The notes under the pieces were generated by a model. That model did no database searches. It had not been told where the DNA came from and worked only from the letters and a program-made list of their open reading frames with translations. A stretch of 64,000 nucleotides of DNA from Lytechinus pictus (lineage: Eukaryota). Both the position numbers and the translations under genes were made by a program. The stretch spans positions 21,144,001 to 21,208,000 of the forward strand of contig NC_087245.1 in assembly GCF_037042905.1 (NCBI RefSeq), in the 5' to 3' direction. This document shows positions 1-64,000 of this stretch, piece by piece; the first letter of the stretch is position 1, and the number at the start of each line of letters is the position of its first letter.

Positions 1-327
1 GTGATGCTTTGGTGGAACCGTATTAGGTCTAAGCACGTAATGCTCCTTATGCCTTAATACATAACATTAGTTGATTAATCCATTGCAAGCAGCCTTTCCT
101 TTATAGCTAGATATGTAAGACAAGAAGACATAGCCACAGAGCTGGGACAAAGCCATGTATAATCAATTAAATTGGTTAAAACAAGAGTTTAACTCAATTC
201 CTACATTGATTGGTGTCCAAGTAGATGTGATATTTTTACATTTAAGGTTTCCGCTTACCTCGACTTGTTCCGATCGGTCTGGTTGCTACACGTCCGAGCT
301 TTGCAGGTGAGCTGAGCTGACGATCCG

Positions 328-477
328 GGGTCCGTTTCTTAAAGACTTACAACTATCTTAACATTGCCATTATTGTAACTTCCATGGAAATCTTTATTAT
401 ATCTGGCTGTTGAGTCTTGTCGTCACGGTAGTTGCCATAATGGCGATGTTACTTGTAACTCTTTATGAAAAAGGCCC
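328..477. mobile_element. PIF/Harbinger-like MITE
   Basis: Imperfect TIRs gggtccgtttcttaaagacttacaa / ttgtaactctttatgaaaaaggccc; 3-bp flanks ccg/ctg. Confidence 0.7.
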
Positions 478-1717
478 CTGATCTGATGTCTGGAGCTGCC
501 GCAGTCTAGTCATCGGGGCCATGTGTCGGTGTGATTGGTCCTGGTAGCAGGGGCTCCACAGCGGTTCATAAGAGTGGGCATCATCAGGCTGAATTGAACA
601 AAATTAATAAATGAATTAATTACAAAATGGCTCAAATGGACTGTTAAATTATTGCATTTCCATTCTGCTTAGAGTTTAGATGAGATAAAGTATTAATTTG
701 TATCAATGATATAATTTTACTAGACTGCCTCTGAGCTTAATATGAATTAATGGTGGCCTGACAATTTCTTTGCCAATCAGGACATAATTTTTAGAGAATG
801 GATAGCATGTTATATGCTATTGTAGCATAAACAATAATTAAACAATGCCGCCTGAATGCTCATATAACCGGCGATACAGACTACTAATATGTACTATTAT
901 ATCCCTTACTGAAAATTTGTTGCTATTTGATTGGTCGAGAGCCCTTCACGTGACTAATCACAATTTCACCAGAAAAATGAATTTCATAGGAGATCAAAAA
1001 AGTTTGTGATGTCAGAGTAGAATAGTTTTTTTTACTATTTTGTGTCCGACTGAAAACCGCGCAATCACTCGGGCACAGCGCACGATGGACTGCCTCCACA
1101 GGGCAAGTCTAGTAATGCAACGCCGCAGACGCTTTATCAGGGGACCGCTGAGCGCAGACTCAGAATCACAAACTCTCCAATAAATAAACTGTCAATGTGA
1201 AATCGCGTCTTGCTTGTTTACAATGAATTTGTATCATCATTTGATCAACCAAAGATTCGGGCTGCTTGATTTTAGTTCAGCAGGGTTTGTTCACAACCTT
1301 CACAACAGGTAAGTATGTTAGAAGATCGATCTCACTAGCACAGCCGCTGCGCAACATCAAACCACCCTGAGTGGTGCTTGGGAGCCGACGGTAGCCGCGC
1401 GCAGTTTATTCAGGAACCGGCTAGCATAGAGTGAGAAGCCAATTTTGCTTAAATTAGAGCTAAGCTGATCTAGATTTTGTCCAGATCATGGAGATGGGCC
1501 AATTAGGACTAGATTACCAATATTTTTGTTCAAACTTTAATTATGGAAGGGATATAAAACAAATATACCGGGTGTTTCTTTCAAAAGAGTAGTATTTCAT
1601 CCTCCGTTGGTCCGGCAATGTTACTCCCTCGGGGCTGGCACCCTTCGGGAAAAATATTAATTGCCGAACCAACCTCGGACAAAAATATTTCCACTCTACT
1701 TTCTCAAACCCGGTATA

Positions 1718-2075
1718 TTGTCTCACCTGCGAAGCAGAGTGAGACTATGGGCGCCGCTTTTCCGACGGCGGTTGCGTCAACACCAAATCTTAACCGAAGG
1801 TCAAGTTTTTTAAATGACAGCATAACTTAAAAAGTATATGGACCTAGTTCATGAAACTTGGCCATAAGGTCAATCAAGTATTACTGAACATCCTGCCTTA
1901 GTTTCAGGTCACATGACCAAGGTCAAAGGTCATTTAGGGTCAATGAACTTTGACCATATTGTTGGAATCAACATCAAAATCTTAACCTAAGGTTAATAAG
2001 TGTTTGAAATGTAATCATAACTTAGAAATTATATGGACCTAGTTCATGAAACTTGGACATAAGGTTAATCCAAAG
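1718..2075 (+). mobile_element. 5' part of a non-autonomous element with internal tandem core repeats (Helentron-associated/Tsp-like)
   Basis: Short terminal hairpin tctcac...gtgaga, then about 190-bp core units (ggacctagttcatgaaacttgg...ggtcaaaggtcatttagggtcaa) shared with 6969-8177. Confidence 0.6.
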
Positions 2076-4171
2076 GATCTAAATGGTTTGGTAAGTGTCA
2101 TAACAGCATGTGAAATCTAAACTTGTGTGTTATTATATTTTATTTGGGCAAAAGCCCATTATATATTTGCATGTGTCATGTGTGTCGCGTGCATATTATA
2201 GATACTCCTTCGCTCGCGCAAAATGAAATGAACCCATGACATGAGTAGGTGGAGCGTAGTGTAGTGGTAGTGAAGTGGAGCCTGCACGAACTTTGCTCGA
2301 GGGGCCCGCATGCGCACCGCACCCAAGGGTTCATTACATGCCGCCGCGCGCAGAAAAATCAAGCCATAGAAGTCGTGTGTTGTGGAAACCAGAAGTGAGA
2401 TCCCAGCACTCGCGACCCACTAGTTAGAAATCCACTGCCAAACGTGGTTCATGGACATGGTGCGAGGTTAGTATACTACTAACCAACGAACGTAGAGGGC
2501 AGCAACACACGGCAGTGTTGCTATTAGGAACGTCCACTCGATACGCGCATACAATTGAAGTGCGAGAACAAGTTGGTAGTCATGCCAACGAAACCATGAA
2601 CCGTTACAATACACTCACGGAGTGATAGCAAAATAGAGGTAAACTAATGAATTATGACAATAGTAGATTCAAATAATAATAAAAAAATATAAAAACAATA
2701 CAATTATATTGTACCACATTTTAAAAATAAAACTATTACTAAATTATTGTCTTAATTTTTTGTAAATCTTCAGTAAAACAGGATTGAATTCTGTCATAAA
2801 CAAACCAGTCTGCTAATTTCACCTGAATTTAGCAAGCTCATTTTGTGACCATCGAAATCCTCTCAGAGCACTTTTTTTTTCTCACTATTTTTGCTTGAAA
2901 AGTTTTTACATCAAATATCATGCTTAAAAATATGAAATATGTGTTGCTGTATTTTTCCTAAAATATTACAGGGTGGTGACAACGGTTTTATGACTTTGCA
3001 TATCAATAACAAGTATACATGAGGTTGATACGTCTTCATCTATAATTTCGCTGCACCACCATAATGTGCCTGTACAATCCAGCACCGCCTAGAGCGCCAT
3101 AGCATGACATGACCTAGACAGCTGGCAGCCGTCTGTTTCGAGTTTTTTCAACATTTTTTTACTTTTTTAATTTCTCCTCGTACACAGACGGCTCGCAATC
3201 GTGCAGCCACCATTAGGGGGTGAACAATGCAAAATCCCCCCGACGGGGCACATCGATTTTTGTCTTTATTTCTTAAAAAATATTGAAAAAGAATTGAACC
3301 AAAATAGAGATTATTATTCCGTTTTGGCCTGAAATGCACCAAAACGGGGAAAAATAAACTTAAAAGGGGAAAAACAGTGACTTACTTTGGCTGTCGCACA
3401 ACTTCACATCCCCGCTTTATCCGAGCTTAAGTACATAAACATATGGCCATTGAGTCCCCTGTACAGATCGCGCTAGAACTTCGGTCTCTGTATTTGGTGA
3501 GTTGAGCCAACGTAGTTCAGCGGAACAACCAACATAACAGAGACCGAAGCTTTTGGTCTAGACATGACCGTAAAATTATGGAATGAAAATAGTAGATGTA
3601 TGACTATGACATAGACCTTCACCCCTGGCCTTGATAGTTCTCAAGTCAAGACCCGTCGGAGGCATAGCCATAGCTCGATACTGAACCAGATAGTTTGTCT
3701 AATTTTTAGCATGCGGAAGCGATATGCGCGAGGTACCGGGTCCGGTCCAAGCTCGGCCCCTCGCGCATGCGATGTTTTGAAATCGGCCGCGAATTATTTA
3801 TACGTGAAAGGAACTTTATGTTACTGTTATAATTATATTATTAGCTCTAAATCACCAATTTTGAGACTGAAAGAAGCATGGAAAAGAAGTGAAACTTTGT
3901 GTAAAGTAAGAATATTAGTTTTAATTGTTTTTAAAGATCGTGATGTTGCATGAATTTTATATTTTCCCCCCATAAAATCCCACCTTTGTCGCTCGGAAAA
4001 GTTCACGGTCTCGAAGTTCGGGTAGGTGTAACCCAGGGAACTCCTGCCCGCGCAGGAGCCCACATTCATAACAAAAATGGCCGATCGAGACGGGGGTAGA
4101 AGGAGAGAACTTTTCGTTTTTTGGAAGTTCCAGTCTGTGCCTCGATGTCAGGAAACTGCCACTCGTTAGAC

Positions 4172-5069
4172 TAGTCTTGAGGACTCCCATGATGATGTTT
4201 TATCAATCTGACATATACTTTTTATCATGGGAGTCTTGAACAGGGTTTCATATACACGTAAGCGAAGGAAGTACACAAAGATGGATTTCCCCAGGAAATC
4301 CATCTTTGTGCACTAGAATCGCACGAAATAGGTTTATTTTATTAATTTCTACACCTTCCCACGCGTAATGCGTAGGAAGGTTTTACAAATGGTCACTTAA
4401 AAAGTATTAAAAATGTCGCGAAGACCCCCTCGTTCCACATGTAAACAACGCAAATACAATGGCTACGACCCTTGAACTGCTTATGTATTACGTACTTCCG
4501 ATGCGCGATGCCGTTTTGAAAAACAATTCATAGATAAAAAAAATATTTTATGAATATTAAAACTTATTACGTGATTATAAATAATTATTATCTTACTACT
4601 AATTATTTATAATCACGTAGGCCTAATAAGTTTTAATATTCATAAAATATTTTTTTTTCTATGAATTGTTTTTCAAAACGGCATCGTGCATCGAAAGTAC
4701 GTAATACCTACGTAATACATAAGCAGTTCAAGGGTCGTAGCCATTGTATTTGCGTTGTTTACATGTGGAACGAGGGGGTCTTCGCGACATCAGTCTGGTA
4801 AGAAACCCTATTTTTTATACTTTTTAAGTGACCATTTGTAAAACCTTCCTACGCATTACGCGTGGGAAGGTGTAGAAATTAATAAAATAAACCTATTTCG
4901 TGCGATTCTAGTGCACAAAGATGGATTTCCTGGGGAAATCCATCTTTGTGTACTTCCTTCGCTTACGTGTATATGAAAGTAAACCCTGTTCAAGACTCCC
5001 ATGATAAGAAGTATAGGCCTAGGCCTATGTCAGATTGATAAAACATCATCATGGGAGTCCTCAAGACTA
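4172..5069. mobile_element. 898-bp foldback (almost fully palindromic) DNA transposon, hAT-like
   Basis: Two arms of roughly 420-470 bp around a 12-nt loop near 4594; ends tagtcttgagg...cctcaagacta; perfect 8-bp TSD cgttagac (4164-4171, 5070-5077). Confidence 0.9.
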
Positions 5070-5593
5070 CGTTAGACCTTCATCCATATAATCGTGGTAA
5101 GTGCATACTTTCTGTTTTCACAATTCATTTGGAGAAATATTTAGACCATAAATCACCCTAGTCCCGTGAGTATGGTCAAATACACGGTAAGCCCCTTGGC
5201 TCCCGCCCGCTGCGCGGCCGGGAGCTCCCTGGGTTAGGGTAGGCGGAGCGATTCGCGTAGTGTAGCGGTAGTGAAGTGGAGTGGAGCCTGCACCAACTTC
5301 GCTCGAGGTAAGGCAGGGCGTGATAGAAACAAACACCAGTAGGCCTAGTAATAATGCCACAATCTATTCTTTGTAATAAGTAAGGGCTTACTTCAAAATT
5401 ACCCTTGGATTAAGAAGGAAAACAACTTTCGATACATCTTACAGTATCATCACCTTGAATCTGCCGCCGCTCTTTCATTCGTTCCTCAACACGTCAAAGT
5501 ATACAGCGCGCGGAGTTCGCCATTAAATGCCTTTTCACATTTTCAACGTTGGTGTCGTGATACTTTTCAAAAAAGAAAATGTGTGTCGTACAC

Positions 5594-6520
5594 ATTGATT
5601 GATTTTATTTGGCAAGTCACCATAACATATATATATTAGCATTAAAACAACAGGATGACCCACGAAAGCTCGAAAGCTTATTTCCAGTGGGGTCCTCGAC
5701 ATACAGAATTAAGATAATAAAATGGTAAAATTTACATATTTAAAAAATGAAGAAAAAAAAAATCAGAATTTACTATTACCAATAAATAAGATATATAGAT
5801 AACATATACAAGAATATAACGAAGAAGAAGAAAAGAAGGAGAAGGAGGAGGAATAGAAGAAGAAAGGGGAGGAGGAGAAGGAGACGAAAGAAAAGGATGA
5901 AGAAAAATAATAAGGAGAAGAACAACAGCAAAAACGGCGACAACAATAACAACACGAAGAGGAGAATAGAAGGAAGAGATAAAAGAAATAGAAAGAATAT
6001 AAGAAAGGACATATCGATGCTTCAATCAAACTATATAAAATAAATAATAATACCTGGTAGAGAAGAGAAAAGAACGTGGTCAGTATTCAGGCTAAATCAA
6101 CCGTATAACATATCATTTGCATCTTCTCTTTGACTCTCAAGTGAAAGATATTCTTTCAATTTCCTCTTAAAATGCAAAAAGTTTCCTATTTCCTTTATAT
6201 CATTGGGAAGGGAATTCCAATGTTTTATAGCATTGTAATAAAAGGAGTTACCAATACTACCTATCCTTTTTGGTAAGCAAAAGTTGAAATGGCTGTTTCT
6301 TGTATTATAGTTATGTAATTCGGTAACTAGATTAAAGTTTGATCCAATGTAATGATTCGATCTATTGTGATAGATTTTATTCAGGCTAAATATTCGTGGT
6401 GCAAAATAAGCTGTTTTGATCTTTTGTTGACTTCAAGAAAACCTGGCTCCAGAGAGTTCGGTGTAGCCAACATGGGTTCTGGGACCAGAACAGTTAATGA
6501 ATCTAACCATTTTATTCTGT
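5594..6520 (-). mobile_element. 5'-truncated LINE (CR1/L2-group) 3' fragment with ORF2 C-terminus and 3' UTR
   Basis: Minus translation QNKMVRFI...HNYNTRN...SFYYNAIKHWNSLPNDIK...FKRKLKEYL, stop at 6097-6099, frameshifted upstream; CTT-rich UTR, terminal hairpin and aataaaatcaatcaat tail. Confidence 0.8.
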
Positions 6521-6968
6521 ATAATTTTCTTTTATGTATTGTTATTTGTTACTGGAATTTCCAGGAATTTAAAGTGGATATGGTGTGATCAAACTATGAA
6601 AATTGATAACCCATAATGGTCATATCATGACTTTAGTCAAGAATATCGTGCACAAATAAAGGCATATCAGCCAAATTCCATATCATTGTCTAATACGTAA
6701 TAGATCGATCGAAGGGGGTAACAAATTTCAACATTTTATTCTCTTTATTCTATATAAGTTCTCAATTTGTTAATTACGTTCTTTCTATAATATGCTATTT
6801 TGTTGTTTATTTGTGTTGTGTTTGACAACTCTCCATATTTTTTTGTTATAAGGTGTAAGCTTGATGAATAGTAAGTGGATGTTGGGGCTATTGAAATCAC
6901 TTACGTCAATTAAGTGACGTATTCAGGGGGGGGGGCGGTGTGAGAGCAATATATTGAGCTGAAAATTA

Positions 6969-8177
6969 AACAAGTGGAATGCCTCTGGCGGTCTCACCCG
7001 CATCACGCGATTCAATATAGCAGCAGTGCTGACTTTGAAAACTTTTATAAAATAATTATTCACAATAAACACTATTCATATAATGATACAATACTACGTT
7101 CATTGATATTTGATCTTGATCATGACCTAGAACTTGTCAGTGATACTTATTGATTACCCCTATATCCACATCTTATACACATTGGCCCGAATTCACAAAG
7201 GTCGACTAAATTTAACCCCGGTATAACTTTAGTCGACCTTTGTGAATTCGGGCCATTATCTATAGACTTTGAAAGTTATGACAGCTATCTAATAATTACC
7301 TCGAATGGCCAAAGTTCAATAACCTTAAATGACTTTTGTCATGTGACCTGAAACTCGCATGAGATGTTCAGTGATACTTGACTATTCTGTCCAAGTTTCA
7401 TGAATCAGCTCCATAAACTTTCGAAGTTATGATGGTAATTCAACAGATACCCCCATTATGGCCATTGACCTTTGACATTGGTCATTGGGTAATAGTGTAT
7501 CGCTGAAGATCCTGCCTGAGTTTCAGGTCACATGATTAAAGGTCAAAGGTCACTTAGGGTCAACGAACTTTGGCCATGTTGGGGGTAATTTGAGGAATTG
7601 TCATCATAACTTTAAAATTGTATGGATCTAGTTCATAAAACTTGGACATAAGAGCAATCAAGTATCCTTGAACATCCTGTGCTAGTTTCAGGTCACATGA
7701 CCAAGGTCAAAGGTCATTTAGGGTCAACAAACTTTGGTTATGTTGGGGGTATTTGTGGAATTGTCATCATACATGTAACTCTAAAAGTCTATGGATCTAG
7801 TTCATGAAACTTGGACATATAAGAGCAGCATTGTATCCCTGAATACCCTGTGTATTTGTCAGGAACATGGCAAATATCAAAGGTCATTTAAAGGTCAATG
7901 AACTCTGGCCGTGTTTGGAGTATGTGTTGAATTTGCATCACAACTTAAGAAGTTTATGGATCTAGCTCATGAAACATCGACATAATTAAGGGTAATCAAG
8001 TATGAATGGTTGTTTTGCACATGATCTTGGTCAAAGATCATTTTGGGGTCAATGGATATATTTTATTATCATATTAGTGTTTTCTTCTGTGAATTCATTG
8101 GCTGTTTTCAAAGGAAGCACTACTGCTATATCGAATTGCGTAATGCAGGCGAGACTGCCAGAGGCGTTCCACTTGTT
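6969..8177. mobile_element. Two oppositely oriented copies of the core-repeat (Helentron-associated/Tsp-like) element
   Basis: aacaagtggaatgcctctggcggtctcacccgc at 6969 is the imperfect reverse complement of gcaggcgagactgccagaggcgttccacttgtt ending at 8177; core units switch orientation near 7490. Confidence 0.7.
7184..7254. mobile_element. 71-bp mini-MITE (PIF/Harbinger-like)
   Basis: Perfect 27-bp TIRs ggcccgaattcacaaaggtcgactaaa, 17-nt spacer, 3-bp TSD att. Confidence 0.85.
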
Positions 8178-8589
8178 CATTTTTTCAGGCCAAAAATAGC
8201 AAGGGGCATTGGCAAGCTACTGAATTTGTTTAGAATAACTGAAAATAATTTAAGAAAAGTTGAGTTAAATTCTGTCAGAATGGATGACCCTACGAGTGAC
8301 GACTTTCACGAACTTGACTCGTCCAATTTGGTCGCATTTCAGAAAATCCTACTTGTATTAGCTCAGAAATTTCTTAAAGATATGAAGTTGCAAACTATAA
8401 ATATTCCTATGTGTGACTAAATTAATGATAAACCACTTTCATCCATTTGAATGGCATTTGCTCATAATAGAAAATTATTATATAACAATGATGGGGATGG
8501 GCAAAATTTTAAGATGTTTGCTCATGAATATTATCAAGATATTTCAAAATTCGATCATCTTTTTCTCACAGTCAATGTGTGCACATTAA

Positions 8590-8739
8590 TACCTCGGTCA
8601 CATATGCTCTACGGCGGCCGTACGGCGAGTCGAAAACAGCCGTTTTATTTATTTTAATTCAAACCACCATGTAGCTGGTGTTAAAACGGCTGTTTTCGCC
8701 TCGCCGTACGGCCGCCGTAGAGCAAATGTGACCCAGGTA
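8590..8739. mobile_element. Palindromic MITE
   Basis: Near-perfect arms of about 58 bp (tacctcggtcacatatgctctacggcggccgtacggcgag...). Confidence 0.75.
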
Positions 8740-9163
8740 TCAGTGTCATATAACTCATGATAAATCTCATTTATTCATTTGAAAAGCATTATGGCATACT
8801 TAAAAAAATACGAAAAAATAGTGTCGGATCTAGACAGGGAGCAATGTCCCCTCTAGGCCTACATAAGATTTGTTAATTAAACATATTAATGTTCTTTTTC
8901 TACACAGGGTTTCTGTGTTTTAAAGCAGCTATTTTCCGAATTGACAACATGCAGAACCATAGGCCTTTTCTGCTTAATTTTTATACAGTGCCTCTTTATT
9001 TGTCATGCATACTAGTGCAATTTGTGTTCAATTTATTATATGTATAGTCATGTCAATGTGTGCTTTATTTTAGTAACTACCAATCTAAAAGCTAGTGGAG
9101 GAAATGTTTCTTAGTATATCATGGATTGATAGATTGAAATTGGATTGAATAGCTAAATCTTAA

Positions 9164-9748
9164 AGGAGAATGAAACCCTTGAAACCAGCTGAATCCATAT
9201 CAAAGAGAAAAATCAAAGAAACATATTGTTGAAAATTTGAGGAAGATTGAATGAATAATAAGAAAGTTATGAGCATTTGAATATTGAGATCACTAATGCC
9301 ATGTAGATCCTCCTATTGGCAATGCGACCAAGATCTGTGATGTCACACACGTACAACTCCCTCATTACTTTAGTACTTATTTCACTTATATTCTCACTTT
9401 TATAGAGTCTATCACAAGGTGAGGTGTTCTCTTTATGAGAGGACAAGTATAGAGGTTTCACAACATTATATCATTGATGAATCATTTTGTCATATGATTA
9501 GAATGAGCAAAAAGAGATGTTTTGGGGTATATTTTCAGTGTCCAAAAGGGGAGAGTTGTTCATCTGTGACATCATAGATCTTGGTCGCATTGCCAATGCG
9601 AGGATCTCCATAGCATTAGTGATCTCGACATTCAAATGCTCATAACTCTTCTATTGCTAGTCCTATTTTACTCAAACTTTTGTTGATCTTATTCTTTGAT
9701 TTTTCTGCTTTCACAAAAGCTAACTTGCTCCAAGAGTTTCATTCTCCT
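9164..9748. mobile_element. Kolobok-like non-autonomous transposon, copy 1
   Basis: TTAA TSD; termini aggagaatgaaac...gtttcattctcct; long internal inverted repeats; near-identical to 36618-37201. Confidence 0.85.
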
Positions 9749-12700
9749 TTAACAATTTTCATGCCCCCTCTCTTTCCAAATTTGCTCCCCTTTTATTTAA
9801 AAATCCTGAATCTACCACTGATTTTTCTTTTTCAATTTTTGGCCAAGATTGTAAGGGTATGGGGATGGGGGCCGGGGGTGGTAATTCAAGAATTATGTTT
9901 ACTTTTACTAGTAAATATTTGACAAATAAAACATCAACTGGCTTGGTAATGTCATAATCACTTACTCCAACTTTTCTGAACTCAATAAAGACATAAATAC
10001 AAGCATCAGAGACTTTAAGATGATCTCACATGTCATTTAATACCAAATCAATCCTGCTTCGCAACAGCTGTAGTTATCGTACCAAAATGAATGGTGGTCA
10101 AATTGATGAAAATCCCAGTAAAATAGACTTTTCACTTAGAAGATCCAGGCAATATGACTTCACATTGAATGAATACTGTTGTAAAAGCAGCAGATAGGCA
10201 CAAAAGATTTTTAACCTTGAGGGATAGAACTAATAAAATATTTTAAGTTAAGTCTTACAAATAAAGAAACGTGATTGTTGCATAATTGTAAGAACTTATT
10301 GTCTCAATGTGAATGTCTGCTTCTCTAATAATCATTTTTTCTTTTATTTTGTAGAAAATGGACGAGTTATGAAAAAATGTGTTATCTGATAGAAATGAAG
10401 AAATAAAATAAATGTATTTGTAAATGCAAACTCCTGTCAAGTCACGAAATTACCCACAAAAACAATAATTTTAAAACATGAATTACTGTACTCTTATTAC
10501 TTAAAATGCTTTCATAGTGATTTTGATTTCTTCATTGACTAGACACATTTATGTACAAAGATCCCTTCATATTGAACCGCAAGTTATCTCATTTCCAGTA
10601 GAGCTATATATTGCATAATTTACATGCATAGAATAGGTTTAAATAGGTATTAATCATAATTAATTATATCGAAATGGGTCATGCAATAATTACCATAAAA
10701 ATCTCCACATTGACTTCTGCCCATTAAAAATACCATATAAAACACTGAAATTGATAAAATATTATAAAATGTATCTAATACATATACATATTCTATTGCT
10801 TTTTAAAATAATTTCAAACATCTTTCTAATGCCCCTACAAAGCATATTCGACACAATCATAACGAATCGCAGTATTAATCAGAACGGCCAACATTAAAAT
10901 TTTACACACCCCAACAGGTCTAGTTAGGAGTTTACTGTGTACAATATACCAACATTTGATTGTCTCACATGCGTATTTAAAAATAGTTAATTGAATGCTT
11001 GAGTGTTAGAGTGAACCCAATCTACCTACCCGTTTCATTGGAAACATTGAAAGCAGCCAACTACTACCTTTTTCCTGCAGCAACTAGCATTGGAAGACTT
11101 GTTTGATAAAAATGATAAAAAGAAAAAATCTCAGATGCTCTCATTGTAAAGACATTTCCTTTTGAATTATAGCTCTGTTATAGAAAACAATGGAATGTTT
11201 TTCTTATTCATTTCTTGGCTGATTTTTGTGAATGGAGCACAGGTATATTCAAAGTATGGTCCACTATATTTACTGTATAGAATGAAAGACAATAATGACA
11301 CTATGACTACATAAAGTATTCCGAAATCAATAGTGGAATTACGCAAACAATTGAAACAAATGACAAAAAACCCATCTATTTTTCCTCAAAAAGGAGAGTA
11401 TTGATCGGCAGTAATGATAATGTCTAACTTCCAATCACTGTAAAGACATTTTAGGACCGGTATTTAATTCAAGTTCAAGTTTAATTTGCTCAAAAAGGAT
11501 TTAATTCAAAACTAAAGCTGGAAAAACTTAGTAATTTACAAATATTTTTCTGAAATAAAAGCTTCTCTGCTCACAGTCATTCTGAGCTGTGTAGAATAAT
11601 CAAGTAAGAATTTTAGTAAGGCACGTTAATTGTGCATTATTTAGCAACAGCAATGTAAAATCACAATGCTGTTTAGTAAGAATTTTGCCTATACTTGGCT
11701 TAAAGTATAACAATAACTAATGAAGTGAATATGATTTAGGTAATATTTCTCAGCAAGTGATATGCTTAGTATAAGTTTTGCTTAATCCAAGTATTGAATT
11801 GAATACCAGCCCTGATCTCCAAAGAGACAACGCCTATGAAAAAATTCCTTTGAAAATCAGAAGGATTCATCCGAGAATTTAAAAGAGATTTAGTAATGTG
11901 TAATTTACAAACTGTGTACAAACTAAAATGTCTTTAACTCAAGTCAATATATACATTAAACTTAATGATAAAATTGATAAATCTTTAAAAATGCTGAAAA
12001 TCTTCACTATGTACATACAAGTTTAAAAAATGTTCAAGCTTTTTTATGTACCTGTAATTTAAAGTTGAAATCTACAAATTTGTAATTTTCTTAAACAATG
12101 ATGAAAATATATAGACATGCTCTAAAATCTTAAAACTTCTCAAATATGGATACATGCATATCAAATAATTTTCTAAGCACATCTAAAATTTTCTCAGGTT
12201 GCGAAAGAAATTTGCATGGTCTTCTTTGTAACATAAATTGCACTTCAGATGACAGAGAAATAAGATAAATTTTCCTTTAAAAAAGTTGATGTCATGATTA
12301 AAGTAATTTCATATTTCTCTCTTAAATAATTATCGAAGTTTTCAATACTCAGTACTTGGAATTTCTTTTTCATAATTTGAAATCTGTTTACAAGTTGAAT
12401 GATAACAAAATATTGTTAAAAAGTGAAAGACATAACCCTGATACATGGAATGGAATATTTGCTTTTAAAAATGGCTTAAAAATGACTTAATTCCACATTA
12501 CACATTTAAAAAAAATACATGTATATTAAACTGCATTATTATAAAATACACGATTTAAAAAAGGGCAGTTGGAATTTGTAAACCTTAGAATTTTTAAGTA
12601 TATATAGTAGCACTAGTTGCAAAGCAGACTGCTGAATGTCTGTACCCTTTGGCTGCATGACGTACAGTGTATGACATAGCAAGACATTGAAGCTTGTATG

Positions 12701-12954
12701 TGGTTACACATTGAGGCAACACATAATGATTTTATGACAGTAGTTGTTTAACAGTTTTAATTCACATGTGTCCACAGTTTAATATTAGACTTTAGCAGAC
12801 ATGATTTCAGAAAACATAATCCTTCATTATCATGCATAGTTAATTATAAGAGAAAGAGAGCGGTCTTGTAAATATCATAACAGGACGTTTTGGCTGAGGA
12901 AGGAAGTCCAGAGTAAGGTTGACTTCTTTACCAACATGGCCTTTCACCTTAGAT

Positions 12955-13043
12955 CTATGATGTATTAACCATGGTGTGTATGAAGAGACTGGCCGGCATA
13001 AGGTCATCACCCTTTGATCCCAATATAGGGACATGATGGTAGC
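12955..13043 (-). CDS. PLCD: PLC terminal coding exon ([29 protein letters not shown])
   Basis: GYxHVxL...A(S/T)LF motif; ttttacag acceptor; TAG stop at 12955-12957. Confidence 0.93.
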
Positions 13044-14945
13044 CTGTAAAATCAAAATGAAAAATGGAAAAATTCTTAAGATGATAAGGTGGGCCAAGTG
13101 CAATCACATTGTTGGATGCAATCACAAGTTGGATGAGTTCAGGAGAAGGAACCAACTTGGAAAATCCAGGGAGAGGCGAAATGAACCCTAAAATTTGTGT
13201 TCCCTGGACATATGCAATATTTCTGCAATGCACAAACCAGCAAACACAACTTTCTAATCACTTCCCATTTGCATCTTTTAAAACAAAATTCAGGAGACCC
13301 AACGGTCCAAGCAAACTTGTTTTGAATGGAATAAATCAATTGCAACTACGAGCAGCCAGTAGCACTATAATCTACAGTATCAAACTCAAATTCCTTCAAA
13401 ATAATTCATACATGTAACAAACATTCGGGCATCAATGTTTGAAACAATCAGCATGCCCTTTCCAATAGGGAAAACATACGCCTCTTAATAGATGAAGATG
13501 GCATCAATGACTTTCCAACGTTACAACTGAGGATAGGACCCTGATGGTCCTTGAGTCAAACCTACAGGAATTAAAGAATAGTTTTCATCGGAAACACTCA
13601 CCAAGTTGCATTGATGCCAGTGGGAAGGTGTACTGACCAATGAACTCATTGGACGATGCCATGTCGTAGTCATGTACCACCAATCTGACCAGGGCTAGCT
13701 CCGGTACCTTGACTTCAAAGTCAAACTGTTGGTTCCAGGTGGGATTGAAGCCTGAATATAAGATGGACAAATGATATACGAAGATAAAAAGCAAAGGAGG
13801 TGCATCAAAACCTGTCTGGGTTCCTGCATACCAAGCCAAGAAAATGGCAGGATGTGCGTTAAAAACACCATTTAGTTGGTAAAAAGTCTTGGTTTCAATA
13901 ACAACAATAATAATACATTAGAGTGAAATAGTACACTTCTCATCTTAGATAGATACTAAAGGTACTTACGCACTTTTAATGAGCAGGGTCTATATAAAAA
14001 TCCTTACATTTAATCATTAGATCACCCTTCCAGACAAGCTTCATAGGTCGCCAACATGAATTTATTTACTAGATGACAAAAACATGTAAAATGATTATAT
14101 GATTGGAAAAAAAATCATGAATGACTGAATTTGCAAGTAGTTTATCTCACCATTGTCTGAGACGACCTCTGTCTTAAATTCCTGCTTGGCCCCTCCTCCT
14201 AGGATATAGACCTTGACATATGGGTCAATGACCTCCTTGACACCAGAGGGTTTGGGCAGCTGCTGACCGCTGATCACCTGAATGAAGAGAACACAAGAAG
14301 AAGGAAGTCAGTTTTCTATTTGGAACAGCAACTGGAGCAAACAAGGTAGAGATGTCGAGGAGAAATAGCAAAAAGGCCAACAAAGATGTGGAGGGTGGGG
14401 ATAATGAGGTGGAAAGCAAGGCTGGAAAATGCAATGGAAAAGGGGAGGGGCGGTCGGGTACATCTAGAGAGAGATTGATGGAGCACACAAAAAAGATAGG
14501 GATAACTATTTAAAAAAATCAATTTTTTGCTTCATATTGATCATTTAAAAAATAAAATTAACCCCCCTTTCCCTTGCATTCTTTATATTTCCTTCTTCCA
14601 CATAAAGACTTACAGTGAGTGATACATGCTGTGTGTATTGATCGCCTGGCTTGGATGGGTTGAACTGCATGTTTGCTGCAAGATAACAAAATATATACAG
14701 TTTGGATTAAATTATTATAAATAAGGGTGAAAACTACATAATTCGAGCTTATACAAGATAAACAATTGACAAATTTGTCTCTTACAATATAACAATTGTA
14801 ACAACATTGAGAATTTAAAATCTGAACTAATGACCTATATTTTCCAGAAACTGTGTCAATAATATGTGACATATTGAGAAGCTGGTGCCATTGGATGCTT
14901 TTTTAACAGAAAAATGGCACAATATGAATGCTGTTCAATATCATC

Positions 14946-14989
<44 letters not shown>

Positions 14990-17900
14990 CACTCACATTC
15001 ATCGTAATCAAAAGATACACGAAATGAAAATCAATAAAAAAAAAATACAATCCAACGAGACAATCTGAGATATATCATATGACATTGTCAGGATTGGAAC
15101 CAATTTCATGCATATTTTTTTTCAAACCTTTCCCCTTCACCCAAATGATTTCTTACGTTTCCTAAGGAAGACCGGTTTTAAGATGAATCCTGACGCGCCA
15201 TTCTGAAGGAACTTTCCTTGATTGAGATCCATTTCTTCACAAGGTGTCTGGAAGTTCAAAGCAACTGAAGGAAAAAAAAAAGGAAAGGGTGGATAAAATG
15301 AAAAATAATTAATGTTTCAGATATTTCACAGCATATATCAACAACTTTTGTTGGTTATGTCTTTTATACTCTTAACATGCATTGGTCCCTGATTGTAGTA
15401 TCAAATGTACATGTATTGCTGAACTAATCATAATCTATAAATTGAATACTTGACCATTTACCAGCTTTGGTCAACAATAGTCACAAACATACAGTCAAAT
15501 TCAATAAATACCCATCATCATTGAACAAGGAAATTAAAACACAGAGTTTTATGTGACATCTATCAAATAATCATTGGTATCCTTGTTCTCCTGAATTCAT
15601 AGTTAAAATTAATCTCAAAATCATCACTGTCATTATTTTCATCAAAATATCAGTACAACAGGCAAAGAGATAATAAAGTCTAGAGTCCCTTTCCATAGAA
15701 GAGAGACTGAATAAGAGCAAATGTCATAATGTATGAAATGACAGATTTTCAAAAAGACACAAACAGGGGACGAGCTGCCATTCTCTGATAGTTACCATAG
15801 TAACAGTCAGAGACCAGTGCTTCTCAGCCAATCAAAAACAATGATTTTGAATTGGCTTGATTATGAAGCAAATAATCATCTTACCAATCTGGGCACCTAC
15901 ATCCCACATAGGAACAGGGTTGTAGTTGGAAGAGTTGGTCCGGAGACCACCGGGGTAGATTCTACTCAAGAAGAGTTTGTTGTGCTCTACGTAGTCCTGA
16001 GCCTTATCCTCGGCCAAATTGAATGCTTTACCCTCGGCAAAGGAAGACATCTGGTGACATTTGTCTGTGGATGGGATACGATATTCTTCATCAAATTGGC
16101 AATCCTAAGGGTTGTGATGCTAACGTGAATTGTGATTATGAAAAATACCCGACTCTAGACTACAACATGGTACATGATTAGAAATTGCATATAACACTAT
16201 AAGCAGGTTTCAAAGAACATATCATTCAAAAGAAAAAAAAATACATCCAAAATAAAAATGTACTTGAAATATATGCTGTATATATTTATACAGATTTCAC
16301 TATTTATAATTTTTTGTAATACATTTTGTACATTTCACTGAAGAAAATGGCTTTTAAATTCTCAACACCAAAGAACAAGGCGTTGCGAAAATGGAAAACT
16401 GGAGACTTTAGGTTAAACCGTTGGAGGCTGAATGACTTTGCTCTAGCGCATGTTTTCCATAGACTCCAGCACGCATATATATGGACTCAGTTTCCAATGC
16501 GTAAAGGGAACTCACATTTCTCCTTTGATGAAGAGAAAGAGCCGTAGTGGACACTGGCAAGAGTGACGATATCTGACAGTTCTTTGGCTAACTTCAGCTT
16601 TTTCTGTGTACGTGAAAAACAGATGGAAAAAAGATACCATATTTAAAATGCTTAACATTAAAAAAGAGGACAAATACATTACAAGTACATGATCTGACAA
16701 CTTCATTTCCCCCTTTCAATAGATTCTACTTTTATTCAATGAATACTACCACTTATTGGCTTAAAAATCGTCATATTTGTATAATGGTATAATGAAATAA
16801 TCATGAAATATTCTAATCTCCATATCGATACCTACATGTAACACATTTAGGTGAAACTCTAACATTCAATAAATTTGTTTCATAGAAATTGTTAGTTGTA
16901 ATATTGTCATAAATTACCAAAACACCATTGATATTCCACGAAACGATTATTTCACATTTGTACATATGGGGGGGGGGGGGGGAGTGGCAAGAAACTGAAT
17001 TGTGTTCAATTTCAAATTGACAATAGATTAATCTTAATTATACCAACTGAATATAATTTGTTGTTGTGGCACGAAGCAGCCAAGCATCTAGTTCTTAATT
17101 TGTGCATATAATTGCAAGACTTATACATTAATTGATTTGGGGTTAACTGATTTATGACCTAAACTTTACTAAAAACAGTTTTTTTGCTACATTACCTTGG
17201 ATTACAAAGATAATATTCAGAAGTTATCTATTTTATCTATTAACTTACAACTTCTCATTAAACATTGACTTTTAGCACAGTAATCATTGACTGTTTTCAA
17301 AGCTTTGAACTTAATTACAATTAGTAAAACATATATTTAGTTTACTAAGCAATAAGAAAATTTTATTTTGAAAGGTAAGGCATGGGCAGGAAGGTTTTAG
17401 ACTTTAAGAAAGTAATCAAATAAATAGCACAGGAAAATTAAGTCTTACATGATAAGAAAGTTGCTAGCAAGAGAGAACACATATTTTTTTTTACTGAAAT
17501 AACTGAACTATGCGAGTACTAACACATGTAAAACACAAAGTAATCAGTATTATTAACTCATACTTAAACTTACACAGTACAAGCTTATATATGGTATTAA
17601 TGTTTTGAATCCCAAAATGCTTATTATGTCTATTAGATTCCTTTAGATCTTCAAATGTGGTGAAAATAACAGATTGTATAAGATATATTTATCACTGTTT
17701 TTTTTTTTGTTTACATAAAACTTGTATCCAACATGAATGCATGGAGAAGCCTTTAATCAACAATAAATGTGATTTTGTCTCTTAGAAGTCAATATGCTCT
17801 CCACTATAAAGCAGGAAAGGCCTTTACAAGCAAAGTAAAGTTTTACACCACAAGCAGATATTGTTTTTGCTCAAAAGAGGCATTTTTAGACACTCTAAAA

Positions 17901-20900
17901 GTTTTCTTTTTCAAAGTTTCAAGAGAAATCAACTAAGAGAGAGAGAAAAAAAAAATTAGCATGTAATACTCTATAATGAAAAAAAAAACCCGAATTAAAT
18001 ACAAGCATGTACATTAATTAAAACCATTGCCAATGTGGCAAGAGGCTACACGCAGTCGTTTCAACCGAATATTTTTAATCAAAGATACCACAGAGAATGA
18101 GAAAATTGACAAACATAGCAATAATTCATTAACAAGTTTCATTTAACAACTCTTACATATACCTCCCTTTTATTCCAAGGAGTATGCTTCTTTTGCATGC
18201 AGCCATACTGCTTCAGGATATTTCAATTCAAGACTACTTGTTATATGCTCCTCAAAAGAAAGTTTGGAAATCCAAGTTTGATTATTTTCCCCTTATAGTA
18301 AAAGTCAGTGCATGTTTTGCACTGTCACAAAGATTATTTTTTTGTTTTAAAAATGAACTTATTTTTTATGACTATGCCTGATGTAAAGGTGCATTGCTTA
18401 GGAATATTAAAGATTCAAAATTGAAAATTTCAAAGTAGATGAAGTTTAAAAAGTCACTCAATGGTTGACCGCCAACAGGGTTGTGGAAACTTTTTTTTTT
18501 CAGAATCCAGGTGTAAACTTAGTTCTGCGGCCTATGAATCAAGCACAATGCATTAATGTAGTTCAATACAGTTTTTTTTAATGCTCAGTGTCAGACATAG
18601 ATTGTTGTTTGTCAATTATTACTCAACAAATATCATTTGCATTCAATCAAGAAGTGTTTATCAAACAATGCATTAGACCTGTCTTAACTGTTGCTAATAG
18701 ACCTGCCAACTGAATGGCTTTAAAGAATATCAATAATATTATGATGGTACAAAATAGGCTCTGATTCCAATTACACATATCATTAAAAAAATCAAACCCC
18801 AATTTTTCAAACTTTTTGAGGAGTTTCTATAAATTGATTTTACTAGATTGACATGCACAACACATGCTGATCACAATGCACACTGAATGTATATGGGTGG
18901 TGTCAGAACATTCTCATCAGACAGGAACATGAGGGTGAGACAATGCGTACATTATATCTCGCTCCAATCTATCTGATCAGAACAATCCGATGCCATTAGG
19001 GGTAGGAGAGGCAGTTAATGATCAAGGTATATACACAACTCTATCATCTTCATCATATTCACAACATATATTCATGATTATATAGTTTGTTTTACCTGGA
19101 GCATGAATAGGGTGGGGTAATGCTGTGTACAAGGCATGCCATTGATTTATTAAGGAAAAAAAAAGATGGAGGTTACGGTGATGGATACAAGATTTAAACA
19201 TTAAAGTATGTGTATGCAATTATTATCAACTCAATACAAAATAAGGTTTTCATTTGTGCATAAAATAACAGATAATCTTTAAACTGCGTTCTACTGCTTC
19301 AAGAGTGTGGTCTTTTAATATAAGTTTTCATTCAATGCATGTTACATAGGGACTACTGCCAGATGTTAAAGGAGATGGGTGAAAGTTTCAGCAAAATTGA
19401 TGATCCAATCATTCTTTACAATTTGACTACTTTATATCAAATTTGTAAATATCAATTTTGTATTATTAATATCATCAATAACAATGTCTAATAATCAAAT
19501 AATATAATATCCTCTTCTCCAAGCCGATGTTAATGATAATCTTTGTACAAAGTATATTTGTTCAAATGTTCTCAAACATCTACATACTGAGTGAAAGACG
19601 GACAGTGCATGTAAGTTTATAGTGCTACTATCAATCTGACTATATTAAGCTATGGTACATACAATTTAGATTTTTTTCAGACACCATGCAGCAAAGCCCA
19701 ATAACAGTGTGCAAACAATGTCATTGGGATAAGAGGAGACGGAAATCAAATTTTTTGAAATATCCAGCAGAAAAGAAGGGGTATGGACAAACCCATTACA
19801 TCACAAGTTTGTTCATTAAGATGATTCTTCCAAAGTCAAGCTTATAAATTGACTTTACAACTATGATCATTAAAAAAAAACAGTTGCTGAGCCTTATTGC
19901 ACCATGTCAAAACGAGATCATTTAATTTTATTTGAGTCTTAAAATGACTCATTAAACAAACATACAAACAGACATATTCTTGGTGCTTTGAAGGGTGTCT
20001 TGTAAAGCTGTTCATAAAAGGTGATTTTACAAATGATTGCAGCGGAGAGCGCCAAAGTTTTTAACAACAATGGGGTAATAAAACATCTGTGTTTCAAGTA
20101 ATTCCAGCTTTTACATTAAATTTTTTTTTACCCGAAGTAAGTATCTTGATGATAAAGATTATTATCAATAACTGCATTTCAATTCAAGACACCCATTTGA
20201 CTTGCCATATCCATTCACTCATGAATAATGTTGTGCATGAATTTACGAACAACTTTATGAAACAGCCCTGCTAACTGGATAAACCACCACTGAAAGATAT
20301 CTAATCTAAAATACCACTTCCTAAGGAATCAGTTCTGTGCAAAACAATCCATATAGATATCTCATTTTTTTTTCTTAACACCCAGCTACCCGTGCATTCA
20401 AACTGATTTAACCAATAACACATTCAAATCAATCTACACTGAACATTATAGTTCTAATATCGGGTGTTTAATTATCGATATGTATAAGGATGTATATTTT
20501 AAGAAAGCATTATACTGCAGAAAAGCAAGGCTGGTATGAGAACCTTAAGAAGAAAGAAATATGCAATTCTATACATGGTTTGTTTTTATTCATTACTTGA
20601 TCAAGCAATTCTAAATTTAAAGGAAGAATCATTATTTTCATAACAATTTAACTTTAAGATTATTTTTCATTGAGGCCTCTAATATATGAATTTGGAAACA
20701 ATACTAAGCCACTACTTATTCTCATACTAAAATATGAATTTTCTTCTTTTTTTAAATTTAACTTGACAGTTTCAAAATATTACAACATGGGAGACGCAAT
20801 ATCCCCCAAAAACCATAGAAGCTCACATATTTGTGAAAATAAGAAAAGTACCAAGAAAGTCTTGAAAAGTAGGAGAGTAAAAGCAAATGGTGGTGATGAA

Positions 20901-23900
20901 AGTGCGTGAAAAGCTGTAGACTTCCGCCAAAAGCGGTAGAGCAGGCAACTATGGTGAATTGTAAAAATAGCAGAAAAAAATAATGAAAAATATTGGCGAA
21001 GGTTTGAGGAAAATCCACCAAAGAATAAAAAAATAAGTAATTAGAAGTTCAAATAATTTGATTTGTGACGACATATACAAGCAGCTTTCCTACATATCGT
21101 ATGGTAAAAAATCAATAAAATGTCGTTTTCTTAGAAAATTGAGAATGGTTTTTATTGTTCCTTCAGTATATCAATACACAAATCATTTCACACATGCTCC
21201 TAAAAAGAAAATGAAAAATAAGTCATTACAAACCATTAACAGAAGTAATTTATGCATTTTATATTACATAACATTTGGGGCAGCTGCTTGTTTATATCAC
21301 AAATCAAAAACTTGTAATTCTAATAACTTTCTTTAATAATATTCAATGGATTTTCCTAAAAACCTTCACCAATATTTCTTGTTATTTTTCCTGCTATTTT
21401 TACAACAAACTTTTCGTCAGGGTGAACTTCCCCTTAAATGCGTACTACACAAAGTCATGCAACATTACCACTACTTTCATTGTTACTGTCAAATAAAAGT
21501 AATATATAGCTATTTTCCTTTGAGCCTCAGAAAAAAAGTTTCTACACTACCAACATTGCACAAAACTTGATTTAATATACATGTATGTAGCTCAATCAAT
21601 GTAGTAAATTCTGCCAGCTACATGTAAAATGGAGTGCTCTCCTGTGTATTGTAACTTACAATAAAACTAAAACAGGTGACATGTGCATGATCATGTACAC
21701 GTATATCCTTATGTATGCATCAAGAATACAATAGAATATGAAACAAATGTGATCAGATTACACGTAAAATGGTCAAATATGGAAAAACCAAGTCGCAACA
21801 TAAAGGCACTAAGGAAATGTATTTGAAGATTATAGTCTCAACCGCTGACTATCATCTAAATATTCTTGGGCATTGCACACAGGTTCAAACCATGGTTGAA
21901 TTTATAAGCTGTTGCCTCTGTAGTTGTTAGTGCTGTTTTTGTGACCTTGGCAGTGCGAAGTCACTAGCCCAAACTCTAACCCAAGCAGGTGTATTCATAT
22001 AAAATATACAATAACAATATTTTGATAAAAAATGCAAATATACAGTAAACCTCAAGGATCTGTTAAAAACTTTCCCTCAAAATAAGAATAGGAGACACCA
22101 TTCCAATTTTGGTTTTATGAGAATTGAAGCCATTTCACTATGTTCCATGCAGTATTCTATACATGTACATGTAACAGTTACACTATGTAGTTCCATACAC
22201 ACCCTATACAGGTAGATCTATTATATTCCTCAAATGAGCTCGTCTAACTAACCCCCTTAAGTCACGGAAGAATCTGCTATCAAACTAAAACTCTATCTAA
22301 GACCCGTTTGGAATTTGAAATGGACCGATGAAACATGTAAACTGCACTAATCAATTGTTCTAGGGGTGGAAATAAAAGTTTTGACGCATACATGAATAAA
22401 AGATAAGGCACAATCTGCAAAGAGAATACATCATTGCATTTGGATTTTAGCTGTACATGTATGTGTCTGAAGATTTCAAACATAGTGTGCATGAATGTAA
22501 TATCACCGAATTTGGATTTTAGATGTAGTTGGGTTGAAGTATTTCAAACACAGCGTTATCTTATCAAAATTCACAGCAACTTTTTCATCATATCTTATAT
22601 ATATAGAGGGAAGGTATCTATTTGGAAGGGATAGAAAATGCTTTTTTTCTAAAGAAAGTTATCATAAAATGCACACACAGAAAGATTTGTCATATGGAGT
22701 TAAACCTCTTACATTTCAAAATCACATTGTAAGTTATTCAAATGAAATGGTAACAAAAATAAATGGATTTTATGGTAATTATGTACATGCATTCTCCGTG
22801 TGATTGATTACAAATGAAGCTGAATTTTTTTGTGGATATTTTGTTTATGGAGATTGGTACATGTATGTGAGTACAATCATAACAAAAATCAGGAAAAATG
22901 ATTTGTGAATATGCAAATATGCTTAATAAAACAAAGTGATGAGAATATTTGGTATTGTCTAGGTGTTGCTGAAATGGTTTTGAATAGTCATACTTGCTTC
23001 ATCAAAAAAAGGTTTGATGATAAAAAATGGGTTGAAAAAGCATAGTGGAAAAAGTCTGGAACACAACAAGAAAAGCTATGGTTAGAAATAGGCTTTATCA
23101 AAAATATGAGTTAATCGAAGCCGGTGGTGTAGGGCATGCTCTTCGTATGGCTACAAGACAGACACAAGTGACATAACTTACCTTTTTCTTGTCTTTTGAC
23201 TACATATAATACCAAATCATTCATAGACGAATGAAAAAAGGGAAGAATAACAAAGGCAGATTGAGGGGGAGAGAGAGAGAGAAGAGAAATACAACAACAT
23301 ACAATATTTAACATGATATAAATGGGGAGGAGGAATATATAAAAATGCAAGAGACATACATGTACGGGTGGGGTGACACATTTTCACAGATGGTAAGAGT
23401 CTGTGTGAGAACAATGAACTTCACGACAATTACATGATTTACATCAAAACTTAGAATGGCATGCTGGACAAATTCACAAGTGTACTACATTAATTAAAAT
23501 GATATGTACCAGCACAGTACCATTCACATATGTACATATATTTCACAGTGACTGATATTTGGATTCAACAATACTGTATAATGAAAAATTATTCATGCAA
23601 TTTAACGAAAATAATGAATCCTATCCTATTTGGGATTATATATCTTTTATTTTGAATCAATAGATTGAGAAGATAATACCCCCCCCCCCAAAAAAAAGAG
23701 AAGACTTAATTTTAATTATAAGCGAAACTGTAAGACATCTCACAGACAAGTTGACATTGGCAAAATGATGTAAATGTGATATCTAATTTGCATCAAAAGT
23801 CTGCTGGTATTATAACTTTCACATGTCACCTTTCACATCACTGCTTAGATTCAACTATTCAAACCTCATAAATTGCAACTAATCTACACCATGCATATAC

Positions 23901-26900
23901 ATTTTGAATAGAAAATTGTCTGTGTAGAGGGTATCCTAAAAGAATAAATGAATACTTTTGAAGAGTTGGATGTACTACCACTTCTAATGAAAAATACATG
24001 AAGAGATATCAGGAAAGGAAATATCTGCATCATAATAAGTGGATAACTACATACAACTAAATTATCATTATTAAAGTCTGTTTCATGTTCTAAAATACAT
24101 TTTCACATGATTTACAGATTTAGTAGTACGTTTCACATCATTACGTGAATTATATTTTCTGATTGTTAAAAAATTCTGACAGTTATTACACTACAAGTAA
24201 CTACATGGGTATTGTTTAAATGCCATATCTATGACGATTTGAAAAAAGGGTTTTTGAAAGGATTTAACAATAAGATGATCATATGTATAAACAAATATCA
24301 TTACTATGTGGGTTTCTTAGGGTACTATTTGGAACATATCTTTATTTTCATGCAATATTTCTCTCTGCTTGATCTATGCATAAAAGTGAACAAAAGGGAG
24401 TATTTTCAGAATATGAATTTATTTGATTCAATGTCAAAGCAAGAAGGCTCACCTAAAGTAAGTTTGATAAGCCTCTGGTTTGGTATTAAGAGGATTAAAT
24501 ACCAAAGAGAAATAAATAAGATGATTAAAATAAAATTTCAGGTTCCTTTTACATAAATAATAAAGTTCCTGTAATCTCTACTTTCCAGTCTCATATCATT
24601 GCAGTTTAGTTTTTTTTTAAATAAATTCAAATTATTGACCTATTCTGCAGTGAATTAAGTTGATGATTCCATCTGAATAATACAAAAATGGTATTGATGG
24701 TGCTAATAAAAGTGGTGCACAGTACTCCATATTGCATAATAAGGTCATAATTGAGTGAGGAGATAAATGGTGCTTACGGCTAAATGTGCTTGTCCAAAAA
24801 GTTTATTGAGTAATTTGAGTTGCAAACCTGTAATATGTTTCATACAATACATCACTGATGCACATACAACACTGATAACAATACAAATACATTCTACATT
24901 ATAAAGGCCCTGTTACATTGATCTTTCCGATTGAACAAAATGATGAATGCAATCATGGACCTACTAGGTCCATGATACAATCAATCATAATGATTGGCCC
25001 AACCATCAATTGCTAAGCTTTGTGAAACAAGGTCCTTGACAACACACATCGATGCGAAACCCAGGCAATACTCAAAACCAAGCAAATACACATATGTAAA
25101 AACCTTTGCAGGCAGAACATGTGAGTCCACAGAGGAAAAAAAAAATGGCAACAACTCATGAAATGACCAGAATTTGTGTACATGATGTAATGTACAACAT
25201 ACAACAATATCGAATACAAGTACACGTACGACAGGTGTTTCAGATGCTAGGAGTGAGAATCTTGCAAACTGGGTATTAAATTGGATGCTGGTGAGTGAGA
25301 GACGAATAATGAACATTCCTGTAATTTTAAAACTTACCTTTTCCCCTTCATCATTCTATGAAATCAATGAAACAATTATTCAGATATCTTTTAATACCAT
25401 GTTACCATACTGATTCTCATTTACTGCATTTGACAAGACTAAAAGCGTTGTTGTTTTATCCTCCATGTTCCTCTGACCCTATTCCTATCCTCTGAGCCTT
25501 CACACTTTTCACCATAATATATGTTGTTTATCATTTGCGAGTATGCAATATGCATTCTTTTATTATGTATCATTGTACAATGTAATGATCATGATTGGAA
25601 ACACCTAAAACAGCATCAGCAGTACAAGGAAGGAGGGAAACTGCCCTTCCCATGATTTTTTGAGTTGTGAAAGAAAAAGGGGGAGAAACAAAATTAAGAA
25701 AACAACAGCAAAAAGATGAAAAGTATCAAGAAGAGAAGTCTGGGTCATGGACTCTATATCATCCCTGTTATTTAATTGAGGACAAATATTACATAAGCTT
25801 CATGTCCTCTCATCCTCCCACCACTGACTTTACGATCCCTGCATCAATTACACCATCGAAACACGAGTTCCACAAACACCCACATGTCAAAACCATACAA
25901 TGGAAAGAAAAAATATTCATAAAGGTGTCTAAACATGTAACATCTTACTTATAAAAATATAAATGTCTTTTTAAACGATTTGATAATCTACATGTATTAA
26001 AGAAAATAAATGTATGTATAGTAAGTATAAATATATATTGCTGATTATTTGCAGTTATTTATCCTTCAAAATTTGCTGATAGATGTTGGATTTGTTTATT
26101 AATACTTAGCTGATAAAAAGACACCAGTATGAGTAAAGAACCACTTCCCGTCAGGAAATCATGTACCCTTAAAACTATGTGTAAAAAGCTACCCAAACAT
26201 GTCCTAGTTTCCATATTAACCACTTTGCACTCGACTATATTCTTCTCTAGACTTTAATACGAGAACCATTAAATCCCAGAGATAATGAGTTAATAATATT
26301 GAAGCAAGATTACATGGGGGCAAGCAAGCAAGCGGGCCAAGAAACACCTGGACAAGCAAAATGAATGTTGAGAATCAGTGTTCACCGATAATATTGCACC
26401 AACAAGACTCGAGAGACTTGATAAACTTGAGATTGAGGCCCTCCGAAAACTGCTTTTTCGCCTCTGGAGAAGGATAGGAAAAGGGAAGATCCAGGAATCA
26501 AGGAATATTTTAAATCTTTTATTTTACTGGGAGCACTGCAGCAAAATAATATGAGGGACCGCTGAAAAATAATTGTTTTCTTACAGCAAAAGATGGAACT
26601 TTTGCAAAAAAGTTTTTTTTTCTTGTGCTATCTTTCCAAAGTTTATCCTCAGCAATAATATGTTGATCATGATTGTGAAATGCAGTTTTTGTCTCTTTAA
26701 AGAAAGGAAGCCTGTGCACATTTCATAAAATCGTAGATTGGTTTAAAGACCAAAATTCACTAGCTGATTTTCAAGTACATATTTGATGACTAGAAAACAG
26801 CTGAAAACATTACTTTGATATGGCACATAGCAAGAGTATTGTACATGTATGCTTAAGCCCTGGATTTCAATCCATCTTATCCAATCTATTTTCTTCGCAT

Positions 26901-29900
26901 GTCATTTGTTTTACTTGCTGTAAGTTACTCTTGCATGGTTTAGGGCATATTCATTATATGTATCTCAACTAGAAAGCTTTCCCTTTTTGCAGCCATTTTG
27001 ATATCAGTTTTTGACATGTGAGTAAATTAGTACATCCCTCATTGCTTCGCATTCATAAATTTCATGCTTCAATTGGGTATTTGTCCTGCCTTTCTCTGAT
27101 AAACTGTATAATTTCAATGACATACATGACGTAATGTCTTGTAATATTTATACTTTATTTCCAGCACATACGTGCCAAGCTTGATATACAATACAAGGTC
27201 GAGTTGGGGCAATATGGATTTTAACACTTAACCTTTATGTTTTGCATCCAAACTGTTATGGAGATTCTATTGTCACGCATCCAATTTCAGTTCATTCACC
27301 TTTGGTAGATCACAATACCATAGGATATCTGACATTGGAATGATAGAAAACACATGTTGTATGTCGTTTTGGACCTACACTAGCACTAAATCTTGAGATT
27401 GATTAAAGCAGAACTTGGTCTGTATTAAGACAGTACCTTCTGTGTGGATATTATCCTTCCGCTAATATCAACTCCTCAGTTGGATGAAGCACCAAAATTG
27501 GATCTGTGGTGCTGGAATTATAAGGACCCTGGAAGTTGTCCCAAACAAGCAATTATCACTCAGATGGGTTTAAAGCATGTACATTTGACCTGCACTGCTA
27601 GAATTAGAAAGTAGAATCTTCTGTGTAGTAGTGTTCCTACACCAAATCATCAGATGGTACACAGCACATACACTTGATCTGTGGTGCTAGAATCACAAGC
27701 AGTACCCACGACAGTGACTTAACACTAACACCTAAACCTGAGGTAGATTAAAGCACCTAATAAAGCTAGAGTTATAGTTTACCTTGGAAGTTGCCTTCTT
27801 CTTCTCCAGCTCCGCCTTTAGTTGAGGATCTTCAGTGTCGATGTCAGCAGCCTCGTCTTCGTCACTGACTTCACCATCATCCTCTGCTGTGGTTGAAGGG
27901 GGAAGCCTCTTACCCTGATTAAAACATGTGATGCAATATTCAAATTATTGACTTATAAATTTTCTGATTCCTGTTGGCCTATTTTAATAGTGACCAGAAT
28001 CTTCTAATTTTCAACCTCCTAAAATATATGGACTCCTGATTGCACAGAGTAGTATAAGTCTCTGCCATTGCCAGATGGAGATAGCACACAAGCAACTTAA
28101 AAAACGATTGAATTTGATAGCCCCAAAACTTATCAGCTCACTGTCACTCATATGCAGACTTGGATCAAGTTTAAGGTAGATCATTCAAACAGTGTTTTAT
28201 TTGATATGAAAGTGAGACAGGTGGACAGACGAATGGGACATGGAGGCATAAAGATAAAATCTAATACTATTTCTAGGTCCGCATGTTAAATTTGTGATGC
28301 TTGTGTCTGCGTTTGAAATCTGTATACCTGCTATCCGTTGTGTGTACACAAGCTGCCACTGAGCTCTCCAAAACTCTTTTGCAAAATTCTTTCTACAAGG
28401 TCAATAGATAGCTTCATGTACATCAATAGATCAGTATATCTTCCTAGACAAATCTCACCAGAGATAGTAGAAACAGATATGTTGATGATTTAACAGTGAT
28501 ATTAAAAGAAAATATTATTGGAAAATTGAATATATATATGTGAATCTCAGGTTGTTTGTTGGGTGAAAAAAAAACAGATATTCATGCAAGGCTCTAAAGG
28601 AAGACTATGAGACTGATATATCAATCCATACAATACCTTGATAAGGATTTTTCCTTTAAGTTCCTCTGGTGATGGGAATGCTGCTGCATTGTGAAGGTTG
28701 TTATTGGTGTAAAGCTTGTCTGAAAAAAAATTAAAGGAATATACATGTTAGTCATAAAAATATCAAAGCAATTAAAATGCACTATTTGCCACACAATTTG
28801 CTTCAATTGTCTCTTATTTTGCCACTGTCCATCATCTCACTTTCATCAAGATCTTACTTAGGAAGGTATGAGAATTCAGTTAGTGGATCAATGACGATTG
28901 GCATTGTGACACTTATGTCTTTTGATAAAGGCATTAGTCAATCCATCCTCTGAGAGGCTATAAAACAATAAGTCCTCTGCTTTGCTTACAAGCACTCATG
29001 CTTAATGGGTATTTGCATCCTGATATGTATTATCACCTTCTGCTGGTCAACATGGTAAGGGTTCTCAAAGGACAGTATCACAAGATATCTTCATCACAGG
29101 TAGAGCAAGATCTTCCACATTCTTGTGTCTGACACCTAATAAGTAATAACTGCAACCTCTGCTTTAAAGAGTTATGTAGAAATGACCAAGTATCAACGTA
29201 GAGATCAGTGCCATCACCCATATGCAAGTCCACATTGCAAATGTTCTCTAAAGAGAGTGCAGAACACTTTTTCCGGGCAAGAAGGAAAAAAAAAAGTCCC
29301 TTCTTGTTTCTGACAATTTATAATTGCACCATTTTTCTTCTAAAGTGTTACCCAGAATTACCTTTGAGAATAGATGTACAGATCTGTGCCATCACCTTTT
29401 GTTGGTCCACACTGCAATGGTTCTCAAAGGACAGTATCAAAGGATACCTACAGTATAAAAGATATAAAAGATTTTGGTGTCTTAAAGCCACAGTGCCAAG
29501 ACAATGTGTTTATTCCAAGTCCTATAATACTCAGAGCCCCTGATTCTTTATCCACAATGCAATAATCTGACTAAGTGTACAAAGTCTTGTTATAAATGCC
29601 CACTAGAAGGAAGTTATATTTTTTGCCACTCTACATACAAATATTTTGAATTATATTACAATTAATCTTACAAGATCATTACGGCAACTGGGAATTATTT
29701 TAAACTGAACTAATAATATTTGTTCCATAATACATTGCCCTCATTTAAACATCACTTGTTTGCATAATTCTGAGAGATGGTCTATCTACAGTAAATGTAC
29801 ATGTACTCAACATCATGCATTAACCACAGTGTTCCTCTTTCACTATGATAAAAAATACCATTTATACACTACAGTTTTTATGGGATCAGTTCTTATTAAT

Positions 29901-30604
29901 CCTTATTCTTCCCTGCACTTGAAATTCCTTGTTCAGTCACATATTCCTTTCATTATTTAATTCTTACCCGCAGCCAGTGAATTTTTATATCTTTGGAAAG
30001 AGAGGTCGACCTGCTAGCCTCTCATGATAATTAATATTGGCAGTGAGTGTAATATGAAGTACGTGACTTGAAGACTTACTCTGAGGCAGCAAATGCATAT
30101 TTGTCTACCACTTCAATGATGTCTCTGAACTTGATCTTGGATGTCAGGGTGTGACCGTGGTAGACGATTGGGTCATTATCGGGTCCATCCCAGCAATCCA
30201 CTGAGGGTTAAAAAATATGAACAGAAGAAATATATACTAGTATTACATACAATAGAGATGTAAATGTAAATAGCATTCAGATCCTTAGACTTATTTTATT
30301 ATCTTCCTTTGCAATCTTTTCTCCTCATTTTCATATAAGCTTACAGGATAGATAACGTAACAATGGATGGTGGCAAATTTGCATGTTGTCAAATACATAA
30401 CAACAATTTTATGAATATGAGCAACAACCTTTTTAATATCGATTTTGATGACTGATTATTTTTGCCATAAACATCTGCCATCATCATCAACATCAACATC
30501 ATCATCATCATGACCATCATCATCATGACCATCATCATCATCCTCCTCATCATCGTCATCATCATCATCATCATCATCACCATCATCATCATCATAACCA
30601 TCAA

Positions 30605-30691
<87 letters not shown>

Positions 30692-33600
30692 TATCATCAT
30701 CATCATCATCATCATTCCTTCTCCTCATCGTCGTCGGCGTCATCATCATCATCATCATCATCACCATCATCATCATCTACATCATCTTCATAACAATCAC
30801 CACCATCAAAACATTCATCTTCTTATTCTTCACTACCATTTATATCATTCTCATTAGAATCACAGCTGCAAACATTGTCATTACCATCATCATCACCTTT
30901 AGCACTCCATTGCCACCATTTCCCCATTACCTTCCCTCTTCCTTAAATGTCAGTATCAACATCACTCCCATCATCATACACCAATACATCAATCCTACTT
31001 TGACCCTCAATGACCCCATGACCTCTACCATGTAACTTACATTCTACACATCTGCATCCTCTTTGCAATGCACTAATGTAGGCTTCTGTACTGCTTGGTC
31101 CTCGAAGCTGATCCTCCAACAAATATCTGCCATCAAAATGATCCAGTAAAAACAATCCATAATTGAAAATAGGTAATACATAGTCATGTTGATAAGAATT
31201 TTTTAACTATTAATTTTTCTCGGATTGCAATGCAAATAAATCATTCTATTAAATTACAAAAGGAAAATTATGATGTTACAGACAATTTAGATGTACAGTG
31301 TACATGTATCTCAAATATAAAATATATATCTAAAATATACTTATACTTACAAGTGATGGTGGCATATTTTTTTTTACCTCATGAGACCAAAATGTTGTCT
31401 TTTCCAGATTATTAGATTATATTGCATTATGTTCATATTAAAAAAAAAAATAGCACACTCATTTGACCTTTGAACCAGGTATTAAAGTTGAATTAAGAAG
31501 GGGGTGAGTTTCCATAAATATAGGTTCTACATACAATATATAGTATATATAAGTTGTTCAAACACATAGCATGTCACAATAATCCTCTGCCTTCTCGATA
31601 TTTTGCTTTGAAAGTCTATGAAATTAGCCACCTGTCAGAGCCCGAGAGACGAGTGTACAGAAAAGTCACTCGGAGTGTGACGTCACCGGGGGGAATTTAG
31701 TATAAGAGGTGCCTGAATGTCATACAGAAATGCTATGCAGAGAGAGAAAGATATTTTACAATTTTTTTTCAAAGCAACTCAAATCAAACAAATAGGACTG
31801 ATATGTACAAATCTTTACTTTCCCTGTATAAAAAACAGTATGAATAACCACCATGAACTCTTCAATCATGATGTAAGATAGCAAACAGTGAGTTATTGAA
31901 TGATATTTTCACTATTTCTCATTTATTTTATCACGATGTTCAATCAAGTGAGTAGCTGGAAAGTAATTCCGGCGGCTAGCTCAGCGCGCGCTGAACGCAT
32001 AATACTAGTACACACAACACCCAGGCATTGAGTGTACTGTTATGGTCTGGTATGTCGACTTAGTTCATGGCCGTGCAGCGATCCCCTGGCGTTTTTTTCT
32101 TCTTTTCTTTTGTCTTTGACTCCACTTTTATATCCTCTGGATCATTTCCACTCATAGCTCATTCCACAGAACAATCTTGAACCAAACGTATAGTATTCTT
32201 TCTTGGCCTTCTGAGTTGTTTTCTATATTTAATTACGCTAGGGGTCACCGTCACACATACAAACGCAATTCGGAAGTGAGTTGAAGACAGAAAGATATAT
32301 AGTAATTAGTATACATCTCTATGGTTGAAGACAACAAGAACGGTACGGTAGCTCGACAGCTAGCTGCGCCGGAGCGGGCGGCCGGTCGGCACAAAGCAAT
32401 TCCGCAACCAACTGTGTTTTTTTGCAAGAGCCGCGTCACACGCGGATAAATATGTCATAATAACACGTCTGCTACGTTATCGACTGGTGAGAAGATCTCG
32501 ATCAAATTTCATATTATTCACCTTGAAATTATTCCTTTAGGGTCTATGGTATCATTCTGAGGGAATTCACATATTTGGAATAATAGTACGGCCACAAATA
32601 TTTTAATCATTTCCTCTTTGCAAGTTCTATGGCTCGCAGATACAACTTCAACTGCAGTTATTCCATATGAAGGAGTACGTGCATAGTACACAAAACGGCA
32701 CTGCCTTGTTTACTAAACCGGGACCGAATACCCCCCCGGTGACGTCACACTCAAAGAACACCCGTCTCGGTAGGCATTGCAGGAGCGAACTCAGGGAAAA
32801 TGGGTACGGATAAATCGTTCAAATTCACTATTTTGAAAAAAGAAAATGGGGGGTCGAATCACCTATTAGTGTTTGGGGGGTTGTAAGGTTGCTATTAATG
32901 TAAATATCTCAATATTTGGAATCGTCTTCTTAATTCAACTTTAAGCCCTTAAAGTGGTTTTTGTTTAATAACAATGAACAGGATGTGCTTAATTAGTGTG
33001 CCAACTTAGGGGGCAATCCAATGACTTTTTCTCACTTTATTTATTTTTTACCTCTCTTTGTCCCCTTCTCACAACAATGGGAGTGTATTAAAGTAAGTTT
33101 GCTTCAATGGACTGGCCCACTTTATTTAATAAACTTCATTAAAAGTAACATTCTATTGTAGCAATATGAATTAAGATCATCCAATGGTTGCAAGTTATAC
33201 ATCATTTCATCTCCTTTTTCAGAATGGAATTCACTTCTGGTCATTAATTATTAATTCATTTGTTTATATTTTATTTATTAATTAATAAATTCATTTATTC
33301 ATTTTATTATGTATTAATTCATTCATTTATATATTTAATATTTTAGTCATTCATTTTCATCTAATTTTTTTGTAGTGCCTGGTGGGTGTTTCATAGAACT
33401 GTTTGTATCAAAGTTACAAATGACCTTCGACACAACTGATGTCCCTTCCTTGTCGGTGCTACATTATATAGATCTATGTAGCTGTCTTTGAGCACCTAAG
33501 AAATTGATTCAGCAATGTGAAGTCATGTGTAACCTTGCGAACAGCTTTATAAAACACCCACCTGGCTGGTGTTTCAAGTAAAGGTTAGGTGTGACTTGAA

Positions 33601-36600
33601 TTCAAGCTTTATTGTCAACGCATACTGTACATGATATGTAGCGTGCAATCTTATTGATTAATATGCAGTAGCATGCACTGTCGGATCCAGGGGGGGGGGG
33701 GGCACGGGCCGGCTGTGGTTTTTGGTTAAAACCCTTTTTTTTTTGCTTTGTCAAATTTTTTGGTCAACGAAATACCCTTAATTTGTTGTTAAAACCCCCT
33801 TTTTTGGGGGGGGGGCTTGTTAAATTTTTCCTCAGGAAAATGTGCCCCCCCCCCCTTTCGGAAAATTCTGGATCCACCCCTGATAGCATGCATCCTCTTT
33901 ATGGCACAATTTGAATATAAATGCAGAGATGCCTTTTGTAACACACAAGAACTGGGAATTAATAACAAGTTCAACTCTAGGTCACATGTAAATCTTTGTG
34001 AAACACCCAAGACGTCACAAATGCACTCACGTGTTGTGGGATGAATTGACAAAGTAATGAGCCAGTGGTTGCTTCATATCCTGGTAGACACTTGCATGGA
34101 ATGGATTGAAGACCAGTCCATTAGGGCCAATCATGAACAAGAGGAAACCTGGTCAAACATGAAGTAAATCATTGTTATTCTGTGATTAAAAGGAAGATTA
34201 GTTTAATGAATTCTGCACCATTCAGGTGAAAAATTAATGTAAATACTTAGATTAATACCGACTTGTTTCATGATTTTGGATGAAACTTATTTCCTCTACA
34301 TTCCTTATTCCTTCAAGTGCTAGGTCGTTTTAATGGCTGGAGCATTCAGAGTGTCCAGGGAAATTTTCACTGACAAATTGTTCTTTAAACCTATCAGATA
34401 CATCGGTTTCAGTAGCTTGTAACAATACTCAGTAAAATTCAATAACTAATATGACGGATATAGGACCATTTGCAGTACATTTATGTCAGAAATATTTAGC
34501 GTAATGACAATTATGTGTATTTGTGATAGCATTGGGCAGTGTTGCGTGTGATGAGTTTACCATACAACCAAACTCACCAATTCAAATCGCACTGAGAAGA
34601 CAGAGAGTCATGGACATTAGAGTATTATATTTCAACATACATGTACAGTTGAGGCCAGAAGTTTACATACACCCAGGAAATTTGAAGAAAAGTTGACATT
34701 AGCCAAACATCATAAAATTTACTGTATCTTATAAGATATTTGTGCTATCATGATGAATTTGATATCAAACAAATGAGTATGTCATGCCCCTTCATCATAT
34801 TGCTTTGTCATCAGGGGCTGAAAAATACTTAGGTGTCATTTCCCCCCAAAAAAATCTTCATATTTTAGACAAAATAAGTATAAGAACTTGACAAAATCAT
34901 ATCATATTTGTGCTAGTTACTTCTCAGCACAAATATTTCAGATTACATTTTTTTTGTTAAGTGGTGACATAACATGATAGAAAATGTAATTAAAGTCATA
35001 GATTTGACATTTATACATTTCTATGAAATGATGTTTGAAAATTTGATAACAAACAATAGAATACATTTAGCATGAATATTACTCTTTCTTTTCTGAGAAA
35101 ATTCCACTTGAAATATACTTAAATCCCAACAGCATCCCAATCATGTGAAAAAAATTAATTCGCTTTTTCATTTGATACCAAATTCGTCATGGTAGTATTT
35201 ATATTTCTGAAGATATAGTAAATTTTACGATGTATGGCAAGCAAACAAATTTCTCTTAATTCCATGTGTATGTAAACCTTTGGCCGCAACTGTATGTTTA
35301 AAGCCTTATTTACACCGTCATGGATGCAACATGTATCATCCCAGATGGTCAATCTGGTGTCATCTTTGTTAGTCTGGGATTACCGTGTACATACTGGCCA
35401 CATATCCGTGTCATCCTTGATGTACCAGCGTATCCGGGAGAAAATTTGAACATGTTCATTCAATTTTTCATAACAGGACACTCTAGATGTCAATAAAGTA
35501 TACTCCACACATGCATATTGTAGACATTAGTAGACGACAGTGGGAGCAGAGTGCATGTATTTAAGCTTATTCTCTCCTCAAAGAACCAGGATAATTCACT
35601 GATATTGTGAAAGTATCATTTACACATGAACAATGTGTGAATTTAATGCTGTTGTATAGCATTTAGATTTTCCAAAACCTTGCATAACCAAAGTTAATTT
35701 TGAGGAAAATGCTAGACAAGAAGTGACCAGAATGAGAGAATAATCAAAGATTTATTGCAGCTTGTAAACTAGACACTAATAATTATCACGAAACTATAAC
35801 CTTTCATAAAATACACCATGTATTACATGAACATTGAATTTTGCTGGTGTGAACAGCGTTTCTATCATTTTTATATCATCATTACCATCCATAGTGAGGA
35901 TCTTCTTATCTCTGAGCTCTTGGTTGGGTTCATACTTCTCAATGTTTTTTGCACACCACTCTGGGGTAACCTCTGACCTCTGAGAGAAGAAAAACACATA
36001 GAAAAATATAGGTGAAAAAACTGAAAAAACTGAAAGAAAATATGCATATCTTCATGCACAAGAATGGAGGTTATTGATTCTCGAACACTAGGACCATGAA
36101 ACATAAAAGATAGAATCATTCTTGGAATTGATTGTAAACATAAGACTTTGTGGGCAAACCATGTATAAAAATTTTCAATTAATTGCAGACAATGATTGTT
36201 TCTCATAATGAAACATGCTCCATGGCCGTTACACCTGTAAATAACATGTCAAGCATTGTAGAGACTGAAAACAATACTGGTGTACACTAGATGATTTGAA
36301 GCCCTCAAGTCTGAAGCAAAATAACCGTCAGTACATTTCAGTCACCTTTATAGGCAACCAGGTTGTAAGTTTAGATATATATTGTTCATCCAGTGAGGGT
36401 AGGTCAATACAGTATTGTACTGATGAAGAATAAATATTGATTAGGCGTAATGTAAATGACCAGTGACCAGTAGATGGGGCATGATATGATATTGCATTCT
36501 TTATGCAAACAAGATTTAATATGGGATTTATGACAAATGGTGGGAGAACAACCTCACTGGTAAAATTGGTCTGTGTATGTAGCCAATATAGCTTTAGGTG

Positions 36601-39600
36601 TACATGTTTTATTTTAAAGGAGAATGAAACCCTTGAAACCAGCTGAATCCATATCAAAGAGAAAAATCAAAGAAACATATTGTTGAAAGTTTGAGGAAGA
36701 TTGAATGAATAATAAGAAAGTTATGAGCATTTGAATATTGAGATCACTAATGCCATGTAGATCCTCTCATTGGCAATGCGACCAAGATCTGTGATGTCAC
36801 ACACGTAAAACTCCCTCATTCCTTTAGTACTTATTTCACTTATATTCTCACTTTTATAGAGTCTATCACAAGGTGAGGTGTTCTCTTTATGAGAGGACAA
36901 GTACAGAGGTTTCACAACATTATATCATTGATGAATCGTTTGTCATATGATTAGAATGAGCAAAAAGAGATGTTTTGGGGTATATTTTCAGCGTCCAAAA
37001 GGGGAGAGTTGTTCATCTGTGACATCATAGATCTTGGTCGCATTGCCAATGGGAGGATCTCCATAGCATTATTGATCTCGACATTCAAATGCTCATAACT
37101 CTTCTATTGCTAGTCCTATTTTACTCAAACTTTTGTTGATCTTATTCTTTGATTTTTCTGCTTTCACAAAAGCTAACTTGCTCCAAGAGTTTCATTCTCC
37201 TTTAAGGGCGATATTCAATTTTTCTAGACAAACTGTTCTTTAACATTTACAATAATACCAGTAATTTATTTTCTTATTGCACCATGGTTCCACTGGGGAA
37301 TACCAACACATCTTTAAATGCTATCAAACAGATTACCATGCTAATTTCATGACTTTAACGTTATTTTCATTAAAAAAATCCATACAACAAATGGAAGACA
37401 ATGGATGAATTAAAATTGATGAAGTAAAATTGATGGGTGGGTCTCAATCCCAGCCATAGCACATTTTCCTTCAGCAAGAAATTAAACCATATTGAGCTGA
37501 ACTCAACCCAGGTGAGGTGAGGTGAAATGGTACCAGGTAGGATTCATTCTTTGATCGAAAGTACCTATATGGCGGCTCAGCCACAGCCGGGGTAATAATA
37601 TGATACTAAATATCACGAGCAGTAGAGTGTATACGATAACTGCACGATATAAATGGACCATATTATCATTATTAGGTACATGTAATGTACATGTATATGT
37701 GCGGACAAGGCTGATATATTACTCAGATCTTCAGTTTAGTGACATAATTCAGAGGTTTGAATCGAAAGGTAAAAAAATATAATATAGAAAATGATATTAA
37801 TGGTAAGCTATGGTGCATGCAATGAGAAACATTCCCAACAATGAGGAGAGATGGCATGTGACCTTTAAAAACTAGTTTTAATGCATATTTATTGGGTTAA
37901 GTTCTAATGAAGTGAAATCTTTTATTTGCTGACCCATTTCCATGCTCTTCTCTTCCACCTTTATGCCATTCTGCATGTACAAAAGCCCCGGTCAAATTCA
38001 TGGAGGGAAATGGAATTTAATTGACGACATGTCCAGCAATGAGTGATGAATGAGAGAAAATTTTTAATAGGAGTTCCACATGAATGGAGCGTGTCACTCA
38101 TTACTCATGCTTCAATCTCCTTGTGTTTGGTGGTTGAAAAGAGGTAAACATGTAGATGAGGATTATATATTGGTGGATATATTCTGATATTAGAATGTAC
38201 TAACATTTCAATGAATGCATTTCGTCTGTTAAATGCATGCGGAATTATAAAAACAAAGAGAAAAATCATCATTGAATCATGATTCTAATGAAACATCACT
38301 CAAATTAAGATTTTTATGTTATTTGTGGAACCAGTGTCCTTAAGCAAAGTAGGGATTTTTTTAACATGTCTTGGACTCTAGGACGTGTTTGAGGCGGAGC
38401 TTATGTGACTTTCTGGCCACTTTTGCTATTACCTGCCTACAATGTGCAACAGGTTAAAAACTGCATCTGCAATTATACTGCATGATCCATGCCTGGCAAA
38501 TAATATGCTTTTCACACTGCATTTCCTTAACCCCATACTATCCTTACCCTAGACTATCCTTTTTGTTTCAGACCGTCTTTCTCAACCCTGTACTATTTGC
38601 TTTAATAGCGGGGGTTAATGCCCTAACACTTTTTCTTTTTATTTGTTTGTGTATTGGAAGACACCTCACCTTCTGTTCTTCATGCATGAACTCAGCAAAC
38701 TCCTCTGGTGTCCAATAATCATCATCACCAGAATACCTGTACAACAAGTAGAATCAAGTATATGTATTACTTTTCAAGTAAAAAATATATAGACTACTAA
38801 ATCATAATGATGAATTTAACATTTAACATTGACTCTAAAGGCATTTTCATAAAAGTACTTTCACTATGACTACTAAAGTTAATAAAACTGAAATCAAAGG
38901 GGTCACCCATCTTTAAAATTGCAACTGGGGAATATCAGTCACTATCTATATGGAGTCGCTATGAAGAAGTTACATGTGAGGATGCAGAGTGAAAGGATCC
39001 TCCCAACAAACTTCCACTTCCTTCCCCCCACCCACACAGAAGCAACCAACTACATGTACATTACATGTATCTGACTATAGAAATGCTTTTCAATCAAAAT
39101 TATTTTCAAATGCCCCGTTCACATCTGCCAAAAATCTGGAGTGCCTCCGCAGTTTATGTAGACGAGTCATTGGATCCATCTAAACGGTCTCGGCACAAAG
39201 GACAAAGCACGAATCTGAGGTAATCACGAGGGAAAATACACCATAGACAGTTGAGCACGATCGCGAGATCACACGGTGGGATCCACTGTTGGACAGTAGA
39301 TCTAAACGGTCTTGGCATAAACTCGGCAGAGAAAACGGAAGTCTTTTATCTGAGAGCATGGCCTCGATTGTTGTGCAGCGCACGCTTTCTCCCTTGATTG
39401 ATATTTTGCCATGACAACACAATTTGCGAGTCCAAAGGGAGACGATGTACATTGGGATTACCGCAGATGATCTCAATGGGCCCTCTATTTTTGATAAGGA
39501 ATTTCATGCTATGTTCACCGTACGATTGTCTAGTGTGACACAAGAGAGAGAGAGAGAGAGAGAGGTCTAAACTGGGTACAAGAGTATGCATTTAATTGAG

Positions 39601-42600
39601 ATTTCTACATGAATTTCATCCCTGTTTAACTTCTCAATAATATTTCCCTTGCTGCACTATTCACATGTATGAATAGATTGTGAAGACATTCGAAGCACAA
39701 TTACAGTATTAAAGTAAATTATCAAATTACCCCCCCCCCCCACACACACACACACTCAGTCAATCATAGATTACTTCTTGACAATCTCTAAATTATTTAA
39801 ATGCCAGAGGTGCGCTGCAGGAAATGAAGAGCTTTCTTCACACTCTGACTCAACTGCTATCAAAGGGACACACAGCTTCTTATATCCATGAATTTGGTTG
39901 TAAAATATTAATTAAACTCATGAAAAATTGTAAATATATTTTCACAATTAATTCTATGCAAAACCATGAAGAGAAAGACAGAATTTTATGGATGAATTTA
40001 CCAATACCCTGAGCTAAATTTCCTTTGGTTTGTACCTAAAATCTACTATATCATATGAGTACGCATCTTGTGGGATAAACTTTCTATTTAAACTTTTCTT
40101 GTCTGCAGATGTATTGATTTTTGTATGACATTTTATCTTCATTTAATTGTCAACATTCCTATCAGTGATGAATAAACTCAATTTAATTCTAGTACTAGTC
40201 GTTCTATGTGGAAATGGATTTGTTCTGATACCAGATGCAGTGACAATGATGAAAGCCATTAATTCAAATGTGGACTTCCTATTCATTCTCATTTGAACTT
40301 CTTCCGGATGGTTTTTTACAGTTTACTTGTAATTGCAATTCATCTCAAATAAGCTAATTTTTCCCCAACATATATCTTTCTTTCTAATTCCACATTATGT
40401 CATCAAATCGTGAATCCCTAGTGATATTCCTGTACTTCAAGTAAAGTATTTTAACATGGAGCTACATGTAGTGACAAATTTCTGTCTATAAATAACAACC
40501 TGCCATATGGATGTAAAAATATACCATAAAGAAGTTACCATCTGTGCATGAGTTAAATTGTTAATGGTATTAAAGACAAAAAGGAAAGTGAAGATGGGAA
40601 TTCTGTATAGAGCTGGTCCAGTGCTTTCCGAGGATGTAAAATATGGCAAGTTGGAATAATTTACACCAGGATCAATGTATTGCATAACAAACATCCAGTG
40701 AGAAGTACATTTCTGTAAAAAGGCCCCATTGACCCAAAATACTATGGTAAGAATACCACATCTGATGGGAACAGATGTATTCATCGCAAGCTGAATGAAA
40801 GACTAGTACTACCAGGTGACCGTGAAAAGGAGAAAAGACCATCAAATCTGTGTCAGTTTTATTTCCTGCTGCTCTTCCAGCACTCATCAAAATGCAATCT
40901 AATTCACAGGGGCATATCAAGCTAGATTATCAATTACCACCAAACATGTAGCCTACCTCTCTGTGATTGAACTGGTCAGAGATTAAACGAAGCTACATGT
41001 ATTTAACTCAACAATCTGAAACTTACAACCATGTGCATCATTGCATATACACCTGGAACTCAGAGGGGAATGGATTAGGTAATCCTCTTCTGTTACATCA
41101 TCATCCCATCCTGACTATTATACCAACATGCATTTCATCTCTTAAGTCCATATCATCATGATTATAGATTGTTCTGTTGTGGTTTACATCAACAGTAATT
41201 ATATGATCTCATTCTTAATAAATTCTTCTTCTAAAATGATTGGCTCAAAAATGATTTTGAAACGTTGCATTCACCAAAGGGACATACAGGCCTACTGTAC
41301 TTGACCTCAATAAATATCAAACATGATATTTTTCACTGCAGCTTTAAAACTCATCATTGAAAGTACCAATCAGAACAAAAATTTCAAGTGAACAACAGAG
41401 GCAAGACTAAACATATGGAGCGAAGACAGAAAGGTGTAACAGTTTGAAAATCAATTTTTGTAATGACTCATGAAACAAACTCATGCATTACCCTGGTTCT
41501 GGTTGACTTGCTTATAAACAGGAGAAGTCAGAGAATCATTGATAAAGTTCACCAAAATTCCTTTATTTGTCCAGTGTGGAATTTTTGTACCCACCCGCCC
41601 CTGCTTGACTAACTACATTTTAGGGTGTAACTTTTATCATTCCTCACTTCCAGTCATATCTGTCCTTTAGTCTCCTACTATAGACGCCCACAAGCCACAC
41701 ACGGATTGTAGCAATATAAAATTGTGACAGCAGTAAATGGTGTATTTAATTCATGACTGTGTCATTTCCTTGGTGACAGCAACGTTTACATCTAGTTCCA
41801 TGATAGAATAGTCCATTCCACAAATACTAGGATCTATTATTGAACAATAGAGTATGCAAATAATATGAAGATATTTTATACATGAGCACCCACACGTACA
41901 TGTATCCCTTTTGTAAATATACTGTGCAGAACATGTATAAATTTGTTGTAATGTCAGATAAACAAATTTTATCTTGTACATATATGTACCTCTAAAGCAT
42001 AACGGCTATCTAAACTGTAGGCCTACATACGATAGTTCAATGTATAATTATAGAGTTGCTTTTGTCATCCTTTATGACCATCCTTTCAAAATAATTTCAA
42101 TATAACTTCAATGAATTTATGTGGAACCTAGCTGTACAATGAGTAGAAAATGTATATGATGCACCCCCCACAACAACACAAAATTAAAAGGGGTACAGTA
42201 TACCTTTTTTCTGATTAAGATGTGATATATATGTGGGGGTGTCAAAAATGTCAGAAAAAAGTGGGGTGTGCAGAAGTACATGTAGAGTACATGTATGTTC
42301 TCTCGCAATTTCTGTCAAGATATTGATCAGATATTTGTGTTACTTAATATTTGTATTTAGGCCTATGGCTATGATAGAATACTATTTGAAAAAATGAAAA
42401 TAGTTTTTTAATATCTGGATGTGTTTTAATACTTGTGGTGTGCAAATGTACGATGATATTAAGTGCCCCACCCCCATCCTGGAAATACTGAGCATCTAGT
42501 CATACTTCAATTGCAAAGAAATTACACTTCTGACCATCTAGCCATTGTAACACATCAAAAGCTAAAACCCTCACGTAGAATGTACATGTATGTACATATG

Positions 42601-45600
42601 ATGCAGGCAATATGCTTTCATATTCATTGCATTATTTTTATAATCATAAAATTCATTTGAGTTTTGTACATTAAATGATAAAACTGGTCTGCAAACAACA
42701 AAACATTTTGGGGCAATAATCCCCATAGTCGAATTCATAAATGTAAAATTAAATAGTTCAGATTTAGTATTAGAGCATGCACGAAAGAATACATCAAGTG
42801 GTATTATTCTTTTAAATCATGTTTTGACTGGCTTCCCCCTTCTACTGTATCAGCAACTTTTATTCCTCTTTCAAGATTGTTTATCAACTAAACTAATTAC
42901 AAACACTTCACCCATTGTAATCATTAACCAAGTAATAATGACGTTTTCACAAATATTGAGATTACAGAACAATTAGTGCCCACCTTGATGATTTGCTAAT
43001 AATGACAACATGAAACAAACATACATGTAGCTCCCAAGAGATAAAGAGGAAAATGGTTTATGCATAGTTCCTCAAAAATATGCCAATAAATGTTTTTCAA
43101 TGCACGATATTAATCATTAAACTCAGTGATGATGTTTCTAAATTAATTATTAGCTAGGCTTTCAAAAGAGTAAATTCTTTTCCATCTTGATATTTCGAAA
43201 TCCGCATCATGTGTTTTTACATCATGCAAAATATAAATATAAAAAACAATTTGTTTACATAAATGTACCTGTCATAAACAATAAATAATTTCTATTATTA
43301 CACTGAATCTGAAGCTTTATAGCATCAAGCAACTAGCACAAATACATGTTAATGGACTATTAATGAACTATTATTATGGCGAAACCTGGCTAAAACATTT
43401 AATATGTTCTTCTCCTGATCCAGTGCACTATGTAAAATGTAATAAATTGTACATGACACAATAACCCAAATATTTGGTGCTGATAAGATCATTCAAGGAT
43501 GCATCTTTGCTTGAGATCACAGCTTTAATATTACATATTATGAAACCGCACACAATGAGTCATTTCCAGCATCTCTGTAAGACCTCATACAAGCCATAAT
43601 TATTTATGAACCCCCTTTTTAATGTACATATACAGCCTGGATCACATAAACAAGTTGGCCCGTATTCTCAAAAGAGGTTTCAATTGTACCATGGTACAAA
43701 ACCATGGTTTATGCAGATTTCTTGTATTATCGCGCTTCCCTTTTTATACCGTGCTTTTCGCAAAGCACGCATTTAATTGGATTTATTAGCGTACACATTG
43801 AAATAAGCGTAGTTATATAAAAAAAAATACAACAGAAACCTCTTTTGAGAATGCGGGCCGTTATTATTGAAGTGTAATATCTAAATTCTAATATATAAGT
43901 CATCACATTGAGTGATAATTTTAAGAGAAAGTCTACAAAATTTTATTGTAACTGTTTTCACACCATATCTTTTCTAGTAAGTTCTGTCAGTTTACTTAAT
44001 ACAACGCTATGAATCAATGGGATTTAGACTGATATATCAAGGAGAACATTGAAAACCACACGTCCATAGACAAGCACACACAGGCACATGTATGTATTTC
44101 ACTACTAAGAGAAGACCTGTCATTTTCGATGATGCTTAATATTTCTCGGCAATTGCTCATTTTCTTCCATGCTCATTAGGCATATTCTTTATTCCAGCAT
44201 ATAAACACTTTGGTGATTGTTTAGTTGGATTCTGGTCCTGTTGATCTTATGATTGTTGCGACAACTGGAATTTATGTTCTAAATTTAAATTCCGCTTGCA
44301 ATCAAAGTTCTTGTAATCTTCTCAAACTAAAGAATATTAATTTGTCCTCTGACTAATTACATGTAAGAAAATCTTTCATCATGAGCTGTAATGCTGTATA
44401 GGGGAGGGTGGGGGATCCAATACATTGGATTAATGACAGGGACTTGCCACTTTGACAATGCCCCTTTTCAGATTCTAATTTCAAGATACTCAGTTCCGCT
44501 CAAAACCTGCTCAGCATGCAGCTACTCAGCAACACTCTGAAGACCCCCAAGATGAAACATATCAATTTGCATGCGAGAGCTCAGAGGCGTGAGTCTCCAA
44601 CCAACGTGGCTATATTGCACTCCACTGCCTCCACAGCACAGCCCCTCCGATAGCATATTTGCTACTAGTTTGTGTGAACTTTTGTGATGATTCAATGTGC
44701 GAGGCCCTCAGAAAATTAACTGAAAGTAAGAAAGTGCTGTGCTTGCCCTATCCTCCAAACTCCTCAAAATACAGATGAAATACTTGAAGATACTTGTGGC
44801 AAGATAAAAAAGCTAGTGCCCATTTTCAAAATTATTTATATATTGCTGCTTTTCTCAATATGCTGAATGTTTAATTTGTTTACTTTACCTTTCATATGAC
44901 ATGTATTACTTACTTTTTGAAGATCTCTTGTAAGTCTGGACGGCGTGTGATGACACGATAGAATTCAACAAACTCACTTTCACTGAGAGCATCGGTCCTT
45001 ACTTTTCCTTTCTTTGTCGTAGCCCCCTTTGTATTGGCGAACTGAAATACAATCAAACTTATTCAATTAATATTGGGTAAATGCATTATCATCTCATTTG
45101 CGTAAATTCCAATGAATTCATGCAATGGTAACGTCAGTCATTTCGTTTTTTGGTTGAGTTGCCTTTGTATGGCATGAATTCCAGTTATTAAAATAGCAAA
45201 TAAGAAATTAAATACAATATCGATATTTTGTGACACTTTCATCATACAAGACCTACAGATTTAATAAACATGGGGGAAAGGATAATCAAGCAATATTGAT
45301 AATATTTAATTCAAGAAATAAGGTTGGGAATACAGAGCATCTTTCATATTGATGCAAATACACCTTTAACACTGCATTATCGCAAGCATCAATGGTGTAG
45401 TGAGTCTGACTGTATGTACCTAGCCTTCTGATCAGAGGTTCATGTGTTCAAATCCCACTACATTACAAGCATCTCTAGCAAGCATCAATCTAGGCCACAG
45501 TTTGCCTCTCTCCATCCAGGAGTCAAATGGGTATAGGATGTGAAAGCCATACATGTAGTATTTCCCCAACATTGTAAGAGCATCACACTGCGATTTAATT

Positions 45601-48600
45601 GCATACTCACAATTGCATACTTCTTATGAAAAGACAATAGGAAGTTGCAAATTGAACCAAAATGAGTCTAATTTAATGTCTTTGTTTCAAATTTTAATAT
45701 CTGTACATGTATACTGTACAATCAAAATGGTTTCAGATTGTTAACATTGAACTCATGCATTCATATGTGTAAATAATTGTGAAAATAAAACCAAACCAAA
45801 CCAAAATATGATGAAACTTAATAATTATTTGCCATAGCTGCAGTTAGACAGTGATTTGTATTGCGGAATACATCAGTATTTCTGGACAATTTAGAAATTT
45901 GAAAGTTTTGGCATGAGCGACTGATACTCTTATTATTTAATTTCCTATTCTCACTCCTTGTACTTATGCCAATTTATAGAGAAAACTAAGAAATGCCAAC
46001 AATTCTATTAATGCTCAATACATTTATTGTGTACTGTATGTTACCATACTTTGTGATAATTACAGTAAAAAAGAAAGCTAAGAAAAAATATTCTTGATAT
46101 ATTTTGCAAACAATAACTGCCCCAGACTGTCCTGTCTCCATAATGGTAATAATGCTACTTCAATAAAAAAAATTTTTTTAAATATATATATATATCTATC
46201 TTTCTACATCTGCATTCAAGGCAAATTTCTTTGTCTTTTTTCAATGTTTGCAATGCGCCTTAACGCCCTCTATATATGTATTATGATGGAATAAACCCAT
46301 CCATAGACTTCGCCCTTTTGTAGGATGTACATGAATGCATGTATGTATATATATTATACTTTATATAAATTTGATCTATCCCTTCCATAATAAATGTTTT
46401 CTTGTACAGAGGGTACATTTCAGATACAAATTTAAATAAATCATTATCATAAAAAAATCTAGGAACCTATATGTATAAATATTACCCACCACAGAATCAC
46501 AATTTGATATAATTGACAAATTATAGAATGTTATTTTAAAGAAAAAATCAATAAAAGAAAATAGTCAAGTTAACAAATGAACAAAAACAGAATTACAATA
46601 TTACCTGATTAAGATAAGAAACTAGTAAAACTAACAAATTTTTGGAGCATTAAACAAGAAAGAATGGAGAGTAGAATGTGTATATACATGTAGCAAATAA
46701 ACAATTAGAATTAGGTATATTCACAAAACACCACATTTTCCTGTAAACACAATAAGTAATATCAATTCATCATAAAACCCGTAGAAATGGACAGTTACAT
46801 GTAAGTTTAAAATAGTACCATAATATGTAAGTACTTACTGTAATCTGAAAATCAAGGGGGAAATATATGCAAGAATAAAATATTAGACAAGCAGCAACAA
46901 TCACACTGATAATGTGAATAGCAAGAGCAGAAAATAGCGACAGAGATACATCTACATGTACATTGCACATCAAGCGCAAAAAATGCAACAATTACCTAGT
47001 CTGTTCACACACAAAAAAAGAATATTATTCAGAAATGGTGAAATGATTTCTTCCCCTTTTTTGATTGAGAACCAATATATTCTATAAAAAAAATTATACA
47101 CAATGAAAACAAAACTAATACAGAGTGTAATATAAATGCATATATTTATCATTTATTTTGAATGAGAAAGAGGTTTGTATGATCAAGAGTTTAGGAAAAT
47201 GTTTCACAGGGAGATAAAAAATATTTATCACTAGATATAAATACTAATTGGTTGCAACTTTACATAGCGAAAGACCCCCCATCTCCTTCCAAATATTTTA
47301 TTTTATCTGCACATAACCCCAAACCAAATTAAATGTAATAATTGTAATTTGGCCACTTCAACAGAAGGAGCCAATCTAGAGAGTACTACCGGATTTGAGT
47401 GGCCATAGAAACCGCTTCTCTCCATTTCCAAAGAAATGAGAGTGGTGAGTAATAGATGACAAATTTTGACAACTGTTTTAATAGACCATGAGATTTCACA
47501 GATAAACAAACTTTAGTTATAGATTTGAAATATGAAAAAACTGTCTCAAAACTAGAAATATCACTGAAGGTGAGTTTTAATACCCCCACCCTATGTTGTT
47601 ACCATGGCAACCCATTTTCCAACACGCTTGAAAAGTGAATCTTGCATGTCCTTACCCAAGATGAATGTTTGTGTCAAATTTCAGGAGCAACGGTAAAAAA
47701 AAAGTTTTCCAGGGTTTTGGGCAATAATATGCTGTTACCATGACAACAATTTGAAACACATTCAGATTTCCAAAGCATGCAAAAATGTGTCTTGCACATC
47801 TTTACTCCAAGACCAATTTCATGTGTTCCAAATTTCATAAAAATTGAGGAAGAAGTTTGAAAATTTTTGCCATATAATATGTTGTTATACATGTATGTAC
47901 AACGGCAACACGATTTCTGATACTGTACATACACAAAAAATGTGTTTCCCACATCTTTACCTCAACCGAATGTTTGAGCCAAATTTCACGAGAATTAGTT
48001 GAAAACTGATGAAGTAGTTTGAATTGCAAGATTTTTACCTCATTTTCACCATATAAGTACTTTGTTACCATGGCAACACAAATTCTGACACATGCAAAAA
48101 CTATGTCCTGCACATCTTTACCTAAAGACCAATGTGTCCGCCAAATTTCATGAGAATTGGTAAAAAATTGGGGAAGCAGTTTGAAACGCAAGATTTTTAC
48201 CTCATTTTTTCCATAATATACAGTTACTATGGCAACACAATTTCCTAAACATGCAAAAAATATGTCTTCCACATCTTTACCCCAAGACCAATGTGTTCCA
48301 AATTTCATGAGAATCATTTAAAAATTGAGGAAGTAGTTCGGTGTGCAATATTTGCAACGGACCGACCGACAGACCGCCCGACCGTACACTCATTTCTATA
48401 CACCCCCTTCAAACTTCCGTTTGGCAGGGGTATAATGATTGGGAAATGTTAATTTTAAGGCTGATTACAATCATCAGAGCATGTGGAATGACACAAATGA
48501 CATACTCTAATGGCAAAGCTATTGTAAAGCAGTATCATGTAAGCACATCAAAAAACTAATTTTCTGAGTGGGTTGACAGACAATGCACAGTATTTCCATT

Positions 48601-51600
48601 TCAAACTAATGTACAGGATATACCGGTAGGTTTCCTGATTGAAGTACATTCAGTTTTCATGAAGTTGGATGTGGATGTAACATATAGTGAGCTGTTAAAA
48701 CACTGAATCAAACTAATTTTTTTTTTTTGACTGCCCAGAAAAATCTACATGTATTTCAGAATCATTAAAACCTTATCTTGCTTTAAGAGTGAGAGAGTTC
48801 TCTACAGAAATAACACGTAAGAGACTGTTTCCAGGCAACATAAAGGTTGATATCATTGTCATAATTCTAAAATATTTATAAGATTATATTAACCTTTTCT
48901 GAGTTGTCCTAAAAATGTCCAAATTTTGAGATATGAGGTTTGACAGCCCCCAACATAATATGATCTGTTTTCATATTGTATTAGTTTAATAGTATTTGGA
49001 TCCCTCAATCTTGTCTTCACCTCCGGTGGGCAAGACAAAAATACAATGCTTCACATGTATTAAACACAGTCGAGCGGGGGAATCTTCATAATGTTAAAAC
49101 ACAGCATGCAACAAAAACAAAATTATTTTTAATAGCTCAAGTAATTAATTAGCTATGCAAGCACAACATTAAACATATCATACCTGGAATAATCTCTTGG
49201 CGTGAGCCTTCTCAATCTTGATGTTCAATGTTTTGAGAAGTTTGACGGATTCGTCAAGGTCTACGGTTCCATCCTGATTAACATCTGCTCGTCTGAAGGC
49301 ATCCATGATCCATCTGAATGATTGGCAGATCAAACGTTAAGGAATACCCACAATTCTTACCATGTAATATTCTGATAAATAATTTGAACCAATGTTTCAC
49401 TCTAGACTAAAAAAGAATTTCAGTCCACACTTGTATGGAATGCTAGAATTTATCTTCTTTCTATGATATTGATGACAAAGAAAATGTGATCAAATAATTA
49501 ATAGAAATTCTTTGTATATTCACATGATCAGTTTCTTGTCATTATGCACGAACAAATTGGTGTGTGTGTGATATGAAATAAACATGTTTTCAGAGGATGT
49601 ACATGTACTTTTGTGATTTTACATTAAAGGAGAAATATATTGATTATGAATATGGTCTTATTATATGATCGAACTAGGATCTACTCGCTGACAGTGTGGA
49701 GAAATCGCACGTTCACTAGCATTCGCCATATGTTTTGCACACAAGTGGACCTTGATGTGGGAGAGACAATCACGTCTCTGCATGGTACCATCATACACGT
49801 CATCAAATTCAATTCCATTCAGAGACAGAGGCGAGGCTATTTCGGAGAGGCATTTTAGCGCTTTTTAATTGGCAATTTCCAACTTATGTATTATTTTTGT
49901 TATAAAATGACCTAATGATAATACCCACATCATTACCTTTGCACTGATATATATTAAGGCCATATATATAACATAAGCAATATATTTCTCCTTTAAAAAT
50001 ATTTTGGCCAGTGACAGAACTGTTATGTGCATCTTTTTGCTTTATAAACCCATTAATCAAGCATGGAAAAAGCTGACGATTTCAGGATGTAGGCGATCTA
50101 TATGGCTGTTGCAAGAAACTTGCGATCTAAATTGCAAGTCTTCTTTTGGTCCCTAAATCAATCATATGTCTTGCAATTAATTGCAAATCCATGATTGAAT
50201 GCTAATCTGTTCCTTGAAACAAGGAGTGTAATCTGATTTGCTACAGCTAAAATATTAATGTATCAATTTTAAAACTGCAACAGAATACTTGCAACTGATA
50301 GCAAATATTTACTTGAAACAAGGAGTGTAATCTGATTTGCTACAGCTAAAATATTAATGTATCAATTTTAAAACTGCAACAGAATACTTGCAACTGATAG
50401 CAAATATTTACTTGCAACACCATATGTCTGTATCTTCTTGATATATAATCACTGAATTTGTAAAATTTTCAAATTCTCTTTTTAAACAACAAAACAAAAT
50501 AAGAACATTATTATGATGGAGCATTAAATTAAACTGAACTTTTCCAAACGAATAAACAGATGAAAAAAGTTACTATGATATACACTTTCGTAATATTGGT
50601 ATTTGAAATGATGAATATAAATCACCAGAGAATTCACATTGATATTTTACCAAAGCTTTAGACAGGCTTTTTACAAGCTCTACAATTACCCTCTGAGAAA
50701 TATGAATACATTTTCAATTAAAGAGCTCAGAGCTGGGTATATTCTGTATTTGTCCAATTGTAATGTGTGTTTTCTTTTCTTTGAAAATTATTATCTAACA
50801 ACCCATTAAAACCTGAAGAGCTAAACTCTACAATTCATGCCACAGTGCACTCCAATACTCTCAGAAAAATAAACAAGCTAGTTGTTTTGATTGATAACAT
50901 CTGTTGAGGAAATTAGGACTACTTTATATCTACTAATTACTTTCATATTTAAAGGCTAGTATTGATATAAAAAGGAAGGAAATGAATGATGCAAAACCAT
51001 TCATTTGTAAAAATCAACAAAGATTTGAGATTATCATTTCATTGAGTTAAAACATACATGTACATAAAGAATTACAAAAAATGCAATGATACATACATGT
51101 ATACTCCATTGCAAAGTAATATGATATCATAATAAATTTGATTTATATCCCTTAACAGCTAATCCTTAGGTAGTTTGAAGGTGTTTCTTAATGCATGTTG
51201 CATACTGTCTTAATTCCTTTATTATTATTTATTATTCCAACCATGCCAACATACATGTACAGTACACAGCAGGCATAGTAGCTCAGCTAGGAAGCAAAGC
51301 AGAGGAGGCACAGTAGCTTTAGTTGGTAAAATGGGGGGGGGGGGGGGGGCTCTTAATAACAGCAACCTGGGTTCAAAATAAATTTGATGCACTGGTAGAA
51401 GGTCCCTAGGAGGTAATAGGCCATTGGTCCTCTGGTTGCTTACTCAAAAAGCATTCATGATTTTTAGCAGTCAGATAAAATTACCACCACTAACTATTAA
51501 ACATGGTTTTCCTTTTCTACCTTTTAAAAATCACATTCAATTCCATAATTTCTAGTGAATACTGACTGATTAAACTATATAAAAGAAAGCTTTAAAAATA

Positions 51601-54600
51601 AGGCTCAAAATTGATTGAAACAAGCAAGGATGGCTATTCAGATAGAAAAGATTACAGTAGCACCCCCCCCCCCAAAAAAAAAATAATAATACAAAGTATT
51701 CACTCATAGTGTAAAACAATAATGATGATGATGTCTACTGTACATCTTCATTCCTATTTTGTCGTGCAAACTTTAAAGTGTTTGAAATACGAAGTAACCT
51801 TTCCTTTTATCTCTATCTTTGTTTTCTTCCTTTATGAACATCTGTTTGTAATTCTTAAAAAAGGGAAAAATAAAAATAAAAAATAAATAGCAAGGATGAC
51901 TGTATTTACTGTTTATTATCTTTAATGATCCTTTTACTTGTACTCCCCCACTTTGCAATTTATATCTTTTTCCTATCCCAATTGATTGTGCCTCCCATTT
52001 CCTTATATGGTCTTAAACCTCTTTTGATACATTTGCCTTGCTTCCTCTCAAAACTTGTATACCCTCTAAATACCTTCTTACATGTACAAGCAAATCCCAG
52101 TTCTCATTAGCTCAAGAATTTATAAAAGGAATATAACATGAAACAATATTTTTCATTCATATCCTGAGCATGTTGGAATGAGATTTTGATTAGTGATGGT
52201 TCATTGAGCAATGGCAAAAAGATAATAAATCATGTGAGACCTACATGTACACCCAATACTCACGTAAACATTTTGTTGTTGTAACATTTTCTACAAGGAA
52301 CTCAATTAGTTGTGTGCCGATTCAAATGATTGGTCACCTATACATGGATGTAGACTTCATTCATTAAAAGTACAAATCATTTTCTTACAGTTTTCTCTGT
52401 AAAAAAAAAACCGTGAACCATTCTTAATAATTCAAGATATATATCTGAAAACATTCACATACATTTCAATGTCCCTTCATACAAGAATTGAACTAATTTT
52501 CATGAGTGTGAACTGACCGAAAGACCTTCTTTCTGTGGTCATGCCTCTATCAGGAGGAACTCCCTATTTCCCCTCGGGTTCAACATGCAAAGATACGCAC
52601 CCCTTGTTGTCATGGCAACAGAGTTCTGACAACAAATTTCAGCACACCCCAGATCTGAGTCATCTAAAACTTTCTTTTATCTGCTTATTGCGGCTGGGAT
52701 CAAACTCTTAACGTACAGAGAAGGTTTGGAAAGAAATTAAATTGTATTCAACATTAAATCATTGCACTGTGGTCCCTTGTACAATGAAGAAGGCTTCGCT
52801 CATGTAAACATTTTTTTTTAGCTTGTTAAAAGTTATTTCATATAAATTTTTATATATATACATCCATTTCATTCTATGCATTCTCCTTCCCAGTAAAAAG
52901 GTAATATGGTATCTTTGTGCAGTGAGGAATGCTATAGTGTGACCTAATCATATCATAATTGCATTTTTTTTATCAATATGTATGGGCACTCTCCCCCCCT
53001 TTACAGTTTTTCTCAACAAACATGTACATAATGGCCTACATGGTCAATATCTACTTTACATATCATATTTCTATTTTGTACCTTTTCAATTTTCATTGCA
53101 CAGCGATTGATTGTTCAACCTGTTTGTCAACAATCCACATGTTTATATAGACCTGCAACTGGGTGAAGACAAACCTATAGTGAACTAAGAAAATAAATTC
53201 CTCTTGTTTTCAAGAGTTTATCCATTGTATGTATGCCTGGGGAAAACTAGGGCAAGGGCATTGCAAGGAGTGAATTCTTAAAACAGAGTTGGAAGGATTT
53301 GCAGCTCTATTTTCTCTTCTTTTTCAAAACAGAGCTTGCAATGCGATGTAAAGTATGGGCGGGATTAATTAACTTCCACAATAAATGATGCATGAGATTT
53401 AAAACAGAACACACTGTATAATATTAAAGGCATTGCATACATGTATCTTGTAATTAAAACACTTTAAATTATGGACTGTTGATATGTGTGTATCTCTGCT
53501 ACAGTATACGGTTCAAAGCTGTGAAAATTGGCATTGGTTTAATACTACGTTCAAAATAATTTCAGCAAATTAATAAAAAGTCATTTTTTCTTCCATTAGT
53601 GTGGTTGTTTGATGTATTACCTACATGTACATAAGAGCAATATGATGTCTATTTAGATTATTTATCTTATCAATTTGTATATAGACAGGTCATTTAATCA
53701 ACTTATCAACATGGATGAACAGATCAATTGCTCTGAATGAGCTAAGTCAACAAATTTGGACAATTGAGCAATCATATCAATCAACCAATAAAACAAAGCT
53801 AGTTTTTATAAGCTTGGAAAATAGCTTGTTAATTGGACATCTCAAATATTAGCCTGAATTTAGCTGAAGTTTCATCTTCATCAGCCTGAGCCTTTATAAA
53901 TTAATTGAATTCAGTGCCAGGTACCTTGGGCTGATTGTAACGTACAGTTGCCATGGAAACCTAAAATGCAAAAAATCAAAGTAAAAGTTTTATATCACAG
54001 GGCCCAGGAAATGAGTAAAAGGTACCAGGAATAGTGACCTAACTGGATTTGTGGTAAGGAAAATGAAGGACTTCAAACCTCTGAAAATGATTGGAAGGCA
54101 TTGCAACAGCTGAACAGGGAATATCTTCAACATATTGCTGGGTATTTCAAATTGATGCCCATGTGCATAAGTTACACCTATAAGGATAGTCTTGATAATT
54201 CCATTCAATAAAACAATTACGGTATAAATGTATTTTTTTAATTGAAAAATAAGAATGCCTAGAAGCATACGGTAGACATTCATTTCTTGGCATATAGATT
54301 ATAGTGTGTGAAATGAAAAGAGCGGAAAATCATCATTCTTGTGGATGTGGACATATACTAGATTATAAAACTGTTGCATCCTGGGTAAATATCTAGGAAA
54401 ATTATAGGCCTAGGACTTTATGCTGGTGCTGTGCTTTTTCAATTGGCTGTGCCACGTTGGCTTTAAAAGGATACGCGGCCTGTTTAGCGTGGATGTCGAT
54501 ATGCTGCGACTTCTTCTTTAGCCATCGCAATCCCATGACCCATGTCCTAGCGTCATCCTGACTCGGCGCTACAAGATTCACGGTGTGATTCTCTTTGCCG

Positions 54601-57600
54601 ACGATGAGAGAAAAGCAACGTTCTTTGGCATATTTCCTTTTGTTCTTTGAGATGCGGAATGTGTCTGTCTCATGTCCACTTCGTATCTCATGGATCTCTG
54701 AAAGGGACACTGTAGGGCGGAAAGACAAAAAAAATAGAAAATATAAATAATACCTACATGTATAAAAGAAAAGACATACAAATTACAATGTATGCTATTT
54801 CGTCTCTAATTTAACTACATGTACTACATATGACAAGTACAAATCAGTACGTGAGAAATCTTAAGTTCTTCACCAATTGTATTGTCTATATTGAAAAAAA
54901 GTAATAGACGATCAGGACTATGAGACTGGAGTTTAAACAAGGTATTGATTTGCAAGATTCCCAGTAGAAAAAAAAATGACCACATGCAACTCTGTGCAGC
55001 ATTTTGCAATAAATTTTCATCCTTCTCGACAATGCCCACATGTGAATAATATGAGAGTTTATTACAAGCACTTCAACATTGCATGATTTCCTGCAGGTTT
55101 TTAATAAACAAATGACACAAGGGCACGATCAGCCCAAAAGCAGTACTATAAAGTAATATTTCGCAAAAATAAGTAAAACTGAGTGATCAAATTTCTCTTT
55201 ATAGATTCTGGTGTGCTCCTACAAAATAAGCAAAATTTAAGAATTCAATTTTTTCTAATTTTGTAAGTTCTTGACTAATGAAACTGCAAGTGAGTATGTG
55301 TAGAATGTACCTGATAATAAAAATGAATGTTTCAAACTAAAGTATGAATACACTACATGTGCATTACTTGTACAGACCTGTGTAAATCAGACAATGCCAT
55401 ATATGAATATCATTTACACTAATCAATAATGTCAATAGTTTGAGTCCAGAAGGTAGCAGACAATAGTTCATAATGACACCAATGACAGAAATCATCTTGT
55501 TCGACATGTAGTTGAGAATAAATGGGATAAGTATTGCTTGCTTCCAACATGTTAAACTTACTGTATTTTACTGTACATTTTTACTGTAGTACATTAATCT
55601 ACATGTATGTAAACAAAGCAACAATGGACAGGCCCCTGTATTTTGTACTGCTGTCCATGTACCGTACATGTACAAACATGTAGTTACTGACACTAGAATA
55701 AAACGCCTATTTATCATGTAGGCCTATAATTTTACATTCATTCTTAAAAAAATGAAATGAAAAACAAAGTGCTTTTTTATATTTCCATACCATACATCTA
55801 TGTATGAACAATGTGTACACGTAGGCCTACAGACAGTGTACATGTACATGTACTGTACATGTTCAAGAATGAACTTTTCATGACTTGACAATGAAAGGCA
55901 GCCTGGCTATTTCAGCTGGAAGCAAGTTTTGATAATTTAAAGCAAAATAGTAATCATGTACTGCTTGGCTTGTTATGATAAAAAAATAATAATTTTCTGC
56001 CCATAATCATTCTATTGGACTTGTTTTCCTTGAGTGTACACGCCCATTCAACACGTGTGGGTGGAGAGGGATCAGTGCCCTCAGGAATGGGACTTGTTAA
56101 TTGCTTTTGGAGATTTCAGTGGATACAAGAATGAGATTAGAACAAGAAAAATGTCAACAAGTTGATTAATAAATCATGAGGGGGCAACAGAGAAAATTTA
56201 GAGTAGTCTGCAAGTTCAGACTCTATTACATGATGTATGCAAACGTAATTATTCCTGCAGGAGTCTAGAGTCGAGTCTAGCTTTGTTATTCCCAGGTACA
56301 CATACAGTACATGTACATCACATAGTTTGCAAAACTATCATGCAAAAGTTAGCAATTGCTGGAGTGGTTTTGAATATTAATCAGCACAGAAAATGTTGAC
56401 TGGACATTTTGTTGCATTAAAAGAGGCATAAAGTAGTTTTTCAGATGCTAAAATTTCAATAAAATAGAAATTTCTGAATGCTGTCAATATATGAAAAAAT
56501 GGTAGCAACAAAAAAAAGTACACCAGGTTTATATTGCATTGAAATATGATCATATTAACACTTGTTAAAGGTCATACATTTAAAGCATTAATTCCAGTAC
56601 ATGTATGTTTTTCCTGGTGAAAAGAGACCTTTGAATATCATTTTAACTCTCTATGATGACATCTTAGATGGACATGTAGTCGTGTTCAGAGTTCCTACAT
56701 TCACAACAATAAATAGTAATAATAATAATAAAGGACTTGCATAGCGCACATACATGTATCCACCTTGCTAGGTGTTCAAGGCGCTCCTATATTACCCTGG
56801 CTAAGCTAGTCTACCGATTCTGGTGCGCACAGCTTTTTGAGGAATTACTTCCTGCCGGTACCCATTTACCTCACCAAGGTCGAGTGCAGCACAGTGTGGA
56901 TAAATTTCTTGCTGAAGGAAAACACGCCATGGATAGGATTTGAACCCACGACCCTCTGTTTGAAAGGCGAGAGTCAGAACCGATAGACCACGACGCGCCC
57001 ACACAAGAGGTGTGCTTGAGGTGAACATCATGATACATAAAAGTACATGTATATCTCCCAGTCTGCTTGTATACGCATTTGCTTTCAAAGAATACCCATA
57101 CTTTCTTCCTAGAATATTACTGATATGACACATACTACATGTACATGTATGTATATCTTAATTAAAGTGATGACAAATGTCCCATACTTTCTTCCTAGAA
57201 TATTACTGATATGACACATACTACATGTATGTATATATCTTAATTAAAGTGATGACAAATGTTACTCCTGATTTTATCAAATTTTAGTGGAGAAATACAG
57301 GTGTATATACACAGAAGTAGTGTACTCACTTTTGAAACAATCATTATCTCAATTATCTAATCTACCATATTTCTGAAATAGACTCGTTGATGTACATGTA
57401 ATTATTTCAAGCCTCTAGTTCATATCAAACAAAATACAAACAATGTCTAATACAGCATTGTGTTTGACTTTGACATGATTCCAACAGGGTTAGAATGAAA
57501 TTATCACATTTTTTCATGGGGTGTAGGCTACTCATTTCTGTTGGATAGGCTACTGTAGGCCTACATATATCTCAAAATACCCTAAATTTCACAAAACAGT

Positions 57601-58454
57601 CGTAACATTTATATGCAAATTGGTTTTGATATCTATGTCACACACTCACTATATCTTAGGTATCGACTCTATCGAGTAATGGAGCAAATGAAATATTTTC
57701 ATTTCTTGGATACAAATATCCTCTTTATTGAATACTGCTTTAAAAATGTAAGTTTATAAGGATTTCACAAGTTCTAAGGTGGAGTCTATTAAACTACATG
57801 CACATGTACAACCAAAAGAAGGGGAAAATGAAATATTTCATATTTTATGATATGATGTAGAAATAGTATGTGTCATCATAAATTTCCCTATTTGCACCCT
57901 ACCTATGATTTCAACTGATTTGTTTTTCAGCATTATATTCGTCTGACTTTTCTCTATACATGTAGGCCTACTCAATCAACTTATTTTTGTGTTGACTTGA
58001 TATTTGATGTGCAGGCCAATCAGGGGAGCGTTTCATCAACATTTTTGTCTGACAAGTCGTCAGATCTGACAACTTTCCTTGATTCTGATTGGCTGAGAAG
58101 CACTGTTACTATGGTAACTGTCGGATAAAATGGGACTTGTCGGATAAAATGTCCACAAGTCCTTTCGTGAAACGCTCCCCAGATCATATATCATAAAGGG
58201 GCTGCGGAACCAAGGGAGGGGGGGTCTGTTGTTGCTGGCCCCCCACCCCACTTTCAAAACCATTCTGCAGTCCCTGTTATAGAATGATAGTACAGACTGA
58301 CCTGATGCTTTGTGTGATGCCTTCTTAGACGGGGTGTAGACAAGAGCAGAAGCATCATCAGTCAGTGTGAAGTTTCTGCTGTGCTTCTTGGTACTGTTAG
58401 GAGAGATCTTGGTGAACTTGGTGCCTAACTTCAGCTTATGCTGAATTTGTTCAA
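12955..58454 (-). CDS. PLCD: Phosphoinositide-specific phospholipase C, delta class (PLCD4/PLCD1-like); spliced gene of 19 exons in window, 5'-incomplete
   Basis: Manually spliced exons (minus): 58454-58302, 54709-54475, 49313-49184, 45041-44914, 38736-38670, 35979-35886, 34148-34031, 31126-31041, 30200-30080, 29447-29362, 28719-28637, 27914-27783, 16603-16516, 16064-15885, 15264-15157, 14675-14614, 14277-14151, 13751-13602, 13043-12955. All junctions are GT-AG and phase-compatible, giving one open frame. Catalytic motifs [41 protein letters not shown] and LSRIYP are intact. The protein ends directly after C2, as in the delta class. Confidence 0.93.
13150..13549 (-). pseudogene. Probable decayed duplicates of the terminal exon and the second C2 exon
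   Basis: From 13549 down: [19 protein letters not shown] vs real [18 protein letters not shown]; about 13330-13280: [17 protein letters not shown] vs real [17 protein letters not shown]. Confidence 0.5.
13602..13751 (-). CDS. PLCD: PLC exon: C2 domain ([29 protein letters not shown]...[15 protein letters not shown])
   Basis: Canonical PLC C2 motifs; 150 nt. Confidence 0.96.
14151..14277 (-). CDS. PLCD: PLC exon: C2 domain ([10 protein letters not shown]...IDPYVKV...KTEVVSDNG)
   Basis: Canonical PLC C2 motifs; 127 nt. Confidence 0.95.
14614..14675 (-). CDS. PLCD: PLC exon: Y-C2 junction ([21 protein letters not shown])
   Basis: cttgcag acceptor, gtaagt donor; 62 nt supplies the required phase 1->0 bridge; FNP motif. 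Confidence 0.88.
14941..14988. repeat. (CAC)n/(CAT)n microsatellite
   Basis: Direct reading. Confidence 0.9.
15157..15264 (-). CDS. PLCD: PLC exon: end of Y box ([36 protein letters not shown])
   Basis: VALNFQT...NG..G.ILKP motif; 108 nt. Confidence 0.96.
15885..16064 (-). CDS. PLCD: PLC exon: Y box ([14 protein letters not shown]...[28 protein letters not shown])
   Basis: Canonical Y-box motifs; 180 nt. Confidence 0.96.
16516..16603 (-). CDS. PLCD: PLC exon: start of Y box ([29 protein letters not shown])
   Basis: KLKLAxELSD motif; 88 nt; gtgagt donor. Confidence 0.93.
19096..19122 (-). CDS. PLCD: Candidate 27-nt microexon HYPTLFMLQ (X-Y linker)
   Basis: Poly-T tract ... ggcatgccttgtacacag|CATTACCCCACCCTATTCATGCTCCAG|gtaaaa; phase 0-0; TGC just before the acceptor. 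Confidence 0.5.
23182..23199 (-). CDS. PLCD: Candidate 18-nt microexon SKDKKK (X-Y linker)
   Basis: tatatgtag|TCAAAAGACAAGAAAAAG|gtaagtt; long CT-rich tract upstream; phase 0-0. Confidence 0.6.
25338..25355 (-). CDS. PLCD: Candidate 18-nt microexon NDEGEK (X-Y linker)
   Basis: gatttcatag|AATGATGAAGGGGAAAAG|gtaagtt; phase 0-0 matches the host intron; consensus donor. Confidence 0.6.
27375..27775. repeat. Degenerate tandem repeat, period about 83-90 bp
   Basis: Recurring tcagatgg...aagca...tgatctgtggtgctagaat motif starting near 27394, 27476, 27560, 27650, 27739. Confidence 0.6.
27783..27914 (-). CDS. PLCD: PLC exon: acidic X-Y linker ([44 protein letters not shown])
   Basis: [10 protein letters not shown] linker motif; 132 nt, phase 0-0. 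Confidence 0.93.
28637..28719 (-). CDS. PLCD: PLC exon: end of X box ([28 protein letters not shown])
   Basis: [13 protein letters not shown] motif; 83 nt, phase 1-0. Confidence 0.95.
28841..29262 (-). pseudogene. Decayed intronic duplicates of two X-box exons (pseudo-exons)
   Basis: 29022-29090 matches 29381-29449 at 55/69 nt without gaps; about 29185-29262 is a second copy with a 1-nt insertion; 28841-28918 resembles the DKL...KILIK exon (AG|AC start, KILMK|gtgag end) but is frameshifted. Confidence 0.8.
29362..29447 (-). CDS. PLCD: PLC exon: X box ([28 protein letters not shown])
   Basis: YPxILSxENHC motif; 86 nt, phase 2-1. Confidence 0.95.
30080..30200 (-). CDS. PLCD: PLC exon: X box ([40 protein letters not shown])
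   Basis: Second catalytic histidine (YHGHT); 121 nt. Confidence 0.95.
30478..30810. repeat. (ATC)n microsatellite
   Basis: Long CAT run; explains the poly-M/D/I/H ORF calls. Confidence 0.97.
31041..31126 (-). CDS. PLCD: PLC exon: X box ([28 protein letters not shown])
   Basis: Canonical X-box motif; 86 nt; gtaagt donor. Confidence 0.95.
31486..32940. mobile_element. Kolobok-like non-autonomous transposon (1455 bp)
   Basis: TTAA TSD on both sides; 15-bp TIR agttgaattaagaag; inner inverted repeat gagtgtgacgtcaccgggggg (about 31673) / ccccccggtgacgtcacactc (about 32731). Confidence 0.85.
33382..33561. mobile_element. PIF/Harbinger-like MITE
   Basis: TIR gtgggtgttt...aaacacccac; TSD ctg; same family as 62752-62923. 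Confidence 0.75.
33688..33882. mobile_element. GC-rich MITE (ggatccag-G-run / C-run-ctggatcc family)
   Basis: cggatccagggggg...cccccc...ctggatccacccctg imperfect inverted ends. Confidence 0.55.
34031..34148 (-). CDS. PLCD: PLC exon: start of X box (FLLFM...[20 protein letters not shown])
   Basis: Catalytic SSHNT histidine; gtgagt donor; 118 nt. Confidence 0.95.
34646..35292. mobile_element. Tc1-like non-autonomous transposon
   Basis: TA TSD; TIR cagttgaggccagaagtttacatacac, resembling Tc1/Sleeping Beauty-type ends, with its inverted copy gtgtatgtaaacctttggccgcaactg. Confidence 0.85.
35886..35979 (-). CDS. PLCD: PLC exon: EF-hand region ([32 protein letters not shown])
   Basis: IEKYEP...LTMDG motif; 94 nt, phase 0-1. 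Confidence 0.92.
36618..37201. mobile_element. Kolobok-like non-autonomous transposon, copy 2
   Basis: TTAA TSD; same TIRs and near-identical body to 9164-9748. Confidence 0.85.
37435..37660 (+). mobile_element. Degenerate SINE copy
   Basis: ttccttcagcaagaaatt...ctcaacccaggtgaggtgaggtgaaatggtacc...gccggggtaata matches the reverse complement of the 56715-57000 SINE. Confidence 0.6.
38503..38630. mobile_element. Truncated copy of the 62938-63430 MITE
   Basis: tatgcttttcacactgcatttccttaaccccatactatcctta is shared. Confidence 0.7.
38670..38736 (-). CDS. PLCD: PLC exon: EF-hand region ([22 protein letters not shown])
   Basis: 67 nt, phase 2-0; gtacag acceptor, gtgagg donor. Confidence 0.9.
43657..43859. 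mobile_element. PIF/Harbinger-like MITE
   Basis: TIR ggcccgtattctcaaaagaggtttc / gaaacctcttttgagaatgcgggcc; TSD gtt. Confidence 0.85.
44914..45041 (-). CDS. PLCD: PLC exon: EF-hand region (FANTK...[24 protein letters not shown])
   Basis: EFxxFY..RPDL..IF motif; tttcag acceptor, gtaagt donor; 128 nt. Confidence 0.92.
47549..48436 (-). mobile_element. Helentron-associated/Tsp-like element with internal tandem repeats
   Basis: About five units containing gttaccatggcaac...catctttacc.caagaccaatgtg..ccaaatttcatga; (GACC)n microsatellite and a terminal hairpin at 48360-48436. Confidence 0.65.
49184..49313 (-). CDS. PLCD: PLC exon: EF-hand ([31 protein letters not shown])
   Basis: DxNxDG EF-hand loop; 130 nt, phase 2-0. 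Confidence 0.92.
49628..49992. mobile_element. Kolobok-like MITE
   Basis: TTAA TSD; 15-bp TIR aggagaaatatattg. Confidence 0.8.
50213..50414. repeat. Perfect 99-bp tandem duplication inside an older MITE (about 50104-50420)
   Basis: 50213-50311 is identical to 50312-50410. Confidence 0.9.
54475..54709 (-). CDS. PLCD: PLC exon: C-terminal half of PH domain ([12 protein letters not shown]...CFSLIVG...WVMGLRWL)
   Basis: Typical PLC PH motifs; ctacag acceptor; U12-type donor GTATCCTTT. Confidence 0.93.
56715..57000 (-). mobile_element. tRNA-derived SINE
   Basis: Minus strand begins GGGCGCGTCGTGGTCTATCGG (A box)...GGTTCAAATCC (B box), central GAGGTAAATGGGTACC core, (TTA)n tail. Confidence 0.85.
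57095..57262. repeat. Tandem duplication (86 + 82 bp)
   Basis: The copies differ only by a CATGTA insertion and one TA. Confidence 0.9.
58024..58179. mobile_element. PIF/Harbinger-like MITE
   Basis: TIR gggagcgtttca / tgaaacgctccc; TSD cag. Confidence 0.8.
58302..58454 (-). CDS. PLCD: PLC exon: N-terminal half of PH domain ([50 protein letters not shown])
   Basis: ttttgcag acceptor, gtcagt donor; 153 nt, phase 1-1; joins the next exon in frame. Confidence 0.85.
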
Positions 58455-59394
58455 CTGCAAAATAAAACAGGATAATTAAAACAATTATTTAAAGTGAAAC
58501 CTGTCTATAAATATAGAGTCACTGGAGTTGAAAAGTCAATATTGGAGACTATGGAAAAGGGATATCCAAGATGCAAATAAAAATGTGATAAATCAACATC
58601 TTTAAAACAAAAAATAACCCCTATTCACCATCTACAAAACATTAGGGACGTTCCACAGTTAAAATGAAATCCATGTCATTCCATCAAATTTTACACAAAG
58701 TTACTTTCGCACCTGAATATTTCAAATATGCACAAACATAACACGGGCTTGATGTTTTGCTATTGAGCTTTGAAGTTTACCGAACTGGAAATTCCAGAGG
58801 ATTGCACATTAAAAAGAATTTGGCATTTTTAGACCCCACAAGATCACTACTTGGAGGTTAAACCTCCATTACTTTTAGTCAAAATCCATGTAAATTTCAT
58901 CAAATCTTACATATATAGTTCAGAAATATACTAAAGATGGAGAATTCCTTCATATTGCTATTCATTCGCCCTTCCACAAGGTGTGAAAGATGACAAAAAA
59001 CAATTGAAAAAAAGTTGAAATTCCTATTGCAAATCTGTGAAGAACAATAAATGCACTTTATTCAAAATCCATGTCATTTTCACAAAAATTTGCAAGCTTG
59101 TACAGGAAGGTGTACTTATTAAAGCGGAGTAAACATTCAAAAAACAAGGGTTCGTGTGCTTGTTTTCAAGCTATCAGCACTTTTGTTGGAGCAAGTGTGC
59201 TATTTAAATCCCCAAAACACACCAAAGTCTTTGTATCTACAATGTATGTGAGGAAAAATTCAAAACCACTCTACCAATTGAGGTCATATTTGCCATACTT
59301 TGCAGTACTTCAGACTTCAGAGTATAGTATTCAGAAATTGTACAGATATTTAAAAAAAAAACATTGGTCCATGGATTATTTTCAGTTAATTAGC

Positions 59395-61550
59395 CAGGGC
59401 TCGACACTAGCGCCGGTCCGACGGTCCCAGACCGGTAAAAATCACTGTCGGGCCGGTAGATTTTCAGAAATAGCAAGATTTACTGGTCCGACATGACCAG
59501 TAAAAAATATCATTGTCGGTCAAGTAATTTTTCCAAAAATAGCAAGATTTATGGGTCCGACATAAACAGTAATAAAAACTATTGTTGGGCCAGTAACTTT
59601 TTCAGAAATGGTCAAATTCGCTAGTCCAACATAAACATGAAAAATATTCCATGACTCAAATTGCGAACCATTTTCCTCCCGTTAAATTCTGGCATTCACA
59701 CACAGAACACACACAGAATGAATCGCATGCAATTTTTAATAGGGTAACATACAGTGTACACATGGCTAGCCAGCCACACAGCCCACATGGTAAATTTCCT
59801 ACTGGCTGCACGAACGAAGCTTGGCTAACCTCTGGCAGAAATCTCTCATAGAACTGTCAAAATTCACATTTCACACTAATGAAAAGCTCTTATAATGTCC
59901 ATATTTCCTAAAAAATTGCCAAAATTGGGGTAACTCTGTCATTTGTAAGCAGTAAAAGGAGAAATTTTCACTTCTGTTTTAGTTCAAAGAGATCGGGTTT
60001 CGACTGATATCGTCTGAATACATGATAGCCCCACATATGCATTTGTGTGTGTGTTGATACACTTGGTTTCTTTCGTAGCTAGTACTAGTATATTTTAATT
60101 GAGCCAAAAAGAAACTGATAATTTATTTATGATGATAGTTTTAGCTTTCTTCCTTTGTTTTCTTTCAATATTTCTTTGTTTCTTCCCTCTCTTCTTTTAC
60201 TGTCTTTCTTTTTTAATTTTCCCTTTTTCTTTGTCTTTCGTTCTTTCATTCTTTCTGTCCTGTTAATATTTTTCTCTATTTCTAATGCTCTTTCTTTTTC
60301 TTTCTTTTTTGATTTCCTTCTTTCTTTAATTCTTGAGTCCATCCATCCTATATTTATCTCTTCTTTCTTTCTTCATTTCCTTCCTTCTTTTCCCCTTTCT
60401 TTCCTTCATTCTTTTTTACTTTCTTTCTTTCCTCATTCCATCCATCCTTTCTTTACCCTTTCTTGTTTTTATTCCTTCTTTCAGCCCTTTCTCTCTTTCA
60501 TTCCTTCCTTTCTTCTTTGTCTTTTGTTCTTTCTTTTTCCCCTTTGTTCCATCTATCCTTTTACCTTTTCTTTCTTCCTTACTGCTTGCTTCCTTTCCTT
60601 TCTTTCTTTGAAGTTTGGTCTTTCTTTTTTGTTCTTCCTTTCATTTATTCTTTTACATTTTCTTTCTTTTTTTATATTGCTTGCTTGCTTCCTTCTTTAT
60701 TCCTTCCCAACATTCTTTTTTCCTTCTATCATTTTCCCTTTTCTTGATTTCTTCCTTCTTTCAATCCTTTCTTTCTGTTTTCCTTCTTTCCATCTCTCCT
60801 TTTACCCTTTCTTTCTTTTTTTATTCCTTCTTTCCTTCTTTCTTTCATTACTTTGTCTTTTGTTCTTTCTTTCTATATTGCTTGCTTCATTTCTTTCCTT
60901 CTTTCCTTCATTCTTTTTTTCTTTTGTTCTTTCTTTCCTTCCTTTCCTTCTTTGTTTTTTTTCCTTCCTTCACATTTTTTCTTTACTTTTTTCTTCCTTC
61001 GTTTCTTTTATTCTTTCTTTTTTCCTTCTTTCCATCTCTCCTTTTACCCTTTCTTTCTTGTTTTATTGCTTCTTTCCTTCTTTCTTTTTCATTTTTCATT
61101 ACTTTCTGTCTTTTGTTTTTTCTTTCTTTATTGCTTGCATCATTTCTTTCCTTCTTTTTTTCTTTCTTTCTTTCTTTCCTTCCTTTTTTTCTTTTGTTCT
61201 TTCTTTCTTATTTTTGTTCTTTCTTTCCTTCCTTTCCTTCTTTTTTTCTTTAGTTCTTTCTTTTTTCCTTCCTTCACATCTATCCTTTCTTTACCTTTGC
61301 TTTTTTCTTCCTTCCTTTCTTTTATTCTTTCTTTTTGTCTTTCATTCATTCATTCCTTCATTTTTTTTTTTGGGGGGGGGTAACAAGAAAGGACAGCAAA
61401 ATAAACTCACACCTTTTTTAATGTTTTCTTTATTTTTTGGGACCAGTAGATTTTAGGTTCAGACCAGTAAAAAATTGAAAAACTGGGTATCTACTGGTCC
61501 GACATGAATAGGTTGGACCAGTAGAAAAAAAGGGTTAGTGTGGAGCCTAG
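59395..61550. mobile_element. hAT-like non-autonomous element carrying a long CT-rich block
   Basis: Imperfect TIRs cagggctcgacacta / tagtgtggagcctag; subterminal ggtccgac/gaccagta repeats at both ends; no TSD recognisable. Confidence 0.5.
60140..61370. repeat. Polypyrimidine low-complexity tract with about 242-bp higher-order periodicity
   Basis: ttccatct(a/c)tccttt-like anchors at 60547, 60788, 61030, 61273. Confidence 0.85.
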
Positions 61551-61571
61551 CTTTAAAGAATAACATATCAG

Positions 61572-61841
61572 GGCCCTGTCTTACAAAGAGTTACGATTGA
61601 TCCAATCAATCAATCGTATCTCTATGGAAATCCATCAGTGTCATAATTTTTTCTACCAGAAATGTCCTTGGTAAACAAAGAGAAGCACAGTGAATTTTCA
61701 AGAAAACATGAAATGCATGAATATAAATCATAGAAAATATTTTGAACAAACATGCATAATAGATGTTGATGTTGCTGGCCATCCATAGTTCCGATTGACC
61801 AGAATTATCAGATCAATTGCAACTCTTTGTAAGACAGGCCC
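61572..61841. mobile_element. PIF/Harbinger-like MITE
   Basis: TIR ggccctgtcttacaaagagtt / aactctttgtaagacaggccc; TSD cag. Confidence 0.85.
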
Positions 61842-62751
61842 CAGATTTGTAGTTAGAATGCAGATCATGTGAAAACCAGCTGATCCCTATAGCTGATTAA
61901 TCACCTGTTCATCCATTGTGATGTCAATGTGCATAGCGTAAAATATGCGCAGATCATGAGCACACAAACATAAATGTACAGACTTCTGATCTCAAAAGAC
62001 AAAAATTCTGCAAGAGAAAATTACTACACTGCTGTTATTTAATATCTCTTTGACCCTTTTGATCAACATACATGTATTACTATCATAGGCAAGGATAGTG
62101 TATTCCAGATGAAGTTTGTCTCCTGGATCAGAGAGTCTCTGATGCCATTCGCCTCTACTACAACTTCAATGTGTTACAATTGAATTTAAGCCTGGTTTTT
62201 AATGAATGTGTGTGGGTGGAGCACAGGCTTACTCAACAAAAGCAATAATGGGGGGGGGGAATGTTATGGAATTTTTCTGGGTGATATCTGCCCCCCCCTT
62301 GATTTTCAAAGCTTAACATTTATAAAAGTATTTTCCAAGCATTTTTGATTGATTTTGTATACAGGGTTCGCGACTAAATCCCAGTGCACACTATGCGACA
62401 CGACAGTTGTCAATCGCATCCCAGTGCAATCACATCGCAGGCCAGCTCAAACATTGCAACAGCTCTGCAGTGCGCTGCATCTCATGACATCTTTTCTTTT
62501 GCATGTATGCTGTCTGCGCTGCAAAGTGTAGCGAATTGGACATGACGCAATCTTCTAGGATAGATCTGATTGGCTAAAGTTAGCAAAATCGCAGAAAGAT
62601 TTGACAGTCAAATGTCTGAGATTTTATCTATGATCTTAATGCAACAAAGCGGAACGCAGTTGCAGCGCGCTGTAGGTTGGCGGCTTGGCGCACATTCTGT
62701 GATTTTGTTGCGATCGGATCTTGATGTAATTGCGTTGCATAGTGTGTGCTG

Positions 62752-62923
62752 GTGGGTGTTTCATAAAGCTGTTCGTAAGTTATGAGCGACTTTAAGAACA
62801 ACTGGTGAACCTTTCTTACCCGCTAAACCATTGTCAATGGTGTATATCATTTACCAAAAGAAAGGATCACCATTCGTTCTTAAAGTCGCTCTTATCTTAC
62901 GAACAGCTTTATGAAACACCCAC
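62752..62923. mobile_element. PIF/Harbinger-like MITE nested in the right TIR of an older MITE (about 62377-62931)
   Basis: TIR gtgggtgtttcataaagctgttcgtaag / cttacgaacagctttatgaaacacccac; TSD ctg. Confidence 0.85.
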
Positions 62924-62937
62924 CTGGACTTAACTAA

Positions 62938-63430
62938 TATGCTTTTCACACTGCATTTCCTTAACCCCATACTATCCTTAACCCCGGACTATCCTTAACC
63001 CCATACTATCTTTTTTTCGATTCACACTGTCTTTCTTAACCCCATACTATCTGCTCAGCCGGGGATAATGCCTTAACCCCGGAATATCCCTCAGCTCATG
63101 AATATTGATGATTTTACCATACAGAGCGTGATTAACGTGCAATTCGACTTCCGTGATTGGCTTATGCTTAGCCCCACCTTCCTTAGCCCTTTTTTCGTTT
63201 TCACACTGCATCTCTTAGCACCGCAATTGTGGTGCTAGAGCCGGCTAACCCTGCTTTTTTGCAGGGCCAGATAGTACCGTACTATTTACCGTGCTAACCC
63301 ACTTTGCTAAAACGTAGTGTGAAAACGAAGTGGGCTAAGCTAACCCCGGGAAATTGGTGGGGCTAAGACCCCCCCTTAGCCCCACCAATTTCCCGGGGTT
63401 AAGGAAAAAAAGTGCAGTGTGAAAAGCATA
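62938..63430. mobile_element. MITE with TWA-type flanks
   Basis: TIR tatgcttttcacactgca / tgcagtgtgaaaagcata; internal ccttaacccc repeats. Confidence 0.8.
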
Positions 63431-64000
63431 TTAGAGGACTCACTAAAGAAATTAAGCTACATGTAGCTCAGCATGTACATTTTAATACTAGAGGTCCCTA
63501 GCTACATGTAGACCCTGTTTTTCTCTCTGCCTGATAGATCATAGTTCCCAAGACCTTGTATTCACTTCCTTTCATGAGGCACGTCCATGTGATATTATAA
63601 TTTGAGTTTGAGCGTCCCCCCCCCCCTCCCCCACAGCCCCCCTGGTGCCCTACATGTATGTCTGAGCAGAGCAGTGCTCTCTTGTCTGCAAATAGATCTA
63701 CTGCACAGGTGATTCTTCATAATTTTAAAAAAATGTCTGCCAAAGGCAAAGCCCAAGAACAATATCTGGCTAATATTTGGACTGCGCTGAACATTAGTGC
63801 AAGTCAAACTCTGAAAGAGCTGAACCTGTTGCTGGAACATACTCAATTCAATTTTCAATTCAATTTGATTTTTTTTTTTTTCACTTTCAGATAATGAACA
63901 TAACAACAAACACATAAAGCAGAATAAACGCCATAATAGATACTTCAGAGTTACAAATAATATACAAAAGTGATCAGTAAATACATAAGTCGTAGTTTAA

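Follow-up and report, generated by a model that had tools for sequence, protein, structure and literature searches.

Two 18-nt cassette exons of opposite charge, one observed and one probable, in the X-Y linker of a sea urchin PLC-delta gene

We analyzed a stretch of 64,000 nt of the Lytechinus pictus genome (hereafter, the window) and found that the X-Y linker of a PLC-delta encoded on its minus strand is lengthened by an 18-nt alternative exon encoding the acidic hexapeptide NDEGEK, and probably by a second 18-nt exon from the same intron, encoding the basic hexapeptide SKDKKK. The explanation that we favor, to which we give a probability of roughly 60%, is that both are genuine cassettes that set the charge of the linker, SKDKKK being the rarer or tissue-restricted alternative to NDEGEK, and that a third segment in the intron, HYPTLFMLQ, is a chance occurrence. 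The earlier note on this DNA had proposed that the intron before the Y box holds frame-preserving alternative microexons of opposite charge, a proposal that we retain for NDEGEK and SKDKKK and abandon for HYPTLFMLQ. The features concerned, in window coordinates, are the following:

27783..27914, minus strand: constitutive X-Y linker exon, 132 nt, phase 0 at its 3′ end; 100% identical to P0001; RNA junctions at both ends in 4/4 runs.
16604..27782, minus strand: host intron, 11,179 nt, phase 0; houses the cassette microexons; direct junction 16603->27783 in RNA reads.
25338..25355, minus strand: microexon A (NDEGEK), 18 nt, net charge -2, alternative cassette; tag/AATGATGAAGGGGAAAAG/gtaagt, donor 9/9; RNA junctions and RefSeq isoforms.
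23200..23398, minus strand: 199-nt AG-free zone preceding SKDKKK; CU-rich tract at ~23240-23289, 88% pyrimidine.
23182..23199, minus strand: microexon B (SKDKKK), 18 nt, net charge +3, alternative cassette by RefSeq models; tag/TCAAAAGACAAGAAAAAG/gtaagt, donor 9/9.
19096..19122, minus strand: segment C (HYPTLFMLQ), 27 nt, preceded by cag and ending CAG/gtaaaa; a chance AG..GT open segment, non-exon on present evidence.
16516..16603, minus strand: first Y-box exon; acceptor for all linker forms, with junctions 16603->25338 and 16603->27783.

The host gene runs on the minus strand of the window from 58455 to 12958 and beyond, and 16 exons could be placed at 87.5-100% identity. Its linker exon is a 100% match to the L. 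pictus RefSeq PLC delta-4-like protein P0001, and the X-box exons have a stop-free translation that agrees with RefSeq. The precomputed Pfam families of P0001 (PH, PF00169/PF16457; EF, PF09279/PF13405; X, PF00388; Y, PF00387; C2, PF00168) reproduce the PLC-delta arrangement, PH - EF hands - X box - Y box - C2 with no further regulatory domain, and together with the exon mapping they bear out the reading of this gene as a PLC-delta. The linker exon starts with GKRLPPS, continues into an acidic block and ends at 27783 (..KKKATSK, donor gtaaac), and the Y-box exon begins at 16603 (acceptor acag). Both ends are supported by RNA junctions, confirming the predicted 11.2-kb phase-0 intron between the acidic linker exon and the Y box.

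All three segments lie on the minus strand where they had been placed, with the expected peptides and splice dinucleotides, and all have the format of a microexon (18, 18 and 27 nt, multiples of 3, bounded by AG and GT, stop-free); as exons, NDEGEK stands, SKDKKK probably does and HYPTLFMLQ does not. The intron contains 164 in-frame, stop-free AG..GT segments with a length of 9-30 nt, and 200 block shuffles gave 165±16, so that this format by itself is no evidence for an exon. The full donor consensus (AAG/GTAAGT, 9/9) is present in only two of the 164 candidates, NDEGEK and SKDKKK (ranks 1 and 2), and the donor of HYPTLFMLQ reaches 7/9, tied with six others.

The RNA evidence comes from four runs with coded tissues: X1 and X15, which are contigs guessed to be RNA, and X19 and X21, which are raw RNA reads under the same species label. 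The junction 16603->25338, joining NDEGEK to the Y-box exon, was found in all four runs (X1 contig, depth 479; X15 contig, depth 226; 21 reads in X19; 68 reads in X21), and in the X1 contig the sequence separating the linker exon from the Y-box exon is exactly 18 letters long. A further 35 reads of X19 contain the NDEGEK exon, and 32 of these have a synonymous change in the G codon. The skipping junction 16603->27783, which leaves out 11179 nt, was seen in 20 reads of X19 and 5 of X21, so that the skipped form is present in both raw-read runs and NDEGEK is included at 56/76 (about 74%) and 68/73 (about 93%), respectively. These results show that NDEGEK is a genuine microexon, alternative as predicted, and the major form in the samples examined. 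Its body is 89% purine, and the acidic exon is carried by the RefSeq isoforms P0001, P0004, P0006 and P0009-11 and, as TEEGEK, by P0018 of S. purpuratus.

The evidence for SKDKKK is of another kind. The identical peptide occurs in six RefSeq isoforms of three urchin species: alone in L. pictus P0005 and P0014, L. variegatus P0007 and S. purpuratus P0003, and together with TEEGEK in S. purpuratus P0015 and P0019. The exon body is 83% purine and is single copy in the genome, and the 199-nt zone that precedes it is the longest AG-free run both in the intron (1st of 533) and in the gene span (1st of 2362). This zone, with the CT-rich tract already pointed out upstream of the exon, likely acts as a regulatory region combining a distant branch point and a polypyrimidine tract. 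No SKDKKK junction with 3 or more reads was found in the four runs, among which X19 and X21 cover the junction with ~76 and ~73 reads, so that the reality of this exon rests on automated RefSeq models and sequence signals. Could SKDKKK then be an annotation artefact, passed from species to species by homology, with NDEGEK the only true exon? The missing junction to 23182-23199 would fit such an origin, as would the outcome of a search for transcript-derived short protein fragments (30-415 aa) with SKDKKK, which at E<=1e-15 yielded none among 241 candidates. We nevertheless consider an artefact improbable, given the 9/9 donor, the CU-rich tract within the longest AG-free zone, and the presence of the same hexapeptide in six models from three species, two of the six models also including the acidic exon; moreover, an 18-nt exon in an 11-kb intron would presumably not be modeled without transcript alignments. 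SKDKKK is thus probably a real microexon: the models, donor and AG-free zone speak for the exon that the earlier note proposed, and the absence of a supporting read in the four runs speaks against it.

The third proposed microexon, HYPTLFMLQ, was rejected as an exon. It occurs in 0/21 full-length urchin isoforms, no junction to it was found in the four runs, and a contig of X15 (depth 2) reads unspliced across 19064-19397. In microexons controlled by SRRM3/4 a UGC sits near the 3′ splice site, after the polypyrimidine tract and before the AG, and it had been suggested that all three segments are included combinatorially under such eMIC- and UGC-dependent control. HYPTLFMLQ, which is single copy, does have the signals described for it, a TGC at -14 and a T-run at ~-40, as well as a 105-nt AG-free zone that ranks 5th of 533 in the intron, and the eMIC domain reportedly dates back to early bilaterians, according to a passage of PMC12992808. 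Yet the close TGC belongs to the one segment that lacks support as an exon and has an unexceptional donor: for NDEGEK and SKDKKK the first TGC met on the upstream side is at -73 and -59, leaving no TGC within 58 nt of either acceptor. Inclusion of HYPTLFMLQ would also give a charged linker a hydrophobic insert of nine residues. Combinatorial use of all three segments under SRRM3/4 control appears very improbable. No copy of the Rbfox motif TGCATG lies within 200 nt of any of the three segments.

We then considered the two remaining exons across species. Among the 21 full-length urchin RefSeq models, nine contain the acidic exon alone (seven NDEGEK or TEEGEK, and two EDGGGQ from Diadema), four the basic exon alone, two both and six neither, the last including the product of a cloned S. 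purpuratus cDNA (NP_001008790 / AAS45642). All four combinations are found in S. purpuratus models, and NDEGEK and SKDKKK are combined in no Lytechinus model. As judged from protein isoforms, NDEGEK is shared by two Lytechinus species, with TEEGEK in S. purpuratus and EDGGGQ in Diadema, and SKDKKK is identical in three species. Beyond urchins, RefSeq models of 4/4 echinoderm classes sampled have cassette inserts at the same intron: 7 aa in sea stars (with a further 13 aa in Asterias), 14 aa in a brittle star, and 3 and 18 aa in a crinoid. None was found at this site in two hemichordate genera, and the fish PLC-delta1 isoforms examined have no cassette exon there, only differences of 1 to 2 residues near the site.

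Because these inserts vary in both length and sequence between classes, a tolerant disordered spacer fits them as well as a tuned switch does. NDEGEK and SKDKKK could accordingly be real yet near-neutral, produced by a permissive intron and accepted by a disordered linker that tolerates insertions. Inserts of 3, 6, 7, 13, 14 and 18 aa without a common sequence are what such a site would yield, and the hemichordates and the fish isoforms, which have none, point the same way. So do the flanks of the two exons, which resemble each other only in the splice consensus; an origin of the pair by exon duplication was rejected on the same ground. Against near-neutrality, Lytechinus and Strongylocentrotus have the identical SKDKKK and a nearly identical acidic peptide (NDEGEK/TEEGEK), NDEGEK is included at 74-93%, both exons have perfect donors and SKDKKK an exceptional AG-free zone, and a charged character is retained in every urchin version, that of Diadema (EDGGGQ) included. 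We regard near-neutral inserts as possible, though doubtful, and continue with the explanation in which the two cassettes set linker charge.

The insertion point of both exons falls in the middle of the polybasic stretch that closes the linker on its C-terminal side (..EKKKATSK^KKLKLAK..). NDEGEK breaks the basic run with its D-E-G-E, and SKDKKK lengthens it: the charge of the polybasic segment is +7 with neither exon, +5 with NDEGEK, +10 with SKDKKK and +8 with both, and the last 19 to 31 residues of the linker hold 9 to 14 K/R, depending on the isoform. The net charge of the whole X-Y linker ranges from -5 to 0 across isoforms. The shift that NDEGEK brings to the linker is small (-2). Tuning of autoinhibition or of membrane binding by charge is plausible, the proposed mechanism being that the choice of splice form sets the electrostatic balance of an autoinhibitory linker. 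SKDKKK would weaken net-negative autoinhibition and help the basic linker end, like that of PLC-zeta, to bind PIP2 or acidic lipids; NDEGEK would do the opposite. As for how exons this short are recognized, perfect U1-complementary donors and purine-rich bodies may serve both, with SKDKKK additionally governed by its putative distant branch point and CU-rich tract.

Acidic X-Y linkers autoinhibit PLCs by occlusion and membrane repulsion (Hicks et al. 2008, as summarized in a section of PMC4525138; also in part of PMC12195575), and the same sections describe a basic cluster in the linker of PLC-zeta that binds PIP2. The urchin linker keeps the conserved acidic block of other PLCs and is net negative in the skipped and NDEGEK forms. 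It resembles that of PLC-zeta in having a lysine cluster at its C-terminal end, beside the Y domain (13 K/R in 25 residues with SKDKKK). However, PLC-zeta has no PH domain and a constitutively basic linker, whereas in the urchin protein a PH domain is present, the linker also contains an acidic block, and the basic run, known here from sequence, is lengthened or interrupted by splicing. The closest precedent is mammalian PLC-delta4, whose ALT-I and ALT-II forms also arise from in-frame splice inserts in the X-Y linker. These inserts are of 32 and 14 aa, with ALT-II predominating in sperm (Nagano et al. 1999, as cited in a passage of PMC2172882), and that passage presents a linker-insert variant as the sperm form required for the acrosome reaction; the urchin inserts, in contrast, come from two independent microexons of 6 aa each, one acidic and one basic. 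The urchin exons resemble the neural microexons of SRRM3/4 in that they are 18 nt long, preserve the frame, encode charged residues and fall in a regulatory region that is disordered, but their acceptors lack a close UGC, and as NDEGEK is the major form in 4/4 runs (tissues coded), a narrow neural program is not suggested.

A bolder scheme, which we put forward as speculative and rather unlikely, is that of a camarodont electrostatic PLC-delta switch built from the two microexons. In this scheme the SKDKKK form would be more active, seeking membrane or PIP2 in the manner of PLC-zeta, and restricted to certain cells, e.g., gametes; the NDEGEK form would be more autoinhibited; and the intron preceding the Y box would serve as an echinoderm-conserved site where splicing tunes PLC-delta activity, in parallel to ALT-I and ALT-II of PLC-delta4.

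PLC-delta is the most Ca2+-sensitive type of PLC, its mode of activation is still unclear, and the Ca2+ signaling of fertilization has a classic model in the sea urchin. Our literature search, which covered sea urchin PLC-delta splicing, splice variants of the X-Y linker and sea urchin microexons, returned no paper on these exons and no example in which choosing between an acidic and a basic microexon determines the net charge of this linker. Since the exons are already contained in automated RefSeq models, what is new is the reading rather than the exons themselves. Four natural isoforms are distinguished solely by whether they contain the acidic hexapeptide, the basic one, both or neither, exactly where PIP2 is bound in PLC-zeta and where other PLCs are autoinhibited, and would thus permit a clean test of electrostatic linker autoinhibition in L. 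pictus, which can be injected and edited. Should the isoforms prove alike in activity and binding, the intron would be a documented permissive hot spot for microexons in a disordered linker.

The intron also holds a foldback MITE-like repeat of ~480 nt at 20959-21438, 83-86% identical to 39 other full-length copies scored. The earlier remark that no intact young MITE lies in this intron is thus roughly correct: a MITE-like repeat is present, yet its identity to the other copies is only 83-86%.

The PLC-delta gene is encoded on the minus strand, from about position 58455 to 12958 of the window, itself part of contig C1 of an 812-Mb genome. Using tblastn with three L. pictus isoforms, we mapped 16 of its exons, and three more were placed by exact-peptide searches. 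The translation of the linker exon (27914-27783) is 100% identical to the L. pictus protein P0001 (XP_054753553.1, "PLC delta-4-like isoform X1"), for which the Pfam families PH, EF-hand, X, Y and C2 are recorded; with Strongylocentrotus purpuratus and Diadema setosum proteins the exon translation shares 89-91% identity. The RefSeq isoforms display two alternative N-termini, MNCFRPRTSSFGDD.. (26 residues) and MGDNQGQ.. (7), both joined to exon 58455-58303; exact-peptide searches did not find the alternative first coding exons (MNCFRP.., MGDNQG..) within the window. The earlier note had proposed that the intron following the linker exon holds a cluster of three frame-preserving microexons. This intron is indeed as described, running from ..KKKATSK/gtaaac at 27783 to acag/ at 16603 in phase 0 over 11,179 nt, and the three segments match in sequence, peptide and borders:

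16604-27782, minus strand: host intron, between the acidic X-Y linker exon and the first Y-box exon
25355-25338, minus strand: segment A, encoding NDEGEK
23199-23182, minus strand: segment B, encoding SKDKKK
19122-19096, minus strand: segment C, encoding HYPTLFMLQ

The criterion by which they had been selected (AG..GT borders, in frame, stop-free) fails to tell signal from noise, because the host intron contains 164 such segments of 9-30 nt, compared with 165 ± 16 in 200 block shuffles. Among the 164, only NDEGEK and SKDKKK have a donor matching the consensus at 9/9 positions (AAG/GTAAGT); that of HYPTLFMLQ matches at 7/9, level with six others.

To this sequence we matched, over 15050-29600, RNA from two contig runs (X1, X15), from which rare forms get dropped, and two raw-read runs of rRNA-depleted RNA (X19, X21), all with the same species label; joints were listed when carried by 3 reads or a contig. 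The constitutive joints were all present in the four runs, and their strand agreed with a minus-strand mRNA. The results show that the joint 16603->25338, connecting the A donor to the Y exon, is likewise present in all four, at a contig depth of 479 in X1 and 226 in X15, and with 21 reads in X19 and 68 in X21. Moreover, an X1 contig has exactly 18 record letters between its pieces on 16516-16603 and 27783-27913, and 35 more X19 reads have 16 unplaced letters between 16605 and 27783, which, worked out by hand, correspond to microexon A once two adjacent bases are added. A synonymous glycine-codon change within A (25344) is found in 32 of these 35 reads, the other 3 having the reference letters; the aligner failed to place this variant copy because the exon is only 18 nt long. 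X19 is heterozygous at this codon (32 variant reads versus 21+3 reference). The direct skip joint 16603->27783 had 20 supporting reads in X19 and 5 in X21; the X1 and X15 contigs lack it. Set against these skip reads, the reads containing A put its inclusion at about 56/76 (74%) in X19 and 68/73 (93%) in X21. No joint to B (23182-23199) reached the listing threshold in any of the four runs, which caps the share of B in these samples and is no disproof of it.

Between exons 15885 and 15264, the intron has reads of opposite orientation at 15790-15847 (32 in X19 and 16 in X21), loose-ended on either side, together with a 1333-nt X1 contig; their probable source is an expressed repeat or part of some other transcript.

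To compare annotated isoforms, we used the 90%-identity clusters of three urchin proteins, comprising 22 sequences, 21 of them full length, and classed these at the junction KKKATSK^KKLKLAK. All 21 are automated RefSeq models (XP_ accessions) except P0020, a cloned cDNA record (NP_001008790 / AAS45642) of the no-insert class.

Full-length urchin PLC-delta isoforms by insert at the linker/Y-box junction (P-numbers are protein sequence handles)
No insert (6): L. variegatus P0008, P0012; S. purpuratus P0016, P0017, P0020; Diadema P0022; L. pictus none
Acidic hexapeptide (9): NDEGEK in L. pictus P0001, P0004 and L. variegatus P0006, P0009, P0010, P0011; TEEGEK in S. purpuratus P0018; EDGGGQ in Diadema P0002, P0021
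SKDKKK alone (4): L. pictus P0005, P0014; L. variegatus P0007; S. purpuratus P0003; Diadema none
Both inserts, acidic one first (2): S. purpuratus P0015, P0019; none in the other three species

Two L. variegatus pairs, P0006/P0011 (777 versus 779 aa) and P0009/P0010 (758 versus 760 aa), share the same linker insert and differ by 2 residues elsewhere, which suggests that the orthologue has one more small alternative splicing event.

Two of the three proposed microexons are thus retained, A on RNA joints in four runs and B on RefSeq isoforms of three urchins, with no RNA joint; we put the probability that both are real exons at about 0.9. That B is an annotation artefact, as the automated origin of its models and the missing joints might suggest, is improbable given its recurrence in three urchins and its full-consensus donor. 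Segment C is dropped as an exon: HYPTLFMLQ is carried by 0/21 isoforms, no joint to 19096-19122 was listed in any of the four runs, and an X15 contig of depth 2 passes unspliced through 19064-19397, across C, which is almost certainly a chance segment.

Both retained exons are purine-rich (A, 89%; B, 83%). The B acceptor is preceded by 199 nt without AG, which exceeds every other AG-free run counted in the intron (533 in all) and over the gene span (2362), and within this zone lies a CU-rich tract (-90 to -41, 88% pyrimidine); the AG-free zone of the A acceptor is of ordinary size (30 nt). Long AG-exclusion zones mark branch points that lie far from the acceptor, and regulated exons often have them; CU-rich tracts are silencers typical of the PTB type. 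The proposed UGC motif close to the acceptor was not borne out, the nearest TGC upstream of A lying at -73 and that upstream of B at -59, and TGCATG was not found within 200 nt of the segments. The note's scheme of three exons driven by SRRM, of which A and B survive as exons, is very improbable. The flanks of A and B showed no relation to each other, and those of B and C each occur once in the genome.

A MITE-like foldback repeat, about 480 nt in size and with long, imperfectly matched inverted arms, also occupies 20959-21438 of the host intron. A first look across the genome gave 4464 candidates; the 39 other full-length copies that were scored are 83-86% identical. RNA contigs cover the repeat very deeply on both strands (about 2000 in X1) and yield "opposite strands" joints there.

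We extended the comparison beyond urchins by a region-focused search, cluster look-ups and alignment of RefSeq isoforms. In all echinoderm classes sampled, isoforms differ by cassettes immediately ahead of the KLKLA(K/R)E(L/I)S exon, and the site is therefore a recurrent spot for short alternative exons in echinoderms.

Inserts at the site in other echinoderms
Sea stars: 7 aa, SSKKEGQ in Patiria and Acanthaster, VSKKEGQ in Asterias
Asterias: an additional 13 aa at the same spot
Brittle star Amphiura: 14 aa
Crinoid Anneissia: 3 aa and 18 aa

In addition to its 14-aa cassette before the Y box, Amphiura filiformis (P0029, P0150-P0154) has a second alternative segment, GKKHKLNLQD, at the N-terminal end of the linker. 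No insert was present at the site in two hemichordate genera (Glandiceps, 3 proteins; Ptychodera, 1), fish PLC-delta1 isoform sets differ there by just 1 to 2 residues, and Priapulus shows a 3-aa difference close to it. Among the species compared, the acidic/basic pair was found only in Lytechinus and Strongylocentrotus. Such lineage-specific diversity would be expected of near-neutral variation in a tolerant, disordered linker, a reading that we consider unlikely in view of the sequence identity between urchin genera, the high inclusion of A and the strong splice signals.

A and B both fall within the basic end of a linker that is acidic elsewhere. Counted from GK(R/S)LPPS to KKLKLAK, the L. 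pictus linker has a net charge of -5 with A and 0 with B, and the skipped form comes to -2 in L. variegatus and to -4 in S. purpuratus. Beyond PQL, the C-terminal segment has a charge of +7 without insert, +5 with A, +10 with B and, in S. purpuratus, +8 with both, the lysine run being split by A and extended by B to 13 K/R in 25 residues. Passages of PMC4525138 and PMC12195575 describe an acidic X-Y linker that covers the active site and that the negative membrane is presumed to push away by repulsion; deletion of the linker is described as raising basal activity in PLC-beta, -delta and -epsilon. Splice choice could set the balance between an autoinhibitory acidic block and a lipid-seeking basic end, such that B would favour engagement of the membrane or PIP2 and A would disfavour it. 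We hold a measurable functional effect of such charge tuning to be possible, at somewhat less than even odds.

Linker-insert splice variants of a PLC-delta are already known from mammals: as PMC2172882 reports, PLC-delta4 ALT-I and ALT-II have 32 and 14 additional aa in the X-Y linker, ALT-II being the main sperm form. Both urchin exons are already present in public automated annotation, and in a mostly non-subscription literature we found no paper that describes them, or any PLC linker with a pair of acidic and basic microexons.

Two further features were seen upstream of the linker exon. About 370 nt downstream of X-box exon 29363-29452, in the next intron, lies a degenerate copy of it (28989-29090, about 80% identity over about 85 nt) that has lost its donor and is used by no RNA joint; it is a pseudo-exon, the relic of a local duplication. 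In the intron between X-box exons, about 104 units of a (CAT)n trinucleotide repeat are arrayed at 30479-30791 and read on the minus strand as long poly-Met and poly-Asp open frames.
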